The translations under genes and the position numbers were made by a program. A stretch of DNA of 64,000 bases from the IMG/VR virus record IMGVR_UViG_3300044712_002690, positions 96,001 to 160,000 of that record. One strand, written 5' to 3'. Each line of letters begins with the position of its first letter. Within the stretch, counting starts at the first letter, position 1. This document shows positions 1 through 64,000 of the stretch, piece by piece. Source of the DNA: a virus. The notes below the pieces were generated by a model. It worked only from the letters and a program-made list of their open reading frames with translations. It had not been told where the DNA came from and ran no database searches.

Positions 1-1131
1 GGTATTATTCATACATTAAGAAAACAATATCCTATGAAGGTTGAAAGACAAGTAGGATATCATGCAACTACTTTTGAATTAAATCCAAAGGTAGATGAAA
101 ATGGTAATGATATTCCTGGTGGTTTTTCTGAAGAAGATGCATTTTTCAAAGGAAAGAAAATTGAGAGCCCTGAAGGTTTTAGACGAGATTATTTAGCTAT
201 ACCGCCTTCTGCTGTTAGTCCATTCTTTGAATATCCAGAACGTATAGATGCTTGTATTGTTAAAAATAGAAGCATTGTAGATTTCCATGATAGAGAATTT
301 GATGAGTCTGTTCAAACAGTTGACGGGGATACTATTGTTAGAAAATATATTGGGAAATCTATTATTGTTAATAAGCCTAATATGCTTATGGATTATTTTA
401 TTTCCTGCGACCAGGGTGAAAAGAAAGACGCGTTTGTTGTTGCTATGGGTCATGGAGATGAAGTATCCTATGATTCAGTTGATGGAGAAGGTAAACCAAT
501 TACATTTACAAGATACAAAGTTATTATAGACTTTATAGAAGGATGGATTCCTGATAAAGAAAAACGTATAACAGTATCTTTCCCAAATGTAGAAGATATT
601 ATTGTTAGACTAAGTGAAAACTTTAATATCAGAAAGGTAGTATTTGACCAGTGGAATAGCACAGAATCTTTACAAAGATTATTTAGTAAAGGTATTGTTG
701 CTGAAAAAACAAAGCAACAAGAAAATCTTAAAAAGTATGAGATACTAAAAACACTAGTGTACAGTAATTTAATTGAATTACCCGAATCAGATATTTTAGT
801 CAAAGAGTTAAGACAATTAAATCTTATCCGAGGTGTTAAAGTTGATCACCCCGGAGCAGGAAGTTCTGACCATTCTGATGCTATTGCACGTGTAGTTTGG
901 GAGGTTTATACTAATGTAATTGAGAAAGCAATTCAAGGTGAAATACCTGGACCCCGTAGACATCAAATGCCTACCATTAGATCCGTTGCAAGCATGTATG
1001 AACACATGTCAGGACCAATGATATCGCCTATCTGCGACTTTGCTACCACATCTCCTGCAACTAAAAGCAGTATTTTTGGTAGAGGATTTATGGTTGAAGG
1101 TAATATCAAGCCTAACTTCCTTACTAAATGA
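1..1131 (+). CDS. Terminase large subunit, C-terminal nuclease region (5'-truncated by window edge)
   Basis: Frame is open from base 1. RNase H-like terminase motifs KDAFVVAMGH, VVFDQWNS, ELRQL and KVDHPGAGSSDHSDAIA. Confidence 0.75.
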   Translation, partial: GIIHTLRKQYPMKVERQVGYHATTFELNPKVDENGNDIPGGFSEEDAFFKGKKIESPEGFRRDYLAIPPSAVSPFFEYPERIDACIVKNRSIVDFHDREFDESVQTVDGDTIVRKYIGKSIIVNKPNMLMDYFISCDQGEKKDAFVVAMGHGDEVSYDSVDGEGKPITFTRYKVIIDFIEGWIPDKEKRITVSFPNVEDIIVRLSENFNIRKVVFDQWNSTESLQRLFSKGIVAEKTKQQENLKKYEILKTLVYSNLIELPESDILVKELRQLNLIRGVKVDHPGAGSSDHSDAIARVVWEVYTNVIEKAIQGEIPGPRRHQMPTIRSVASMYEHMSGPMISPICDFATTSPATKSSIFGRGFMVEGNIKPNFLTK

Positions 1132-1160
1132 TACAAATGACATATTTTCTATTATAGGAG

Positions 1161-2417
1161 ATGAGTATGTCCAAAAAAATGTTAAAAGACTTACAGGATG
1201 TAGCTGAAAAATTTAGAAAAGACTTCCCAGGAGCAACGGCTTATGTAACACAAGCATACTTTGAAAAGCATGGTAATACTCCACGTAATCAATTCCTAGC
1301 TGAATTTGGTTCTTTTTCAAATTTTAAAGAAGAGGCAATGAAAGATGCAGGTGTAGAAACAGAGGCATTTGCATATGAAAAAAAGATATTAGGATTGCAA
1401 GAAGAAATTAAACATTTAAAAAAAGAAAAAATAGAATATATGAAAAGATCCTCAGAGTATGAGGAATTAATTGATTTATATACTTCTAATCTATCAAATC
1501 AACACATGTTTCCAATTTCAGAAGCAAAAATTAAGATAGAATCACTAACAGATAAAAAAGCAATTCTTCATTTAAGTGATCTACATTTAGGAGAAGTAGT
1601 AAAATTAGAACATGTAAATGGGGTTAATGCTTTCAATAAAGATATAGCCATTCAACGTATGGATGCAATATTAAGAAAATTTGAAAATTATTGTACAAAG
1701 AGTAAAATTGATGAATGTTTTATTTTATTGAATGGGGACCTTGTTGATGGTGGTTTAAGATTAGAGAGTATGAGGAATAGCGATTTAAATGAGTTAGAGT
1801 CTATCTTTTTTCTTCATGACTATTTAATTCAAAGACTGTGCCAATTATCTAAATCTTTTAAAAAGATTAATGTTGTTGTAATTGTAGGGAATCATTCAAG
1901 GATACTCCCTGGAAAACCTTACTATAAAGAAAAAGTTGTTATGTCATATGAATACTTGTTAGGAAGAATGCTAAAATCTTATTTTGATCATAGAAAAGAA
2001 TTAGAAACTAATAAAGTTATTGATATTATAGTTCCTGAATCTGCTTTTACAATTTTAAATGTAAATGGTAGTAAATTTTTGGTAACACATGGAGATATTT
2101 TAAGTGGTGGTGGAAGCGGAGGTTTTGCAGGTATTCCTTTTTATGCAATTGCAATGAGTTCTGCAAAACTTTATGGAATTTTACACCAAATTGGAGTTCA
2201 AGAAAACCTTCAGTTTGATAATCTTTTATTTGGACATTTGCACGTCCCTTGTAGAATACCACTTTTTAATGGTAATTTTGCATATGGAAATGGATGTATA
2301 TGTGGAGCTAATGAATATAGTATTTTTAAAATGAAAAGTGTAGCAATAAAACAACAAACACTTGTTGTTGTGTTTGGAGATGGACAAGTATCTACAAGTG
2401 ACATTTATTTTGATTAA
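1161..2417 (+). CDS. Calcineurin-like metallophosphoesterase with N-terminal coiled coil
   Basis: Motifs SDLHLGE, NGDLVDG, VGNHSR, THGD and FGHLH; GGAG RBS upstream. Confidence 0.85.
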   Translation: MSMSKKMLKDLQDVAEKFRKDFPGATAYVTQAYFEKHGNTPRNQFLAEFGSFSNFKEEAMKDAGVETEAFAYEKKILGLQEEIKHLKKEKIEYMKRSSEYEELIDLYTSNLSNQHMFPISEAKIKIESLTDKKAILHLSDLHLGEVVKLEHVNGVNAFNKDIAIQRMDAILRKFENYCTKSKIDECFILLNGDLVDGGLRLESMRNSDLNELESIFFLHDYLIQRLCQLSKSFKKINVVVIVGNHSRILPGKPYYKEKVVMSYEYLLGRMLKSYFDHRKELETNKVIDIIVPESAFTILNVNGSKFLVTHGDILSGGGSGGFAGIPFYAIAMSSAKLYGILHQIGVQENLQFDNLLFGHLHVPCRIPLFNGNFAYGNGCICGANEYSIFKMKSVAIKQQTLVVVFGDGQVSTSDIYFD

Positions 2418-2422
2418 TTCCT

Positions 2423-2636
2423 ATGAAAGAGTACTTTGGTTTAATCTATAAAGCTACTAATATACAAACAAAAAAGATGTATATTGGAAAAACTATAGAT
2501 AGTTTTGAAAATAGGAAAACTACGAACTTTTTATGAAGTATGGCTTGAAAAGTATAGAAAAGAAGAAGCAGACATAAGATTTGAAAAATGGAAAAATAAT
2601 ATAAGAAATAGAAAGAATTCTTCTAATCAAATATAA
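2423..2636 (+). pseudogene. Degenerate GIY-YIG homing endonuclease remnant
   Basis: ATG 2423 reads MKEYFGLIYKATNIQTKKMYIGKT (GIY-YIG motif) and stops at 2536. The +1 frame 2523-2636 reads RTFYEVWLEKYRKEEADIR. Confidence 0.6.
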
Positions 2637-3220
2637 TTGAAGCTAATTTAACAACATCAATATCTTTTTCAAAGGAAAGTCCTCGCTCACGGATAACAAA
2701 TTCCACAGCGAGGATTTTTCCTTTTTTATTTTTAGTATAATATGAATTATACCTGTCTCTTATTTCATATTGAAAATATGAGAGTAGATATTGTTCATTA
2801 TCCGACAAAAGCATCTTTTTCTTCTAGATTTAAGAGTAATTGTTCTTCAATATGAATATCTTCTGTATTTTCACACTTGTTACAATGGTTTCTTCTTTTA
2901 TCATCCAACCACATTGATCCACATTTGGGACATGAGCAAAAATACTGTGATTTCATAATTGTTACTCCTATTTTTAATTATAAAGATATCATTTTTCAGA
3001 CTTTTTCTGTTCTAAAACAGCTTTAATAAATTCTTCTATTGTTTCCTCACTACTCCAGCAACAGTATTCATTTACACACCATTCTTCCCCATTTTTTATA
3101 CTTTTTACTTTCTCTGCTCCACATTGCGGGCAATAATCTTGTATCTTTTCTCCTTGTAGTTTTACCATAAGAAATTCTTTGACAGGCATACCACTTAAAG
3201 AAAATGTCATAGCTAACTCC

Positions 3221-3604
3221 TTAGTGTCTAAGTAAATTGATAATATTGTTTGTTCTTCTTTCGATTCTTTCTTTTTCTTCATTCTGTAGATCCTCATATG
3301 AAGTTAAAGGTATATTTTCTAATTCATCTACATCTTCTTTACGAATAACTATAGCACCATTATTACCTTTTTGATATTTAGTAAGGAATGCTATGATCCA
3401 TTCTTTATATTGTAGTTCTAATTGAATTTTAATTTCAGATTCTTTTTCTGATGTAAGAGAAACAATAGAGGCAGGAGGAAGTGAGGAAATTCCGACTAGC
3501 TCAATATATTGAGAGCTGTATTTATCTTTTTTGAGAGCGTTGTTCATTTCATCGTCTACGCATGATAAAAGTAAGAGAATAAGTAAGATAGATAATCTAT
3601 ACAT
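3221..3604 (-). CDS. Putative lipoprotein
   Basis: Hydrophobic signal ending LLLLSC (lipobox-like). Confidence 0.45.
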   Translation of the reverse strand: MYRLSILLILLLLSCVDDEMNNALKKDKYSSQYIELVGISSLPPASIVSLTSEKESEIKIQLELQYKEWIIAFLTKYQKGNNGAIVIRKEDVDELENIPLTSYEDLQNEEKERIERRTNNIINLLRH

Positions 3605-3660
3605 GATTTCTACCTCCTATAAATAATTCCTCCTTTCATATTGATGTAATTACAAAATAA

Positions 3661-3687
3661 AAAAGCCCTAAGAAATCTTAGGGCTTT
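3661..3687 (-). terminator. Intrinsic terminator
   Basis: Inverted repeat AAAGCCCTAAG/CTTAGGGCTTT followed by a T-run on the minus strand, just after the YkuK-like gene. Confidence 0.8.
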
Positions 3688-3690
3688 ATC

Positions 3691-4122
3691 TTAATGTAAT
3701 AAATGATCAGCGCAGTAACTAGCTGCAAATGCACCAGGTTTTATCTTGTAATCAAATCCCATAGCAGACACATATCCACTAGCAGCAGCTACATAAGAAT
3801 GTGATTTGTATTTACTGTCTGGGTTAAAGTCTAAGTGAACTTCAAATTTTCTATTTCCAACATATGGATGTATCTCCATAGCACATTTAACAGCCATATC
3901 TACTTCTTTCATTAGTCTTTCTGAGATAGCCATGTATTTAGGATCTTTGCTTTTTTCAGCAAAAACCATACTACCTTTAGATGAAGCTATATGGATAACT
4001 ACAACTAAAGCAAAGTGGGTGTGCCCATCGATAACTTGTGAATCTACACCTACATAAACAGAGCTTGATTCTGGGCTCTCCTCAATGTGTTTTTTAACCT
4101 CTTCATACACTAGCTTTCTCAT
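3691..4122 (-). CDS. RNase H-like YkuK (DUF458) family protein
   Basis: Motifs VYVGVDSQ, RLMKEV, EVHLDFNP and KIKPGAFAASYCADH. Start moved to ATG 4122 to avoid overlap with tRNA-His. Confidence 0.8.
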   Translation of the reverse strand: MRKLVYEEVKKHIEESPESSSVYVGVDSQVIDGHTHFALVVVIHIASSKGSMVFAEKSKDPKYMAISERLMKEVDMAVKCAMEIHPYVGNRKFEVHLDFNPDSKYKSHSYVAAASGYVSAMGFDYKIKPGAFAASYCADHLLH

Positions 4123-4137
4123 AACAAATAACCTCTG

Positions 4138-4210
4138 GGAGAAGTACGAGAATCGAACTCGTATCTTTGGAACCACAATCCAAGGTAATAGCCGTTATAC
4201 GAACTTCTCC
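4138..4210 (-). tRNA. tRNA-His(GUG)
   Basis: Cloverleaf; anticodon arm TTGGA-TTGTGGT-TCCAA; encoded G-1 and C73. Confidence 0.9.
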
Positions 4211-4222
4211 ATAAAAATAAAT

Positions 4223-4287
4223 TTGAGATTGAGAGACTCGAACTCTCGGAAAAGGGTTATGAGCCCTAATCCCCACCTGGATCTCAA
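4223..4287 (-). pseudogene. Degenerate tRNA(CAU) with collapsed D-arm
   Basis: Acceptor TTGAGAT/ATCTCAA, AGGG-CTCATAA-CCCT arm and GAGAG-TTCGAGT-CTCTC T-arm; only 65 nt, no D-stem. Confidence 0.6.
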
Positions 4288-4351
4288 CAGGATACTAGCT
4301 ATCACTAGTAACCTTTTTTGTTCATCGACCGGAGAGAATATGATGTTTATG

Positions 4352-4423
4352 TCGGGGTGGTCGGGATCGAACCGACGACTTTCTGCTCCCAAAGCAGACA
4401 CGCTACCGCTGCGCCACACCCCG
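4352..4423 (-). tRNA. tRNA-Pro(UGG)
   Basis: Cloverleaf; TCTGC-TTTGGGA-GCAGA. Confidence 0.95.
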
Positions 4424-4427
4424 TATT

Positions 4428-4957
4428 TTACTTTAAACAATTCTTGCAGGAGTAAGTACCCTTAGCAACCCATTTCAAGTCTTTAAAAAAGACATTAGCA
4501 CCACATCTATAACAAATTCCTTTTCCTTCTTCAATTAAAACTCGTATTGAATCCCCTTGTTTCCAGAATTTACAATTTTGTATTGCTTCTTCAGTCATTG
4601 GGATCGGTTTTGCATAATTTTGTGGATGACCACAAACAAACATTGCATGAAACCAACAATTATTACAATTATCCACTAGCTTGCTCTTTTAACTCTATAT
4701 TGAATAGCGTCAGAAATATCTCTTAGTTTAGCTGGTTTAGAAACCTTACAATCATCATACTCGCAATTGAAACAATCATCCTCACATACACCTAAATGTA
4801 TTCTAATACAACTATTACACACAGTAAAACTATATTTATTCTCTTGTGTGATAGGAGTGTTACAATATTTACACACATTCCTTTTATTTTTAATTTTATG
4901 AATAGAATTATACTTCCTTTGATATTCTCTTTTTTGCTCAATATCCTTAAAGGGCAT
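4428..4957 (-). CDS. Two small Cys-rich (Zn-finger-like) hypothetical proteins (4428-4676, 4676-4957)
   Basis: ORF track; multiple CxxC pairs; overlapping stop/start. Confidence 0.55.
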
Positions 4958-4990
4958 ATTTTATATCCTTATTGATATTAAAATAAAATG

Positions 4991-5063
4991 AGCTCCCGAG
5001 AGGAATTGAACCCCCAACCTACTGATTACAAATCAGTTGCTCTACCGATTGAGCTACAGGAGC
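4991..5063 (-). tRNA. tRNA-Thr(UGU)
   Basis: Cloverleaf; CTGAT-TTGTAAT-CAG arm. Confidence 0.95.
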
Positions 5064-5527
5064 AAGTAAGTTATGTAGTTGGTTTAAGAGCCAACTTCAT
5101 TTCTTTCATTTTCTTAGTCTTTTCTTTCCAGCTTAGTGATTTCCAAATCTTTTTAAAAATCCTGTAGTTAATATCTTGTGAGGAAGATATTTTCCTACTA
5201 TACTTCTTAAGTACTTTAGCTGTTTTAGTATTCATTTCATCTCCTTTTTCTTAATGTCTTTATATAAATATCTTTTTTTCATTAAACTTTTTATAATTTT
5301 GTCTGTTTCTTCTATTGTTAAATTAGCTAGTTTAGCAATATTATCGATATAACAAGGTTCACTGTTTTTCCATTTATTTACAATGTTATAAACATCTTGT
5401 TCTATTTTAGAAGAGAACTTTTTATAGCTCACAGCATTCCTTTTATAAGATAGTATACAGGCGGCTTATATTTACAACCTTTGCTCTTACCTTCCGGAAC
5501 GGTTACGCGGACGGCCTGTATACTAAT

Positions 5528-5615
5528 TGGCGGAGGCCGGATTCGAACCGGCGTTACAAGTCTTTCGACGCCGAGGGTTATGAGCCCTCCGAGAAGCCAA
5601 CTCCTCTACTCCGCT
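5528..5615 (-). tRNA. Initiator-type tRNA-fMet(CAU) with 20-nt variable region
   Basis: A1:C72 mismatch, A11:U24 pair, three G-C pairs closing loop CTCATAA; V region GGCGTCGAAAGACTTGTAAC. Confidence 0.85.
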
Positions 5616-5853
5616 CTATATTATAAAATATACCAATTGGTTATATTTTTCTTCTAAAACTTTTTAATAATAGCAATAGTACTATCTGAAATCTCTTTCT
5701 TATCTAAATCAATTGAAAGATTAGCTTCAATTGAAATATCATTACTTATATTTACCAATCCATCTTTAGGCTGATTACTTTGCAGAGATGGATCCTTTCT
5801 TAGATTTTTACCGTTTACTGTTTTAAGCCACTCGAACATATACCTTACCTATG

Positions 5854-5932
5854 CAGGGGTGACACGAGTCGAACGTGCATTGCCGAAGCACGGTTTTGGA
5901 GACCGCTGGGTTAGCCATTACCCTACACCCCT
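5854..5932 (-). tRNA. tRNA-Trp(CCA) with extended variable arm
   Basis: GCGGT-CTCCAAA-ACCGT; V region GC-TTCG-GC-AAT; G73. Confidence 0.9.
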
Positions 5933-5942
5933 AAATATTCTG

Positions 5943-6021
5943 AGCAAGTGATGGGACTCGAACCCACAATGCTTTCGCATCAGTTTGGAAGACTGACAGC
6001 TTACCTTTAGCTTACACTTGC
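5943..6021 (-). tRNA. tRNA-Gly(UCC) with extended variable arm
   Basis: TCAGT-CTTCCAA-ACTGA; V region TGC-GAAA-GCA-TT; U73. Confidence 0.9.
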
Positions 6022-7361
6022 TTATTGAATCATTCTTACTTGAGTATAGTCACTAAGTAAGAATCTTCTCTGCTTATTTACTTCTTGAATTGCCTCACAA
6101 ATATTATCATACGATTCAGTTACTAACGTATTAAATTCTTCTTCATTAAATTCTACAATAGTGCGATCTCTTTCAAGACACTCGTATAAGTCTTCTACAT
6201 TTTTATAAAATTTTCTATAAAGAAGAGTATATACTTTTTTTATATCCTTAACATAAAATCTAATAAATGAATCTTGTGTAATGAATCCAATATAAACAGA
6301 GTTATTATCTATTCTTTCCCAAGTACGAAATTTTGTTTGATCTGACCTAACACTAAGTTCTTCAATAAGATCATCTATATTAGCTTTTATATAGCCAGTA
6401 CCATAATGAAAGTTATTTAAATCATATGTACTAGCAGTATCATTACCAATAATAGGATTGTAACCTTCAGGTGCATTTAACCAAATACCATCATGAAGAA
6501 ATAAGTGAAATGAACGTAACATCCATTTGTATAATTCTTCTTTCATATAATTTCTCCTTTCTAATTTATACTTGTAATATATAAAGAAAAGAGAATAAAA
6601 CTAACTAAAGCATTGCTCCAACTTGTGGACTTGTTGTTACTCCTTGTTGTAAGAACGTTGCTGATGCCTGTTGTACAGCTTGTAACCAAGCTTCTTTAGT
6701 AATTAATGAACGAAGTATAGGAACTATATTCACTAAATTTGGATCTTGACTTCCTTGATTATATATTTCAATTCCTATCCAATCCATTGCTGGAATCGAA
6801 TCTGTTTGTGTTTTAGCTTCCTGAGGAACCATACCTTTTTGAGATATAAAATCGTCAATAGTTAATTTTGCTATATTAAGAAGCGTAGAATTAACTAATG
6901 TATTAAGATCTTGCTCAGGATTCTGTTGTATAGATGCAATTAACTTACTAATTTCACTATCAAGAATCTCTTGAGTTAAATCAGCATATTTAACTACTAT
7001 ATGAGCAAAAACAGTTTTATAAAATCTTTCAAGACAATCAGCTCTTCTTGTATCCATATATACTTCTCCTAGATAGATAATATATAAAGATAACATGAAG
7101 AGTGATTTTTTAAGTTTCACTGCTTCAAATAAATTAAGCAGCTACTACTACATCTTTCTCCATACGATTAACACCAATAACTTCAAACTTCTCATCTTCA
7201 TTCCACTTAGCTTTAACAGCAGAAGCAGCAGCACCTACATCAGTAGCAACAGCTAGTTCACAGCGGTTGATAACTTTTCCTGTAGTGCGCGAGGTACGTT
7301 TAATGTCTACATGGTACAGGTTCATTATAAAGCTCCTTTCATTTAATTTATTTTGATACAT
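6022..7361 (-). CDS. Three hypothetical proteins inside the tRNA cluster (6022-6546, 6605-7120, 7134-7361)
   Basis: ORF track; RBS-like GGAG/GAGGAG upstream; no family recognised. Confidence 0.6.
6576..6607 (-). promoter_or_regulatory. Phage promoter-like motif TAGTTAG-N19-TATATT
   Basis: One of seven copies with the same spacing, each upstream of minus-strand genes. Confidence 0.6.
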
Positions 7362-7363
7362 TT

Positions 7364-7395
7364 AATATAAGAAACCTTTACTAATAAAGTAACTA
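7364..7395 (-). promoter_or_regulatory. Phage promoter-like motif TAGTTAC-N19-TATATT
   Basis: Same bipartite motif upstream of the 7134-7361 gene. Confidence 0.6.
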
Positions 7396-7400
7396 GTATG

Positions 7401-7480
7401 TACCACGAGAGGGACTCGAACCCTCACCAATTAAGACTAGTTCCTAAGACTAGCGCGTCTACCAGTTCCGCCATCGTGGC
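7401..7480 (-). tRNA. tRNA-Leu(UAG)
   Basis: CTAGT-CTTAGGA-ACTAG; class II V arm; A73. Confidence 0.95.
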
Positions 7481-7483
7481 ATG

Positions 7484-7556
7484 TGCTCAAGGTCGGGATC
7501 GAACCGACTACACACGGATTTTCAGTCCGTTGCTCTACCTTCTGAGCTACCTGAGC
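7484..7556 (-). tRNA. tRNA-Phe(GAA)
   Basis: ACGGA-CTGAAAA-TCCGT. Confidence 0.95.
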
Positions 7557-7561
7557 TCATG

Positions 7562-7635
7562 TGGATCGTCCCTGACTCGAACAGGGGGCCTAATGATTAT
7601 GAGTCATTTGCTCTAACCAACTGAGCTAACGATCC
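7562..7635 (-). tRNA. tRNA(CAU), elongator Met or Ile2
   Basis: AATGA-CTCATAA-TCATT; G1-C72. Met and Ile2 cannot be distinguished by eye. Confidence 0.9.
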
Positions 7636-7641
7636 AAGAAT

Positions 7642-7716
7642 TGGGACTTCTCCGACTTGAACGGAGGACCTATTGCCTATCAAGCAATTGCTCTAACCAA
7701 ACTGAGCTAAAGTCCC
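7642..7716 (-). tRNA. tRNA-Ile(GAU)
   Basis: ATTGC-TTGATAG-GCAAT. Confidence 0.93.
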
Positions 7717-7734
7717 TGTTTTGAAAGAAAAATA

Positions 7735-7908
7735 AACTAAAGGTGTGTTGCTACACCAAAGGAGACACATTGTTTATCCTAGCCAACACTTCCTGCGGGT
7801 CTCACAGGTCTTAGTTTTTACACTTGGTCAGTTTCGGAATGATCTCCACTCATTAAAGTATACAGTTTCCCAAGCTGCTGGCTACCTCTAAGCCCACTGC
7901 CTTTAGTT
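7735..7908 (-). ncRNA. Structured ncRNA with a 23S rRNA uL11-binding-domain-like core
   Basis: Closing stem AACTAAAGG/CCTTTAGTT. Core GGGCTTAGAGGTAGCCA...TTTAATGAGT...GTGTAGCAACACAC aligns with 23S H43-H44. Confidence 0.7.
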
Positions 7909-7914
7909 ATTCTG

Positions 7915-7987
7915 TGGACCTGATCGGTTACGATCCGACTACCTCCTGCTTGCAGGGCAGGCGCTCTCCCAATTGAGCTACAGGCCC
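7915..7987 (-). tRNA. tRNA-Ala(UGC)
   Basis: G3:U70 pair; CCTGC-CCTGCAA-GCAGG; atypical T-loop ATCGTAA. Confidence 0.9.
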
Positions 7988-7994
7988 TAATTAG

Positions 7995-8231
7995 TTAATG
8001 TTTTAGCTTTTCACCTTCTTTAATCATTTCTTCTATAACATTGTCAATTAAAGTAAAAAGTTCGTCACTATTTCTATCTAGTAAAGCAGCTACACCACTA
8101 ATTATTTTTATTTGAGTACTTATTTCTTCATCTTCGTCTTCACTTACAGGAAGATACATTGAAATTGTATTATCAGTACGAAGAACAAGTGCTGCATCAC
8201 CATCTTTTAATGTAATTTTTGTTTTACCCAT
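7995..8231 (-). CDS. Hypothetical protein
   Basis: ORF track; AAGGA upstream. Confidence 0.6.
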   Translation of the reverse strand: MGKTKITLKDGDAALVLRTDNTISMYLPVSEDEDEEISTQIKIISGVAALLDRNSDELFTLIDNVIEEMIKEGEKLKH

Positions 8232-8256
8232 AAATGTCTTCCTTATGTTTGGTATT

Positions 8257-8330
8257 TGGATCGGGTGAGGGTCGAACTCACGACTCCTGCATTAAAAGTG
8301 CAGTGCTACTACCAACTGAGCTACCGATCC
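8257..8330 (-). tRNA. tRNA-Lys(UUU)
   Basis: CTGCA-CTTTTAA-TGCAG. Confidence 0.95.
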
Positions 8331-8391
8331 TTTCGTTTATTACTTTCCTTATCACTTTCCTTCATAAGGAAACCTCCTTTAAATTAAAATG

Positions 8392-8467
8392 TGTTCCTGA
8401 AGGGACTCGAACCCCTAACCTTCTGATCCGTAATCAGAAACTCTAAATCCAATTGAGCTACAGGAAC
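8392..8467 (-). tRNA. tRNA-Arg(ACG)
   Basis: TCTGA-TTACGGA-TCAGA. Confidence 0.95.
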
Positions 8468-8475
8468 TTAAAATG

Positions 8476-8548
8476 CGTCCCAGGAGAGGATCGAACTCCC
8501 GACAAACGGATTAGAAATCCGTTGCTCTTCCACCTGAGCTACTGGGAC
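8476..8548 (-). tRNA. tRNA-Arg(UCU)
   Basis: ACGGA-TTTCTAA-TCCGT. Confidence 0.95.
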
Positions 8549-8605
8549 AAAAAGCGTGTTGATATACTCAACACTAAAACCAACGATTTCCATCCAAATC
8601 GCTTG

Positions 8606-8677
8606 CTCTGGAGGCAAGGATCGAACTTGCGACCAATCGGTTAACAGCCGATGGCTCTACCGCTGAGCTACTCCAGA
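8606..8677 (-). tRNA. tRNA-Asn(GUU)
   Basis: ATCGG-CTGTTAA-CCGAT. Confidence 0.95.
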
Positions 8678-8682
8678 ATATA

Positions 8683-9552
8683 TTAGATAAAAGGAGTTAA
8701 ATGCAATAACCTTTTAATTTTCCATTTGATATTTTTTATTAAGTAAATACTATATCTTACTATTCTTTTAACAGTCCATTTGTTTTTTATTTCAATTTCA
8801 TATTGACCATATTTAGTTTTAGATACTATTTGAAATGCATTGAAAAATTGATCGTTTGATCCCCATGGTACACCACAGTCATATTCTGTTCCATCTTTAT
8901 ATTCAATTGAAATACCTGTTATGTCTGAATGGTTAGTAACTCTTTTATATAAAGATACATATTCATCATTCCAATTTTTATATTGTAATGGTTTAAGGTC
9001 TTTAAATATGACATAAATCCACTCTGCACCATCACGTTCATCACCTTGTGTTACATTACAACACGAATAGTGTTTGTGAACTTTTCCAATATACCAATTT
9101 GAAATATGTTTAATATCTATTTTAGCAGTATCACAATTTTCAAAGATTAATACTACATTTTTCACTTCTTTAAACATGTTCTATTATATCCTTGTATGCG
9201 AGGCTGAAGGGACTCGAACCCTCGACCTTCTGCGTGACAGGCAGACGCTCTAACCAAACTGAGCTACAACCCCGTTTATTTAAGAATCAGCAATCTCACT
9301 AGTAAAATAACGATTTTGTGAAACTGTAAGTGCTGTACAAAGACTACATTGCCAACATTTATGTTCCACCATCCATTTAGCATACTCTTTTAATTCTACA
9401 CCTTCAATTACTATCGAAACAAGAAGTTCTCCATTATCTTTTATTTCAATAGTAGGAAAATCTTCTTTCAAGTCAGCTAATACTTTAGCTTTAAGAGCAG
9501 TAGCACTATCCTTATCAGCACAAACTTTATCAAAAGCAAGAAGATCTTTCAT
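8683..9552 (-). CDS. Two hypothetical proteins (8683-9177, 9280-9552)
   Basis: ORF track; interleaved with tRNA genes. Confidence 0.6.
9199..9273 (-). tRNA. tRNA-Asp(GUC)
   Basis: TCTGC-CTGTCAC-GCAGA; G73. Confidence 0.95.
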
Positions 9553-9573
9553 ACATTACTCCTTTAAAAATTG

Positions 9574-10058
9574 TGCCCAAGGCCGGAGTCGAACCGGCAC
9601 GGAGAAATCTCCATGGGATTTTACTTACCACTATAGCTTTCGCTACCAGTATTGCGCGTCTATTAAACTTTTTACTACTTATTTATTTAATGTGGTTCGT
9701 AGCCCCCACTCTTAATAGAATACTGTTTGTAGTCTGGACTTTGTCTTCACCATATTAAAGTACCACGACTGCCATATCACTGACCTCTATGTAGGCCACA
9801 GTCCTTATGACTTTAATTTAGGTGGTGCCCGTCAAGTCTCTACACGTTCCAAGCAGGTGAGGTATCAGATTATTTCTAATCTTCTCATTCTCCTTTTGCT
9901 TTCCTTACTTGGTTTCGCTCGGCGTTGGGTCATATAGATTCTAATTAAGATCTCTCCATATAGGCCGTTCACCGAATTTGAGCACTTACTACTAAAAAGT
10001 TTCCTTTTTAGCGACCCTTTAATGAGTCCCAGGTGTCTACCAATTCCACCACTTGGGC
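9574..10058 (-). tRNA. tRNA-Leu(UAA) interrupted by a group I intron
   Basis: 5' exon 10058-10025 ends GGGACT and 3' exon 9623-9574 starts TAAAATCCC; joining them gives loop CT-TAA-AA and a class II Leu cloverleaf. Confidence 0.9.
9624..10024 (-). mobile_element. Group I self-splicing intron (401 nt, no homing-endonuclease ORF)
   Basis: P1 GACUC/GGGUC with U-G at the splice site; core-like elements AAATTCGGTGAA, AACGCCGAGCGAA, GTGTAGAGACT and AAGACAAAGTCC; terminal G. Confidence 0.88.
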
Positions 10059-10060
10059 AA

Positions 10061-10141
10061 AATAAAGTAAGGTCTAGCAAGTAGAAGTAGGGAGGTAACA
10101 TTTCAAGCGTTAACCTACTCCTATCCGTACCTTACTTTATT
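10061..10141 (-). ncRNA. Y RNA-like hairpin (unit 5)
   Basis: 13-bp terminal stem AATAAAGTAAGGT/ACCTTACTTTATT; GGTACGGA on the 5' strand, CTAGACC on the 3' strand; inner stem AGGAGTAGG/CCTACTTCT. Confidence 0.7.
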
Positions 10142-10153
10142 AGAATTCAGAAA

Positions 10154-11767
10154 TTAAATGCCCCCTTTAGCAAATTCAGAAATGATTGATGGTGCCGCTG
10201 AATCGAAGCCGCAAACATCAAGCATTCCAGGGTCTTTAGGATCTGCAATTGTAAATTGAGTTCCTACCATACCTACAACAGCTAATTTAGCATCTTTCAC
10301 ATGAGCGTTTCTATACTTTTTGAGTGCTTGGCTTGGTGCAATTCTTCCGGCCCAAGTCTCATTATCAGTATAGATTGTAAAAATATCAAAGTCTAATTTT
10401 TCTCTAAGAGCCCATTCCATCGGCAATGCACAATCTGTTCCTTCGAATGGAAGACCTGAAATTTTTCTAATAGTTTCATTCAATGACATTCTAGGAGTAA
10501 TGTCAAGGTGCATGAATCTACTAGAGAATCCCATAATCTCATAGTTCTTTTCTGTACGAGCAGTTACCATTGCCATACAAGCAGATGCTTCACGGCAAGT
10601 AACAATACCATACGCTCCAGAAATATAAGCTCCTCCCATTGAACCAGATACGTCAAGTGCAAGTAAGAATCTTTTATCTGTTGGTTCAATATTCTTGAAA
10701 CTAAGATAAAAAGCTTCTTCAAGTGCATCACGTACTTTACCAACAGGCTTCCAAGTAAGACTACCTTTGATTCCATGACCCATTGAATATGTTTTTAATG
10801 CAATGAGAATATTCAATGGATGCAGTCTACTTTTAGAAATATAATCCTGATTAGTTAATTTTCCAACCACACGTTCAATTTCATTAAACTTACCAGGACC
10901 AATTACTCCGATTGCAGTAAGTCTGTTAAGACTTCTCATTAATGCTGTAAGTGGAATATCATCAAGAGCTTCTGTCCAAATACTAACATTATTCTTCAGT
11001 TCAGTAGGCCAAGCATCTTGAGGAATTTTGTATTCCTTAATAAGCTTTTTAGCTTTTGCTACATCAGCTGTTTTAAGTTCATCGAAAGCATTAATAAGTT
11101 TCAATGCTTCTGATTTTTCTCCTTTAACAGCATACTTAAAAAGCTCATTATGAGCATCGGACACTGGTTTTACGTGTGCAGAACGAAGAACATCTCGATG
11201 TGTCCACTGATTTCCTGTTCCTTCAACAGTACGTCCTTGATATTTAACTAGTTGATATTCAAGTTTAGAAGGTTCCATTGCATACCAATTAGAAATAGCT
11301 TTACGTACTGACCTTCCCCAACTTCTCATTGTATCTACATAGTGAGTAAACATGAAAAGATGAGTACCTGTACGACAAATCTTAGGCATAGCCTTTGAGA
11401 TTTCAGTTTTGAAAGAACTATCTTTACAATTAGTAATAAGAGCTGCTAAAAGGAAAATAGCTTGATCATTTTTAGCTGCTCTACCTGAATCAGAAATTTC
11501 TACAATAGTTTCAAGTACACGTTTAGGGTCTTCATCTATACAAGCTAAGCAATTTGAGATGTTTAGCTTAGTAAGATCATTTTGAGTGACATAGTATGTT
11601 CCGCCTTCAGACCCAAGCACAAGGAAGCGTTGGAGCATCTTCCACTTATCTAGTACGAATGTGTACCCACCTGCATTATTCTTTGCCATTTCCTTTTCAC
11701 GACCAGGAATAGGCTGAGATTGAGGTGTTTGTTTAGAATCTTGAAAAGAACTGTAATTGACAGCCAT
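10154..11767 (-). CDS. rsr: Ro60/TROVE-domain RNA-binding protein with vWA domain
   Basis: NNAGGY, LQRFLVLGSEGGTYY, RTGTHLFMF, KYQGR, HPLNIL, and MIDAS DVSGSM, TDCALPM, YTDNETW. Start at ATG 11767 after GAAGGAGG. Confidence 0.95.
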   Translation of the reverse strand: MAVNYSSFQDSKQTPQSQPIPGREKEMAKNNAGGYTFVLDKWKMLQRFLVLGSEGGTYYVTQNDLTKLNISNCLACIDEDPKRVLETIVEISDSGRAAKNDQAIFLLAALITNCKDSSFKTEISKAMPKICRTGTHLFMFTHYVDTMRSWGRSVRKAISNWYAMEPSKLEYQLVKYQGRTVEGTGNQWTHRDVLRSAHVKPVSDAHNELFKYAVKGEKSEALKLINAFDELKTADVAKAKKLIKEYKIPQDAWPTELKNNVSIWTEALDDIPLTALMRSLNRLTAIGVIGPGKFNEIERVVGKLTNQDYISKSRLHPLNILIALKTYSMGHGIKGSLTWKPVGKVRDALEEAFYLSFKNIEPTDKRFLLALDVSGSMGGAYISGAYGIVTCREASACMAMVTARTEKNYEIMGFSSRFMHLDITPRMSLNETIRKISGLPFEGTDCALPMEWALREKLDFDIFTIYTDNETWAGRIAPSQALKKYRNAHVKDAKLAVVGMVGTQFTIADPKDPGMLDVCGFDSAAPSIISEFAKGGI

Positions 11768-11790
11768 TTTGCTGCCTCCTTCATATAAGA

Positions 11791-11852
11791 TTAGGTCAAG
11801 TAGTTGGAATAGGGGAAACATTCTGAAGTTAACCTACCCCATCCGTACCTAA
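11791..11852 (-). ncRNA. Y RNA-like hairpin (unit 4), directly upstream of the Ro60 RBS
   Basis: TAGGTACGGA ... CTTGACCTA bulged helix resembling the Ro-binding site; inner stem TGGGGTAGG/CCTATTCCA. Confidence 0.75.
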
Positions 11853-11859
11853 AACCTTT

Positions 11860-11986
11860 AGGAACAAGGCAGGATTTGAACCTGCGACCAGCCCATTATA
11901 AGTGGTAACCTTTTCTCTTCCGTACCTTTCAGTCAATAGTTTGAAAAAAGGGTTTTAGCTGCTCTACCGCTGAGCTACTTGTTCCT
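11860..11986 (-). ncRNA. tRNA-like Y RNA, YrlA type (unit 3)
   Basis: Acceptor, D (TAGCTCAGCGGTAGAGC) and T (GCAGG-TTCAAAT-CCTGC) arms. The anticodon arm is replaced by a long stem ending TTGACT-GAAA-GGTACGG. Confidence 0.85.
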
Positions 11987-11987
11987 T

Positions 11988-12115
11988 GTCCTAAGGGGAG
12001 GACTTGAACCTCCGACCCGTAGTGTGACCTGTTAACCTTAACCTGCCGTACCTTTCGGTCAAATAATCGGAAAAGGTATTTTAACTACTGCTCTACCAAC
12101 TGAGCTACCTTAGGA
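11988..12115 (-). ncRNA. tRNA-like Y RNA, YrlA type (unit 2)
   Basis: Acceptor TCCTAAGG/CCTTAGGA with D and T arms; long central stem ending TTGACC-GAAA-GGTACGG. Confidence 0.85.
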
Positions 12116-12124
12116 TATAAATAT

Positions 12125-12190
12125 AATTGGTCAAATGAGTTGCGATAGGATGCTAACACCATAAGTTAACCTATCACATCCGTACCAATT
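12125..12190 (-). ncRNA. Y RNA-like hairpin (unit 1)
   Basis: AATTGGTACGGA ... TTTGACCAATT; inner stem TGTGATAGG/CCTATCGCA. Confidence 0.75.
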
Positions 12191-12194
12191 AATT

Positions 12195-12266
12195 CTGCGG
12201 GACTAGGACTCGAACCTAGACAACAGATTCCAAGGACCTGTGTCCTACCAATTAGACCATCCCGCA
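12195..12266 (-). tRNA. tRNA-Gln(UUG)
   Basis: U1-A72, G73; CAGGT-CCTTGGA-ATCTG (C at position 33). Confidence 0.85.
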
Positions 12267-12310
12267 ATAAGAAATACAATTATATCAGGTACTTTTTGAC
12301 TTCTACTTAT

Positions 12311-12342
12311 AATATAAGATAAGTAAAAGAAGAAAGTAACTA
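12311..12342 (-). promoter_or_regulatory. Phage promoter-like motif TAGTTAC-N19-TATATT
   Basis: Upstream of the tRNA-Gln/Y RNA/Ro60 block. Confidence 0.6.
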
Positions 12343-12345
12343 ATG

Positions 12346-12432
12346 CGGGCAGAGTAGGATTTGAACCCACGGAACCTTTAGATCCTCTAGTTTTCAAGAC
12401 TAGCGCCATAAACCAGACTCGGCCATCTGCCC
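12346..12432 (-). tRNA. tRNA-Ser(UGA)
   Basis: CTAGT-CTTGAAA-ACTAG; long V arm; G73. Confidence 0.95.
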
Positions 12433-12436
12433 GATG

Positions 12437-12523
12437 CGGAGAGGAAGAGATTTGAACTCTTATCGGCCTGCCGGCCTACGCAGGTTTAGCAAACCTGTCA
12501 CTTACCAGTTAGTGTACCTCTCC
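12437..12523 (-). tRNA. tRNA-Ser(GCU)
   Basis: CAGGT-TTGCTAA-ACCTG; long V arm; G73. Confidence 0.95.
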
Positions 12524-12528
12524 TAATG

Positions 12529-12602
12529 CATCGGGGACGGGACTTGAACCCGCAAATACCAACGTGAAAGGCTGGTGACTTTACCAATTTGTCTACCCCG
12601 AC
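12529..12602 (-). tRNA. tRNA-Glu(UUC)
   Basis: CCAGC-CTTTCAC-GTTGG. Confidence 0.93.
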
Positions 12603-12604
12603 AT

Positions 12605-12679
12605 TGGACCGTCAAGGAATTGAACCTTGCTGAAAAACTATCCTGTAAAAATAGCGCCTACCCAGCCGGCCCACGGTCC
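12605..12679 (-). tRNA. tRNA-Val(UAC), atypical D-arm
   Basis: CTATT-TTTACAG-GATAG; acceptor GGACCGT/ACGGTCC; non-canonical residues at positions 8-14. Confidence 0.7.
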
Positions 12680-12757
12680 ATAAAGCCTACTCTTTGTTTA
12701 TAGTGGCTGTTGGCAGCGTAATTCCACTACACGATTTAAAGCTAGTGCGTACTCATT

Positions 12758-12843
12758 TGGATGGGGAGGGATTCGAACCCCCAACGCTCAATCGAGTCCA
12801 GATTTACAGTCTGGTAGTGTCCACCAGTCTCACAAGCCCATCC
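12758..12843 (-). tRNA. tRNA-Tyr(GUA)
   Basis: CCAGA-CTGTAAA-TCTGG; long V arm; A73. Confidence 0.88.
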
Positions 12844-12904
12844 ATTTTCGTTAGGTTAATATATAAATTTTATATATTAACCTGTTTTCAAATATCGTAA
12901 TATC

Positions 12905-12936
12905 AATATATAAACAAGTAAAGAAAAAACTAACTA
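12905..12936 (-). promoter_or_regulatory. Phage promoter-like motif TAGTTAG-N19-TATATT
   Basis: At the head of the tRNA array, just downstream of the terminator. Confidence 0.6.
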
Positions 12937-12941
12937 GCAAT

Positions 12942-12974
12942 AAAAAAGCATGAGATTTGTTTCTCATGCTTTTT
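12942..12974 (-). terminator. Intrinsic terminator (putative attenuator 3:4 hairpin)
   Basis: AAAAAGCATGAGA-AACAAA-TCTCATGCTTTTTT. Confidence 0.85.
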
Positions 12975-13000
12975 CTTCCCATATACTTTGAATGAAGAAA

Positions 13001-13108
13001 TCACATGAGATAGACTCCGCGTTCCTTGGCTTGATATAAAGAACTAGGATCTATTGCTACTGTGAGCGATAGTGAATTAAACATATGATTTCTGGTCCTT
13101 TGCGTCAT
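13001..13108 (-). CDS. Putative 35-aa leaderless leader peptide (MTQRTRNHMFNSLSLTVAIDPSSLYQAKERGVYLM)
   Basis: ATG lies 6 nt after a -10 box; the stop codon is 26 nt before the terminator; its sequence forms alternative hairpins. Confidence 0.6.
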   Translation of the reverse strand: MTQRTRNHMFNSLSLTVAIDPSSLYQAKERGVYLM

Positions 13109-13114
13109 GTTTAT

Positions 13115-13143
13115 AACTTATATATCATATGGGATTTTGTCAA
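13115..13143 (-). promoter_or_regulatory. Sigma70-type promoter
   Basis: TTGACA-17 nt-TAAGTT; predicted +1 coincides with ATG 13108. Confidence 0.65.
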
Positions 13144-13491
13144 GACTTTTTTCTTTTAAATAAAGAAATATTAAAATTTTTTTTCATAATCCACAATATC
13201 TTCCATTGTTCCTAACACTTTGTTTATAACTGGATAAAATATAATATCATCAATTGTTTTAAGAAGGATGAGCAATTCACTTTTTTCATTGCATAGCTTT
13301 GTAAGTCCAGTTTCTGGACTGTGAGCTACGTACATTATTGGTTATCTTTTCCACAATCAATTTTTTCATTTGTAACCGGAACCATAATTGTGAATTGCTT
13401 TGTTCTGCCACACTGTACAAAAGGACCTTCTGTTCCTTTATGGACTGGACATTCCTTACAACTTCGTAAATCAATTTCCATTTTTACACCT

Positions 13492-15072
13492 TTATTTTAG
13501 TAATTCAATAAAATCATTTGAGTTAAAATATTTTTGTAGGGCTACTAATTCTTCCTTTAGAAAAATAAGAGAACACGTTGTATCTCCTGATACTGAGATA
13601 AGTGTTACTTGATATTTAAAATCAGGAAGTTTTTCAACCATTAATCTTTCTGTTTTAACTTCTTGTCTGTGTTCTAATAGTTTATCATATGTAGTTTTGG
13701 TTAATTGCATATAGAAAATAAAAAACAAACTAATTGCGAAAATAATGATAGAAGTAAGGTGAAATTCAAGTCTATTTCCACCTTTTTTTTGTTTTTTTAC
13801 ATAAATAATAGAAAGTACAATAATGCTTACAGTTACGGTACAATACAAAGAAATTAACAGCATGACAATCTCCTTAGCAAAAAGCGTAAATGAAGGATTT
13901 TACTGACGTATCTTTAGTCATAGCAGCATTAGAGAAAACAATAATGGGCTCCTTACGGTAGAAGCCCAAAGTAAAATCTGTTTTATGTGTGTAACCTAAA
14001 TCTTCTAGCAAATATTTTAATGAATAAAGCTCTTTAGTAGTAGCTTTTAATTTCAGATATTTCATTTTTTATTTCTGACTTAATAAATTTTAAACATTCA
14101 TGTCTACTATTATTATATTCTGGATGAATATAGTCAATTCCATAATGTAAATCTTTAATTATATATCTTACACAGTAATCTCTAAATGGACATCTTTTTT
14201 TCGTTAGTTCACCTGAACAAAGATGTGGGCTAGACATTAAGGTTTCCTTTTTATTCCATATTCACAAAGTACAACAACTAGAGCTAATACACCAAGTGAT
14301 GACCATATACTAATAAATAAAATTTTATTAGGGAAGCTAAGATACTCTAAACTTCCCTTATACCAAAGTATAGCACCTGATACAGCACCGCAAATAAACC
14401 AAAGAGTCCATTCTACAATCATTTCTACTCTGTCTCCTGTATTGTTGCTTTTCCATTTTTAATTTCAATGGTTCTATATTTCTTTTTTACTACAGTGACA
14501 CCTATGGGAATCTTATTTTCTTCTATAACTGATATTCTATCATTTACTTCTTGTAGCTTTGCTTTCCAAGGTGTTAATTGCATATCAATGTCTTTTTGAT
14601 AATTTTGATTAACTACTGAAGCTCTCCAATCTGCATCTGTCCAATATACCATTCTAAAATAACCAACCATTAATGTAATTGCAATTAAAGGTAAAATTAC
14701 TATAACTGTAATTAAAGCTACCTTTTTAAGGAAAAGTACATCAAGTGTTAATTTAACATTCTTTCTTTTTTTCTTTGCAATAGTTAATTTAGGTATAGTC
14801 CAATTAAGTCCTATCTCTTTTCTTTTAATATTAGGTTTTAATACTGGTATTCTAATATCTAGATCAATAGTATTAAAATAATCTTCAATTTGACCAGCAG
14901 TAGTATAATTATTTGATACAGGTATCTGTTTCTGTTTAGGTGCATTTTTTAAAATTTCTCTAGTCTTAGCTCTACCTAATCTTTGATATTTAGTATCATC
15001 AAATGCTTCTTTAATTCTAGTAAAGAAAGTCCTTTTTCTACCACTAGTTTTCCATGTAGTAGGTTTATCCAT
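13492..15072 (-). CDS. Run of small hypothetical and membrane proteins (13492-13863, 13874-14065, 14034-14237, 14237-14422, 14425-15072)
   Basis: ORF track; abutting ORFs, several with transmembrane stretches. Confidence 0.55.
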
Positions 15073-15655
15073 CTATTTTCCCTCGACTATACTTATCTTT
15101 AATACGAACGATATCATTTTCATCATTTTCACCAAAAGCTATGTCGAGAATTTTACCGTATGGTGCATCACCAATATATTTAACTCGATGTACAACAAAT
15201 CTATGGAATCCAAAAATGTCTCCCTCTAACGCAATTTGTGAAATCATATTTTCACTGAGGAATTTTTCAAGCTCTTTAGTTCTAAAATCATCATCATCAG
15301 ACATAGCAATTTCTTTAGGAATAGGTATTTTGCTGTATTCTACAACAAATGAGTTATCAAGAATTAAATACTCTTGATCCCGTCTAAAATGATATTGTAG
15401 TGAAAGACATTCACCTGGTTTAACATACAAAATCTTAGTCGTAGACTTTACATTATCAGCATACAATCCATAATACCCCCAAGGTCTTTTTACCTCAGAT
15501 GTATTAAATGGTTCTATCATTTCATTTCTATTTAATTTCATTATTTTCTCCCATTTACAAGATTCCAGATATGTACTGCTTCTTCTTTTGATGCTTTGAA
15601 ACCGCTGTGTGCTCCGCATGATTGACAGGATACTCCCCAACGTTTGCCTTCCCAA
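15065..15655 (-). CDS. Cupin, mannose-6-phosphate isomerase type II C-terminal-like
   Basis: Motifs RPWGYY, KILYVKPG, LSLQYHFRRDQEY and HR. The true start is probably the internal MKLNRNEM. Confidence 0.75.
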   Translation of the reverse strand: MGRQTLGSILSIMRSTQRFQSIKRRSSTYLESCKWEKIMKLNRNEMIEPFNTSEVKRPWGYYGLYADNVKSTTKILYVKPGECLSLQYHFRRDQEYLILDNSFVVEYSKIPIPKEIAMSDDDDFRTKELEKFLSENMISQIALEGDIFGFHRFVVHRVKYIGDAPYGKILDIAFGENDENDIVRIKDKYSRGKIDG

Positions 15656-15903
15656 ATATTCTCTATAACACTACAATCAGTAGAGTCACAAGAGTAACAG
15701 GGTTTTATTTCAGAGTCTGTTTCAATGTGTTTATCATCATAAGGAATAAAACAAGAAGTAGGTCCTTGAGGAGATTCATATACATGAATCCATCCTCCAA
15801 TTGTTCTAATAAATAGTGAGAAGTATTCTCCATCTTTATTGAATTGAAGAAGTTCTCCAATTTCCATGTTAAGCATTGCTTTTGTTAATTCAGTCTGTTT
15901 CAT
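15541..15903 (-). CDS. Protein with C-terminal Lar-like zinc ribbon
   Basis: CYSC...CQSCGA...EEAVHIWN. Confidence 0.5.
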   Translation of the reverse strand: MKQTELTKAMLNMEIGELLQFNKDGEYFSLFIRTIGGWIHVYESPQGPTSCFIPYDDKHIETDSEIKPCYSCDSTDCSVIENIWEGKRWGVSCQSCGAHSGFKASKEEAVHIWNLVNGRK

Positions 15904-16156
15904 TTAATTCCTCTTTAAGTGCATTTACTCTTTTATATTCTTGATCACCGAGACCCATAGACATATCTTTAATAGCTCTGATATATCCTTCACGGTAGCT
16001 TTCTATTTTAGACTTTTTACAAAAGTCTTTATGTTTATCAGAGAAACTAGTAAAGATAAGTATTATTACTATACAAATAAGTAATATAACAGAAAGAGGA
16101 GAAAGCCATTCAATTAATTTAACGGTTTTGTTTTCTAGCTTCATATAAATTAAAGT

Positions 16157-16254
16157 GGGGAGCCTTTTACTAAGAATTACCTATAGCCCAGATAGAGGTA
16201 AAAGGCTCCCCATAGATTTATCTATCCGATTAAGGATACTTATCTAGGGCTACA
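16157..16254 (-). other. Intergenic element with two interleaved long inverted repeats (pseudoknot-capable)
   Basis: TAGCCCTAGATA/TATCTGGGCTA crosses GGGGAGCCTTTTAC/GTAAAAGGCTCCCC. Confidence 0.6.
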
Positions 16255-16314
16255 TCAAATAAAAATAAGTTCTTTTATCATTTTTTTACTAGGAAAATTT
16301 TGAAAATATGAAAT

Positions 16315-17085
16315 TTAATCAACTATTCTTGCCATCATTCCTGATTTAGCTCTAATAAGAAGTTGATCAAATTCATAAACTCCGTTTTCAGAAAAATGTA
16401 CTCCATCAGCAGTCATATTAAATTTAGGGAACATTCCCAAGAAACCTGCAAATTTCTTTTGTAAAGGCAGAAATACAGCATTCATGTCTGATAATACCCA
16501 TTGATATAGTGCTGCTTCAAATGCCATGGCATTTTTATTCACATAGATATCAACTGTAGGTGGAATACCATAAACAATAATTCTAACTTTTGGATTAGGT
16601 ATCATAGCCCTAAGATCTTTTAGAACCTCAACTGATTTTTGAATAGTAATATCAATAGGTTGCATTGCAAGTAAGGGATTACCACCAAGGCAACCAATAA
16701 TGATATTATTTACATAGATTTTATTTTCCATCATAAAAGGAATAATTTCTTTATACATATCCCTCATATGGTTTGCCCAAGAACCAGCAATATTAAAGTT
16801 TCTATCTTTCTTAACAGCTGTATAAGTGTCTTTCGTCCAACCATCCATCAAAGAATCTCCAAAGCTAACTGTATCTCTAGCAGCAGCTTTAGTTGCTAAC
16901 AATTCTTTTTTGTATTGTGCAAGTCTTTCATCATGCAGAATATGTTTAATATTCCAAGCTGATGGATCTTTAGGAAAAGAATTAGGATCCATAGAATTCA
17001 AAACAACAAAAGTTTTCTTTGTTTGATCTTCATACTTTTTCTGTGACAGTGACGTTTTAATTGCTGCCCATAATTTTGATAACAT
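16315..17085 (-). CDS. SGNH/GDSL hydrolase-like protein
   Basis: Blocks FGDSL, NIAGS, GGNP and DGVH. Confidence 0.8.
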   Translation of the reverse strand: MLSKLWAAIKTSLSQKKYEDQTKKTFVVLNSMDPNSFPKDPSAWNIKHILHDERLAQYKKELLATKAAARDTVSFGDSLMDGWTKDTYTAVKKDRNFNIAGSWANHMRDMYKEIIPFMMENKIYVNNIIIGCLGGNPLLAMQPIDITIQKSVEVLKDLRAMIPNPKVRIIVYGIPPTVDIYVNKNAMAFEAALYQWVLSDMNAVFLPLQKKFAGFLGMFPKFNMTADGVHFSENGVYEFDQLLIRAKSGMMARIVD

Positions 17086-17094
17086 ATTACTCTC

Positions 17095-17704
17095 CTAATT
17101 TTTTGGTGTAAAAACTTGTTCAAAGGAATATTTAATATAATATTCAATTCTTGTGTGATTACATTTAGGGCAATTTGCTGTTGGTTTTTCTACTTGAAAC
17201 ATTTTCTTGCATTTTAGACAAATACAAGAAACTGTTTCAGATTGATTAGTACCAGCATACTTAAAAACTCGATCTTCAATAGTTATATCTTTAGGATTAT
17301 CGTCCGGAAGATGTTTGGCCTTTAACTTTTGGAGCAGTTGTTTTAGCATTTGCTTCACCTTCATTTTGTTTAATTTGACTAAAATCTACATATCTAACAA
17401 TAAAATCTCTATCATTGATTTTTGCAAAAGAAAAATCAGAAATATTCATTCCTTTTATAAACTCATCCATTTCTTTAATAGAGTTAAACTGTTTCTTTTT
17501 TATTTCGTACGTACCAAATTGTCCTATCTGTTGTCCAAGTAAATTTAAAACGAAACTTCCAGAAGTAGAATAACTACTTGAAGAAGACATAGATGTAGTT
17601 ACATTTGTTATTTTAATTCCACCACTAATTAAAAGATAAACATTACCGCCAATAGAGAGAATAAGAAAAATAAGAACTATTTTATCCTTTATCCAGTCAA
17701 TCAT
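17095..17704 (-). CDS. Two hypothetical proteins (17095-17364 Zn-ribbon; 17297-17704 membrane-anchored)
   Basis: ORF track; CxxC pairs; N-terminal hydrophobic helix. Confidence 0.5.
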
Positions 17705-18146
17705 TCTTTACCTCCTTATGTACATAAATAGTTTGATTTAATTTAATTCCAAAATGATTTGCTTGTTCGTGCGTCATTAGTAAAATATCAATTTTTTTAC
17801 CTTTAATCAAATATCCAACATCTACACAAAGATATTTTACTCCATCATATTCAATAATAGAGTCTAAAGGAATAATAGTAGGATCAACAGCACAAATATT
17901 AAATCCTTTAGTTATGTAATATTCCATTGAGGGCCCTTTTGCTGTTAAACCAGCCCATTGTTCATTACAACAAGCAGAAGGGCAATATGCAGTTACAGTA
18001 ACACCTGTAATTTTTTGGCTACTAGTATAAGAAGCTGAAGCAGAAGCTTCCTTTTTTCTATCAAGTAATGTAAAGAGAATAATTAATGCAACTAGTGTAT
18101 AGAAAATAACTAAAAAAATGAGTTCCTTCTTTTTAATATAGTTCAT
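17697..18146 (-). CDS. 3D-domain (MltA-like) cell-wall protein, membrane anchored
   Basis: VTAYC, AVDPTIIPL and DVGYLIKGKKIDI. Confidence 0.85.
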   Translation of the reverse strand: MNYIKKKELIFLVIFYTLVALIILFTLLDRKKEASASASYTSSQKITGVTVTAYCPSACCNEQWAGLTAKGPSMEYYITKGFNICAVDPTIIPLDSIIEYDGVKYLCVDVGYLIKGKKIDILLMTHEQANHFGIKLNQTIYVHKEVKND

Positions 18147-18658
18147 TAGTATATTTTATAATACCTCTCTTTATTTTTTTGTGCAGCATCACTATGATAA
18201 GTGATAGCATTAACATAACCCCAGTTTCTATAATTACTTTTTTTAGATGCAGGACCAGCATTATAAAATCGTAGGGCTTCTTTTTTGTCTCCTTTAGCTA
18301 AACGGAGGCAATAAGCGTAATAAGGAACACCAACTCTAAAATTTACATCTGCAAAACGTAAATCTTCTTTAGGGCCAGGATAATTAAAAGGCATAATTTG
18401 ACCGAGACCTAAAGCACCAGAAACAGAAACTTGAAGAGGTACTTCTATCCATCTGGATTCTGCTTTTACAAGTGCAGCATAGTCATCTAGAGAAACATTA
18501 CTAATTTTACATTGGTATTGTAGGCAAGCATAAGCATGAAAACTCATATTTGGATAATGAGATTTCAATCGTAAATAATCAATCCATCCATCATCTGTTA
18601 TGGGTGGTTGTAGAAGCAATAAATTGAAAATTATTATAGTTAGGATAGTAATTTTCAT
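18146..18658 (-). CDS. Lytic transglycosylase (SLT domain) with signal peptide
   Basis: AES, GALGLGQIMP and ALRFYNAGP. Confidence 0.85.
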   Translation of the reverse strand: MKITILTIIIFNLLLLQPPITDDGWIDYLRLKSHYPNMSFHAYACLQYQCKISNVSLDDYAALVKAESRWIEVPLQVSVSGALGLGQIMPFNYPGPKEDLRFADVNFRVGVPYYAYCLRLAKGDKKEALRFYNAGPASKKSNYRNWGYVNAITYHSDAAQKNKERYYKIY

Positions 18659-19269
18659 ATATTAAAGAACCTTCTCCTTTCAAGAATCCATAAACAGCGT
18701 TGTGTATCTAAATCATAAAGATGATTTTCAATCTTTATGTATTGTTTTGAAAATTCTAATTGATTATTTGTAATAGTATTATCTACAAAAGGAAGTATTG
18801 TTAGAATACCACCATCACTTAGCTTGAATTTAAGTTTATTGTAAAAGCTACCCCAATATACAAAATGGTCTTTTTTAGGATCAAATTCCAAACTATTTAA
18901 TTCAATAAAATTATCAACTCTGTGTTTTTTAATCCATTTATACATATTAACTACATCTGTTTTTCCTTTTGGGAAAAAAGATTCTGGCCATTCAATGTCT
19001 TCTATAGCATCATAATGTTTTTCATAGAATTTAATGAAAACTTTAAATACTACTTCTGTTAATCTAGAATTATAGTTAGATAAGATATAGTAGAATAAAA
19101 ATATACTGAGAGATACAGAATTACAGAAATGTCTTAATCCCTTCTTTACTTTTCCAATTTGTTGTCTAACAAAAGATTTACTTTCTGTATAAAAAACTAT
19201 TCCTAATGCAAATAAACCGAAACAAATAATAAGTAATACTATAACACGAGCAATGTTAGTACTTTCCAT
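18655..19269 (-). CDS. Hypothetical membrane protein
   Basis: ORF track; two hydrophobic segments. Confidence 0.5.
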   Translation of the reverse strand: MESTNIARVIVLLIICFGLFALGIVFYTESKSFVRQQIGKVKKGLRHFCNSVSLSIFLFYYILSNYNSRLTEVVFKVFIKFYEKHYDAIEDIEWPESFFPKGKTDVVNMYKWIKKHRVDNFIELNSLEFDPKKDHFVYWGSFYNKLKFKLSDGGILTILPFVDNTITNNQLEFSKQYIKIENHLYDLDTQRCLWILERRRFFNI

Positions 19270-19325
19270 GTTGTTCTCTCTATATTAATTTAATATTAAT
19301 ATATCAAGAACAATTTCTTTTCTAA

Positions 19326-19823
19326 TTACCAATTAATACTATTTACTTCCGCTTCTGTTGTAGCAGCATCAATTTGAGCTTCAAGTGTCCATCTTTTTTG
19401 ATAAAGAAGAACACCATGTACTTGCATTTCGGTAATTAATTGTCTTAGCTCAGGTATAGTAACACCTGGTTTAGTTTCTGTATATCCTTTGTAGTCAGTA
19501 GATGTTAAACCTTGTAATTCCATGACAGCAATAAGACTATCAACATTCTGTAAGTCGTTTTTAATATCTGATCTTCTAAAATCTACTTCTATTCCTAAAG
19601 ATGTAGACATAAAATGACCAGCTCTAAATTCATTTTCAAATGAAACTAAGATTTCTTTTTTCTTATTTTCTTTGAAAGGGTTTAAATTAAGTACCCAATC
19701 AGTATAATCTTCATTAGGTATATGAAATTGTGACGGTCTTTGCTTTTTCATTTCTATATCAAGGTAATAACGTAGATCACCTTCATAATATTCGCCATCT
19801 TGTCTACTTATATAGAATCCCAT
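19326..19823 (-). CDS. Tail fibre assembly-like protein (DUF4376-like C-terminus)
   Basis: Ends ...LEAQIDAATTEAEVNSINW; follows the fibre genes. Confidence 0.6.
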   Translation of the reverse strand: MGFYISRQDGEYYEGDLRYYLDIEMKKQRPSQFHIPNEDYTDWVLNLNPFKENKKKEILVSFENEFRAGHFMSTSLGIEVDFRRSDIKNDLQNVDSLIAVMELQGLTSTDYKGYTETKPGVTIPELRQLITEMQVHGVLLYQKRWTLEAQIDAATTEAEVNSINW

Positions 19824-22043
19824 TTAGAAACCTCTTTTTGCTATCATGAATATTTTCCATTTAGATGCTGTAGCGGCAGCAGCGTTTCCAGTAGGGTCAA
19901 GAATATATGGAGTATTTGCTGCTGACCTATATTGAGCTGTTATTTTAGTTATTTTTACTGGACCTGTTGCAAATACACCTGCTGCACCAACAACTATAAA
20001 TTTAGCTATATCACCAGGTACATGTCCTAATTCTGCTGAAATATTCCTGCCATATACTTCTACGTCAGTTATTAAAGAAGTACCCATGTTATGGCTAAAA
20101 GATTGGGTTACGTTTGCCGCTGGCATAATTACATCTGCTGATTTATAAGTTCCATTATAAGCATAAGTTCTTACATCTGAAACTGCTGCTGCTAAGTTTG
20201 TAGAATTATAGTAATTTACAGTTGTATTTGCTGCATTAAGTGCTGTCGTTGCTCCTACAAAGTTTCCATCAGATTTCATAACAGTAATATAACCTAACAG
20301 GATATGTGAAGCTGTGGGGGCTGGCTTAGCATTTATAGCGTCAGTTTCAGTTGTATATCCAGCAGCATTTCCTGCAGCATCCTTACTATGTATAGTTCCA
20401 TCAACGCCTATTTCCCAACCGAATAATCCCCATTTATTTTGAGGTACAGTAGTCGCTGTTAAAGCTTGCCCTGTTACAGCAGCCTTATAATATCCTAAAG
20501 AAGCTATCTGATAATAGAAAGCATCTGTCTGAACCTGTGTAGTAGTTCCACTTATTCTTAGATTAGGGCTGGAAATATTTCCATCACTTGTGCTTCTTCC
20601 ACTTTCACACTGACCAATATAAACTGTTTGATCTTCAGACCACGAAGCAGGATTTCCATAATACATTTTATAATCATTTGTATTAAGCCAATGCACCGAG
20701 GGTGTAGTTAATGTAGTAGGAGCAACAAAATCAGCTGTCCACAATGCATATGGTAGAAATTCATAGTTATCAATATACCCTGTCATTGGATAACCAAAAT
20801 CGGCATAATAACCAAGCTGGATATATTGTGTCATATACAATGTTGCACTACTACTAATAACTGCATCAATAGTACCATCAACAAATACTCTATAACAAGT
20901 ACCATCAAACACTAAAGCTAAGTGATACCATTGATTTTGAGTCCAAGAAGTTTTAGTTCCAGTTACTCCGTTAGCAATAGTCCAACTACCAGTTGCACTT
21001 GTTAAATGAATAATTAATCTAGTTCCATTGTGATAAATAAGTGTACCAAATTGAAGATCATTTGATAGAATTGTTTGATTACCACTAATAGCATCTAGTC
21101 TAAACCAGCAATGTTGTGTCCATTTCGTTGATGGGATAGGTTGATTAAATCTCACATATCCATTAGTTCCTTTCAATCTAAGCGATGACGATCCTGATTT
21201 ATATTGAGTAGTAGATATTTCAGCGTTAGCTGCTGAAAAAGTAGCTACATTATTCATTAAATCAGTATATGAAGTTGCTGTATTTAATCCTTCAAAAGTA
21301 GCACAAATAGAACCAATCTGTGAACCTATGAAAGTAGTATCTGCATGATATGGGTAACTAGAGCGACCGGCTGAAAAATTTCCTGCTGATACTCTCTGAA
21401 AAAATAAGTAGTGTGTTGTGAAAGAAGAATATAAATTAATAGTTTGGTCCGTTGAAACTGATTCAATATAATCAACAGCACCTCCATTATTATAACCACC
21501 AGCAAAACCAATAACTGCAGCGGTCGGGGTGTTATCCATATCAACAGCAAGACCACTACCAGCAGCAAGGGCTGAAGGTAATCCAGAAGTATCAACTTTT
21601 CCAATAAAAACAGTATTTCTTACAGTTGTATTAATTGGTTTTATTGTAGAGTACAATACTTTCTTTTTAGAATAGGTGTCTGCACTATCTTCAATAACAA
21701 ATACATCTGCATCAACTAAAGAAGTTTTTTCTGTTAATGTAGAAATTTCTCCAGAAGACGTTAAATGTATAGCATTTAGGTCTGATGCTGAAACAACAGC
21801 CCACGTTCCATCACCTCTTAAATACATTGATGTGTCATTAGGAGCTTTAGGTGTATAACCATGTTTAGTTATTGAAACATCGTTAGTTGTGTTATTTGTA
21901 AAAGAAATTTCTGTTTCAGCAATACTATTTCCACCACTTAATACACCACTTCCATTATTTTTAACAATACCAGTAGAAGTAAATGTAGTAATGATTAATC
22001 CAGTAGCTGTAGCATTACCTATTGATGGGTTATCAATAATCAT
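19824..22043 (-). CDS. Tail fibre protein with ConA/LamG-like domain
   Basis: T/G/S-rich; WYHLALVFDG...FVDG and GYIDN LamG motifs. Confidence 0.75.
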   Translation of the reverse strand: MIIDNPSIGNATATGLIITTFTSTGIVKNNGSGVLSGGNSIAETEISFTNNTTNDVSITKHGYTPKAPNDTSMYLRGDGTWAVVSASDLNAIHLTSSGEISTLTEKTSLVDADVFVIEDSADTYSKKKVLYSTIKPINTTVRNTVFIGKVDTSGLPSALAAGSGLAVDMDNTPTAAVIGFAGGYNNGGAVDYIESVSTDQTINLYSSFTTHYLFFQRVSAGNFSAGRSSYPYHADTTFIGSQIGSICATFEGLNTATSYTDLMNNVATFSAANAEISTTQYKSGSSSLRLKGTNGYVRFNQPIPSTKWTQHCWFRLDAISGNQTILSNDLQFGTLIYHNGTRLIIHLTSATGSWTIANGVTGTKTSWTQNQWYHLALVFDGTCYRVFVDGTIDAVISSSATLYMTQYIQLGYYADFGYPMTGYIDNYEFLPYALWTADFVAPTTLTTPSVHWLNTNDYKMYYGNPASWSEDQTVYIGQCESGRSTSDGNISSPNLRISGTTTQVQTDAFYYQIASLGYYKAAVTGQALTATTVPQNKWGLFGWEIGVDGTIHSKDAAGNAAGYTTETDAINAKPAPTASHILLGYITVMKSDGNFVGATTALNAANTTVNYYNSTNLAAAVSDVRTYAYNGTYKSADVIMPAANVTQSFSHNMGTSLITDVEVYGRNISAELGHVPGDIAKFIVVGAAGVFATGPVKITKITAQYRSAANTPYILDPTGNAAAATASKWKIFMIAKRGF

Positions 22044-22048
22044 ATTTA

Positions 22049-23437
22049 TTACTCATATATCAATGTAACATTTATATTATTAGAACAAGTATAACATAAA
22101 CCTGTATAGAACGGTAAATCTTGAAAATCAATACTAGCTACACCTGCTCCTGTTGCAATACCTAAAGATTGGTAAAGGATAGTCCCACCTGTTGTAGTAC
22201 CATCGTATATAGTTAATACAGCAGAATTGTTTCCTGAATGCACAACAGCACCATGTAAATTCCCAGCACCATATTTGCAAATTACAGCTGCAGTTTGAGT
22301 ACCAGAAGTAAATTTAGATGTAGGTTGTGAAATAAGCGGACCTAATCTCCTAATTGAAGCAACACGACAAGTTAAAGTATTGTTACTTGTAATACCACCT
22401 GAGTTAACATTATCCATATAAACATAATGACTCATAGTAGCAGACCATGTAGCAGATGAGGCGCTAACTGTATGTAAAATTTGGTCACTTACTATAAACC
22501 AAACTTTTGAATTAGTCCAATAAATTTCATATGTATGAACTGTTATACCAGGGTCATATGTTAAACCTAACTTTCCATTAAATGATCCTGAACTAATTCT
22601 TGCTTCTGAAGTTCCCTTATTTGTTACAATACTAAAAGTTGATCCATCTAATTCAAAATATGCTCCATCAGTAATAGCAGGCATTGTAGCTCCCCACGCT
22701 ATCCCCCACCTTCTTTTGTTATTTGTAACTCCTGTTGATAATTGAACTACTACTCTAAAAACCATACCAGAAGCAGAAACATATCTTCCTCTTCTTATCG
22801 ATGTTAATACTGTAGCACCATTTGGAGAAGTAGTATTAGTAGCTAAAACAACTTGAGCATTAGCTTGTGTTGTTGTGCCACCAGCAGTATTTGTTACAGC
22901 CCAAAAGTTAGGGTCTACTGTAGTACCGTCAAATGAGGCTCCTACTAATCTAACGGGTTCAACTACTCTCATCTCCCCTATAGGAGTATTTTCAACTCCA
23001 AATCCATATAAATCTTGTATGCTTTTTATACCAACTTTGAAATTACTTTGTGCATCTAGTGTTCTAGGTACAGCTTCAACAATAGGGCATAAAATTGATG
23101 TTATTCTAAAAACTGTTGTAGCTGCAGAAGCATTATTATTTACAACTCGAACTCTAAAATAAGAATTAGTCGCTTGAACTGTAATTCCAAAAGAAGAACT
23201 AGCATAATAAGTATATGAATCCGATATATCCCAATGAGGCCCAGTTGGTGTTGTGTCAGGTGATTGATCTACATATACAGTACAGTTTTGATCAGCATAT
23301 AAGTTTACTTGTATTCCAGCTATTCCCAATGTACTATCTACAGTACCTGTATATGTACCACCAGCAGCCAAAATACCTGTTGAGGTATTAAGTGTCGAAA
23401 CAACTATATTTTGTTGGAATTTACTAAAGTAACTCAT
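22049..23437 (-). CDS. Virion structural / fibre-associated beta-rich protein
   Basis: T/G-rich; HTYEIYW lectin-like segment; within the fibre cluster. Confidence 0.55.
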   Translation of the reverse strand: MSYFSKFQQNIVVSTLNTSTGILAAGGTYTGTVDSTLGIAGIQVNLYADQNCTVYVDQSPDTTPTGPHWDISDSYTYYASSSFGITVQATNSYFRVRVVNNNASAATTVFRITSILCPIVEAVPRTLDAQSNFKVGIKSIQDLYGFGVENTPIGEMRVVEPVRLVGASFDGTTVDPNFWAVTNTAGGTTTQANAQVVLATNTTSPNGATVLTSIRRGRYVSASGMVFRVVVQLSTGVTNNKRRWGIAWGATMPAITDGAYFELDGSTFSIVTNKGTSEARISSGSFNGKLGLTYDPGITVHTYEIYWTNSKVWFIVSDQILHTVSASSATWSATMSHYVYMDNVNSGGITSNNTLTCRVASIRRLGPLISQPTSKFTSGTQTAAVICKYGAGNLHGAVVHSGNNSAVLTIYDGTTTGGTILYQSLGIATGAGVASIDFQDLPFYTGLCYTCSNNINVTLIYE

Positions 23438-23449
23438 TTAATTTAATCC

Positions 23450-26400
23450 TTAATATATTCTATATTTAGATCCAGTTGAATATATATTCATTGCACTATT
23501 AGAAGGAATTGTTTGTGAAGTTTCGTCTTCAATTGTTTCAGCACCAGTGCAAATAACATATATATCTCCAGGTGAATTATTGTCAATTATAAATTCTCTT
23601 CCTGTGTTTCCAATAGCTGTAGGAAGTGTTAGAGTTTTTCCTGCAGCTGTAACTAATAAAATCCTATCAGTTATATTAATATTATAATCTGTAGATATAG
23701 TTTTAAGTGCTTGAGGTTGTGGGGAACCTAATGATGCTATAATAGATCCAGATTGAGAAGCACTAAATGTTACTGTAAAAGCATTAACTGTACTATGCGT
23801 TATGGTATATGGAATAAATACTACACCAGTAGAAGTAATAACTTGTACTATTGGATATGATCCAAAATTATGAGTTACTGTTACAGATGTTTGAGTTGTA
23901 AATGTAGTTAATGAATAATCATTTTCGGATGCCCCAGTTGGAGTAGCCCAGTTTCCTGTTCCATCTAAAAATTGACTTGAATTAGCTGACAATCTGGGTA
24001 AAAACCCATGACCTGTACTTGTAGCATTCCATGTTGTAACATCATTTAAAAATAAATGAGTTTCTTGAATAGGAATAATATCACTATAATGATACCCATC
24101 CCAATAATCAGCATTTAATAAAGTAACTACAGTGTTTGATGCTACAGTAAAAGGAGAAGTTCCAGGAGATACGTCACTTCTAAATGTTTCAGCTCTTATT
24201 TGGAAGGAGCCTGCGTCCCAATTAGCTGATAAAGGTCTTGTTCCATTAGCTAATAAATATTGTGTATGATCATCACTAGTTAATCCAGTTAATAAACTAT
24301 GATTAGTTACTATTGCGGTATCTCTTGGGTGCACATGATCAGCTCTAGCAATTGTATCTAATGAACCTGTGCTAGATACACCGTTCATTTTTATATTACC
24401 AGAAGATGTTTCAAAATTTTGATTAAATGCAGTATTTTGAGATATACCCGTTATTGTAGTTGTTCCAGTAAATTGTGCAAATTGTCCAGTTGATCCAGTA
24501 CCTGTAATAGGATTTGTTAAAGCTTCTTGTTTATTATTAAATGTTATATAACCAGCAGAAGTTAAATAACCGGCTTGTGTTGTAGAAGCAGGTTGAGTAG
24601 CTATTGTATATCCGGCTGATGTTAAATGATAATATTCATCAGTAGTTCCACCTTGTAGACCAGATAAACCATTGTGTATATAAGTAGAAGATAAAGATAT
24701 TGACTCTGTTATACTATCAATTTGTGTAGCTGTAGAATCACCTTTTTTAACTATAATTCTTCCAATTAAAATACCAAAGGATGCAGTTAATGAAGGGAGT
24801 TGTGCTGGTGGTTTGCTATTAATAGCTTCAGCTAATACATAGTTTCCTTGTCCTAATACAATAACAGGTCTGTTATTTTGTTGTGATACACCTCTATAAA
24901 CCCAGTTAACTGCATATCTATTTGGATTAAGAGCGACTCTATTTAATCCATTATCATAGTAAGTATTATCATACTGAGTAGTAGTTGTTCTTGTCCATAC
25001 TCCTCCAACATGATACCAAAGAGCAATCTCTTGTCCAGGTGTAGAAGAATTTATAGGAACTAATGATGTGTAGCAAGCTCCGTACCAAACATTACCACTT
25101 GTAATAGTAACATATCTTGTTGCAGCTTCGCCTAATTTTAAACCACCTTGTTCTGGACTAAATCTTTCTGTTTTAACTAAACGATGACAAAGTTTATTTG
25201 CTAAACCATTTGCCATTTCATCCCAATCAAGATATAAAATAACTCCTGAAAGATTATAAACAGTAGCAATAGGAATAATATCACTTTGGTTAATCGGGGC
25301 TACTGTATCAATCAATTCAATAATTGGATTTCCACTATTGTAATTAGCTACAACATAATGGGATATTCCATCATCTGGAACTATAAAAGTATTTCCAGAA
25401 ATAGTATATCTATTTAATGTTGCAGTTAAATAGTCACTAGTAGAATATATTAAATAGTCACCTTGACTAACAATGATAATACCAGTGCTAGTAGATATTG
25501 TTGGTTTAATTAAACCACCCGCATTATCGTAATAAATTGATTCAGGTAACTCATCTATATGGTCAAATTCAGGATGTACTACACCGCTACTGGATAATTT
25601 TTCAACACAAACTCTACCAATGTATACACAATGATCTCTAAGAAGAATCGGTGTTGTAGGGGGTAATTCATTAAAAGACTCATCTTCATTGTAAAACTGT
25701 GTTCTGCCAAGAGTATAAAAAACTTGTTTAACATCTCCTATACTTCTATAAAAAAATCTATTTGCATATCTATGTTCAGTTAATTCAATAGTACCAGTAG
25801 ATCCTTGATAATTTGTATTACCATAAACAAGTCTATCTTCATAAACCCAACCAGTACTAGTATAAGTAACTCGAGTTAGTTGATCAGTGCTAGAATTAAA
25901 ATCTTGAACAACAATTGATGTAGCTCCTACATATACAAGACCACCAGAAACAAGAACAGTTCTTGGTGAAGGAGTCGATGTTACAGATAAAATTAATCCA
26001 CCATCAATAGATCTTCTGTAGGGTTCTGTATTATATAAAGATCTATTTGTTTTTGAAACAAGACCTAATCCAAATTCTCCTTGATCAACAGAATGTATAG
26101 TATTACCTTGTCTCCAACAGACAAATATTGTAAAAATATTACTGCCATTAATTAGGGTCTTATCATTTTCTAATCTTATGATAGGAATACCTGAGTTATA
26201 ATCAACGACTATATACTGCTCTATTCCATCAGTAAGAGTGAATGTACCACTTGCAATTGTATATTTGTGCAGTAATCCTGAAAAATCTGTAGTTGAATAT
26301 ACATAAGCATCGAATGAATTTACTGTAGCAGTCCCATCTCCATTATCTGTTAATATAGTCGAAGTAACTGGTCCCGCATTTCTATGAGAATAAGCTACTA

Positions 26401-27073
26401 AATTTTCTAATGTTATTTTTTTCTTAGAAAAAGAATCAATTGAATCTTCTAAAAGGACAATGTCTTCTTCATTTATATTTAATTTTTCTGTAAATGAATT
26501 AAAATCTCCTGAAGAAGTATTTAAAAAATAGGATTCATGGTGTCCATCAAGTGTATCAGCATTTCCGCTGGAAGTAGAATATCCAGAAGTTGTTGAATAC
26601 CCTGATGAGGTTGAATAATTTGAAGTATTAGAGTTATTAGAATACCCAGAAGAAGTTGCAAAATCTGCAGTGGCCGAAGTTATTGAACTTAAAGCAAATC
26701 CAGAAGAAACTGCATATCCAGAAGAGGTAGAATAATCTGATGCATTTACAATACCATCATCATTGGTATCATAAACTAATTTGGTCATATCACCAGAACC
26801 TGCTCCTAATGAAGCATAAAGATGTTTACCTGTTGAAGTATTCCAAATTAAAATTCTTCCATTTGCTTTTGCAGAAGAATCAACATCAGAGAGATCAGAT
26901 AAATTATGATTATGTCCAGTTGAACTAAAAAATGTAGAATCATATCCATCTAACTTATCAGAATTACCACTAGTCATCGAATATCCGCTACTTGTAACAA
27001 AACCACTACTAGTAGTAACAGAGGAACCTCTTTGTAAAAAAAGTCTCTGTGTTGTATTATAAATAGATTTCAT
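23450..27073 (-). CDS. Tail fibre protein with TSSGY repeats and an internal duplication
   Basis: 1207 aa; SSG[YF] repeats; modules shared with neighbouring fibres. Confidence 0.7.
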   Translation of the reverse strand: MKSIYNTTQRLFLQRGSSVTTSSGFVTSSGYSMTSGNSDKLDGYDSTFFSSTGHNHNLSDLSDVDSSAKANGRILIWNTSTGKHLYASLGAGSGDMTKLVYDTNDDGIVNASDYSTSSGYAVSSGFALSSITSATADFATSSGYSNNSNTSNYSTSSGYSTTSGYSTSSGNADTLDGHHESYFLNTSSGDFNSFTEKLNINEEDIVLLEDSIDSFSKKKITLENLVAYSHRNAGPVTSTILTDNGDGTATVNSFDAYVYSTTDFSGLLHKYTIASGTFTLTDGIEQYIVVDYNSGIPIIRLENDKTLINGSNIFTIFVCWRQGNTIHSVDQGEFGLGLVSKTNRSLYNTEPYRRSIDGGLILSVTSTPSPRTVLVSGGLVYVGATSIVVQDFNSSTDQLTRVTYTSTGWVYEDRLVYGNTNYQGSTGTIELTEHRYANRFFYRSIGDVKQVFYTLGRTQFYNEDESFNELPPTTPILLRDHCVYIGRVCVEKLSSSGVVHPEFDHIDELPESIYYDNAGGLIKPTISTSTGIIIVSQGDYLIYSTSDYLTATLNRYTISGNTFIVPDDGISHYVVANYNSGNPIIELIDTVAPINQSDIIPIATVYNLSGVILYLDWDEMANGLANKLCHRLVKTERFSPEQGGLKLGEAATRYVTITSGNVWYGACYTSLVPINSSTPGQEIALWYHVGGVWTRTTTTQYDNTYYDNGLNRVALNPNRYAVNWVYRGVSQQNNRPVIVLGQGNYVLAEAINSKPPAQLPSLTASFGILIGRIIVKKGDSTATQIDSITESISLSSTYIHNGLSGLQGGTTDEYYHLTSAGYTIATQPASTTQAGYLTSAGYITFNNKQEALTNPITGTGSTGQFAQFTGTTTITGISQNTAFNQNFETSSGNIKMNGVSSTGSLDTIARADHVHPRDTAIVTNHSLLTGLTSDDHTQYLLANGTRPLSANWDAGSFQIRAETFRSDVSPGTSPFTVASNTVVTLLNADYWDGYHYSDIIPIQETHLFLNDVTTWNATSTGHGFLPRLSANSSQFLDGTGNWATPTGASENDYSLTTFTTQTSVTVTHNFGSYPIVQVITSTGVVFIPYTITHSTVNAFTVTFSASQSGSIIASLGSPQPQALKTISTDYNINITDRILLVTAAGKTLTLPTAIGNTGREFIIDNNSPGDIYVICTGAETIEDETSQTIPSNSAMNIYSTGSKYRIY

Positions 27074-27103
27074 TCAACTTAATCCTTACCAGGAACCTAT
27101 ATA

Positions 27104-30100
27104 TTAAAATGCCCTTTCAGCTGTAAATTGTACATTCCATTTAGATGCTGTAACATTACCATAACTGTTGGCATCTAGTCTTTGTATACTGAACGAAGTA
27201 TTTACACCACCTTTGAATAAAAAAGTATTTCGTCTTAATTGTGTAGGAACAGGAACATTGACTGCTGATGTGCCGTCTGTCATTGTTAGTGGAGATTTAT
27301 CACCGGGGAAATATCCATATTCACTACTAACATTAATTATGTAACCAGTAGGAAAATATTTTCTAGTTCCAAGATTATGAGAAAATGATACAGTAGTATT
27401 TGCTGCTGGACAAGCTGTTTCTGCTGATTCATATCTTCCATTATAAGCATATGTTGTTACGGAATTAACAGTAGTCGCTAATATTGTAGCAGTTGTTATA
27501 TGGCATGTAACATTCGCTGCATTTAAAGCAGTTGTATTTCCTACAAAGTTTCCATCGCTCTTCATTACAGTTAGATAAGTAAATAAAATATGCGATGCTG
27601 TAGGAGCAGGAACAGCAGCTAAAGCTAGTGCTTCGCTAGCGTAACCAGCAGCATTACCAGCAGCATCTTTTGAATGTACTGTACCATCAACTCCTATTTC
27701 CCAACCAAATAATCCCCACTTACCACTTGGAACTGTTGTTGCTGTTAAGGTAGCAACTGCTGCTGCTTTATAATATCCAACTGAAGCAATTTGAAAGTAA
27801 AAGTTATTATGAACTACTCTTGCTGGTGTTATAACATCAATGATTGTTCCTGTACTAGTTATAACTCCATCTGTTGATACTCTTCCTGTTTGACATTCAC
27901 CCATAAAAGTACGATATTTTTGTGTCCAACCAGCAGTAGGATTTCCTTCGTACATTTTATACTTAATTGTATCAAACCAATGTACTGTTGGGGCAGTTAA
28001 ATCAGTAGGAGGAGTAAATGTAGTAGTCCATCTTGCATAAGGTTCGAATTGGAAATTGTCTATATATCCTGTCGCAGGAACAGAACCAGCCCCAGAATAC
28101 CCAAGTCTGAAATATTGATGTGTAAATATTTGTAATGCAGAAGAAGCTATTTGATCTAAAACACCGTCAATGAAGAATCTATAACAAGTTCCATCAAACA
28201 CTATGGCGCTATGGTACCAAGTTGCATTACTGTAAGTTGTATCATAACCAGCAAGAGCATTAGCAATATTCCAAGTTGATGCGTCACTGGATAGATAATA
28301 AGTCAATCTATTGGTTGCAAAAGTAATACCTAAACTCACATCTGCACTGGCATTGATAAGAGATTGTGTTCCTGAAGCGGAATCTAGTCTCCACCAAAAA
28401 TGAATTGTCCATTTTGAGGGTAAATTATATGGTACAGGTAACTGTACATATCCATTAGTTCCAGCCACTCTAATTGATGAAGAGCCAGATTTAAACTGAG
28501 CAGTTGAAATTGTACAGTTTGCCGCTGAAAATACAGCAGTATTACCCATTAAATCAGTGTAAGAGGTTGCTCCATTCGTACCTTCAAATGTAGCACAAAT
28601 AGACTGACCTTTATATCCTATATAAGATTGATCATATACGGGAGGATATAAATTAAAATTAAATGTACCGTCTCCATAATCTGGACGCAATTCATCAGTA
28701 GTATCGCAATAAATAAAAGGAGTAGCATATTCAGTTAGAGATCCTACACCATAATAATTAGGGAAATATCTAACAAAATCTACAGGACCGTTATAACTAT
28801 TACCTCCAGCAAAAGTAATACCAAACGGTGTTGAACCACCAAGTCCCTCTACAAAATCATTATCTAATGTAATAGTTAGACCACTTCCATATGTATACGC
28901 TGCTGTAGATAAAATACTTGGTACATTACTAGTATTTTTTCCATATATGACTGTTTGTCTTTTTATAGGAGCACAGGGAATAGCAATAGGTGACCAATAT
29001 GTAGGTAAATCTATTTCAAAGTCAGAGCCCGATGTATGAGTAGAATACGCAATATATAATTGTTCTCCATACCTAACAAGAGAATATGCAACATATTCTG
29101 TACTTGCTGCCCATTGTGGGAAACGAACACCTTGAGAAGTAATACCTAAAGTAAATCCATATATAAGTTTTTTACTATAAGAATCTTCAGAATCCTCTAT
29201 TAATAAAACATCAGTTTCTACTAATTTATTTTTATTTGTTAAATTTACAATTTCACTACTTACAGATTTATGAAAAGCATCAGCATCACCTGTGCTACTA
29301 AAGAAATTACTTACAAGTATTTTCTTTTTGTTATATGAATCATTACTATCCTCTATTAAAAGAATGTCGTTGTTTTCTGGAGTAACTTTTAAAGTTAAAG
29401 CATTAAGCTCGCTAGATATAGCTTTATGAAATACAGCTGTATCTGTTGCTTTAGTTGTGTCAGATGGGTGTCGGTGATCACCTCTAGTTACTGTATTTAA
29501 AGACCCTGCCCAACCTGCACCATCCATTTGCAGATTGCCATCTGTAATTTCAATCTGCAAATAATCATCTACTCTATCTAATGCACTTTGTACAGTAGTT
29601 TGTGATGTTGTAAAAAATCCATTAAAGTTAGTAGTGTCAGTATTAACCATAGAAGCGGAAATAGTAGTAGTTGGTGAACCTAATACTGAACCTGATACTG
29701 TAGCTACACGAACATTTAAGAAAGTAGCATCTACTAATCTCATTCTATTTTGATTAAACCCAGCAGTAGTGTTATAATGAAAGGTAAGCCTATAGAATGG
29801 TACAACTTCTTGGATACTAAGTCCAGCTAATCCTACTAAATTTGCAAATTGAAATGCTGCTTCTCCGAGTGTAGTTGTTAATGTCGCACTAGTGGATTGA
29901 CCTTGTCCTAATATAGCTATTACAGGTTCGCTAGTTGTATTAGTAGCACATAGATATATAGGAAAATATCTATTTGCTGTCATGGCAGAAAATCCGCCAG
30001 CAATAGCATTGTTAAATTGATAAGTTGCTGTAGCTATTGTTGCTGCAGTAATAGCAGCACCACCAGAAACACCAACAAAGTCAGTAGTAGTTAATTTTCT

Positions 30101-31618
30101 CCATGTATAATTTGAACCACTAACATTTGAAATGTAGTAAACAGGTATTCTGGCACCTACTACAATAGCATCACCAGAAGCTAATCCTGTAACAGTAGAA
30201 ACAGTAAATGAAGTTCCAGTTCCTCCTGCACTAATTGTAGTTGTACCTCTAACAGTAGTTGTATTACCTTGCATTACTGTTATAGCTTGGCCTGTAACTA
30301 ACGTTCTACTTGTTGTAAATACTATAGTAGTTGTGTTTGTTCCAGTTGTAGCTAATGCAGTAAAGCCCAAAAATTGATTTACAGTTAGATTCCAATCTGT
30401 TGATGGTGTTGTTACTGTAGAAGATATTGATGCATCTGTATGTGCAATATTATTTAATATATCTTCGTCATAAAAAGCGCCACCAGAAATTTGAACTTGT
30501 GCTCTTCCAAAATTATTATCTGTGTTAGTTGAAAAAGCAGTTAATCCATTGTATTGACTAAAGAGTAAACCTGACTTATAGACAGCTCCTTGAGCATGAT
30601 TACGAGCATGGTTAAAAATATCTCTACCAGCTGTATGCCTTTCTTCTCCTACCCAGGTAAAAGTAAGTGCATTTGCATTAAAATATGCGTCCCATAGCAA
30701 CACATCAGGATCATAAATATTCCAAGCTTGTTGTGAAAGTGCTAAAACAGGAGAATCTGCATTTGTAGTTGATTGTGAAATATAAAAGAACCAAGTACCT
30801 TCCGCAGATGTTTCTGTCTTTGTGTATGCAGCTATATTTCCTGAAGTAACAGTAAACTTTTTACCATTGATGTAATAACTAAATGAAGTGTTTGCACCTA
30901 CAAATGAAATAGTAGCAGTAACATATCCAATAAGTGCTGGTTGTGAATAAGTAAATGCAACTTTAAATTTGCCTCTTTCGCTCCAGGGAATACCTGTAGC
31001 AAGTTTTGTATCTGAACCATATGTAACAAAATTTCTATTTAGATTTCCTATAGTAACATCAGCAAATGTAAGTTCTCCAGTACTAGTAAGATCCTGAGGT
31101 AAACTTACAGTCACATTGCTTCCGACTAAAACACCTGTACCACCAGAAACAATTAATCCTGTTGAACCAAGTAGATTTCCTTTAGAAAAACTAGGTTCAC
31201 GTGAAGTATCAGTAGGATGTATATGATCTGATCTAGGAACATTACTTGAGGCCCCAATAGAAGCGGAGCCATTCATTTTTATATTAGATACAGATGTTTC
31301 AAAGTTTTGATTAAATGCAGTACTTTTTGCACCACCAGTTATTGTATGTGTACCATTAAACTCTGCATACTGTCCAGATGTTCCTGAACCTGTAATTTGA
31401 TTAACTACAGCACCTGTTATCTCACTCCATTGTGTATTACCAGTTCCGATTTTTTGATATAAAGTAGGATTACCAATTCCAGGCACATAAATAAGTAATG
31501 ATCCTACAGGTGCTATAAAACCAGATCCAGAAGTTGGGTCTGTGTCTGTATAAAGTATTCCAACAGTTTCGTTGATACTAAATCCGTGTTTACTATCAAA
31601 TGCATTTGAATAGGACAT
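27104..31618 (-). CDS. Long tail fibre protein with ConA/LamG-like domain
   Basis: 1504 aa; C-terminal ~500 aa paralogous to 19824-22043. Confidence 0.75.
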   Translation of the reverse strand: MSYSNAFDSKHGFSINETVGILYTDTDPTSGSGFIAPVGSLLIYVPGIGNPTLYQKIGTGNTQWSEITGAVVNQITGSGTSGQYAEFNGTHTITGGAKSTAFNQNFETSVSNIKMNGSASIGASSNVPRSDHIHPTDTSREPSFSKGNLLGSTGLIVSGGTGVLVGSNVTVSLPQDLTSTGELTFADVTIGNLNRNFVTYGSDTKLATGIPWSERGKFKVAFTYSQPALIGYVTATISFVGANTSFSYYINGKKFTVTSGNIAAYTKTETSAEGTWFFYISQSTTNADSPVLALSQQAWNIYDPDVLLWDAYFNANALTFTWVGEERHTAGRDIFNHARNHAQGAVYKSGLLFSQYNGLTAFSTNTDNNFGRAQVQISGGAFYDEDILNNIAHTDASISSTVTTPSTDWNLTVNQFLGFTALATTGTNTTTIVFTTSRTLVTGQAITVMQGNTTTVRGTTTISAGGTGTSFTVSTVTGLASGDAIVVGARIPVYYISNVSGSNYTWRKLTTTDFVGVSGGAAITAATIATATYQFNNAIAGGFSAMTANRYFPIYLCATNTTSEPVIAILGQGQSTSATLTTTLGEAAFQFANLVGLAGLSIQEVVPFYRLTFHYNTTAGFNQNRMRLVDATFLNVRVATVSGSVLGSPTTTISASMVNTDTTNFNGFFTTSQTTVQSALDRVDDYLQIEITDGNLQMDGAGWAGSLNTVTRGDHRHPSDTTKATDTAVFHKAISSELNALTLKVTPENNDILLIEDSNDSYNKKKILVSNFFSSTGDADAFHKSVSSEIVNLTNKNKLVETDVLLIEDSEDSYSKKLIYGFTLGITSQGVRFPQWAASTEYVAYSLVRYGEQLYIAYSTHTSGSDFEIDLPTYWSPIAIPCAPIKRQTVIYGKNTSNVPSILSTAAYTYGSGLTITLDNDFVEGLGGSTPFGITFAGGNSYNGPVDFVRYFPNYYGVGSLTEYATPFIYCDTTDELRPDYGDGTFNFNLYPPVYDQSYIGYKGQSICATFEGTNGATSYTDLMGNTAVFSAANCTISTAQFKSGSSSIRVAGTNGYVQLPVPYNLPSKWTIHFWWRLDSASGTQSLINASADVSLGITFATNRLTYYLSSDASTWNIANALAGYDTTYSNATWYHSAIVFDGTCYRFFIDGVLDQIASSALQIFTHQYFRLGYSGAGSVPATGYIDNFQFEPYARWTTTFTPPTDLTAPTVHWFDTIKYKMYEGNPTAGWTQKYRTFMGECQTGRVSTDGVITSTGTIIDVITPARVVHNNFYFQIASVGYYKAAAVATLTATTVPSGKWGLFGWEIGVDGTVHSKDAAGNAAGYASEALALAAVPAPTASHILFTYLTVMKSDGNFVGNTTALNAANVTCHITTATILATTVNSVTTYAYNGRYESAETACPAANTTVSFSHNLGTRKYFPTGYIINVSSEYGYFPGDKSPLTMTDGTSAVNVPVPTQLRRNTFLFKGGVNTSFSIQRLDANSYGNVTASKWNVQFTAERAF

Positions 31619-31627
31619 ATAAATACC

Positions 31628-32759
31628 TTAAAATGCTGTTGTCAATCTTGTTAATGAGTAGTCAATAATAGCAGAGCCTGTTAGTCTTAATCTAATTGTT
31701 CCACCGCTTATATCTACTGTAATATTTAAAGAAGAGATAGCTGTACCTAATGTATTTGCAGCAAATACTGTATAATCTAATAATGAACCATCTGTAACTG
31801 CTATTACTTTTCTAGTAGAAATATTTGTAGGCGTGCTTGTTTGTCTGATTGTAACCATCCATTCAACACTATTAAGATCAGTAACTGCAATAGTATCTGC
31901 TGTATATCCTGAACTTATATTTTTATTAGTTTCTTTCTTTTTATAAATTGCTACAGCATCTAATTTACCAATTGCAGCCCTTAAATCATCACCATCACTA
32001 ATTACAATCGAACTAGAGTAATCAGGAAGTTCACTACCAAGTGAAGTTTTTCCCATAAATGTATTTTGATAAGCATCATCTGTTGGAATACTTGACCCAT
32101 CAGTAAATTTAGTCCAGGCAGTATCCCCAGTACCAGTTTTATGCCAAAGGTCACCATTTGATGTTTGTGCGTAGAGTGAACCTTTATTAGCTACAACACC
32201 CGTACTTGTAGTTGGATCAGTAGAGCCATATCTAACGATAACACTACCGTCGATACTTAATCCTAAGCCTACTCGAAATAATTCTAATGACATATTATAC
32301 CAAGAACCTTCTGAATCTAATTAGTAATGTTGCTGCTTCATTATTTGTAACAGAAAGTTTTAACAATGTTTTTTCTAAAACGTGTGTTTCATCATTGTAA
32401 ATATATTCTACAGATGCGGTTATATCATAATTTATTGTATCACCAACATACGCATAAGAAGAACCAGAAACTATTCCATTATTTTCCATAGCAATAAATT
32501 TCTGCATATTTTTTCTAGTATCAATAGTTCCTGTAATAAGCCATTCACAGAAATGTGTAACAGAAACATCAAGTGAACTGATAACAACAGTTACACCTGC
32601 ATTTATGCTAACAGAGACACCAGAGGATTCACTTCCTCCGGTACTTGTTCCAAAAACATAGTCTCTTATGCCTACAGCAACACCTGTAGCACAGTCATCC
32701 CATGTTTGTGCAGTGAACGCATATTGTAGTTGATCAATAAGTTCGTAGAAGTCGGACAT
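31628..32759 (-). CDS. Two virion structural proteins (31628-32293, 32295-32759)
   Basis: Co-oriented with the fibres; both share a WxxT/TRK-type beta module. Confidence 0.55.
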
Positions 32760-33077
32760 AGTTATCCTTTAAACAGTACTTGTGTGTACTTTATTCAATA
32801 ATAGAAATTGTCATAGAGATTTTAATGATTATGGATAAATAAAAGAGAAGATTTTTAATCAGTTCTCCATTTACGAATTTTTATCCAGCCAATACTTGTT
32901 TCCCAGTCAAAATGATAATGTAGATATCCTTCTTTTGATTCTAAACTCTTCTTCCAAAAAAATTGAGGTTTATTTATCATGATACAAATTTGACTGTGAT
33001 CTTCCTCATAATAAATTTCTCTGTAGATTGGCCAAATCCATAGAAACTGATAAGTTTTGCGTTCCATTAAACTCCCC

Positions 33078-33485
33078 TTATTTGTTAATGTATATAATTA
33101 TATCATTGTAATCATTTATATAATGAATATCAACATTATAAGAGCCATGGTCTCTTTTTTTATAACAATACGTATCTATTTTAACACATTCGGGATCAAT
33201 GTTCACAAAGTATTTAATAAATTGAATAGATGTAGATACACCGTTTCCAATATAAACCTCAAATATAGTTGTAGCTTTAAAACAAGGATATGACCAAGAA
33301 TGAGAAACGTCAAACATTCTTGTCTCTTTAGGAAATATAATTATATGATTATCTCTAGAGGAGGAACAGTTTGCAGGATCAGAAAAAGTGATAGGTATTT
33401 CATCTTCTGTTTGATTTATAAACGAAAGTGTATGATTAGAGCAGCTAGTAATAAATAAACATAAAAAAAGAACGAACCGTTTCAC
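33078..33485 (-). CDS. Putative lipoprotein
   Basis: MKRFVLFLCLFITSC signal. Confidence 0.5.
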   Translation of the reverse strand: MKRFVLFLCLFITSCSNHTLSFINQTEDEIPITFSDPANCSSSRDNHIIIFPKETRMFDVSHSWSYPCFKATTIFEVYIGNGVSTSIQFIKYFVNIDPECVKIDTYCYKKRDHGSYNVDIHYINDYNDIIIYINK

Positions 33486-34232
33486 CTAAACCTCAATAAT
33501 TTTCCACCAACAAGTAGAACCAGACATATTGAGCATTGTCCATTTTGTATTTAAATGTTGTCCTTTTTCTGTTGAATGGAAATGTCCAAAAAACCATTTA
33601 CTTGGTTTATATCGATGTAATAAGTAGGATAGAGCTTTTTGAGTGGGATCATCAAATTTATCGTCATCATATCTTTTCTTATTTAATTTAAATTCATCTG
33701 GACAAGTATGACTGACAATGATATCAGCTCTATCTACGTTAGCTAAAATATAATCTAAATCAGTATTGTTTAAGGTTTCTTGTCTCCACCAAGTAATAAA
33801 TTCTTGTCTTACAGCTTTGTCAATAGAGTCAGCCCCGCCTACAAATAATATTTTCTTTCCATTTACTTCAATAGAAGAACCAATAGGACAATGATAAATA
33901 TTTTGTTCAAGTAAAATAGGAGTCATACCTCTCCTACCTACTTGATCTATCATATCCCAATCCTCATGATTACCTGGAACAAGATAAACAGGGCTGGCAG
34001 ACTTAATTTTACCCATATAAGCTCTACCAGCCCAAAAGTACGCATTATCTCCTGCTTGGATAGTTATATCAGGTTTAGTTACATTAATTAATGCATTAAG
34101 TTGACCAAACTCTTGATGTATATCTCCAGCAATAAGGATTTTCATTTTAACAATACCATAAAAGCAGCAATTCCACAACATCCACAAACAAATCCAATAA
34201 AGAAAGCTATAATTACATTTTTCATAAACCAA
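33486..34232 (-). CDS. Calcineurin-like metallophosphoesterase
   Basis: GDIH, AGD, GNHE, SHTCP and FGHFH. The likely start is the internal MKILIAGD. Confidence 0.9.
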   Translation of the reverse strand: MVYEKCNYSFLYWICLWMLWNCCFYGIVKMKILIAGDIHQEFGQLNALINVTKPDITIQAGDNAYFWAGRAYMGKIKSASPVYLVPGNHEDWDMIDQVGRRGMTPILLEQNIYHCPIGSSIEVNGKKILFVGGADSIDKAVRQEFITWWRQETLNNTDLDYILANVDRADIIVSHTCPDEFKLNKKRYDDDKFDDPTQKALSYLLHRYKPSKWFFGHFHSTEKGQHLNTKWTMLNMSGSTCWWKIIEV

Positions 34233-35010
34233 ACCTACCTTTAAGAATAGTTATGCATAGCTCATTTATTTCATTTAGGTTCGGTTCATCTGGTAAACTT
34301 GATTTATTCTTTTCTATTTCAGCTAATTTAATTAATTTATCTGCTTCTGCTTGTATTTGTTCTAAAGACCATTCTCCTTTTTTAATACTAAGAAGTTCGT
34401 CAGCATCTATTCCTTTTCTATTTACATGAAACGTTTGATCTTTTAAAAACTCTATTCCCATGCGAAGAATACGTATTCCATGAGCACCATTTTTAGTATC
34501 GAAACCAAATTTATCTACAAGTGCTTTTCTCTTTTCACCCATATAGCCTTCGCACTTAAAATGGGTCATACGTTTTAATTGACCATATGCGTATCCAATG
34601 AACGAAGGATAAACTCTTTTTGAAACAAATAAATCTCTGTTATCAACAAGTATTTGTCCTTCTTTCGTTTTCTTAAGGAACATGTCTTCATCAAGCCAAA
34701 GCATAGATAGAACATTTGGATTATTTTTTATTAAAAGATCTACAAACTTTAAAAATTCGTATGTAACAATATCCCATTCGTTTGTAGGGGAGGGATTAAT
34801 TTCTTTAGTACCCTTAGAACCAAATTCATTTAATCCAAAATAATGATCAATACATGGAATAACAATAGCCATAGCATCTTTATCATCTATTGAATTTGGA
34901 TCTGTGTTAGGAATATACATTCCATGTGCAATAGATCCACGGTATCCAATAAGAATACTATCCTTCTCTAAATAAGGATGTTGGCTCAGAATAGTATTTG
35001 TTATACTCAT
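34222..35010 (-). CDS. Pol-beta superfamily nucleotidyltransferase (RlaP/YcgL-like)
   Basis: YRGSIAHG...SIDDKD, KNNPNVLSMLW, DTKNGAHGIRILRMG and LLSIKKGE. Confidence 0.8.
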   Translation of the reverse strand: MSITNTILSQHPYLEKDSILIGYRGSIAHGMYIPNTDPNSIDDKDAMAIVIPCIDHYFGLNEFGSKGTKEINPSPTNEWDIVTYEFLKFVDLLIKNNPNVLSMLWLDEDMFLKKTKEGQILVDNRDLFVSKRVYPSFIGYAYGQLKRMTHFKCEGYMGEKRKALVDKFGFDTKNGAHGIRILRMGIEFLKDQTFHVNRKGIDADELLSIKKGEWSLEQIQAEADKLIKLAEIEKNKSSLPDEPNLNEINELCITILKGRFGL

Positions 35011-36167
35011 TTTTTATCTTTTGTTTTTGTAGATTGAATATCTTTTACATCTTCATATTTTACTGCATTAGTAGTAGAATCATATTTAAAGTAATTAGGT
35101 ATACTTGTAGAAGTAACTGCAGTAGTCCATGATCTAACTGCATAAGCTAGTACTAACATATCTTTAGGATCGTACTGTGGTCTTACACCGTAATATATAA
35201 CTATAGGTTCTTCTTGTTTCCAAGGCTGTACAGCATATACTGTTATAGTATGATCATTAGGGCTAAAAGGAGAAGAACCTTTGTCTGGTTCAATATAAGG
35301 TATATACTTTGCAATGTATTTATTATTAGTATGATCTTTGCAACATTTAAATTGACAGAATCTATAATTTTGGAATTTGTTTTCCCAAATAAACCTGAGA
35401 CCCTTTTCTAGAATATTTCCTTGACTAACTTCTTTAATATCTCCTTGCCAAGATCTCATTGATAGACAAGGAACAATAGACCCATCACTTAATATACCAA
35501 GAGATCTAGTCCCAGCAGGACATGCATTAGCATTCATATTATCAGCAATAACAATTTTAATCCCCTGTTTAATAGCTTCATCTATTTTTTGAGCAAGGAA
35601 ATTAAATGCATCATTATTGTTATAGATTGCTCTAATATCTTTAGGGTCATTAAAAATTGTATATTGTATTTGCCATGACAAATTATGTTTGTTTACAAAT
35701 TGTTTAATCTTCTCAAAATCAAAAATATTGTTGATGTTAAAGTTAGTTATTGCTACAAGCTTCCCACTAAAAAATTTAAACTGCTCTATTTTCCATTCTT
35801 CCATAAGTTCAATATCTGATGGATGATTAATTGAGATACCTATATAATCATAATGATTAAGGATTCCAATTTCTGTTCCACTTTTAATTGATTTAGGATT
35901 AACAATAATTTTACAACACGTTCCCACTTTTTTTAATGTTGTAACAATATACTTATGCAGAGTAATAGAAAGCAGAAGGGGGTCGCCTCCGCTAATATCA
36001 ATTTCCTTTGGAGGGAATTCAGCAATTTGATCTGCAATTTGTTTAATCTTATGTTCATCTATTGGTTCATTCCAACCCTCTTTAGAACCACAATAGCTAC
36101 AATGATTCCTACAAGCACCTGTTACTTCCCAGATTACTTCTTGTAGTTGGATATATGGATATTGCAT
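35007..36167 (-). CDS. Radical SAM/SPASM-type enzyme with C-terminal Y-[AG]-V repeat tail
   Basis: CRNHCSYC, SGGDP and CPAG...GILSDGSIVPCLS. Confidence 0.9.
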   Translation of the reverse strand: MQYPYIQLQEVIWEVTGACRNHCSYCGSKEGWNEPIDEHKIKQIADQIAEFPPKEIDISGGDPLLLSITLHKYIVTTLKKVGTCCKIIVNPKSIKSGTEIGILNHYDYIGISINHPSDIELMEEWKIEQFKFFSGKLVAITNFNINNIFDFEKIKQFVNKHNLSWQIQYTIFNDPKDIRAIYNNNDAFNFLAQKIDEAIKQGIKIVIADNMNANACPAGTRSLGILSDGSIVPCLSMRSWQGDIKEVSQGNILEKGLRFIWENKFQNYRFCQFKCCKDHTNNKYIAKYIPYIEPDKGSSPFSPNDHTITVYAVQPWKQEEPIVIYYGVRPQYDPKDMLVLAYAVRSWTTAVTSTSIPNYFKYDSTTNAVKYEDVKDIQSTKTKDKK

Positions 36168-36169
36168 AC

Positions 36170-38418
36170 TTATTCCTCTTTATTTGTATCTTTAGTAACA
36201 TCATCAATAGATTTATCTAATGACTTTTTTATAACTTCTTTAAAACAGGTATCAGAACAATACCACCAACCAGCAAAGGTAAATTTTAAGTTTTCTTTTG
36301 ATCCACAATTTCTACACACTTTTTTACTCATCTTTAATCTCCTCAATCCATTCAAGCTCACCATTAGTAAATCTAGCTTTGAATTCTATTTCTGAATTAT
36401 AAAAAATTATATCGCCATGGTAATTAGTATCTTTTAAACCAAGAACAACTCTTTTAATACTTCCTGCTATTCTACATACAGGTCTTTCATTCCATTCAGG
36501 TTTACCGTAGTAATATCTTTCCTCTTCAGGAATAGATATAAATTTAGCATTCTCTATTAATAGTCTTCCTTCTTGTGTAATAATATAATGATCTACTGCA
36601 GGATCAAAAGACTTAGTTTGAAATTCTTTATCAGAATAATCAATTTCATTGATAGGAATTCTAACTTGTATTGTATCAAATAGGCCCATTAACTTTCCTC
36701 AAATACTTTAATCATAGAATTTATCTTTTTAAGAATAGCAGCAGTGTGTTTAATTTTTTCTGGTGAAGCAGTTCTAAGAAGTAATGATTTATACTTTCTT
36801 AATAGTTTTACATTATCCTTTGCTACTCTTTCCCAATCTAGATCTTTTTCTCTAAAACTTCCCATTACATATCACTCCCACAATAAGTACATTTATCAAT
36901 CTGACTAGGAGCACCACAATGATCACATTGTTTCTTTTTCTTTATATGTGTTTCAGTAGTATTAGTATATTTAAGAGCTTTTGCTAGTTTTTCTTGATTA
37001 GTTTCTCTACCATAATTAATCCATTCCCAATCAGAAACATAAATCATTCCAGAACTCGTTAACATATAATTAGCGCGTTTATACTCTCCAACTTCTACTT
37101 TTGGAAAAACCATTTCAGTAAGTTTAATAGGATCTATCTTTTTTTTCTTACTAAAGAAGGGAATGGATAAAGTCATTGTAGTTTTTCCTATTTAATTTTC
37201 TTTCTTGTAACTTTACCTGTACTATCAATAGAAACTCTAGTAATTTTAATTCCTTCTACTTCTTCGCCCTTAGCATGTTTAAGAGCTTGATTTAGTACTT
37301 CCATAACATCTTCATAGACATTAACTTTATCTTTGAGTTTCTTTTTAACTTCTTTCATCATCTTGCCTTCTTTCTTTTTCATATATTCCTCACTTTTGGT
37401 TCACCGTTTTCATCTAAAGGAATATGACCATCCTCTATAGCATATTGAATAATACTAGCAGTATATTTATTTTCAGTATTTACATAAATGTGTGCACTTT
37501 TGATATATCCAAAAGGTTCATCATTTTCGTCTCTAATACATAACTGATTAGAAGTAGCCATTTCAGGTTGTTCATGATTACAGGATTTTTTTCCACATTC
37601 AGGACAAATAGTAAAAATATGAACTAATTTTCCTTTTGTTGTTGTGCAGTACATATCTAATTTAGATATTGGTACTTGAATTGTACCAAATATTTCATCA
37701 GGTATACTACTATCAAAAGGACCTAGATTAAGAGAAAGAATATTTTTATCAGTAATAGTACAAGATTTATCTGAAACTATTTCCATTTCATTTTACCTTA
37801 ATCCCAAAGATATCCTCGAAGACCTATAAGTTTTTGAGCCATTTCTGTATCTACTTGTTCAATAGCATCTTCAAGTTTAAATAAACAATCTGTTTTATAA
37901 TCAACTTCTTTGTATGATGTAATATCAAGTCTACCATCTTCATCAAACTTCCAAGTCATTTTTATATTCTTAAAAGCACTTATCATATCATTTATACTGA
38001 CATTAGATTGTCTAACATCATTAAAACAATAAGTAAGAAGAGCATCAAAAATTTCTTTATTATATTTTCTATTTTCTAATACGTAATGAGCAATAGAAGT
38101 AATTTCCATATACTTTTGTATTGACTCATCGCATCCTTTTTTCCATTCTTGAATTTCTTTTTTAGTTGTAAATCCATAATCTTTGCATTTCTTTTTTTCT
38201 TCCTGTTGCCATTTAATTTGATTAGATGTTCGTTCAGGATCTATGCTCCATAGTATTTCAAATTGAGCAAAAAGGATATTAATTGATGAATCTGATATAT
38301 CAAAAGATATGTAATCCTTTTCAATCTTTTTCCATAGCCTATACCACCACAATGGTTTTCTAATATAATTGTAGATTATATCATCACAATAAGCTAAGAT
38401 CATTTTAAAAATATTCAT
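36170..38418 (-). CDS. Cluster of small hypothetical ORFs
   Basis: ORF track (36170-36364, 36324-36689, 36865-37176, 37188-37382, 37379-37786, 37798-38418). Confidence 0.5.
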
Positions 38419-38739
38419 TTACTGCTCTCCAATCATCTTCTTAATATTCTCTACAGATTGAACACCGATCATTCTATTAACTTCAATTCCTTCTTTAAGT
38501 AGAATAAGAGTTGGTACAGATGCAATTTTAAACTTAGTAGCTAGATCTGGTTCTTGATCTACATCAACCTTACCAAAGTAAATACCTTTAGTATCTTTTT
38601 CAAGTTGATCAAGAATAGAAGATAATTGACGACAAGGTCCACACCAAGGAGCCCAAAAATCTATAAGTACTGGTACATCATTAACAAGAACTTCTTCCTC
38701 AAAAGAGGAGGTGGTAAATACTTTCATATCTTTCTCCAT
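38419..38739 (-). CDS. trxA: Thioredoxin
   Basis: DFWAPWCGPC and VPTL. Confidence 0.95.
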   Translation of the reverse strand: MEKDMKVFTTSSFEEEVLVNDVPVLIDFWAPWCGPCRQLSSILDQLEKDTKGIYFGKVDVDQEPDLATKFKIASVPTLILLKEGIEVNRMIGVQSVENIKKMIGEQ

Positions 38740-38811
38740 TTAATAGTATAACTAAAAATAAAACAATACTCATAATAGCAATAGTTAAAAGAAGAAATTT
38801 TGTTTCACTCA

Positions 38812-41311
38812 TTATATCTTACCTTTTCTAAGAAGAGAAAGACATTTATGGGTAAGAGCTTCTCTTGTATAAATTTTTTCTTCTTTCAACTTTTCAATTT
38901 TTCTTGAATTCTTATCATTTATAAAAGATACCATTTCCCCTATTGCTCTAGAAAAAGCAATTTCCTTTCCTATTTTTTCATCAAATACATCACCTTCAGT
39001 TATATTACAATAGGATTTACCTTGAAAGTAATGAGGTTCACGAAGTACATCATAATCAACTACAATAGTACAAATTGTAACTGTGTTATTAAAACTTTGA
39101 AAGTATACTGTAAAGTCAGCACCAAGTATATTAATTGAAAATCCTTTCTTTTTTCTAGGTGGTGTTTTAATCAATTCTACTTCATCAATACTAACAACGA
39201 AAGTAGCACCAGACAAATCAGAAGTACAAACAACTGTTGGTTTTCCTTCTTCATATTGTTTAATTTGAAATACTTGACCTGTTTCTTTTAATTTGGCTTT
39301 CATTTTTCTGATCCTTACTTAAGAGATTTAAATTTAGCTATGATCGGATTGGCAAGAGCTTTACATGGTACAAATAGATCTATAAGAAAGTCTTTTTTAC
39401 TTTCATACTTATTATCCATTAGATTCCAAAATGCTTTCAATATACTCCAAAAGAATGCTACCCCAAATGTTACTATGATAGCAAAAGTAAATGTAAGGAA
39501 TATTGAAAACAACCCATCAGTAAATCTTTCAACCATTCTGTTTCTCCTCAAGTAATTTAATTAGATTATCTATTCTAGATAATGATCTTTCTAAATAGTG
39601 AATGCTAGATTCAGCAGAACTACAAACCTCATTAGATTCGTCATCCATAAAAGGACTAAGGTCGCGTATCATATTTGTAATAGACAAACTAACTGATTTA
39701 AGTTTACCTAAACTTAATTTGATACTCATTTTTTAGTTTCCTTTTTTATTTTCTTATGAGCGTAATCTGTTACTAATTGATCCACACTATTAACTAGTGC
39801 ATCTACTACTGCTTCTATATTAGGACAATGTGTTTTGTTAACAACAGGACCACATAAACTAGTTATATATGAATGTATAATATCTTTTTTAAACTTGTCT
39901 CTTCTGAAATGTGTATCGTTTGTCATGAAACTCAATTCCTCCTAATCTACGAATAGTCCTCTTTTTTGTCTAAGTGATTTAATGCAAAAAGAAACGCATA
40001 ATTGATCAGTATTAACAGTTTTCATTTCTTCCTCATTAAATTTTAATGTGTTTAAATTTTTTGTAAGTGATTCTTTACATTCTTCAAAGCAATCTTTCCA
40101 TTCACTAGTAGTAAAAGGTTTTTCATAGTTCTGTGCACAGCACAAAAAAGAAAAACAAACAATACTAGTAGTTATTATCCACCTCATACTGAACCTATTT
40201 ACAAGTAATATAGCTTATTTCATTGTTACAAGTTCTATGTATAACATATGTTCCTGTATACTTTTCGCAGTAGTATATAGTTTCTGCCCACTGCCGTGTT
40301 AATTTTTCACCATCACATGCTTGAGTCGATACACAAGTTGATTTAGCTGAGCACCCAATAATTAAAGTAGCTACTATACAAAGAAGATATTTCATTTAAT
40401 TTCTCCACTACTGATCTTTTTATTATAATAAAGAGATACAATTAAAGTAACTACGATTGTAACAGGAATAAAACTACAAGCAAAAGCAAAACCAATAACT
40501 AAACTTACAAGTAGTAAATTATTAAAAAAAGGTTCATTTGAAAAACATAATGCATGGCTACACATAAAGTCGGTATATGTAATAGCAAGAGTTAATAAAA
40601 CAATTAAAACAAGACCAACAAGAAAAGCAATTCCTTCTATTTTTAAGACTTTAATAGCTATCTTTTTTAACATTTAATTCACCTGATTTTTATCATATTC
40701 TCTAATTAATTCAATAGCACGAAATACACCTGTAGCTTTTTGCTTCATTCCTGCTATTGTTAATTTTTTATAGTCTTCTTGTAGAATACTAATTATTTCT
40801 TTTATTATATCACTGTTCATCTTTTTCCTTCCATTCGATTAAAATGTCATCACCTTTTTTATTTTTTACTTCAGTAAGTACAGGTTTTTTAAAAGCAGTC
40901 CCCATAAGTTTATATCCAAGTTTTAAATCCTTAACATTGTCCCCACCAAGTTCTTTGGGGTCAATAGTCCATCCTTCAACTTTACCTTTTTTATTGTAAT
41001 AAACTTCATGTATACCAAAAGTAATACAATCTTCTTTTGCAGAATCAGGAAATTGACTACTTAAATCTCGTCGAATAATTCTATAATCCCAATTCATTTC
41101 ATATCCTTAGTTATTCAATTTTATCTACAATATTAGAAACACATTCTAACATTCTTTCGATTACATCCTCAGAACATTCCATTTTTTTATTGTAAACTTT
41201 AATTAGTATTTCTCTTAGAGTAACTAAAGTGCTATACATCTCTGAACTATTATTGAATATTTTATATTCTACTGCTTCTTCTGGCAAATTAAATTCTATT
41301 GTAGCTCTCAT
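38812..41311 (-). CDS. Cluster of small hypothetical ORFs, some membrane or lipoprotein-like
   Basis: ORF track; abutting minus-strand ORFs with GGAG RBS. Confidence 0.5.
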
Positions 41312-41901
41312 TTCTTTATACCTGTTAATTCTATAAAATAAGGAAGTGTCTCAATCCATTTACAAAAGGTTCCCCAATCCTCTTTTAATTTATGAGTATG
41401 TCTTTGATTCCAAATAGTAAGTAATTGCATATAGTTTGTACTAACACGCATAGTTAATTCAATTCCCATTGGACAATTAGAAAGCAATCTCATATAATTT
41501 TCATAAGTAGGATTAGAATTATATTCATCTTGAAGAATTTGTAAATTTCTAATAACATCTTCTTGAACATATTTATTCATACATTCTTCTAAATTCATTT
41601 TACTGAGCTTATGCATCTTACTCGAGCTAGACACGATTTGAGCGAAGTGATATCGTTGAAATTGCATAGACCAATAAGCAGGGTAAGTAACATCAAATTG
41701 AACTATAACTCCCGTAAGGAAATTTCCGTGCCCAGAATTAGAAGGAGTGTTTCCTAATTTTTGTGAACGTAAGAATCTTGGATCTGCACTTGATAGCTTT
41801 TCCTTTTCTACATCTACAGGAAATTCAGTACGCATTGGGTAGCCTGAAGCAATCATACTTTCATCTAATCCATATACATTTACATTACTTATTGTTAGCA
41901 T
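41308..41901 (-). CDS. Conserved phage protein, possibly ThyX-like fold
   Basis: VYGLDES, GHGNFL, QFQRYHF and NYMQLLTIWNQR resemble a common phage family; function not established. Confidence 0.45.
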   Translation of the reverse strand: MLTISNVNVYGLDESMIASGYPMRTEFPVDVEKEKLSSADPRFLRSQKLGNTPSNSGHGNFLTGVIVQFDVTYPAYWSMQFQRYHFAQIVSSSSKMHKLSKMNLEECMNKYVQEDVIRNLQILQDEYNSNPTYENYMRLLSNCPMGIELTMRVSTNYMQLLTIWNQRHTHKLKEDWGTFCKWIETLPYFIELTGIKK

Positions 41902-42476
41902 TTTATATCCTTAGTCATTTCATCAATAATTTTGAGGTAAAATACGTATTCATTTACTTGTTCTGCTAAGTACTTATTATCCTTACCTAAGTTCTGATGT
42001 TTTTCAATCCATTCTTTTACAGGATATTTTAAACAACCAATATCAACTATACCATCTGAATATAAAAGTGTGTGTCGTGTACCATATATACAAATGATTG
42101 GAAGTTTAATGTTTTTAGCTTTAAACAGATTTGCTCCAAAAAGATTGGCACCAAATATATTAACTCCCTCTAAATCAGCTTCTCTTAAATCTGCTGCATA
42201 TAGGTTAGCACCTGTAAAGTCTACATTTTTTAGACAAGCTCCTCTAAAGGTGGCACCAACTAAATTTGTACCCATCATAACGGAACCAGTAAGATTAGAG
42301 CCTTGAAAATCTGCTTTAGATAAGTCATTACCAGAAGCAACAAGACCTTGTAGATTAAATCCTTTTAAATCAGCACCCTCAAGATTTTTATTCTTTTCAA
42401 TAGCTTCTCTTATTCCAGTATATTCACCTGAAAGGATAATTTTATTTTCAAGTCTACTTTTAATTTGTACTAACAT
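41895..42476 (-). CDS. Pentapeptide repeat protein
   Basis: Tandem A[DN]L/F pentads (GADLK, KADFQ, GANLY, AADLR, GANLF). Confidence 0.9.
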   Translation of the reverse strand: MLVQIKSRLENKIILSGEYTGIREAIEKNKNLEGADLKGFNLQGLVASGNDLSKADFQGSNLTGSVMMGTNLVGATFRGACLKNVDFTGANLYAADLREADLEGVNIFGANLFGANLFKAKNIKLPIICIYGTRHTLLYSDGIVDIGCLKYPVKEWIEKHQNLGKDNKYLAEQVNEYVFYLKIIDEMTKDIKC

Positions 42477-45400
42477 TACTTAGTTCTCCTCATTATAACA
42501 AACTTCCAATTTCCATTATAGTGTCCTTCTGAATCAGAAATATAAAATAAAATATATTTAAAAGAAAACCAAGTATCTAATTGTTTACATAATGTAGATT
42601 CTTCTGCATGAAATACAACAAACTCAGGCAGGCTTTTAAGAGATCCTATCATTACAGCCATACCTTTATGTACAAAGGATACAATATCAATGATATAATA
42701 TACGTCATTAAATCTATTATAAAATTGATTAAATTGAATTGGAGAAGAAGTAGAAAATGTTTGATGATCGATTTCTCTAATAAAATCAAAAAAATCATCA
42801 CTAGGATAAGATAGTTTTCTTAAAATAAGAAATCCTTTATATTCTCCATTGATTTGAATATATTTTACAATATTAGGTTCTTTACATTCATCTGAGAATT
42901 GTTCATAATCAAATTGTATATCCTCATCGAATGCTTGTTGTTCTAATTTGTATAGTTGTTTAACTATTTCTTCTTTCATATTATCTTCTTTTTCTACGTT
43001 TTTCTAATTTTTTGATTTTTTCTAAAAGTAGTCCATTTACTTTAATATGAAGACTAATAGTATCTTGCTGCAATTCATCGATTTTTTCCCAATAGGTTTT
43101 CTCCGCTTTTCTCTTTATATAGAAATAAATAGAAGCGATTGTAACACCTACATTTATACCAAGTAGACAAAATAGTATATTATATAATATATCCATTTTT
43201 AATTTCTCTCCTTATGAACTTAAAATTAATCAACTCTACCACATCTTTTCATGCCAAACTTTTAATACAATACCTAGAAAAATTAGAAGTGCTAGTAGAC
43301 TTAGTATTGCTATTGCTTTAAGGATAATCATTTATTTCCTACACCTTTCATGATTGATTTCGCAATAAATACAATTACAATGATGTCCGAAATTATCCCA
43401 CCAAATATAATGTTCTCTATTTCCTTCTTCTATAACATGAGGAATAATTATGTTACCACAAGTACAAATTTTATGTTTTTCAGAATGCATAGTAATAGAT
43501 ATTGAGTCAAGCATTAAATTTCATATCCTCCTCTTATTTCAATAGTCTTAAAAAACTCTCTTTCTGCTTCAAGTCCTTTAACATAAATTTCAATTAGTTT
43601 CTGTAATCTAGCAATTTCTTTTTTGTCTTCTTTTGTATTATTGTCAACATATTTAAGAAAATCATACATTACACCAATAGCTTCCCATGCTGAATCATTA
43701 TATAGCCATTCTTTAGGATCATCTAATAATTCGAGTTCCTCATTAAATTTTTCCATTTCATCATATGCAGTATTATATCCTTCTATGAAATCAAGATATT
43801 GCTTACGCTTATTTTTAATATCTGTATAGGGATTCCATTCAACAAAATCTATCCAATTATCTTTTTTATACGGATTCAAATTAAACTTCTTGAAATAAGC
43901 TTTAATTTCTTTGGTATTATCTCTACCAATCATGTACATATAATCATAACCTTCTTGATAGGCTTTACTTTTCTTTTTCATTTATTGTATTCTCACAACA
44001 TTTTTTATTTTTTTCTGGAAACAAATTAGGGGGATTACTTGTTCCACTTTGCTGTTTATTTAAATACTCCATACAAGATTCTAAAAATTCATATAAATTG
44101 CTTTTCATATATCCCCCTTAATCACATAAGGAAATCTAGGTATTCCTTCTTCATATTCAAGTTCTATACCTCTAATTATTTTATATTCTATTGATTCAGG
44201 TTCACCTGATTGTTCCATATCATTTTCACATTCTTCTCTTGTATCATATTCCCCAAAATAACGCCAATGATAATCACCCCCATGAGGATATTTAGAGAAT
44301 AAGAAGTATGTTTCTTTTTGTTTTGGTATTTCAACTTCGACAAGATTACTTTTCTTTTTCATTTTTACCTCTATGCTTATTATATCGTCTATCTTCTCTT
44401 TTAATCTCTTCTTTTATTCCTTTGTCGATAATAGTTCCTTCATATTGTTTAAGAAATTTAATCTTCTTTTTATGTTTTTTCATTTAATTATGCCTCGTAC
44501 TAAATGAGATTACAGCTTCCTTATATTCTTTTAATTCTTTTTTAACTTTATACAATTCTCTTTTCAATTGTCTATTCTGATATAAAGCAGATTCTAATTC
44601 TAATCTTAGTACTTCAGAATCCATATTATCTAGCCATTCTTTTTCTTGTTTTGCATTCATAATTTAATTACTCTCCGAACAAGAGGAACAATGCGGAATA
44701 ATAATACCATCTTTTTCAGAAAAGAATTCTTTATGAAACTCACATCTTGCTCCATATTCTCGAGGATAAGAAGGATACCCTTTATCTGAATCACCGCCCC
44801 AATTATAATAATAACAGGATGAACTAGTGTGATTTTTATTATCATCGTTCATTTGTCTTCTTTATACCTTGTTTTAATTATACGAATAATTTCTTTAATA
44901 AGTAACTGTCTATTATGATTACTATATCCTGTATTTCCTACATGGAACGTCCACCATTGATCTAATACACTCCCCAACTGTTCCTCTATAGGGATAAACT
45001 TCTCATTCTCTTGAACTATAAAGCCACCTTCAAATGAAATTTTATCGCTATCAATATTTTCTTGTGTAACATCTTTTAATGTTTTCATTTTTCGTCTTTC
45101 TTAATCCATCCTCTAAGTTTATCCTCTTCATCCATAGCATAAATCTTAAACCACATTAAAGTATCTATCATTTCATCATGCAATTCTAGTGTTATAGTTC
45201 CATTCAAATATAAAAAGTGTATAAAATTGTATAACTTACGCCATTCATCCCACATACTTATAGATTCTCTTATTTTTTCCATACAATTATCACATTTCAT
45301 TTTTTATTCCTCCTGATGAGGTACAGTTATAGTTATTCTTTTTCTTGTATACATATTCATTCGATAATCACAATCACTCATAGCCCATGCCAATATATCT

Positions 45401-48400
45401 TCAATTGGTTGATCCCTTGAAAATATTTTTGTTTCCTGCCATGCTTCACCAGTTTCAGAATTTCCAGCAGACATATCTTTAATTGCTATTACTGTTCTTA
45501 TCATTTTTCTTCCTCCCAATCTTCCCAATATTCACACGATCCCCATTTGTCAATTAAAAGATGAGAACCAATACCTTCAGGAACAGGTTTATGACCACAC
45601 CATGTTTCATTATGAAAAGAATCATAGTTTCTATGTTTACAATTCATACATGGTTTATCCTTACAAGGTTCTTCATACATTATTTTTCTCCCAATACTCA
45701 CACTCAAAATCTTCAGCAGTTTCCTTTTCAGTTAAAGTCATACAACCATGCATTAAACAAATACCCATAAATCTATCATTTGCTTTACAGTTGAAACAAC
45801 CCCTTTTACTTTTACATGTATGTATCTTAGAACCAAATATAGTTTTACCACATTGTTCACAAACATGATGACCTCCACCATATTTTACGTCTTTTTTCAT
45901 TTCTTTTCTTCCTTATATAAAGGTAAAGGACACCAATCAGGTATTTCATTCTCATAATCGCCGGTAATTAATTTTCCTTCGTTAGATTCAAAAGTACATA
46001 TATGAGTAGCTCCATATGAATCATTAGGACACATATCACTACACTGAAAACAATTAGATATTATTCTTTTAGTCATAAGTTACCTTCAGACAATTTCTTT
46101 TTTAATGTGGAGAAATCTATTTCTGGTTCTGTTTTTACATGTTCTATAAATCGTTCTATTATGTATTTAGTTCCTTTACCCATTTCAATTAATATATTAT
46201 CTCTTCTCATAAAAGAATTATAACAAGTTAAACATTTATAACTACTCATATCTATTTCATGAAAAAATGATTCTACTTTTGTCAAACCATATTCTCTGCA
46301 AATAGGACAAACAATATTTACTTTTTCAACGTTCATAATGTTTTCTCATGCATCCTATTTCTTCTTTTTCTTAGATCAATTAAATAAGCATCCTGCTCTT
46401 CTTTAGTCATTACCATCATAGCAAAAATATCCATATCTAATGATTTATGGAACTCATCATTACCATTATATTTTTTATCAATAGCAAGTTTAATATTCTT
46501 ATTCCAAATTTTCCATTTAGTTCTTCGATAAAAATCTTTTACATTATAAAGAAAGATATCAGTAGCATAAATAGCTATATTAATATCTTTCCATATACCC
46601 CAATTATAATCACTCATACTTCTTTTTCAACCTGTTCTTTTTAAAAAATTCATGCAAAGTACAATCATCAATATCACACCCTTCATTGCACAGTTCTAAT
46701 TTCTCCGTAATAATTGTATGATATTCTTCCTTTTTGTTTACATAAGTTTCGATTACTTCATATACATACTTGCCACCTCGCCATGCTTCTTCCGCACGAC
46801 CAGAATCAATAGCTTTAGTTAGATTACTAAATATTCCTAGTAGATAACTATGATTCTCATGTGATCCCCAACGGTACATCATTACTACATATAGTCTTTT
46901 ATGAAAGAGTTTGTTTAGTTTGATTAGAAATTTCATCCTAAATCTCCTTTGGAAATTGCATACATTCCTGCACCTAATAAATTAGATAGAATTAAAACAC
47001 CAAAAGAAATATTTCCATATATTTGATATATGAATAGGTCAACCAGCACTGCAAGTGTAAAACAAACAATAGTTCTCATTTCGCTAACCCTTTCTTTTTC
47101 CAATCTTTTAACATATTTGTTAAACTTTCAATATCTTTTCGTTGTTCCTCTACCGTCATCTTCATTTTCCAAACATCACAATCACTACAAAAATCAAGCC
47201 CCTCTTCACTATGTTCTACATCAACAGGTTCGCAATCTGCACATTTGATTTTCATAATGTTTCCAATATGGGTTCATTATTTGTCGGCATTTTCTTTCCT
47301 TTTCTCACTAACAAATCCTTTAGCAATATCCTTATGACCACAATCCAAACAAATACCAGTATCATCAAAATTACTTTTAAGATTCACACTATAACACTTC
47401 GGACATTGAACAATCATTTCAATTTTAGTTTCCATTTTGTTACTCCTCTATCTCTTCAATTTGCATATCAGCATTAGACCAACCTTTATCATAATCAACT
47501 GAAGGAGGAATAGTTACTTCTTCAGCAAACTCTTTAATGTCTTCCCAATTTATATTATTATAGGCCCAATCAATTAATTCAGAATTATCACTCAAGGAAT
47601 ATTCATACTCTTTTTTGTACTCTTCCGAATTGGTATCAAAACCATCTACATTACAAGCATAATAATAAGCTCTAGTTCTTGCTATTATTTCTGCCGGTAT
47701 TTTATAGGTTCTTCTGTCTGTAAAAGTAACAAACAAATATTTTATTTTCATTTTTTATTATACCAATCCTTTATAGATTCTCTTAATTCAACACAACACT
47801 TGTAGCAAAGATCATCATATTTAACAGTATCTCCTGAACCACCACAATCCTTTCCCATTTTATATTTAAAATATAGTGATCCTTCTCCTTGCCAACCGTT
47901 ATACATAGTGGTTATATCTTGTTTACATTTATCACAAATTACTTTGGTTGTTTTCATTTTTAGTATTCCGTCGAACAAATTATATAAGGTTCAGTTTTTT
48001 GATCCAGAATTAGTGCATTTTGAAAAGAAAGAAATACAGATAAATAAAAACCTCTGCAATCAAACTTAACTTCCATTTTTAATGGAGTATTTTCAATGTC
48101 TTTTATATTTCTATCAGTTAAGATAAGTTTTTTTAAGGAATCCCATGTAGGTACTTCTTCTTCATTAAATCCGTACCACATTCCTTCTTTATTAACATCT
48201 ACTTCTCTGCAAAAAGTAAGTTCAGCATCATCACCATATTCTTTAAAATAAAACTCTACTGCATCTTTTTTTGATTTAGCCGCTACATGATCAGTAGTAT
48301 TCATTTTAAATACTTTCATTTCATACGGATTCATGATTAGTTACCTTATTCCAAATTTTTTCTGCTGTCTTTATATCTTTGTAATAACCTGTCCTTCCAC

Positions 48401-51400
48401 CACATTTTTTACAATACACATATCTAAATGGGTTTCCTAATTGCTGTTCATGTGTATCATATGAAGAAAATATAGTACTAGGATCATCATTTCCACAAAA
48501 AGGACAAGCACCTAACCTATATTTTGAATCCATTTTATTTCTCCTGTAATTCTTCTAAAAGAAATTTAATCATCTCCAAAGTACTTTGTTCAGTATCACT
48601 TATCAGCATTCCACCAAATCCCCACTCATTTTCACACAGTCCTTCAGATTTTAACTTTATACAATACCTGATAAATTCTAATTCTTTTTTATAATCTGGT
48701 TTCATTATCCCTCCTACGATAATAAATGATTATACTTTCTGTAATACTCAACAACTTTTTCTAAAAATTCTTCAGAGTCTTCTCTTTTCATTTTATAAAA
48801 AGATTCCATTGTATTTTCTACGGAGGTACCGGAATGAGTTAAGTTAAACATTAATGTATTTGAATAAGGATTCTCAATTCTTCCTCCACCACAATAAGCG
48901 TGATCTTTTTTACGCTTGTTTATTACATTTTTTATATAAAAAGAGTAAAAGACAATAAAACAAAAAAACAATGTAGTTAAAAAGGTTGTAAGAAAAATAA
49001 ATACTTCTGTTGACATAATTAACCTATCCTTTTAATATCTGGATTTTCTTTCATTCCTTCTGCCATCCAATCCATAATGTCATACAAATACAAATCCTCA
49101 TCAACTTTATATAGTACCTGATTAACAAGCAATACAGGAGGTTTTATTGCTAACAGTTCAATTTTTGCTCTATCTGAAATAAGTAAATAAATCTTTTTAG
49201 GTGTGCTCATATTACTTCCTCCAAGTTAACCCAACAAGGTTCTTCCATATCACCTAAATCTTCTTTAGCATCATGATTAATACAATCAGGATTAGAACAA
49301 TACCATCTATAATCCCATTGTTTACCTTGAGTAACTACTACAGGATAACCACAAGATTTACAATGTCCGGTGAACCATGAGCAAGTTGGTTTAGGTTTAC
49401 TTGGTAGATGGGCTATTATTTGCATTTTTTCCACTCCTTCAATATCTCTTCAAACAAATAATCAGTCAATGTATGAATTTCTGCTTTACCTGATTCTGAA
49501 TCAAGTTCTCCATTAGAGAGCATATCAACTAGAGGTCTTCCTACTTTATCATTATAACATCTATATTCTAAAAGCAAAGTTTCAATTTTATCGCACAGTC
49601 TACTTACAACAGACTCTTTCCACAATCCACCCATAATAGCTTCTTCTTTGCAAAGCTTATTTATGGTGATAATATTATATCCTTTATTTATATACTTACC
49701 AGCATCTTCATTAATAGTATATTCAGTAGATAGAATGTATCTATTATACACATCTTTTTTATTACCAACAACATCGGTATTTTGATTAGAATACCAAATT
49801 TCAAATAGATAAGCTTCTTCCATTTTCATTCCATCCTTTAAGTAGTATATAGGATCATCTATTGTTCTTGCTGTCCACATATTAATTCTTCTTTATAAAT
49901 AACATGGTGAGTCATCAATAGTAAAATTTTCATCTAATGCTCTAATCCTTTCCCTATAACTTTCAATACCAGTATCACCAGACATATACCACTCAAGCTC
50001 ATAAGCACGTTTAGCATCTTCTCTTAAATCTTTAATGAGATTAATTACTTCTGCTTTTATCCATGCTTTATCTCTATTATCATTACAATTATTATAAATT
50101 TCACCAGAATTAAGATCAGCTTCTATTTCATCAGCTAGATCATTTAAAATTTGATATTTATAATTATAATGTCCACCACTCATTTTGCTTCCTCACTAAA
50201 AAAGTATTCTCTATATCCTTTCAACCACTTTTCAATAACACACAAATAACAAGTATGAACCATATCTGTACAATCACCACAATGTTTTGCACTTAGTTTA
50301 TCAGGATTAGGTAGAAAAGATAAAAAGGATGTTAGCCATTCTTCAGAACAATCTTCTTTTTGAATAATCCAATCTTTGAATGATAGTTTATTCATTTACA
50401 AATATCCTGATAAAGCATTATTGAAAGTTTATAAATACTAAAACAACCTGCCCCAATAATAAAAGGCAGTAAACCAAATACCTAACGCATAAAATAGTTT
50501 GAATTAGTAAAACTATCATTACCTAATTTCATAATTATTTTATCCATGAGATATCCAACTAGATAAGGAATAAAAATAATTCCTATCCAAAAACCAACTA
50601 CACCAATAATTCCTGATATACACATGTTATTTATTCTCCTCTTTTTTCTTTTCTTCTATATAAGCATCAAATTGTTTACCAGCTTCTAACAATTCATTAT
50701 AATGTTTGTACATTCTATCCATTGTCTCTTGATCTAATTTCTCAGGATTATTCATTCTGTCAAGAAACTTTTTTGCATCATCACCGCTAATAATACCTAA
50801 TTCAGTAAATTTCTTTTTATAGTATAAACTAGTTACCCACCATCCAAAAAACATTCCACAAAAGAAAAGTAAGATACTGTTTATAATAAGCAACGGTATA
50901 TTCATTTAATTAACCCCAATACATCATTTGAATCATTATAAATAATAGTATTCCTAATACTGCTCCACCGATGCAAAGATATTCAGTTTTCATTTTTGTC
51001 CCTCAATTCTAAATTATAACAATCTTTAGCTATAGCAATAAGCTCTTCTTTACTACTTAAACATTCATCGAATACAAGATGAGTTAAACCACCACTTTCA
51101 CTGAAATAGCTCCATCCACCAGCTTCATTTTTAACTTTGTATAAAGATATGCCATTAGATAATTCACCTACTTTATGTAAGTCTTCTGGTACATGTATCA
51201 TATCTTGTAGACTAGTCATTTTTAGTATTCCTATACGGTTCGGTTAATTCACCCGTTTCAGTATATATACCTGTAGACATAAGAAACCTTCTTGCTTCTT
51301 CTTTATCTACAGATACTCTTTTAGCATAAGCTTTTATTTCTTTAAGTAATTGTTTATATTCTTTATCAGTCATTTATCATCCCCCAAAGGACACCAAGGC

Positions 51401-52584
51401 GGATAATCTATAACACTAAATAAATCAGTGTCCCTATATTCTTCACGATGTTCAATACCACAAGCCATTATTTCTGACCGATTAGTTCCATCACTAATTG
51501 CTTTACGAACAAAGCTTCTATGAGGGCAATGATGACAACTAGATACTTTAATTATTTTCATTTCTTTGCCTTTTTTCAAATGCATCTTTAATAAGAGCAG
51601 TAATACCTACAAGTTCAAGATATGTTAGTTTATCAATAGATTCTTTTGCATATTTTTTCATTTCTTCAATTTCAATCATTCTTTTAAACCCATCATCACT
51701 ATTAAATTCATCCATCAATTTCTTTTCATATTTAAATGTAACAGGCTTTATAGGAGTCATTATTTGACCGATATTCATACCACAATGTTTACATTTACCA
51801 CCATCATTTTCAAAATCATGATTACAAGTATTTTGTAGAGCAATCAATTTTTCCTCAATAACTTTTATTCTATTTTCAATGCTTTTTCTATCAATAATTC
51901 TTTCTTCCAGTGTTTGAGCTAGTAGTGTTTCAAGTGTATATAATTCACACTCTAATCCTTCTTTTTCTTCCATATACAAAAAGTTAGCATCTTGCCCCAT
52001 TGTTTTAACTGTTTCCGCCATAACTTTACCATCACTACATTCACATTCTACTATAAGATCAGGATCAGTAGGATGATCTACCCAACCAGTACCGTTACAA
52101 TAAGTACAGGTTGTTATGCTATATAAATCTTCTCTAATAAAATTAAAAACTTTATCTACTTCTTTATACGGATCAAATATATTTGCAAATCTAACTTTTA
52201 ATTCTTCTAAGACTTCTTCTACATCAATTGTCTTAAATTGTTTTATTTTTGTTTTAACTTCAACTATATGTTTTGTGTATTGACGTCTAGGGCCATCAAT
52301 TGCAACAGCCATATGTTTTTCAAGTACATTTATAACTGCACTAGTATTAAGTAGAAATTTCATTTTTCTTCCTCTTCAAATGTAAAGCAACTACAATATT
52401 TACAACCTACAGCTTCCATAACTTCATGATATATATTAGGATAGCTGTCAAAATGCCTATAATAAGGATGACCGCACTTACAAATACGATCATCACCATA
52501 TTTAGGATTATATTTCCTAACAATTATAGTTTCTTCAAGATAAGGCTTTTCGTTGTTCATTATAATTCCTCCATATATTCCCAA
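42476..52584 (-). CDS. Dense array of about 30 small hypothetical ORFs, many Cys-rich
   Basis: ORF track; overlapping start/stop junctions typical of phage accessory regions. Confidence 0.5.
48321..48533 (-). CDS. Lar-family (restriction alleviation) zinc-ribbon protein
   Basis: CPFCG...YVYCKKCGGRT...AEKIWN. Confidence 0.7.
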   Translation of the reverse strand: MDSKYRLGACPFCGNDDPSTIFSSYDTHEQQLGNPFRYVYCKKCGGRTGYYKDIKTAEKIWNKVTNHESV

Positions 52585-53270
52585 CCATCAATAAGCCATT
52601 GCAAATATAATTCGTGTTGTTTACCATACCAACCACAAGCAAAAGGATGCTGTACTTCTATTAAAGCAAATTTATAAGGAATACTTTCATTTACTTTCAT
52701 CATTCCAAAATCTACTGCTCCACAAAATCCTTCAGGGAATTTAATATGATCTATATTTGGTGCGTCAGGAGTATTCACTTCATTACCCCAATACCATTGT
52801 CCGCATAAAACTTTTCCATTACTTATATAATACCTCCATTCGTTTTCAAAAGTAACTATATCTGAACAAATGAAAGGAGGCTTCTTTTTCTTTTTATGTG
52901 TTCCTGTAGTACAAAAACCTGTGAACCTTTTATATCTATCCGATGGTTTAATAAATACTTTTTTACCTAAAGGCCATTTGTCTGTTTCCCAAACATTTCT
53001 ATATAAATACTCATTTAACCACATCGGATAATAGTTTGGTTGAATATGAAAATTAGATTCTACTCCTAATATATTATATCCCATACTTAATTCACACCAC
53101 TCTACTGATCCGCAAGGAATATATTCTTTAGGACATGGTTTATTCTTATCTACTCTAGCTAAAGGAATATCCCAAGTATTACACATCATAGAAATAACTT
53201 GAGATTCTCTTGATAAAAGGTCATTTTTCATCAAGGCAAATCCTTTGTAATGTTTTAAATCAATATTCAT
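52560..53270 (-). CDS. ATP-grasp domain protein (DUF4343/R2K-like)
   Basis: VFIKP, KRFTG, EWRYYI, VDFG and LIEV. Confidence 0.7.
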   Translation of the reverse strand: MNIDLKHYKGFALMKNDLLSRESQVISMMCNTWDIPLARVDKNKPCPKEYIPCGSVEWCELSMGYNILGVESNFHIQPNYYPMWLNEYLYRNVWETDKWPLGKKVFIKPSDRYKRFTGFCTTGTHKKKKKPPFICSDIVTFENEWRYYISNGKVLCGQWYWGNEVNTPDAPNIDHIKFPEGFCGAVDFGMMKVNESIPYKFALIEVQHPFACGWYGKQHELYLQWLIDGWEYMEEL

Positions 53271-53822
53271 TTTTTCTTATTTTTATTTATATCTACTTTC
53301 AAAGCTGATCCCATAAATTTTATAGATGATGTTCTTAGTCCTATATCCTTGTTAACTTCTTCTATTCTTTTTTCTAGTTTATTTAATTTTAGTAACAGAT
53401 AAATACAGACAATAACTAATCCTATTATCTGACCAGTATGTATAGCAGACCAATTAATTTCCATTATTCTACTCTCCTAAGGAGCTACTCCTTCATCCCA
53501 TTCATGACTTTGTTTTAGTTTTTTATACATTTCTTTTGAAGCAAGTTGTTTTAATGCTTCCTCTAACGCCCATTGTTTATGTTGAGCTCCATCAGTTAGT
53601 AGGCCTTGTATTAAAATTTCAACTACTTTCATTTTCTTTTTGCCTTTTTCTTATTCTGAGTATCAATACGATTTAACTTTTTAAGCATTGTTTCTGTGAT
53701 GCCTTTATCAACAATTTTCTTACACATTTTACATTCAACTTCTTTCGCTTCTTTAGTAAGATAGATTTTATAGCCAGTGGCACCACAAGCAGCATAAGGA
53801 GCATCTTCTTTCTTATAGTGTA

Positions 53823-54263
53823 TCATGATTTAACTTTCTCCCATGATTCTATATTACCTTCTATCCTATAAAAGATAGGATGAGGTTCAGGTTCAATTAT
53901 ATTAACTAATACTTCTCTAAAAAATCTAGGTTCACGTAGGGAAACTTTTTCTTTTAAATGTTTTGCTTCATATACTAATTGACCAATAGTAACAGGAATA
54001 GATTCAAATGCAACATTTCTTGTATTTATTTTACTTCTATCGAAGTTATAGTTTCTTTTAACCGATTCTAAATATAAGAAGTATAAGTATACATTCATAA
54101 TACCAACAGGATCTGGATGTTTATAGAATCTTTCTAATTGTGGATGGTGTTTATAGCCAGAAGTATCGCCCATAAGAACTTTTCTAGCTAAAAGAGCCTC
54201 ACGCCAGCCACCACTCAATCCTTTAGCATCTAAGTACTTTGGATGTAATGACCAGAGCCTCAC
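53823..54263 (-). CDS. Pyrimidine dimer DNA glycosylase/endonuclease V family
   Basis: MRLWSLHPKYLDAKGL, WREALLA, YKHHPQLERF and RNYNFDRSKI. Confidence 0.88.
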   Translation of the reverse strand: MRLWSLHPKYLDAKGLSGGWREALLARKVLMGDTSGYKHHPQLERFYKHPDPVGIMNVYLYFLYLESVKRNYNFDRSKINTRNVAFESIPVTIGQLVYEAKHLKEKVSLREPRFFREVLVNIIEPEPHPIFYRIEGNIESWEKVKS

Positions 54264-54321
54264 TGTCTTCTCCTTTAAATGTCAAAGGATTTAGACGAAC
54301 CTAAATCCTTTAATCTATTAT

Positions 54322-54353
54322 AATATAATAACATTAGAAAAAATATGTAACTA
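54322..54353 (-). promoter_or_regulatory. Phage promoter-like motif TAGTTAC-~N19-TATATT
   Basis: Upstream of the glycosylase gene. Confidence 0.55.
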
Positions 54354-54527
54354 GTATGAGCCGTGAGCCCTCATATGTTCTGGTATAATAATCTTTGCTT
54401 TACCAAAAACACGTTTACTAGTTTTACCACATTTCTCACATTTCACTTCTGTAGGAAAGTCTTCTCCATACGGTTTTTTATACTCTGTTATATGCTCGCA
54501 TTCAATACATTTATAGTCTTCAAACAT
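54351..54527 (-). CDS. Small zinc-ribbon protein (FmdB-like), 58 aa, not in the ORF track
   Basis: MFEDYKCIECEH...VKCEKCGKTSKRVF; GGAG RBS. Confidence 0.6.
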   Translation of the reverse strand: MFEDYKCIECEHITEYKKPYGEDFPTEVKCEKCGKTSKRVFGKAKIIIPEHMRAHGSY

Positions 54528-54807
54528 TTAGAATCTCCTAAAAATAAAAATGGGTCTAACCTAATAGACCCATATATAAATATCTTACTCTTAATTCTTT
54601 CTAACTAATACTTGATTTTTACTTCTTCGTAATCTTCTTTAAATCTTTCGAATATGATCTTTAGACATTGCTTAATATTTTCAGGATCAGCATGTTCATG
54701 TAAAGACACTGTGTAGTCAACAGCAAAATCAACACATCTATCAAAATCAAGGATAATACTCTTCTGTTTCTTATGTCGATAGAAATCTATAAATTCAATA
54801 TTTTCTT

Positions 54808-55509
54808 TCATAAGTTTACATTTGAATATACTAATTGTGAAAGTAAAAGATTGTCTTGTACAAGTTGGGTTGGTGAAGGATTAAGAGATCTTGAAACAGG
54901 TCTACCATTTCTATAAAATACATTTGCTACCTGTTCACTACAATACCAAGCTCTTTCGTCATCAAAAGCTCTTTTCATCCACCAAAATGCTAATCCTGTA
55001 AAATCATAAATAGTACTCATTGATTTCTCAGAAAGAATATCACGTAATATTGCTTGTTGTTGTTCTTGTGTGCAAGGAACTTTAAATATAACTTGTCTAC
55101 GTAATTGATACTGACTAAAATCAAAGTAGTTCATTCCATTAGCATCGGCACTACCTAATACTAATATATTGATAGTTGAAAGTAACCAGTCTATATCATC
55201 TGTAGGGGATGTTATATAATATGATTTATATTTGTCTTTTAATCTAGCCCATTCCTCATCAGTAACTAGCTTTTTAATATTGTTAGCATGTAACATCATT
55301 ATAGAATGTGAGTAAGGTCCTGAAATAGCAGCAATAGCTTTTGATACTATATTATTCATCTCACTTTTAAGACAAGAAATATACAGACCCTCACCATGCA
55401 TTTCAAATACCTGATCCATTCCCTCAAGAAGAGGTTTTCTATAACCAGGTTTATATTTCTTCTTTTCAATCTTATCAATGAACAAATTAAGTCTATGAGA
55501 TAATGACAT
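54808..55509 (-). CDS. Permuted papain-like amidase (YaeF/YiiX-like)
   Basis: YSHS, YDFTG and WYCSE. Confidence 0.7.
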   Translation of the reverse strand: MSLSHRLNLFIDKIEKKKYKPGYRKPLLEGMDQVFEMHGEGLYISCLKSEMNNIVSKAIAAISGPYSHSIMMLHANNIKKLVTDEEWARLKDKYKSYYITSPTDDIDWLLSTINILVLGSADANGMNYFDFSQYQLRRQVIFKVPCTQEQQQAILRDILSEKSMSTIYDFTGLAFWWMKRAFDDERAWYCSEQVANVFYRNGRPVSRSLNPSPTQLVQDNLLLSQLVYSNVNL

Positions 55510-55511
55510 AT

Positions 55512-55949
55512 CTACCTTCCTCCCTTCCTTCTATCGTTGACCCAAACAAGTGTTCCAGACTCATCAATTTCTACAGGTATAAGTAAATGATCGGATTCAT
55601 ATTTTCTATTTAAATGATTAATAGCTTCTTCTTGTGTTGGAAAACATGTTACAAGTTTACAAATGTTATGTTGAAGAAGTTTAAGCAGTCGTTGTAGTTG
55701 ATCCGTTTTTTGACAGATAACTAAATCAAAGTTATGTTTTTGTGCGTGGGAATAGAAGTTAAGAAAGAGACCTAAAACAGAAGATGATACATCCTTTACA
55801 TTTTCCAAATTAATAACTAAAGGAATATCATAGTTGAAGTTAATCTTATTTAAATTGTTAGATAAATGACAAGAAAATTCAAAGGTTAAGTGTGAAGGAA
55901 GTATTTTAAATACTTTTATCTCCGGAGTAGATGAGGGCCTGAATGACAT
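55512..55949 (-). CDS. STAS domain protein (anti-sigma antagonist-like)
   Basis: VINLENVKDVSSSVLGLFL. Confidence 0.75.
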   Translation of the reverse strand: MSFRPSSTPEIKVFKILPSHLTFEFSCHLSNNLNKINFNYDIPLVINLENVKDVSSSVLGLFLNFYSHAQKHNFDLVICQKTDQLQRLLKLLQHNICKLVTCFPTQEEAINHLNRKYESDHLLIPVEIDESGTLVWVNDRRKGGR

Positions 55950-55953
55950 AATA

Positions 55954-56271
55954 TTACACCATGCTTCTAATATTAAAGAGTTTAGTTAATTTGGTGTATT
56001 TCAGTGTGTCAAATATATCTTGATGCATATTGTCTAATGATATTAGTAGGTTTTTTCTATTTAAAGAAGTACGAATTGAAATAAGAAGTGCTAAACCAGA
56101 AGAATCAATTTTATTGACTTTTCCTAAATCTATTACTACATCCTTATCAATTTCTGGTATTCTGTTTTCCAAAAGAGATTTAATTCTAAAAACATTCCCT
56201 ATAGTTAAATCAATAAGGATAGCAATATTAATCTGATCTTCATCAGATTTAAATGTAATATAGTTATTCAA
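55954..56271 (-). CDS. STAS domain protein
   Basis: VIDLGKVNKIDSSGLALL. Confidence 0.9.
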   Translation of the reverse strand: MNNYITFKSDEDQINIAILIDLTIGNVFRIKSLLENRIPEIDKDVVIDLGKVNKIDSSGLALLISIRTSLNRKNLLISLDNMHQDIFDTLKYTKLTKLFNIRSMV

Positions 56272-56560
56272 TGTTAAATATCCTGTCGAATGAAGATAGT
56301 TTTAAGATATCTAGTATATGTTTGCTTGGTTGTATTGTTAATGTAAGATTCTTTTTAGTTAACTCTTTCTGAGCTGTTACTAGTAATCCTAAACCACTAG
56401 AATCCATATAATCTGTTTTAGTTAAATCGAGCAGGATATTTTTATCGGCTAGTTCAATTTCATGTAAAAGATATGTTTTCATTTTTCTAATAGATACAAG
56501 ATCTATGTTCTGATAAACACAGATAATGATCTTGTCGTCTTCAATGAACTTAGTAATCAT
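56264..56560 (-). CDS. STAS domain protein
   Basis: LLDLTKTDYMDSSGLGLLV. Confidence 0.9.
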   Translation of the reverse strand: MITKFIEDDKIIICVYQNIDLVSIRKMKTYLLHEIELADKNILLDLTKTDYMDSSGLGLLVTAQKELTKKNLTLTIQPSKHILDILKLSSFDRIFNIE

Positions 56561-57092
56561 GTTTTCTCTTTTACAGATAGTAATGAAATATGAGCCGCTG
56601 TCATCTCAACATACTTATAGGCTTCTAAATCTTTATTGATTTTATCTACTGTTTTTTGTAAATACCACTCAATGTCATTTCTGACACTGGGTGGTATTTC
56701 TTTTGTCTCAATATTGCACTTAATATCTATTGTAGCTGCAATTTCAAGTTTATTCATTAGTCTGCTCGTTTAAAGTTTTTCTTTTCAAACTTCTCACTAG
56801 GACAAGCATACGTTTTCTTAGACTCTACATCTTGATAAACAACTAGAATATCAGAAGTAATAACTTGTGTTATTCCTTTTGTTACTGCTATTACTGCGCC
56901 ATCTTTATGAAGGAAGAGATCAAGAATCTCTCCTGTTTCTGTATGTTCTGCTTGACCTTTACGTTGATACTCATGAGCAAATTCATCTTTGATTTTAAGT
57001 ACGTGAAGAACTTCACCCATCATTATGTAGTAGTTGTCTTTGTCGTCACGATACATTCCACCAGCAAAAATATCCATAGCAATCTCCTTCAT
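56557..57092 (-). CDS. Two small hypothetical proteins (the second DUF1653-like)
   Basis: AEHTETGE and LVVYQD in 56757-57092. Confidence 0.5.
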
Positions 57093-57136
57093 GTAATTTA
57101 CTTAAATATTAGGTATTTTAAGTTCTTTTTAAGGAA

Positions 57137-57162
57137 AAAGCCCTAGGGTAACCTAGGGCTTT
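57137..57162 (-). terminator. Intrinsic terminator
   Basis: AAAGCCCTAGG-loop-CCTAGGGCTTT with T-run; stem similar to the 3661 terminator. Confidence 0.8.
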
Positions 57163-57166
57163 GATA

Positions 57167-57529
57167 TTATCTTCTGTAATATTGAAGAACCTCTTGAGTT
57201 CCTTCATATGAATCAACAACAAATATAATTTGAGTTAGACAAAGTAATTCAATAACTTTCTTTATATATGTTGTTAAACTAAGCAGCACTAACTTACCTC
57301 CCCTTCCTCTACAAATCATTGCTGCATCCATTATACACTTAATTGCAGTTGAATCTAATATATGTACTTCTTTAGCATCGAGTATGAGATTTTTATATTG
57401 ACTATTTTCATGCAGTTTTTCTTTTAATGATTTTGATACTTCAGAGACATTATCAATTGTAATCATTTTTTCTTTAAGTTCTATCATGAGTGTATGTTCA
57501 TTTATTTCAATTGAGTCGAGTGGTAACAT
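57167..57529 (-). CDS. STAS domain protein
   Basis: LILDAKEVHILDSTAIKCIM and GGKLVLL. Confidence 0.85.
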   Translation of the reverse strand: MLPLDSIEINEHTLMIELKEKMITIDNVSEVSKSLKEKLHENSQYKNLILDAKEVHILDSTAIKCIMDAAMICRGRGGKLVLLSLTTYIKKVIELLCLTQIIFVVDSYEGTQEVLQYYRR

Positions 57530-57650
57530 ACACTACCCCCAAAAATTATACTTTACTCCATTAATATTAATTGATTTATATTATGTTCTCCTTGTTATAG
57601 TTTATTATCAGTATTTAATTTAAGATAACTTAATTATCTTAATCTGTTTT

Positions 57651-57926
57651 CTAGTCAAGAAGATCATCAAATTCTATCCAGCCCTTTTCAATTAACAATA
57701 AAGCTGTGTACCCAAAAATATCAGCTAGATCATTTTTCTTTAAATCTGAGCTATTTTTAATCCTACTAAGTTTATCATCCAATCTATTACAAATTTGACT
57801 ACCAGCATCTGATTTAGTAAAAATCTTGATAGGTGCTATTGCTGAATCACCATATCTACGATTTTTCTCTTTAAGAAAGTCTTTAAAATTATCAAATAAT
57901 ACTTCAATTTTTTCTTGTGTATTCAT
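57651..57926 (-). CDS. Nucleotide-modification-associated (DUF1599-like) protein
   Basis: KNRRYGDS, RLDDKLSRI and DLADIFGY; start moved to ATG 57926. Confidence 0.7.
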   Translation of the reverse strand: MNTQEKIEVLFDNFKDFLKEKNRRYGDSAIAPIKIFTKSDAGSQICNRLDDKLSRIKNSSDLKKNDLADIFGYTALLLIEKGWIEFDDLLD

Positions 57927-57993
57927 ATATCCTCTTAAAAGATGAACCGAAGGGGCAACCTCCGGTTCAAAAAAGTAGAACAAGGAGCATGTA

Positions 57994-58714
57994 TTATGCA
58001 GTGGGTGTTTTTGATTGGATATACTTGATAATACCGAACACCATACCAGCGACGATAACACCAACAATTCCAATACCAACAATCCATTTCCAATTAAGAG
58101 CAACAAAGGTAATAAGAGCAATAACCAAACCAAGAACCAATAAAGCTAGAACACCCATAATGATAGCATCTTTCTTATTAAGATTGCTAAGCATGTTTTT
58201 AATATCCATTTTTAACTCCTAACTTATTATTTACTTAAATCCACACCCATGTGGGTGAAATTAACTAATATAATATCTATTATATTCAGTTCTCTAGATT
58301 TTTTAGTTTAATCATATCACCTATACTGCATGTTGATTTAGGTGCTTCTAAGTTAACAGGTTTCTTTAAAAGAGTAAGTTCAAGTATCTTTAAAGAAGTT
58401 TGAAGTGTTTGTTCTGTAACATTATATCGTTTACAAAAATCATAAGCAACCTCATGAAAAGCATCAATAGCATCACCGGGTTGGTCGCTACCGTCACCAT
58501 CTCTAGCAGCTATAGCTAGAGGAAGCATTTCTTGAAGTTCCTGAATTGCTTTATCCGTCATAGTATCAATATCAGCACGCATTTTGAATGTGTTACCTGA
58601 TATGTTTTCAAAGACTGAGTCAAATTCCTCTTGGCTCACTTGAAATGTATAGCCATTATCAAATTTGACTATCATTTGTTGCCCTTGCTTTTCAAGGACT
58701 TCAACAGTATTCAT
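57994..58714 (-). CDS. Small membrane protein (57994-58209) and hypothetical protein (58286-58714)
   Basis: ORF track. Confidence 0.55.
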
Positions 58715-58777
58715 TGAATAGACTCCTAGGATTAATATACTACTAAATATTATAGTTATATAATATAACTTAAGGTT

Positions 58778-59452
58778 CTATTTTCTAAAGAAAGGAATTG
58801 ACCCCATGATGATTCGTCCCGTTTCATATTGGTAGGGTTCTCCAATTTTCCAGTCTCTGTTTAAGTAGACCGAAAGAAGTCTATCTCTTTTAAATACCTC
58901 TATCGCTTCATTTAAAGTTAGCCTTTTGTTTCTCGTTCGTATAACTGTATTACAAATCACCAGAACCTCATGCGTATTTGCAGAGATAAGCAAAGAGAGT
59001 ATTTCTCCGAGTGCATGAGAGATAGTTTGTGGCATTTTGCATGAGTCATAATGTATAATACTTGGATTAAAATTTCCTTGAATAGATGCAGATGTCATTG
59101 CTGATACTAAATCGTCATGAATCCAATTAATTCCTTTAATTGTAGAAATACTTTTAAAAATTTCTGGATTAATCTCAACACCATAAATTTGTTCTTTTGT
59201 AACAAATCCACAATTAAGTAGTTGATCTAATTCTGTACCCGGATCTAAACGAGAATTACTACCGCACTTGCCGCATAGTGTCCAGTATTGTCTATCTTTT
59301 GGAATACTACTATAACCAAACAATTGACGATACTTTCCCACTATGCTTGCAAGGCGGTACATTTGCTTGACTGGAGTATCCCAAGGCTTATCCACAATTT
59401 TACGTGCATGCGCATAAGCTTCTTTTTTTATTGGAATACTCCGCTTAGTCAT
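58778..59452 (-). CDS. Hypothetical protein, possibly SAM-dependent methyltransferase fold
   Basis: IYGVEINPEI resembles MTase motif II; other motifs are unclear. Confidence 0.35.
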   Translation of the reverse strand: MTKRSIPIKKEAYAHARKIVDKPWDTPVKQMYRLASIVGKYRQLFGYSSIPKDRQYWTLCGKCGSNSRLDPGTELDQLLNCGFVTKEQIYGVEINPEIFKSISTIKGINWIHDDLVSAMTSASIQGNFNPSIIHYDSCKMPQTISHALGEILSLLISANTHEVLVICNTVIRTRNKRLTLNEAIEVFKRDRLLSVYLNRDWKIGEPYQYETGRIIMGSIPFFRK

Positions 59453-60244
59453 CTACTTGCTCCTTTTTCTACGATTTTTTGTTTGCTCGGCATACAAGCT
59501 GTTTAATTGATCAAGACCATTTTCTACGATCCTAATAACTTGTTTTACTGTATCAGGTCTAGATGCAGTTTTCATTTCTCGATATGTTGCATCCAAACGT
59601 TTTTTAGCACGAGTAGCAAGCTCAGAAGAAACATCTGTTGGTGTTTGACTCGCTTTCTTTACTTCTCTACGTGCCCTAGTAAGGTCAGACCGTACAAGAC
59701 GTTCAGGAAGACCAAATCGTCTAGCAAGTTGTTTTGCAGTTTCCTTAAAAGTAAGAGTCCCTTTACTTCTTGCTGCAGGTCTTGAAATAATATCATTATA
59801 AGACGCTTCAAATCGTTTGTAAAGATCCATTCGTTGCTTTCGAGTCATTTGACGACGAATTAGATTATCTACAACAACAAGACCAAGTTCATCGGATTGA
59901 TCTAAAACCTCTGCAGTTTGAATAACAGGAACTGTTTCCATACCTTCTTGTTCAGCTACAAGCCACCGATGGTGTCCACAATAAATAGTACCTTCAGGAC
60001 TGATTACAAGAGGTTGAAGAATACCATTAGCTTTTATAGACTTACGAAGTTCTTCAAATTTCTCTGTAGACTCAGGATTACTGATATGATTGAACTTGGA
60101 AGGCACCAATTTTTTAACAGGGTATTGAATGACTTTAGAAGTCATCTTAACACTAATTTTAGGGCTAACTTGTTCAGGTGTTTCCACTACTTGTTTTTCC
60201 ATACTACTTTCCATAAGTACCTCTCGTAATATGAGCAAGGACAC
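59453..60244 (-). CDS. ParB-like N-terminal domain protein
   Basis: LRKSIKANGILQPLVI, GHHRWLVA and VPVI. Confidence 0.85.
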   Translation of the reverse strand: MSLLILREVLMESSMEKQVVETPEQVSPKISVKMTSKVIQYPVKKLVPSKFNHISNPESTEKFEELRKSIKANGILQPLVISPEGTIYCGHHRWLVAEQEGMETVPVIQTAEVLDQSDELGLVVVDNLIRRQMTRKQRMDLYKRFEASYNDIISRPAARSKGTLTFKETAKQLARRFGLPERLVRSDLTRARREVKKASQTPTDVSSELATRAKKRLDATYREMKTASRPDTVKQVIRIVENGLDQLNSLYAEQTKNRRKRSK

Positions 60245-60405
60245 CAGCTACTTGCATCTTTTTAAGATGGGTAAGCTTCCCCACAATCTTTTTGGAGTTA
60301 GCTCCAAGTTTCCTTTCTTTAGTAATAAAAGAAAGATCCGACTTAGAAATCTTGTTCGCGTAGCGTTTTTTCTTCATGCTCCTACTCCTTGTTTTTATTA
60401 TTTTC

Positions 60406-60437
60406 AATATAGTTAAATCTAGAAACAAAAGTAACTA
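60406..60437 (-). promoter_or_regulatory. Phage promoter-like motif TAGTTAC-N19-TATATT
   Basis: Upstream of the 60204-60428/ParB block. Confidence 0.6.
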
Positions 60438-60496
60438 GACTTAATTAATCATATCAATTCTTTATATTTTCTCTGACAATCACATGGAGAGAAATT

Positions 60497-60940
60497 ATGT
60501 TTAGACTTAACTCTAATATATATGTTGCAGAAATCCGGGGAAGTCAGTACCTTTTTCGTGTCGCTGCTATAGGTGATGAAGGTTTTGTTGAAGTTCCAAC
60601 TGAAGGAGATTCTCCTATAGAAGAAACCCCTATAGTACAAGAACCTCAACCCATGGGTCTAGATGTGGAAGGTGGGGAAGCCGTTAATAAAAGTTGGCCT
60701 GATTATGTTGTTGAAGCAGCTAAATTTATAGCAACTAATCCTGGATTGTTTACACAACCAGAAGGTGCTTCAAAAGCATTTGCTCAAAATATCATTGATC
60801 AAGTAGAAAAAGTAAGAGAAGAATACGAATATGCTAAAGAGAATGTACAATCATTAGAATTCCATTTTCAATCCTTATATCAAAACATAGAAGACTTTTA
60901 TAATAGCTACATGGTTGACGAACCTTCAGTTGTTGGATAG
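60497..60940 (+). CDS. Acidic hypothetical protein, lone plus-strand gene
   Basis: GGAGAG RBS; 147 aa; divergent from neighbours. Confidence 0.7.
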   Translation: MFRLNSNIYVAEIRGSQYLFRVAAIGDEGFVEVPTEGDSPIEETPIVQEPQPMGLDVEGGEAVNKSWPDYVVEAAKFIATNPGLFTQPEGASKAFAQNIIDQVEKVREEYEYAKENVQSLEFHFQSLYQNIEDFYNSYMVDEPSVVG

Positions 60941-62022
60941 CAACCGTAAATGTGGTTTCCTTCCTGGTAACATCCTTTCAATCACTTCTACAAATTCATT
61001 CTTCGAGGGGGTATCCTCTACCTCCTCAAGATTTTTCATAAAGTTACTAAATATCTCTGCATTTTGAAGAAAAGTTCTATCCGGGTAGTCAGATAGAATA
61101 TAGAAACCTCTAGGTTTGTTTCTAAAGATATTTAATAGCTTAAGAGTTTCTTCGATATTATTAACACGTATCTTTTTGTATTTAAGAGTTTGAGGATCGA
61201 ATAGTCCAATCACATCAGATTCCTCTTCTTGTTCTCGTGTGTAAATAATAGGAAGATTCTTGTTAAAGGTTTTAGATGTATCGAAATCCTTTTTAACTTT
61301 TAATTCAAGCCAAGACTTCTTTTGATCATCAGTAAGAGAACGTTTAGTTACGGGAGTAGAAAGAGTATTAGGATCGTAGGTATTTCGATTTTCAATACAT
61401 ACTACAGGATTATATCCAGGAGGATATTCCTTTTGCTCATCAGGCTCTCGTTCTTTATAAAAGCAATCAAGAGCTTTAGCAATTCTAATTGCATGTTCTC
61501 TGGTTATCATATGACATCCTTTGTATGAAATTAATCACTTCTAGTATTAGTACGTTTATATTGTTTCATTGGTTCTACTGCAGGAATAGGACCTATAGGT
61601 TTCTTTTTATCCCAAATAAATCTAATATCTGGTTCCTGATTTTTTGCCGGTGGAGGAGGCAATTCACCTGTTTGGATATAATGATGTATTCCTCTTATTA
61701 ATTCCATATATTCATCTTTTTCTAAAAAGCCAGAATACATAATAATATATTTATAACCTTCTTTAGATTTTTCTCTTATTATTCTTATGCCTGTAGAGAA
61801 CTCATTTCCTTTTCCTGAAGCTATAGAAGTAATTACATATGGTGTAATTAAAAAAGGATTATAATAATGATATTGTGCGATAAAACTATGTGCCCTATTC
61901 CACGCTAATTCTCCATCTTTTTCTGGTATTATGAATGAACCTTTATATCGAGTAGCACAACTGGAAAATGTAATTACAACTAGTAAAGGAATAGTAAAAA
62001 CTTTTATTTTATTATATTTCAT
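60926..62022 (-). CDS. Hypothetical protein (60926-61510) and putative lipoprotein (61531-62022)
   Basis: ORF track; TFSSC lipobox-like signal. Confidence 0.55.
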
Positions 62023-62184
62023 ATCATTCCCCTTCCTTCAATGGTTCCAACTTACTTTGATCGACATAAGCATCGAAGTGATCACAATTAGGCACAGCAG
62101 GAGTTAGCCACCGCCCAACTTTGCAACCGAGTAAACAATCGGCTTCACTTATAACCTCTCGTTTATATTTCATACAATATCCAA

Positions 62185-63147
62185 TCATTCTCCCTCCTTC
62201 AATCGCTCTTGTTTAAGAAGTTCTTTAATCTCATTTTGTATTCTAAGAGCGTCATCCATAGTTTCAACATGAACACCACCCACAGAAAAATGACCCCCTC
62301 CTCCAAACTTCTCACAAATTTCCTTAATGTTATGTTCTTTCTCACTAACATTCCAAGGATTGTGACCTACACCAATATGACAACCTCGTTTCATCCAACT
62401 AAAATCTTTGATATAAACAGCGTACTTAGCTAATGGTTTCCATCTGAAAGCGAAATATCGATCTGTCCGAACATAAGGAGGATCAGTATAAAAAACTATT
62501 CCATCTTCTTCTTTAGCTACAGTAACGAACTTCTTATACCCTTCTTCGATTTTAACTTTACATCTATTATATCGCCAATCAATACTCCAAGGAAGATGAC
62601 CATCAAGCAACTTATAAAGTAGTGAGCGATCTTGCGTAAACATTCGTACTATCTCAGTCATAAAAGAATCATCTGCATTTTCGAGAAAAGCCATTCTCAT
62701 TTTAGGTCCGAATGTAGTAGGATCATATACAGTATCCACAGTAGGATAAAGAGCGTAGTCAATCATGTTAACTTCATCCACGATCTTCTTAACCATCCCC
62801 TCATCCAAAAATTTATCTCTACCGGGTGTGTCAAAGAAAACCTGGGCGCAGCTATAAGCACCCGGAACAAAATTCCCAGGAACGCCAGCCTCAGCGAATT
62901 TTCCTAAGCCACTAAGATGATGATCCCACCAGAAGTTAGCTGTTGGATTATAAGGATAATCCAATACAACTGTGGTTGTATCAGGTTCCCTAATATCTTT
63001 ATCCTGCCAGTCTTTCTCATCGTAATTAATAAATTTATATCTAAAGTCAATTTTAGTATTTCCATTATCCACAAATAGCTTTCCATATAATATAGCAGAG
63101 AAAACTCCATCAATATCATTATGAGTATAGACTTTAATTTTCATCAT
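62185..63147 (-). CDS. DHH/DHHA1 family phosphoesterase
   Basis: HNDIDG, VLD, DHH and GGGGH. Confidence 0.88.
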   Translation of the reverse strand: MMKIKVYTHNDIDGVFSAILYGKLFVDNGNTKIDFRYKFINYDEKDWQDKDIREPDTTTVVLDYPYNPTANFWWDHHLSGLGKFAEAGVPGNFVPGAYSCAQVFFDTPGRDKFLDEGMVKKIVDEVNMIDYALYPTVDTVYDPTTFGPKMRMAFLENADDSFMTEIVRMFTQDRSLLYKLLDGHLPWSIDWRYNRCKVKIEEGYKKFVTVAKEEDGIVFYTDPPYVRTDRYFAFRWKPLAKYAVYIKDFSWMKRGCHIGVGHNPWNVSEKEHNIKEICEKFGGGGHFSVGGVHVETMDDALRIQNEIKELLKQERLKEGE

Positions 63148-63172
63148 TGTTCCTTACTTTAATTTTTACTAT

Positions 63173-63204
63173 AATATAAAGAATAGCTATCACAATAATA
63201 ACTA
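63173..63204 (-). promoter_or_regulatory. Phage promoter-like motif TAGTTAT-N19-TATATT
   Basis: Upstream of the DHH gene. Confidence 0.6.
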
Positions 63205-63240
63205 GTATTTCAACCCAAATGAGAGCTAGGAATTTCATAA

Positions 63241-63840
63241 TTAAGCTCCTTCTTGTATAGGTTCTTCAATAACAGTTCCTTCCTCAATCATTTCCTCTGC
63301 TGCAGTATCTACAAGAGGTTCTTCCGTTCCGTCATCTACCTCCCCCTTTTCAGCAGCTCTACTAATGTTAGCTTTACAACGAAAACAAGTTACTGTTCGA
63401 GGCGGCTTGTAAAGGTGATCAACATTATAAACAATCTCACAACCACATTTACATCTGAATCTATAATGCATCTTTTTCTCCTTTCTATTATTTTGTGTTG
63501 GTGTCTTTCGGTTTCCATTGAGAGAAAAATCCACTAAAGTGACACAAGGAGCTCGGGTGTTTACAATAACCCTTTTTACCCCAACCACAAGTAGTACAGT
63601 CTTTTTTAATCTTGGCTTTCATAAATTACTTCCTCTTTATTAAAGTGAAGTTTGAATAGCTAATTTTTGAAGTCTCACTATTTCTTTTTCAAGCTCTCTA
63701 ATATGCATTCTTAGTTCACCATAATCTCCACGACAAAGCATCCAAGCTGTTTTAGCATTTTCAATTTCGGATGCTTCAACTAGTTGACCAATTAAGTTCC
63801 ATCGATCATCAATTTTATTAATGTCCATATTATTAACCAC
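63241..63840 (-). CDS. Two small hypothetical proteins (the first Zn-ribbon)
   Basis: CKCGC...CFRC; ORF track. Confidence 0.5.
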
Positions 63841-64000
63841 CCATCAACAATTTTCATATTCCAATTCCATCTCTGTTGCCTAATATATTCTCTTTGATAG
63901 TCATATACAAATTCTTTTTTACATTTATTGCAAACTCTTATTTGAAGTGTTTTATTTAATTTTCCTGTTTGTGTTGATGTTCCTTCACAATCAGGACATC

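Follow-up and report, generated by a model that had tools for sequence, protein, structure and literature searches.

Short tetraloop arms inserted into the variable regions of three class I tRNAs encoded by a phage

Three adjacent tRNA genes of a large uncultured phage, for an initiator-type tRNA, a tRNA-Trp and a tRNA-Gly, encode what are very probably functional class I tRNAs into whose variable region a small arm capped by a stable tetraloop has been inserted. In the textbook view, a long variable arm is a fixed mark of the bacterial Leu, Ser, Tyr and Sec tRNAs. Many phages share the trait described here, which cells almost entirely lack. As to its role, the reading that we tentatively prefer, and to which we give a probability just short of even, is by analogy that the arm may serve to discriminate the phage tRNA from its host counterpart. 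The explanation taken as a whole, i.e. working class I tRNAs with inserted arms plus this discrimination role, is in our judgement evenly balanced between right and wrong.

The window analysed is a stretch of 64,000 nucleotides, which corresponds to bases 96001–160000 of a virus record of 178,984 bases (IMG/VR record IMGVR_UViG_3300044712_002690; 32% G+C; 76% complete as estimated by CheckV). The DNA polymerase of this phage is only ~30% identical to the enzymes of SPO1-like Bacillus phages. Twenty-two tRNA genes were located in the window with ARAGORN, all of them on the minus strand between positions 4137 and 12844, and this set covers every amino acid except Cys. The three arm-bearing genes are the phage's sole initiator-type tRNA(CAU), sole tRNA-Trp and sole tRNA-Gly. 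The variable region of the other 16 short-arm-type (class I) tRNAs in the cluster is 3–7 nt long. The three genes and the open reading frame found among them are:

5528..5615, minus strand: initiator-type tRNA(CAU), 88 nt, no encoded CCA (ARAGORN, RF00005 at 46.8 bits, fold and direct reading)
5654..5839, minus strand: 61-codon open reading frame between tRNA-Trp and the initiator tRNA, given as context only
5853..5932, minus strand: tRNA-Trp(CCA), 80 nt as called (ARAGORN, RF00005 at 53.2 bits, fold)
5942..6021, minus strand: tRNA-Gly(UCC), 80 nt as called (ARAGORN, RF00005 at 60.1 bits, fold)

No family match was obtained in Pfam for the 61-codon frame. All three tRNAs matched positions 1–71 of the Rfam tRNA model RF00005 in full, the gathering score of this model being 29 bits. 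Each of them has a class I body, with a 7-bp acceptor stem, a 5-bp T stem, a 4-bp D stem and a D loop of 7–8 nt. The stems are fully paired, and U8, A14, G18G19, U33 and a canonical T loop are present in the three molecules. The variable region ends in each case with a base able to make the 15-48 tertiary pair (G15-C48 in the initiator tRNA, A15-U48 in tRNA-Trp and tRNA-Gly).

Identity elements were compared with those compiled in an identity review (PMC9976931), and the cognate sets for Met, Trp and Gly proved to be complete. The tRNA-Trp has A1-U72, G2-C71, G3-C70, G4-C69, G5-C68, A9 and G73, and the tRNA-Gly has G1-C72, C2-G71, C35, C36 and U73. An initiator was defined by the lack of a Watson-Crick 1:72 pair, together with G2-C71 and C3-G70 as formyltransferase determinants. 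The CAU gene shows an A1xC72 mismatch, G2-C71, C3-G70, A11:U24 and A73, and its anticodon stem (GAGGG/CCCUC) contains three consecutive G-C pairs, G29-31:C39-41. All the sequence marks of bacterial initiators (1:72 mismatch, G2-C71, C3-G70, R11:Y24 and the three G-C pairs) are therefore present in this gene, which an earlier sequence-only reading of the same DNA had rightly called initiator-type. These marks and the CAU anticodon are shared with bacterial tRNA-fMet (E. coli metY/metZWV). The phage gene differs from the E. coli type in having A1xC72 instead of C1xA72, in a variable region that contains a 3-bp GAAA hairpin and measures 20 nt as against 5 nt, and in encoding no CCA.

Judged from these features, the three genes are most probably genuine and working. 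A pseudogene was rejected, given the intact stems, the full identity sets and the fact that these are sole copies. Phage-encoded MetRS, TrpRS/TyrRS, formyltransferase and CCA-adding enzyme were searched for and none was found, so that the function of these tRNAs would depend on host enzymes. The initiator-type tRNA, in particular, would require methionylation and formylation by the host.

The extra bases of each tRNA form a single insertion, which in the Rfam alignments falls between model positions 44/45 and the last bases of the variable loop. The variable regions are:

5553..5572, minus strand: variable region of the initiator tRNA, GGCGUCGAAAGACUUGUAAC, 20 nt (ARAGORN bracket string, pair probabilities, Rfam insertion)
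5879..5889, minus strand: variable region of tRNA-Trp, GCUUCGGCAAU, 11 nt (fold, ARAGORN, pair probability)
5968..5979, minus strand: variable region of tRNA-Gly, UGCGAAAGCAUU, 12 nt (fold, ARAGORN, pair probability)

The region of the initiator tRNA can be written as GGC-GUCGAAAGAC-UUGUAAC, where a GUC-GAAA-GAC hairpin with a 3-bp stem occupies positions 5560–5569. That of tRNA-Trp consists of GCUUCGGC-AAU and contains a GC-UUCG-GC hairpin with a 2-bp stem, and that of tRNA-Gly consists of U-GCGAAAGC-AUU, with a GC-GAAA-GC hairpin (or UGC/GCA) whose stem is 2–3 bp long. The Gly and Trp arms have a common frame, GC-NNNN-GC-A-N-U, in which only the loops differ (GAAA and UUCG, respectively). 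The minimum-energy fold of each tRNA is a cloverleaf plus one extra hairpin, with pair probabilities for the hairpin of 0.97–0.98 in Met, 0.88 in Trp and 0.98 in Gly. ARAGORN, Rfam and the folds agree with the three arms as the sequence-only reading had described them, including the 20-nt region of the initiator tRNA, and the limits of the genes are exactly 5528–6021.

The same reading had seen in these stable tetraloop insertions a sign of selection, and their being stable and non-random was borne out. A random 8-mer gives a 2-bp stem with a GNRA or UNCG cap with p ~0.007, and three such hairpins in a row have p ~3e-7. The chance that three specific genes are consecutive among 22 is p ~0.013. 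The three hairpins thus exceed what is expected by chance.

The hairpin of each tRNA is located just 5' of the nucleotide that makes the 15-48 pair, which is the site of the long arm in Leu, Ser and Tyr tRNAs. Since the insertion is at the class II arm site and the 15-48 pair can still be formed, the tRNA core would be left intact. The likeness to class II tRNAs (Leu, Ser, Tyr, Sec) comprises an extra helix at the same site, 5' of 47-48, mostly tetraloop caps and the 15-48 pair. The phage tRNAs differ from them in their class I bodies, their Met, Trp and Gly anticodons and their stems of only 2–3 bp. When a class II arm is defined as a variable region of more than 10 nt with a helical stem of 3–7 bp, all three tRNAs reach this length, with stems at or below the lower limit. 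The stems of the Trp and Gly arms (2–3 bp) are much shorter than those of true class II arms, and the arm stem in the phage's own Ser tRNAs measures 4–6 bp (MFE fold).

One question is whether the arm changes the amino acid that these tRNAs receive, as the sequence-only reading had suggested among other roles. They could be substrates of SerRS, LeuRS or TyrRS, or else decoys or pseudogenes, or the arm could be spliced out. In favour of such a change, the G73 of tRNA-Trp is also a serine determinant and the A73 of the initiator tRNA is also a leucine determinant, and tRNAs with a variable arm and non-cognate anticodons occur in other systems (PMC5389517). Against altered identity and decoys alike stand the class I D arms, the 7/5 configuration and the full cognate identity sets, the arms of 2–3 bp compared with the 4–6 bp of the phage's own Ser tRNAs, and the fact that the three tRNAs are sole copies for their codons with all stems intact. 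A change of identity is unlikely because the tRNAs keep their own identity elements, their 7/5 class I bodies and the 15-48 pair, and because their stems fall short of Ser-type arms; that suggestion was accordingly not upheld. Removal of the arm by splicing finds no support in a bulge-helix-bulge intron motif, since none is present around the inserts, which are simple hairpins of 2–3 bp lacking 3-nt bulges. We know of no bacterial pathway that removes such a hairpin. This whole set of explanations, from changed identity to splicing, is very improbable in our view.

Known unusual tRNA types were also considered. That the three tRNAs are class II molecules whose anticodon has mutated was rejected. 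The class II type is characterised by a 3-bp D stem with a large loop and by the anticodon and identity of Leu, Ser or Tyr, whereas the three tRNAs have 4-bp D stems, 7–8-nt D loops, the anticodons CAU, CCA and UCC and the discriminators A, G and U, which fit Met, Trp and Gly. Allo-tRNAs, which are found in bacteria and phages, have acceptor/T branches of 8/4 or 9/3, Sec-like D arms and a probable Ser identity (PMC5389517). An allo-tRNA or (8/4) tRNA, defined after that work by a 12-bp acceptor branch split 8/4 or 9/3 and a Sec-like long D stem, was discarded as well, all three tRNAs being 7/5 in ARAGORN and in the Rfam alignments. The nev-tRNAs of nematodes and other eukaryotes, as far as they are summarised in PMC5389517 from Hamashima et al. 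2016, are mischarged class II bodies. The phage tRNAs differ from both types in being 7/5, class I and in keeping their cognate identity sets. An archaeal-type intron at a non-canonical position, whose marks would be a bulge-helix-bulge motif around the insert and a splicing endonuclease, was likewise rejected, in view of the missing bulge-helix-bulge motif and of the greater length of archaeal inserts (20–30 nt).

To survey the occurrence of such arms, we used a pattern in which the initiator anticodon arm is joined to the T arm by a spacer long enough for 10 or more variable nucleotides. Applied to 185,579 genomes of cellular species, this pattern gave 32 matches, which were mostly archaeal inserts (20–30 nt) or remnants of duplicated tRNAs and assembly; ~2 were phage-like. 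In metagenomes, none of the 115 tRNA-Trp with the same anticodon arm among the matches listed (mostly bacterial) was long-armed, all of them having 3–6 variable nucleotides. The sequence-only reading had held that long arms in bacteria are normally confined to Leu, Ser, Tyr and Sec tRNAs, and had named such arms being common in the host lineage as the result that would speak against it. For the initiator and for Trp, long arms were indeed essentially absent from the cellular genomes.

In phages the result was different from that in cells. The pattern scan detected long-arm initiator tRNAs on 51 IMG/VR contigs, most of them with clear hairpins and many with GNRA loops. Long arms were present in 8 of the 80 pattern-matching initiators among the matches listed (~10%, CI 5–19%) and, in loci with at least five tRNAs, in 7 of 27 among the matches listed (~26%, CI 12–44%), both frequencies being based on one strict sequence pattern. 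The long-arm initiator was the only initiator in 34 of 35 tRNA-cluster loci. A tRNA of this kind is also present in a cultured virus, Bacteroides phage crAss001, whose t23, annotated merely as tRNA-Met, is initiator-like, 88 nt long and has a hairpin region of 20 nt. Arms were also found on 44 non-initiator class I tRNAs among 964 unique tRNAs from 165 phage loci, a count in which some of the long-arm Ile(UAU), Arg(GCG) and Asp(GUC) tRNAs may be allo-tRNA-like. Asn, Ile(UAU), Cys, Trp and Pro were the commonest bearers, whereas Gly was armed in 1 of 45 cases and Gln and Phe in none. The arm frequency was ~10–26% for initiators versus ~3–10% for other class I phage tRNAs. Arms on other tRNAs were ~3 times commoner in loci with a long-arm initiator (p = 0.0009).

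GNRA tetraloops dominate in both the arm-bearing class I and the class II tRNAs. No motif was shared by the arm sequences across phages, and arm-bearing tRNAs were not clustered in the tRNA clusters of other phages (16 adjacent pairs versus 11.9 expected, p = 0.09). In a five-member family of these phage tRNAs compensatory changes have preserved the arm stem, whereas the acceptor stems differ in 3 of the 6 pairs aligned. The long-arm tRNAs surveyed show no sequence relationship to the tRNAs of the window. They resemble them, crAss001 t23 included, in the short variable-region hairpin and in being the sole copy in a tRNA cluster; the difference lies in the three adjacent armed genes of the present phage, one of them the rarely armed Gly. 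The sequence-only reading had proposed a survey of phage tRNAs, and the one performed here presents the arm as a recurrent, phage-enriched trait whose stem was conserved by covariation in another lineage. Literature searches brought up no account of phage tRNAs of class I to which an arm has been added.

The surroundings of the genes bear on two further explanations. A Ro60 gene with Y-RNA-like and tRNA-like modules is found 4 kb upstream of the three tRNA genes, and an RtcB RNA ligase is encoded elsewhere in the same genome. The arm might be a handle, a docking site by which a phage-encoded protein or RNP labels the tRNAs of the phage itself. Candidates for this partner are an enzyme that modifies or repairs tRNAs, or the Ro60/Y RNA/RtcB machinery. 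GNRA loops are common contact modules, which also counts for a handle. However, one of the three loops is UUCG and not GNRA, the arms lack a shared motif across phages, no protein family was found to be enriched beside long-arm tRNAs, and Ro60 was not seen in most phages bearing such arms. Sequence-specific docking is made less likely by the Gly and Trp arms, which share a frame and differ in their loops. We regard a handle as improbable.

The second explanation concerns the DNA and not the tRNA. The insertion could break the site of a homing endonuclease in a conserved tRNA gene, as an intron does, the hairpin form merely keeping the tRNA working. The tRNA clusters of phages, those of this genome and of crAss001 among them, often contain GIY-YIG/HNH homing endonuclease genes, and SegB is active in the tRNA region of T4/T6 (PMC13096335). 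Nevertheless, no endonuclease gene was found adjoining the three arm-bearing genes, and the GIY-YIG endonuclease family is only weakly and non-significantly commoner near long-arm loci (10/36 versus 5/41, p = 0.15). The preference for stable tetraloops is explained by DNA-level protection no better than by other readings. Its probability is, in our estimate, very low.

The derivation of the arms was approached through related contigs. No close relative of the phage was found by blastn of the region against GenBank phages or by protein-seeded IMG/VR searches (with the open reading frame next to tRNA-Gly and with Ro60), and no tRNA close to the three was present among ~1,050 tRNAs in 197 loci. 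The contigs compared were those with Ro60 homologues 59–68% identical, whose tRNAs are ~65–80% identical to those of the window. In one of them (L210, Ro60 63% identical), tRNA-Trp has an identical anticodon arm and a UUUU variable loop, and its acceptor stem is nearly the same, with a single compensated pair (A-U/G-C). The tandem Gly-Trp pattern occurs in the same gene order in nine phage contigs, none of which is a close relative, and in one contig with this pattern (L219) both the anticodon arm and the T arm of tRNA-Gly(UCC) are identical to those of the window, the variable loop being UUGUU. As similar Trp and Gly tRNAs share the anticodon arm with those of the window but have 4–5-nt variable loops, the arms of the window are derived insertions of 7–8 nt relative to the nearest similar tRNAs found. 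Among the Ro60 contigs, L208 has normal tRNAs, without an arm, for initiator-like Met, for Trp and for Gly; in L209 it is tRNA-Gln that bears an arm, GGGU-UUUU-ACCC. L208 and L210 lack the arm on their Leu tRNAs, and L204 lacks it on its Tyr tRNA. By this comparison, arms have been gained and lost in the variable region among the Ro60-related phage contigs.

Since the nearest contigs have normal Met, Trp and Gly tRNAs, an arm on Gln and no arm on Leu or Tyr, drift fits these data as well as an arms race does. The arms could then be a tolerated, nearly neutral expansion: the tRNA genes of phages evolve fast and are less constrained than those of the host, an extra helix in the variable region leaves the L shape undisturbed, only compact and stable hairpins survive, and purifying selection keeps them without any benefit. 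This would agree with the sporadic presence of arms on different tRNAs among relatives (Gln in one contig; Met, Trp and Gly here), with their loss from Leu and Tyr in the same Ro60-related group, with tiny stems and loops that are interchangeable in one frame, and with the lack of an enriched partner protein nearby. Moreover, the LeuRS of E. coli copes with an arm that varies or is missing (PMC9976931). Neutrality accounts less well for the very strong enrichment over cells, for an arm that compensatory changes have preserved in a family with diverged acceptor stems, and for the higher frequency of arms on initiators than on other class I tRNAs; besides, useless bases would be expected to be deleted from compact phage genomes. 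We consider neutral expansion a real possibility, though one that we think is probably not correct.

The discrimination reading, which we prefer with the reserve stated above, starts from class I bodies that are normal except for a small helix with a very stable tetraloop inserted into the variable region. To judge by class II tRNAs, such an arm is expected to protrude at the back of the L-shaped molecule. Because of this position, the translation machinery of the host (MetRS and formyltransferase, TrpRS, GlyRS, the elongation and initiation factors and the ribosome) should still accept the arm-bearing tRNAs, as it does class II tRNAs. The arm would alter the surface of the tRNA core, so that non-translational tRNA-binding enzymes may treat the phage copy unlike the host copy. 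The chief candidates for such enzymes are host defence effectors that cleave or modify tRNAs, or a phage nuclease directed against host tRNAs.

Three lines of evidence favour discrimination, namely the strong enrichment in phages, the long retention with covariation and the excess of arms on initiators. Further support comes from the precedent of PtuAB and from the RtcB and Ro60 that this genome encodes and that hint at RNA damage as a source of pressure. Septu and the PtuAB of retron-Eco7 cleave tRNA-Tyr in its variable arm, and the tRNA-Tyr of phage T5 resists PtuAB through a distinctive variable loop (PMC13096335, PMC11555353). Retron and PARIS defences are overcome by phage tRNAs (PMC11555353; PMC11245113). 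In the counter-defence tRNAs described (T5 tRNA-Tyr against PtuAB, T6 tRNA-Tyr against Septu, and PARIS), the phage copy differs in the region read by the nuclease, which for PtuAB is the variable arm. Those cases involve substitutions or dosage in the already armed tRNA-Tyr, or anticodon loops, whereas here an arm is added to class I tRNAs and resistance is only a candidate function.

Several observations weigh against discrimination. The Trp and Gly stems of 2–3 bp give little bulk, no protein family is enriched beside long-arm tRNAs, and the normal Met, Trp and Gly tRNAs of the nearest contigs are equally compatible with drift. To our knowledge, no defence nuclease reads the variable loop of tRNA-fMet, tRNA-Trp or tRNA-Gly. 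An extension of the discrimination reading would be that the mini-arm is a general route by which phages make tRNAs orthogonal to tRNA-directed immunity, or to their own weapons against host tRNAs, leaving charging and decoding untouched. The initiator would be affected first and, in this phage, Trp and Gly too. This extended reading is conceivable, but we hold it to be rather unlikely.

Whatever the role of the arm, phages often break the rule that reserves long variable arms for a few tRNAs: among the matches listed with a strict pattern, ~1/10 to 1/4 of initiators and several per cent of other tRNAs do so. Arm-bearing tRNA genes are easily missed or mis-annotated. These natural designs also show positions at which a hairpin tag can be placed on working tRNAs, and crAss001, being cultured, makes the question of the arm testable. 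If the arms are neutral, they provide a measure of the structural freedom that the translation machinery allows. If, on the contrary, they shield the tRNAs from defence nucleases or toxins, they would amount to a new counter-defence of a purely structural kind, and a hint at host effectors that read the tRNA core. Were the orthogonality reading true, phages would have a counter-defence that acts through RNA architecture and not through point substitutions or proteins.

The window phage carries a cluster of 22 tRNA genes on the (-) strand (window 4137-12844), in which every amino acid except Cys is represented. None of the 22 genes encodes the 3' CCA, and no gene for a CCA-adding enzyme was found in the 179-kb record. 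Elsewhere in this record lies a family A DNA polymerase gene (G000:C1:73701-76421, equivalent to L200:11701-14421, + strand), the product of which has a uracil-DNA-glycosylase-superfamily domain fused at its N-terminus; its best cultured relatives are those of SPO1-like Bacillus phages, at ~30% identity.

Variable-arm plasticity was found to run both ways among the contigs with Ro60 genes related to that of the window phage (L204, L208, L209 and L210), as shown by the following genes:

L209:11533-11621, tRNA-Gln(UUG) with a GGGU-UUUU-ACCC arm
L208:6843-6918, L208:12410-12483 and L210:3057-3286, tRNA-Leu genes with variable loops of only 5 nt, a class II-type D arm and A73
L204:15338-15412, tRNA-Tyr with a variable loop of only 5 nt

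In the window itself, tRNA-Leu(UAG) (7400-7480, - strand) is only 81 nt long and its variable region has shrunk to 10-12 nt, a further sign of arm instability in the window phage. In three surveyed IMG/VR contigs (L016, L027 and L045), initiator-like tRNAs were observed that combine a long variable region with an extra hairpin of the GGC-GUAA-GCC type within the D loop. The gene order Gly(UCC)-Trp(CCA) is repeated in unrelated phage tRNA clusters (L211, L213, L214, L215 and L217-L219), all of which have normal variable loops, and in L213 (2465-2694) the tandem is followed by a CAU tRNA, as in the window.

A structured element (window 5455-5525, - strand) begins 3 nt past the end of the initiator tRNA; in it, a 12-bp stem, AGUAUACAGGC... 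paired with ...GCCUGUAUACU, closes an interior of ~48 nt. The z score of the fold was -2.1, and the element had no match in Rfam.

The phage Ro60 gene is adjoined by two tRNA-like genes, with repeated modules containing GGUACGG, and an RtcB RNA ligase is encoded elsewhere in the genome:

window 10154-11821 (-), Ro60 gene (Pfam TROVE and vWA_Ro60)
window 11861-11984 (-), tRNA-like gene 1 (RF00005, 46.2 bits)
window 11989-12114 (-), tRNA-like gene 2 (RF00005, 52.4 bits)
G000:C1:173356-174375 (-), beyond the window, RtcB RNA ligase (PF01139, 216 bits)

Inserts of ~50-60 nt interrupt the anticodon arm of both tRNA-like genes; once its insert is taken out, gene 1 has a body like that of tRNA-Ile(UAU). 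Together, Ro60, the Y-like RNAs and the RtcB ligase are reminiscent of the rsr-Y RNA-rtcB module for RNA repair in bacteria.

Follow-up and report, generated by a model that had tools for sequence, protein, structure and literature searches.

Comparative sequence analysis of a phage RNA that copies the uL11- and factor-binding domain of 23S rRNA

In a 64,000-nt stretch of a metagenomic virus record (hereafter the window), the space between two tRNA genes holds what, on the evidence of its relatives, is a real structured phage RNA copying the domain of the ribosome that binds uL11 and the translation factors. The RNA belongs to a family that is widespread in phages and apparently undescribed. 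Covariation within this family, including covariation between bases in tertiary contact, carries the case for the fold; the proposed function, that of an off-ribosome decoy for uL11, is weighed below against its rivals.

An rRNA-like element within a phage tRNA array

The virus record, which is found in rhizosphere metagenomes, is 178,984 bp long and has a G+C content of 32%. An array of 22 tRNA genes occupies the minus strand of the window (4137-12844) and includes a Ro60 gene and an RNase H-like gene, and the element fills the gap between tRNA-Ala and tRNA-Ile on the minus strand. The initial annotation had read this gap as an imitation of the H43-H44 region of 23S rRNA, interrupted by hairpins and closed by a 9-bp stem. 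All of the sequence blocks that it named occur on the minus strand and follow one another as claimed, and its coordinates for the closing stem, which runs from G7900-C7743 to A7908-U7735, were exact; four further pairs beyond a bulged U reach 7912/7730. The features are as follows (1051-1108 are E. coli 23S rRNA numbers).

7914-7987, minus strand: tRNA-Ala(UGC), upstream neighbour; the RNA starts 2 nt past its discriminator base
7730-7912, minus strand: whole RNA, ~183 nt, a predicted free-standing mimic of the GTPase-associated centre (GAC) closed by a long-range helix
7900-7912, minus strand: closing helix, 5' arm, replacing the top of H42; G7900 equals G1055; no kink-turn 42
7895-7899, minus strand: 1057 stem, 5' strand, with C1056, A1057, G1059, U1060 and G1061
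7879-7894, minus strand: H43 equivalent (1062-1077), with A1067 at 7889, G1070 at 7886 and U1072 at 7884
7860-7878, minus strand: insert 1, a 19-nt hairpin between 1077 and 1078, within the footprint of the uL11 C-domain
7848-7859, minus strand: 1078-1090 strand, with the U-turn loop, U1082.U1086, A1084, A1085, G1087, A1088 (7850), G1089 and U1090
7761-7847, minus strand: insert 2, a branched domain of 87 nt in which a 6-bp basal stem encloses a predicted hairpin at 7792-7808
7757-7760, minus strand: UUUG linker connecting insert 2 to G1091; family-specific, with no rRNA counterpart
7743-7756, minus strand: H44 tip and 3' strand (1091-1104), with U1092 (7755), A1095 (7752), A1099 (7748) and A1101 (7746)
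7730-7742, minus strand: closing helix, 3' arm, with one bulged U; a U-rich spacer follows
7642-7716, minus strand: tRNA-Ile(GAU), downstream neighbour, beginning 13 nt beyond the closing helix

Compared with the GAC of 23S rRNA (top of H42, H43 and H44; E. coli 1051-1108; the 58-nt uL11/thiostrepton domain), the phage RNA has the same order, sequence and pairing of 1055-1104, and it keeps 1082-1086, the triple 1072-1092-1099, U1060, A1088 and both factor-facing loops. It differs in being a free-standing gene of ~180 nt whose own closing helix (7900-7912 / 7730-7743; 9 bp, the bulged U and 4 bp, in one continuous helix) stands in place of H42 with kink-turn 42, and in adding a helix and UUUG after 1090, an A at 1101 and an optional hairpin after 1077. 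This copy further lacks pair 1058-1080, which leaves a 1057 stem of 2 bp compared with 3 bp in rRNA. Its position 1056 is C, its 1082-1086 pair is U.U and its position 1101 is A. The U1092-A1099 pair (7755/7748) that had been put forward as a compensatory change is as claimed, and the third member of the triple, U1072 at 7884, is changed as well; the triple thus reads U-U-A, and G1070 is also present. At the bases listed as the interface of the uL11 C-domain (PMC1802607), namely 1058-1060, 1062-1065, 1075-1083 and 1088, the key bases are kept, pair 1058-1080 is missing and the 19-nt hairpin follows 1077.

A gapped alignment of the element to E. coli 23S 1054-1104 scored 44, against a mean of 18.3 and a maximum of 36 for 2000 dinucleotide shuffles, and the element was the best of 5960 segments of the phage genome compared with the E. 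coli domain, the next unrelated segment reaching 38. The 16-nt H43 motif alone has 2 mismatches. In a second run, which belongs to a different study, the contigs show 0 differences over 7629-8000 (both runs may stem from one campaign), and because they carry the identical sequence, the odd features of this copy are unlikely to be assembly errors. Plain folding does not set the element apart (z -1.6); support for it comes from comparison with its relatives.

No Rfam family was matched at 7730-7912; a preQ1-II match on the opposite strand, at 21.7 bits, lies far under the Rfam cut-off. Promoter and terminator scans remained at chance level, and the reads of two RNA runs, which were chosen by guess, cover tRNAs only and are uninformative on the element either way. 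Comparison of insert 2 with 16S, 23S and 5S rRNA revealed no convincing further mimicry, a second H44-like tip such as that at 7814-7823 occurring in 1 of 150 inserts where 0.7 is expected. Pairing of 7870-7874 with 7823-7827 is possible, an alignment of four sequences being uninformative on it.

The tRNA array has several further features of its own. The Ro60 gene (TROVE and vWA domains; window 10154-11821, minus strand) lies inside the array and encodes a protein with 42-44% identity to actinophage Ro proteins; just upstream of it are two tRNA bodies with anticodon-arm inserts of 52 and 55 nt (window 11860-11985 and 11988-12114, minus strand). A tRNA-Leu(UAA) at window 9573-10058 (minus strand) has a 401-nt intron according to ARAGORN, for which the Rfam gathering search called no intron family. 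The RNase H-like gene (PF04308; window 3691-4176, minus strand) marks the end of the array, and two other loci have a homologue close to the RNA. Ro60 was absent from the loci of the other family members examined.

A family of related RNAs and its covariation

Scanning IMG/VR with the 5' half and its insert gave 10 matches, all of which run on into an H44-like 3' block past a second insert. A scan for this 3' block alone returned at least 118 matches, most of them with an H43 block upstream, and a three-block profile, after further scans, brought the total to at least 167 copies, of which at least 143 are distinct; with nine cultured phages, 152 family members were analyzed. One further loose scan yielded mostly noise, and two pattern scans for close relatives of the inserts of this copy found no new members. 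The cultured carriers are the Pseudomonas phages pf16, UNO-G1W1 and Astolliot, Xanthomonas phage XacN1, Cronobacter phage GAP32, Serratia phage BF, Acinetobacter phage ME3, Ralstonia phage RSP15 and Aeromonas phage 4_4572, and none of their nine records has an RNA annotation at the element. CBB and fHe-Yen9-04 also match both ends of the RNA. When the element itself was compared with cultured phages by blastn, only chance matches were obtained; the relatives were reached via other family members. A GTDB scan for the form with insert 1, which did not cover the commoner form, found two true 23S genes only.

A tRNA is present in 105 of 143 loci; in 56 of 138 it lies within 100 nt of the RNA, and in all 56 cases both share a strand. 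Among the 143 loci, no protein family is a recurrent neighbor of the RNA. A full copy lies between tRNA-like genes on a 910-kb record of Pseudomonas sp. FeN3W that is called a plasmid (CP136011.1; L334:1500-1780). Two different copies occur in one phage in L105 (1128-1225 and 2183-2354) and, adjacent to one another, in L157 (3854-4077 and 4107-4327). A Patescibacteria 23S gene has a short tandem repeat of H43 (L124:4242-4286) that is probably an assembly error, and the U-U-A triple with G1070 seen in our phage RNA is also found in several Patescibacteria rRNAs.

No description of the family was found in a search of mostly non-subscription papers and of the main text of Weinberg 2017; an entry for it in some large list of structured-RNA candidates is possible. 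LSU rRNA, GOLLD and intron models gave no match at the element in the viral loci scanned, and as neither the LSU rRNA nor the GOLLD model of Rfam matches it, the check that the initial annotation had proposed points to no described Rfam family. The suggested relation to GOLLD RNAs is not supported: the window and the related loci scanned contain no GOLLD match, and the tRNA-array setting is all that the two have in common. GOLLD and ROOL are likewise phage noncoding RNAs near tRNA islands and of unknown function (bioRxiv 2024.12.08.627333), but they measure 500-800 nt or more and form cages, whereas the phage RNA has 183 nt and no Rfam match; any rRNA likeness of GOLLD or ROOL is not mentioned in that preprint. 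GOLLD was rejected as an identity because no match was seen at gathering or E-value thresholds and because 183 nt compares with several hundred and a conserved 3' domain.

Covariation was assessed in an anchored alignment of the 152 members by G-test with background correction and a tree-based null. Fifteen pairs were significant at E<0.05, and all 15 fall within the proposed structure: eight in the closing helix, 1058-1080, 1092-1099, two basal pairs of insert 2 and, at the tertiary level, the non-canonical 1082-1086 and the pairing of 1072 with both 1092 and 1099. The claim of structural mimicry of the uL11 domain is thus strongly supported across 152 relatives, tertiary contacts included. 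Position pair 1082-1086 is UA in 92 members, CG in 29 and AU in 18, the U.U of our copy being a minor form (8/152), and the triple 1072/1092/1099 is CCG in 91, UUA in 57 and mixed in 4 (n=152), having changed state several times on the tree. Because 1072 lies outside the patterns by which most members were found, its link was not built in. Further, an independent MAFFT alignment of 49 members, with 94% of cells paired, gave a covariation of 0.546 compared with 0.171 when shuffled and 0.06-0.17 when slid.

The secondary structure of the GAC (the 1051-1108 stem, the 1057-1081 stem, H43 and H44) is found in the phage RNA, the tertiary triple 1072.(1092-1099) and the pair 1082.1086 are supported by covariation, and the covarying tertiary contacts are those described for the rRNA junction (PMC2952862). 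U1060 and A1088, which form a long-range pair in the GAC, are invariant, although invariance by itself is no proof of pairing. Bases listed for the uL11 C-domain interface (PMC1802607) hardly vary: in the 124 members found by 3' patterns only, U1060 and A1088 are conserved in 100%, G1063 and C1079 in 99%, and G1059, C1075 and A1077 in 98%. Covariation that extends to tertiary contacts therefore indicates that the fold is under selection in three dimensions, and we hold a GAC-like tertiary fold to be close to certain. Nearest-neighbor folding misses the full model in most members, as is to be expected of a fold that relies on Mg2+ and tertiary contacts; the GAC folds autonomously, and uL11 does not bind it unless the tertiary fold has formed (PMC6239185).

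Judged from the alignment, the closing helix, the helix and UUUG after 1090 and the pair U1090-A1101 are family-specific features. An insert after 1090 is found in every member, 25-365 nt long and variable in sequence. In the 27 members found without selecting on UUUG, its letters are U in 27, 26 and 26 and G in 24; pairing of UUUG with 1083-1086 is conceivable but without compensation (U.U in 26). Position 1101, opposite U1090, is A in 150 and G in 2 of the 152 members, whereas it is U in all 198 of the 23S rRNA copies listed, which represent two phyla. The insert 1 hairpin is optional (28/143), and the shortened 1057 stem recurs in L125, L151, L172 and L179, making five of 152 members in all. 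Of 131 copies of insert 2, 20 contain one 3' hairpin motif and 6 contain a different 3' motif. Modules of insert 2 are conserved in subgroups (L008, L023, L324, L325 and others, and also L323, L329, L330 and L331), and the second 3' motif is common to XacN1, ME3, RSP15 and BF. Flanks resembling kink-turn 42 of rRNA occur in only three distinct relatives, L039, L090 and L164 (L164/L178), which are possibly the closest to the ancestral capture and, to judge by these flanks, may still bind uL10.

Insert 2 starts after U and ends in G in the manner of a group I intron, and true rRNA fragments do contaminate phage records. The idea that the element is a decaying segment captured from host 23S rRNA, an intron-split rRNA fragment, a contaminant or a product of chance is nevertheless hardly credible: no LSU match exists in the genome or in related loci, the flanks are phage tRNAs or genes, helices that are not of rRNA origin covary, and copies lie in finished genomes of cultured phages. 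We rejected a 23S rRNA gene (RF02541) because of the absence of an LSU match in the window, the genome or the family loci, in a search in which the true rRNAs L123 and L124 scored 2726 and 1642 bits, and a group I intron because no model matched, guide sequences numbered 39 against 37 expected and inserts are as short as 25 nt. A decaying rRNA piece is ruled out by the covariation of the non-rRNA helices.

For this particular copy, the predicted lowest-energy fold contains a 9-bp helix (7876-7884 / 7780-7788) that opens H43. This fold is more stable than the GAC-like one by 8.5 kcal/mol, a gap at the high end of those computed for the family (median 5.1). The predicted helix may represent misfolding or a switch restricted to this copy, whose nearest relatives, inspected by eye, show no sign that it is kept. 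This copy also carries both changes in the uL11 footprint, the 1077/1078 hairpin (28/143) and the loss of pair 1058-1080 (5/152). Because of these changes and the rival helix, the case for the family is stronger than that for this copy.

Candidate partners and uses of the RNA

We give an even chance to the proposal that the RNA is cut from the tRNA transcript and binds uL11 as a decoy. The RNA would be cotranscribed with the phage tRNA array, and trimming of the 3' end of tRNA-Ala together with RNase P cleavage at tRNA-Ile would free an RNA of ~190 nt, whose ends would be shielded by the closing helix so that the domain could stand without the ribosome. Its partner would be host uL11, the sole protein known to bind the isolated domain tightly, and the decoy could either compete for newly made uL11 or hold a uL11-RNA surface that attracts factor-binding proteins. 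The likeliest benefit would be altered stress signaling by the factor-binding center of the host.

Phage RNAs that act as decoys include the RNA anti-CRISPRs (Racr) and the pseudo-ToxI of phage PhiTE, and Y RNAs (YrlA) mimic tRNA. These are likewise small and, by imitating a host RNA, keep the protein partner of that RNA occupied, but their models are crRNA, antitoxin or tRNA, and none copies an rRNA domain. The leaders of ribosomal protein operons (rplK-rplA for uL1 and rplJ for uL10) are also copies of rRNA protein sites outside the ribosome; however, they work in cis, on the operon they precede, and imitate small motifs, whereas the phage RNA lies among tRNAs rather than ahead of a ribosomal protein gene and reproduces an entire tertiary domain. 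A leader was rejected as an identity on the grounds of the tRNA flanks and of the phage record, in which a uL11 or bL12 gene was not found, and we know of no leader that binds uL11.

The partner is probably a host protein, because no neighbor protein recurs, no link to Ro60 is seen and no uL11 or bL12 gene was found in the phage record or in four cultured carriers. uL11 is the best candidate since the folded domain binds it even in isolation and no bases are better conserved than those of its interface, and it is further favored by the loss of the uL10 kink-turn and by an H43 tip more variable than that of rRNA. On the sequence data, binding of uL11 by this copy seems slightly more probable than not, and, if uL11 is bound, use as a decoy during infection would be very probable. 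The conserved interface bases are also those that build the fold, so that conservation cannot separate binding of uL11 from folding.

RelA activation requires uL11 (PMC7058999). Given sufficient RNA and a free pool of uL11, a uL11 sponge could dampen the stringent response. The pool of free uL11 is probably small, and ribosomes, once assembled, retain theirs; this would limit what a sponge can achieve before lysis in a short infection cycle. A decoy that lowers RelA/Rel-dependent (p)ppGpp through uL11 appears doubtful on its own. No MazG or HD_4 gene is consistent among five carriers. In XacN1 (W01), HD_4 genes of the ppGpp hydrolase type lie above the Pfam cut-off at 28703-29134 and 347498-347929, and none was found at that cut-off in the other four records.

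The RNA could instead be a decoy for a reader of the factor-facing tips (the A1067 and A1095 loops), be it a translation GTPase, a ribosome sensor or a GAC-directed toxin or modifying enzyme, and would then belong, with the tRNAs, to a phage translation-rescue kit, a role suggested by the tRNA-array setting. We know of no defence toxin that targets H43/H44. In the 27 members found without selecting on them, G1091, G1093, U1094, A1095, A1098 and C1100 are invariant, and EF-G binds isolated thiostrepton-domain RNA, according to a title cited in PMC3496166. Base 1067 seems partly to track the host: G1067 also occurs in Bacteroidota rRNA, and members with G1067 lie on contigs poor in Shine-Dalgarno (SD) motifs (median 0.11 compared with 0.33, p 0.002, uncorrected for kinship). 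On the other hand, the H43 tip is looser than in rRNA, with A1067 in 121/152 and G1068 in 109/152 members compared with 195/198 and 197/198 (80% and 72% compared with 98.5% and 99.5%, from 23S rRNA of two phyla only and uncorrected for kinship); Acinetobacter phage ME3 has G1067/A1068, and the triple of ME3 and RSP15 is U-U-A, unlike E. coli-type rRNA. A factor, sensor or toxin decoy stays in play because of the invariant H44 tip and of the hint that G1067 follows Bacteroidota-like hosts, but we consider it unlikely.

The other rival of weight is that the RNA serves as a scaffold for the variable insert. The GAC fold would here be borrowed as a stable platform presenting insert 2, and function would lie in the insert or in RNA-RNA assembly, without a ribosomal protein partner. 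Insert 2 is found in every member with conserved submodules in subgroups, UUUG and U1090-A1101 have no counterpart in rRNA, and the inserts sit in the uL11 footprint. However, the inserts, at 25-365 nt, have no core in common, in contrast to a GAC part that hardly varies, and exposed bases such as A1095 are preserved; this reading appears improbable.

More improbable still is a constructive platform that gathers uL11, stalk proteins and GTPases for phage translation or tRNA delivery, or that exchanges with damaged ribosomes. Presumed co-transcription with tRNA sets and the kink-turn 42 flanks retained by L039, L090 and L164 are consistent with such a platform, but the kink-turn required for uL10 (PMC10931766) is missing here and in nearly all other members, the phage genome contains no copy of the sarcin-ricin loop, and the closed ends offer no obvious entry into 23S rRNA.

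Significance of the RNA family

Phage genomes are known to encode tRNAs, tmRNA and a handful of ribosomal proteins, but we are aware of no published phage gene that specifies a functional domain of rRNA. Because selection has kept the whole tertiary fold in at least 150 RNAs of diverse phages, something in the infected cell probably reads this shape off the ribosome. It is a tentative proposal, with less than an even chance of being right, that a free-standing copy of an rRNA domain in large phages of many hosts titrates uL11 or a GAC-reading sensor or toxin and so provides an RNA-only means of switching off the stringent response or a translation-targeting defence. If this is true, the partner would lead to a novel host defence directed against the factor-binding center. 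Cultured carriers, such as pf16 on Pseudomonas putida, open both the partner and the phenotype to direct testing, and the family amounts to a mutagenesis experiment performed by nature on a textbook RNA fold, recording which helix grafts are tolerated and which pairs are dispensable.

Follow-up and report, generated by a model that had tools for sequence, protein, structure and literature searches.

The window analysed here, a 64,000-nt stretch of a 179-kb IMG/VR virus record with a G+C content of 32%, carries nearly all of its genes on the minus strand. The element described below separates two blocks of that strand: on its 5' side lie tail or structural genes, and downstream of it lie 22 tRNA genes, together with tRNA-like and YrlA-like modules and a Ro60 gene (positions 10154-11821; TROVE domain, 1e-36; vWA_Ro60 domain, 1e-65) that follows the tRNA array and the Y-RNA-like modules. 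The first gene of the array is tRNA-Tyr (12757-12844, minus strand). Shine-Dalgarno sequences of the window's genes are mostly of the AGGAG or AAGGA type. The phage has no close cultured relative: neither blastn with the region nor tblastn with a tail-module protein matched a cultured phage, and the proteins neighbouring the element have no relatives in IMG/VR. Just upstream of Ro60, Rfam gives a weak match to YrlA (11926-12045; 23 bits, E = 0.12) and a 126-nt 'tRNA' with a large insertion (11989-12114, within 11861-12114 on the minus strand), both of which fit tRNA-like Y RNA modules. A strong terminator at the far end of the tRNA island (3662-3687, minus strand), with an 11-bp stem containing 5 G-C pairs followed by a U-tract, is the only other strong minus-strand terminator between positions 3500 and 13000, which suggests that one long transcription unit lies behind the element.

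We took as relatives the contigs with the nearest Ro60 proteins (58-68% identity) and found a homologous unit in two distinct uncultured phages, at L002:13088-13336 and L045:10408-10647; the L002 unit is identical in L003, L028 and L049, and the L045 unit is identical in L053. In all three phages the unit occupies the same position, at the head of the tRNA array and immediately before tRNA-Tyr, and does not adjoin Ro60. A nhmmer search with the window copy alone did not reach L002, so homology rests on position, on architecture and order, and on short identical blocks; beyond the promoter and antiterminator motifs given below, these blocks are ACAGTAGCAWTAGA, CATGTRA and the terminator core GCATGRGA. 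When viral, metagenome and genome contigs were scanned for exact patterns, no further lineage emerged, all matches being copies of the L002 and L045 types or chance matches; a search with the protein adjoining the L002 element returned only its own contig; no second copy of the unit was found in the window's own genome; and the unit is absent from the other Ro60 phages L004, L046, L054, L055 and L056. Three other large phages with close Ro60 homologs have a tmRNA gene 1-1.2 kb downstream of Ro60 (L004:10770-11116, L005:3300-3643, L046:12671-13009), and L046 also has a tRNA with the anticodon CTA, of the amber-reading type, at 8358-8430. The spacer between tRNA-His and tRNA-Tyr in L055 (2385-2741) contains no attenuator and holds tRNA-like modules with the Y-RNA-like motifs GGTACGG and TTGACC, and a protein of 113 aa encoded in the tRNA island of L054 (4983-5324) contains an RF-1 domain (PF00472) and is of the peptidyl-tRNA hydrolase / ArfB type.

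The unit opens with a candidate promoter. The original prediction had placed a TTGACA-17-TAAGTT motif here, and the motif is present on the minus strand, with the −35 hexamer TTGACA at 13138-13143, followed by AAA, and the −10 hexamer TAAGTT at 13115-13120 after a 17-nt spacer. The −35 block TTGACAAAA is identical in the window, L002 and L045, and at equal spacing the three copies carry TAAGTT (window) and TAGTTT and TATAGT (relatives), giving the pattern TAnnnT. The distance from −35 element to ATG is 35 nt in all three copies, in which the 17-nt spacer is followed by TAnnnT, 6 nt and ATGA, within a stretch otherwise only 66% identical between L002 and L045. In the window the ATG (13108-13106) begins at the seventh base after the −10 hexamer, and this geometry would put the transcription start at the leader ATG. 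The window −10 element is weak, matching TATAAT at 3 of 6 positions, and for that reason the promoter does not appear in our consensus-scan list; since, moreover, the region has no more promoter-like sites than shuffled sequence (54 found vs. 58 expected), the promoter taken by itself is a motif match only. A start codon at +1 accompanies just 1 of the 43 promoter-like sites of the genome. A second promoter motif, previously proposed at 12905-12936 as a possible bypass, proved no better than background, the consensus scan of that strand listing nothing from 12850 to 12940.

Two further observations concern sequences around promoters. An A/T block resembling AAAATTTTAATATTTC follows the upstream gene's stop codon in all three phages and lies upstream of the promoter (13160-13180, minus strand, in the window; L002:13035-13060), where it may be an UP-like or other regulatory element. 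Separately, a 64-codon ORF beginning MTEEQIQREIRL is conserved in seven unrelated IMG/VR contigs (L006, L012, L013, L020, L030, L034 and L035) and starts exactly 7 nt after a TTGACAAAA-N14-TAGGTT promoter motif (TAGTTT in L013); the MTEEQIQREIRL ORFs look like a family of leaderless phage genes.

At the predicted +1 of the window unit begins, as had been claimed, an open reading frame of 35 codons (13001-13108, minus strand), with TGA at 13003-13001 as its stop codon. All three copies keep the frame open, with 35 codons in the window and 45 in each relative, and in each copy it ends with AUG and a stop codon at the same structural position; the lineages differ by 10 codons, which indicates that the frame has been kept across indels. 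Shuffling leaves the frame open in 14% of cases for the window copy and in 4.8% for L002, and the other two frames contain 1-7 stops. Between L002 and L045 the nucleotide differences fall on codon positions 1, 2 and 3 in the numbers 5, 6 and 12, a comparison that lacks statistical power as a test of frame maintenance (p about 0.3). The part of the claim that called this frame leaderless fared less well: promoter geometry does place the ATG at +1, but the leaderless start is uncertain because in every copy an internal AUG, preceded by a good Shine-Dalgarno sequence, also lies in frame. In the window this alternative start (13082-13100, minus strand) consists of AAGGA at 13099-13095 and, at a distance of 11 nt, the AUG of codon 9 (13084-13082); in the relatives it is an in-frame Met25, with a stronger Shine-Dalgarno sequence. 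The corresponding pairing energies are −5.5 kcal/mol for codon 9 of the window, which equals the median of real genes there, −10.1 kcal/mol for L002 and −8.8 kcal/mol for L045, vs. −1.2 ± 2.5 kcal/mol for internal ATGs.

The window leader is rich in rare codons, and its codon usage is atypical, with a CAI-like value of 0.41 vs. 0.73 ± 0.10 for phage genes, as a non-coding RNA would also show; codon usage cannot tell whether the rare codons are there by design or the frame is non-coding. No gene caller recorded the leader peptides, which are absent from the protein collection searched and match no family, and their mutual similarity may owe something to constraints of RNA structure, such as G-rich stem strands. 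The leader frame contains no run of codons for a sensed amino acid. A pan-amino-acid leader was considered and set aside: 18 of the 20 amino acids occur in the window frame, which is marginal (p about 0.05), and the relatives are not significant. From the nucleotide sequences, we judge that the leader frame is likely translated, from the 5'-terminal AUG, from the Shine-Dalgarno-led AUG, or from both.

Beyond the frame lies an intrinsic terminator (12942-12974, minus strand; −15.8 kcal/mol) with a 13-bp stem formed by arms 12974-12962 and 12955-12943, a 6-nt loop and a U-tract, the T-tract extending to 12942. Its left arm begins 26 nt past the TGA, the distance that had been given for it. A 43-codon ORF (12851-12982, minus strand) that starts just before the terminator, runs through it and encodes a hydrophobic stretch was rejected as spurious, the ORF being probably an artefact of T-rich sequence. 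The spacer from terminator to tRNA-Tyr is 98 nt in the window, and no convincing promoter was found in it. Inside this spacer is a perfect 12-bp palindrome (GGTTAATATATA ... TATATATTAACC; 12854-12882, minus strand). It is absent from L002 and L045 and is a candidate processing site, protein operator or second hairpin. In the relatives the terminator stands still closer to the array: in L045 its U-rich tail reaches the first base of tRNA-Tyr, and in L002 it stops about 15 nt short. This placement leaves no room for a separate promoter, makes tRNA-Tyr appear dependent on read-through, and renders a regulatory or deliberately leaky terminator far likelier than one that simply ends an operon.

The left arm of the terminator can pair instead with the end of the reading frame. 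The original prediction had noted that UCUCAUG could pair with CAUGAGA of the terminator; this pairing is present, and it is made stronger by a second helix that the first reading did not include, yielding a two-helix hairpin of −17.8 kcal/mol. The 5' strand of this antiterminator (12994-13010, minus strand) comprises UCUCAUG(U), the stop codon UGA as an internal loop, and UUUCUUC, and the 3' strand (12962-12978, minus strand) comprises GAAGAAA, AAG and CAUGAGA, which double as the terminator's A-tract and left arm. Helix 1 thus joins 13010-13004 to 12968-12962, and helix 2 joins 13000-12994 to 12978-12972. In a first test, which scored the energy gain in the full fold, the antiterminator was not significant (182 of 1000 shuffles); because that test was confounded by the competing P1, we replaced it with duplex tests. 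The duplex between the 17-nt left-arm region and the leader has an energy of −20.3 kcal/mol, equalled by 0 of 2000 shuffles, and when the antiterminator pairing is compared with shuffles copy by copy, 0, 4 and 32 of 2000 equal it. The fold of the whole leader has z = −4.0, with none of 200 shuffles equal to it. Antiterminator and terminator are nearly isoenergetic in each copy, at −17.8/−15.8, −20.5/−17.6 and −17.6/−19.8 kcal/mol.

The antiterminator has the same design in all three copies. Helix 1 consists of UCYCAUG(U) paired to (G)CAUGRGA, the stop codon (UGA, UAA and UAA) exactly makes up the 5' side of the internal loop, and helix 2 is formed by UUUCUUC/GAAGAAA, UUUACUUU/AAAGUAAA or AUUACUUU/AAGGUAAU. 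Compensatory changes are found in helix 1 (U-A to C-G), in helix 2 (U-A to A-U between L002 and L045, with wholly different strands in the window) and in the terminator stem (A-U to G-C). In a MAFFT alignment 95.5% of cells are paired, vs. 44-60% when the partners are slid, and 19 of 500 shuffles reach the observed percentage; two alignment pairs have changed on both sides, and the covariation statistics are modest because there are only three distinct copies in two lineages. Upstream of the antiterminator, the window has a conserved hairpin (13051-13072, minus strand) that includes the 14-nt block ACAGTAGCAWTAGA (13063-13050); in L002 and L045 this block lies on the 3' side of a longer hairpin. 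Identity between L002 and L045 reaches 95.5% over the 3' half of the leader, which folds as a long hairpin, vs. 77-86% for neighbouring genes, and all three substitutions between the two fit the fold.

The original prediction had described a full three-part logic (1:2, 2:3 and 3:4 pairing) in which region 1 of the early frame pairs with region 2 at its end. The 2:3 and 3:4 pairings are conserved with compensatory changes, as set out above. The 1:2 helix is present in the window, where region 1 (13092-13082, overlapped by the alternative start) and region 2 (13007-12997) form 11 bp with one U-G pair, but it is undetectable in L002 and L045: shuffles equal it in 20-22 of 2000 cases for the window and in 437 and 676 of 2000 for the relatives. 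Even in the window it does not dominate the fold at the decision point. We conclude that the 1:2 helix appears restricted to the window phage and that the conserved core of the unit is a two-state, not a three-state, switch. In the window phage the extra helix could serve to shut off untranslated transcripts, such as those arriving from the upstream operon.

To model the effect of a ribosome, each transcript was folded to just before the terminator right arm with the ribosome footprint masked. In this folding model the probability of the antiterminator is at least 0.94 when the RNA is free of ribosomes or the ribosome is still within the first three quarters of the frame, and falls to 0 once the ribosome P site is within roughly the last 5-6 codons. 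Modelled in this way, the position of the ribosome on the ORF would decide which hairpin forms, and the direction of the switch is that predicted by the model. At equilibrium, two of the three full-length RNAs favour the terminator regardless of where the ribosome stands, which implies that the decision must be kinetic, as in classical attenuators.

According to the reading that we favour, to which we assign a probability of roughly 60%, the unit is a ribosome-mediated transcription attenuator heading the tRNA / Y-RNA / Ro60 island. Transcription from the sigma-70-type promoter would yield an RNA of about 165 nt with a short reading frame, on which translation would begin at the AUG of the 5' end, at codon 9 with its Shine-Dalgarno sequence, or at both sites. 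In the antiterminator, the terminator left arm would supply the 3' strand, and the 5' strand would consist of the two final sense codons, the stop codon and the 7 nt that follow it. A ribosome at the end of the frame during synthesis of the terminator would cover the antiterminator 5' strand, so that the terminator forms and transcription stops; with slow, stalled or absent translation the antiterminator would form first, and polymerase would read through into tRNA-Tyr and the island. The outcome would be a negative feedback between translation capacity and phage tRNA supply, and on the folding model the phage probably makes more tRNA, Ro60 and Y RNAs when ribosomes translate slowly.

The strongest competing explanation, which we consider unlikely, accepts the switch as real and has it set by something other than the ribosome, the open frame being incidental; an RNA-binding protein of phage or host, a small molecule or RNA acting on the upstream hairpin, the speed of RNA polymerase, or the NTP level could each play this part. 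The best-conserved part of the unit is indeed the structured hairpin just upstream of the antiterminator, with its 95.5% identity between L002 and L045 and its fold-compatible substitutions, the frame has atypical codon usage, and the layout of P1, antiterminator and terminator in the window resembles the expression platform of an OFF riboswitch. Yet P1 is not conserved, and the retention, in two lineages, of a frame that reaches its stop within the antiterminator loop, together with a Shine-Dalgarno-led AUG in three of three copies, is unlikely by chance. Searches of the window and L002 against the Rfam cis-regulatory families (T-box, riboswitches, amino-acid leaders) gave no match at E values up to 10, the sub-threshold matches being driven by the terminator; a T-box or riboswitch reading was dropped on this absence of Rfam signal.

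We regard as improbable the explanation that the unit is a small gene or small RNA that stands alone, with its own promoter and a leaky terminator; constitutive partial read-through would then supply the tRNAs, and the alternative hairpin would have no regulatory role. A promoter, a transcript of roughly 165-205 nt and a terminator make a typical small-RNA layout, and released attenuator RNAs and leader peptides can act in trans elsewhere, as reported for rnTrpL (PMC6614838). Against this stands the terminator itself, which makes little sense without control when placed within 15 nt of a promoterless tRNA gene, and the antiterminator, which is kept through compensatory changes and shares exactly the terminator left arm; the peptides, moreover, have no family match and do not occur in the protein collection. 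Less probable again is a promoter-proximal terminator overcome by a processive antiterminator of the phage, a factor that would switch the island on as Q does at lambda PR'-tR'. At that locus a strong promoter gives a short terminated transcript, the 6S RNA, and downstream genes need read-through, which Q brings about as a protein that modifies RNA polymerase, with no RNA antiterminator and no translated frame. The phage unit likewise has a promoter that looks constitutive and a short transcript that ends at the terminator, and the genes downstream are promoterless and appear to depend on read-through. This is a resemblance of layout only, and an explanation of this type leaves the covarying RNA antiterminator, the conserved frame and the Shine-Dalgarno sequence unexplained. 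Finally, a chance juxtaposition of the upstream late operon's terminator with consensus-like motifs, on whose side stand the background frequency of promoter-like sites (54 vs. 58 expected) and the rarity of start codons at +1 (1 of 43), is very improbable, since the whole unit is conserved at the same position in two other phages and the shuffle tests of leader fold and duplexes argue against it.

Ribosome-mediated attenuation, the reading preferred here, has its classical form in the leader-peptide attenuators trpL, hisL, leuL, thrL and pheL, in which a short frame stands just after the promoter. In these amino-acid attenuators a ribosome at the stop codon covers region 2, so that the 3:4 terminator forms, and a lagging ribosome allows 2:3 pairing and read-through. 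The phage unit resembles attenuators of the trp type in the logic of the switch and in a similar distance from stop codon to terminator. Unlike them, it has no regulatory codon run, and its outputs are tRNAs, Y-RNA-like RNAs and Ro60, not biosynthetic enzymes. A further difference follows from the lack of conservation of the 1:2 pause and anti-antiterminator pairing: absence of translation should give read-through, not super-attenuation.

By analogy, the closest published cases appear to be two attenuators of general translation stress, the bmrB-bmrCD leader of Bacillus subtilis, which is translated, has alternative stem-loops and in which rare codons affect the decision (PMC4191407), and the whiB7 uORF attenuator of mycobacteria, likewise a translated leader with alternative stem-loops (PMC10274678). 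In both, a general slowing of translation, by antibiotics or by shortage of amino acids or tRNAs, leads to read-through (PMC4191407, PMC10274678). Rare codons are frequent in the window leader. The phage unit has no sequence similarity to either system; those two control a drug pump or a transcription factor, whereas the output of the phage unit would be a translation substrate itself, the tRNAs, closing a direct feedback loop. [quoted passage not shown] Unlike those ORFs, the phage unit has an intrinsic terminator as its switch and an internal Shine-Dalgarno-led AUG as well.

A more tentative proposal, possible but somewhat unlikely in our estimation, is that the unit is a phage sensor of translation failure, that is, an inducible 'sense-and-replace' counter-defence module. 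Anticodon nucleases, tRNA-degrading effectors of the retron or PARIS type, or other insults would slow the ribosomes on the mini-ORF and open the switch, and a near-complete set of replacement tRNAs would be transcribed along with Ro60 and Y-RNA-like RNAs. Full-text literature searches found no published case of tRNA genes under a leader-peptide attenuator. Phage tRNAs are reported to rescue infection from tRNA-targeting defences (PMC10264068, PMC11464382, PMC11555353). Bacterial-style attenuation is itself known; its use on phage tRNA genes, as these leaders suggest it, would be a new variant. If the attenuator reading is correct, the supply of tRNAs, and here also of the Ro60 / Y-RNA module, would be tied directly to the speed of decoding, the leader would constitute a compact natural sensor of translation capacity, and translation stress would be linked, in a way open to testing, to RNA-quality-control genes of viruses.
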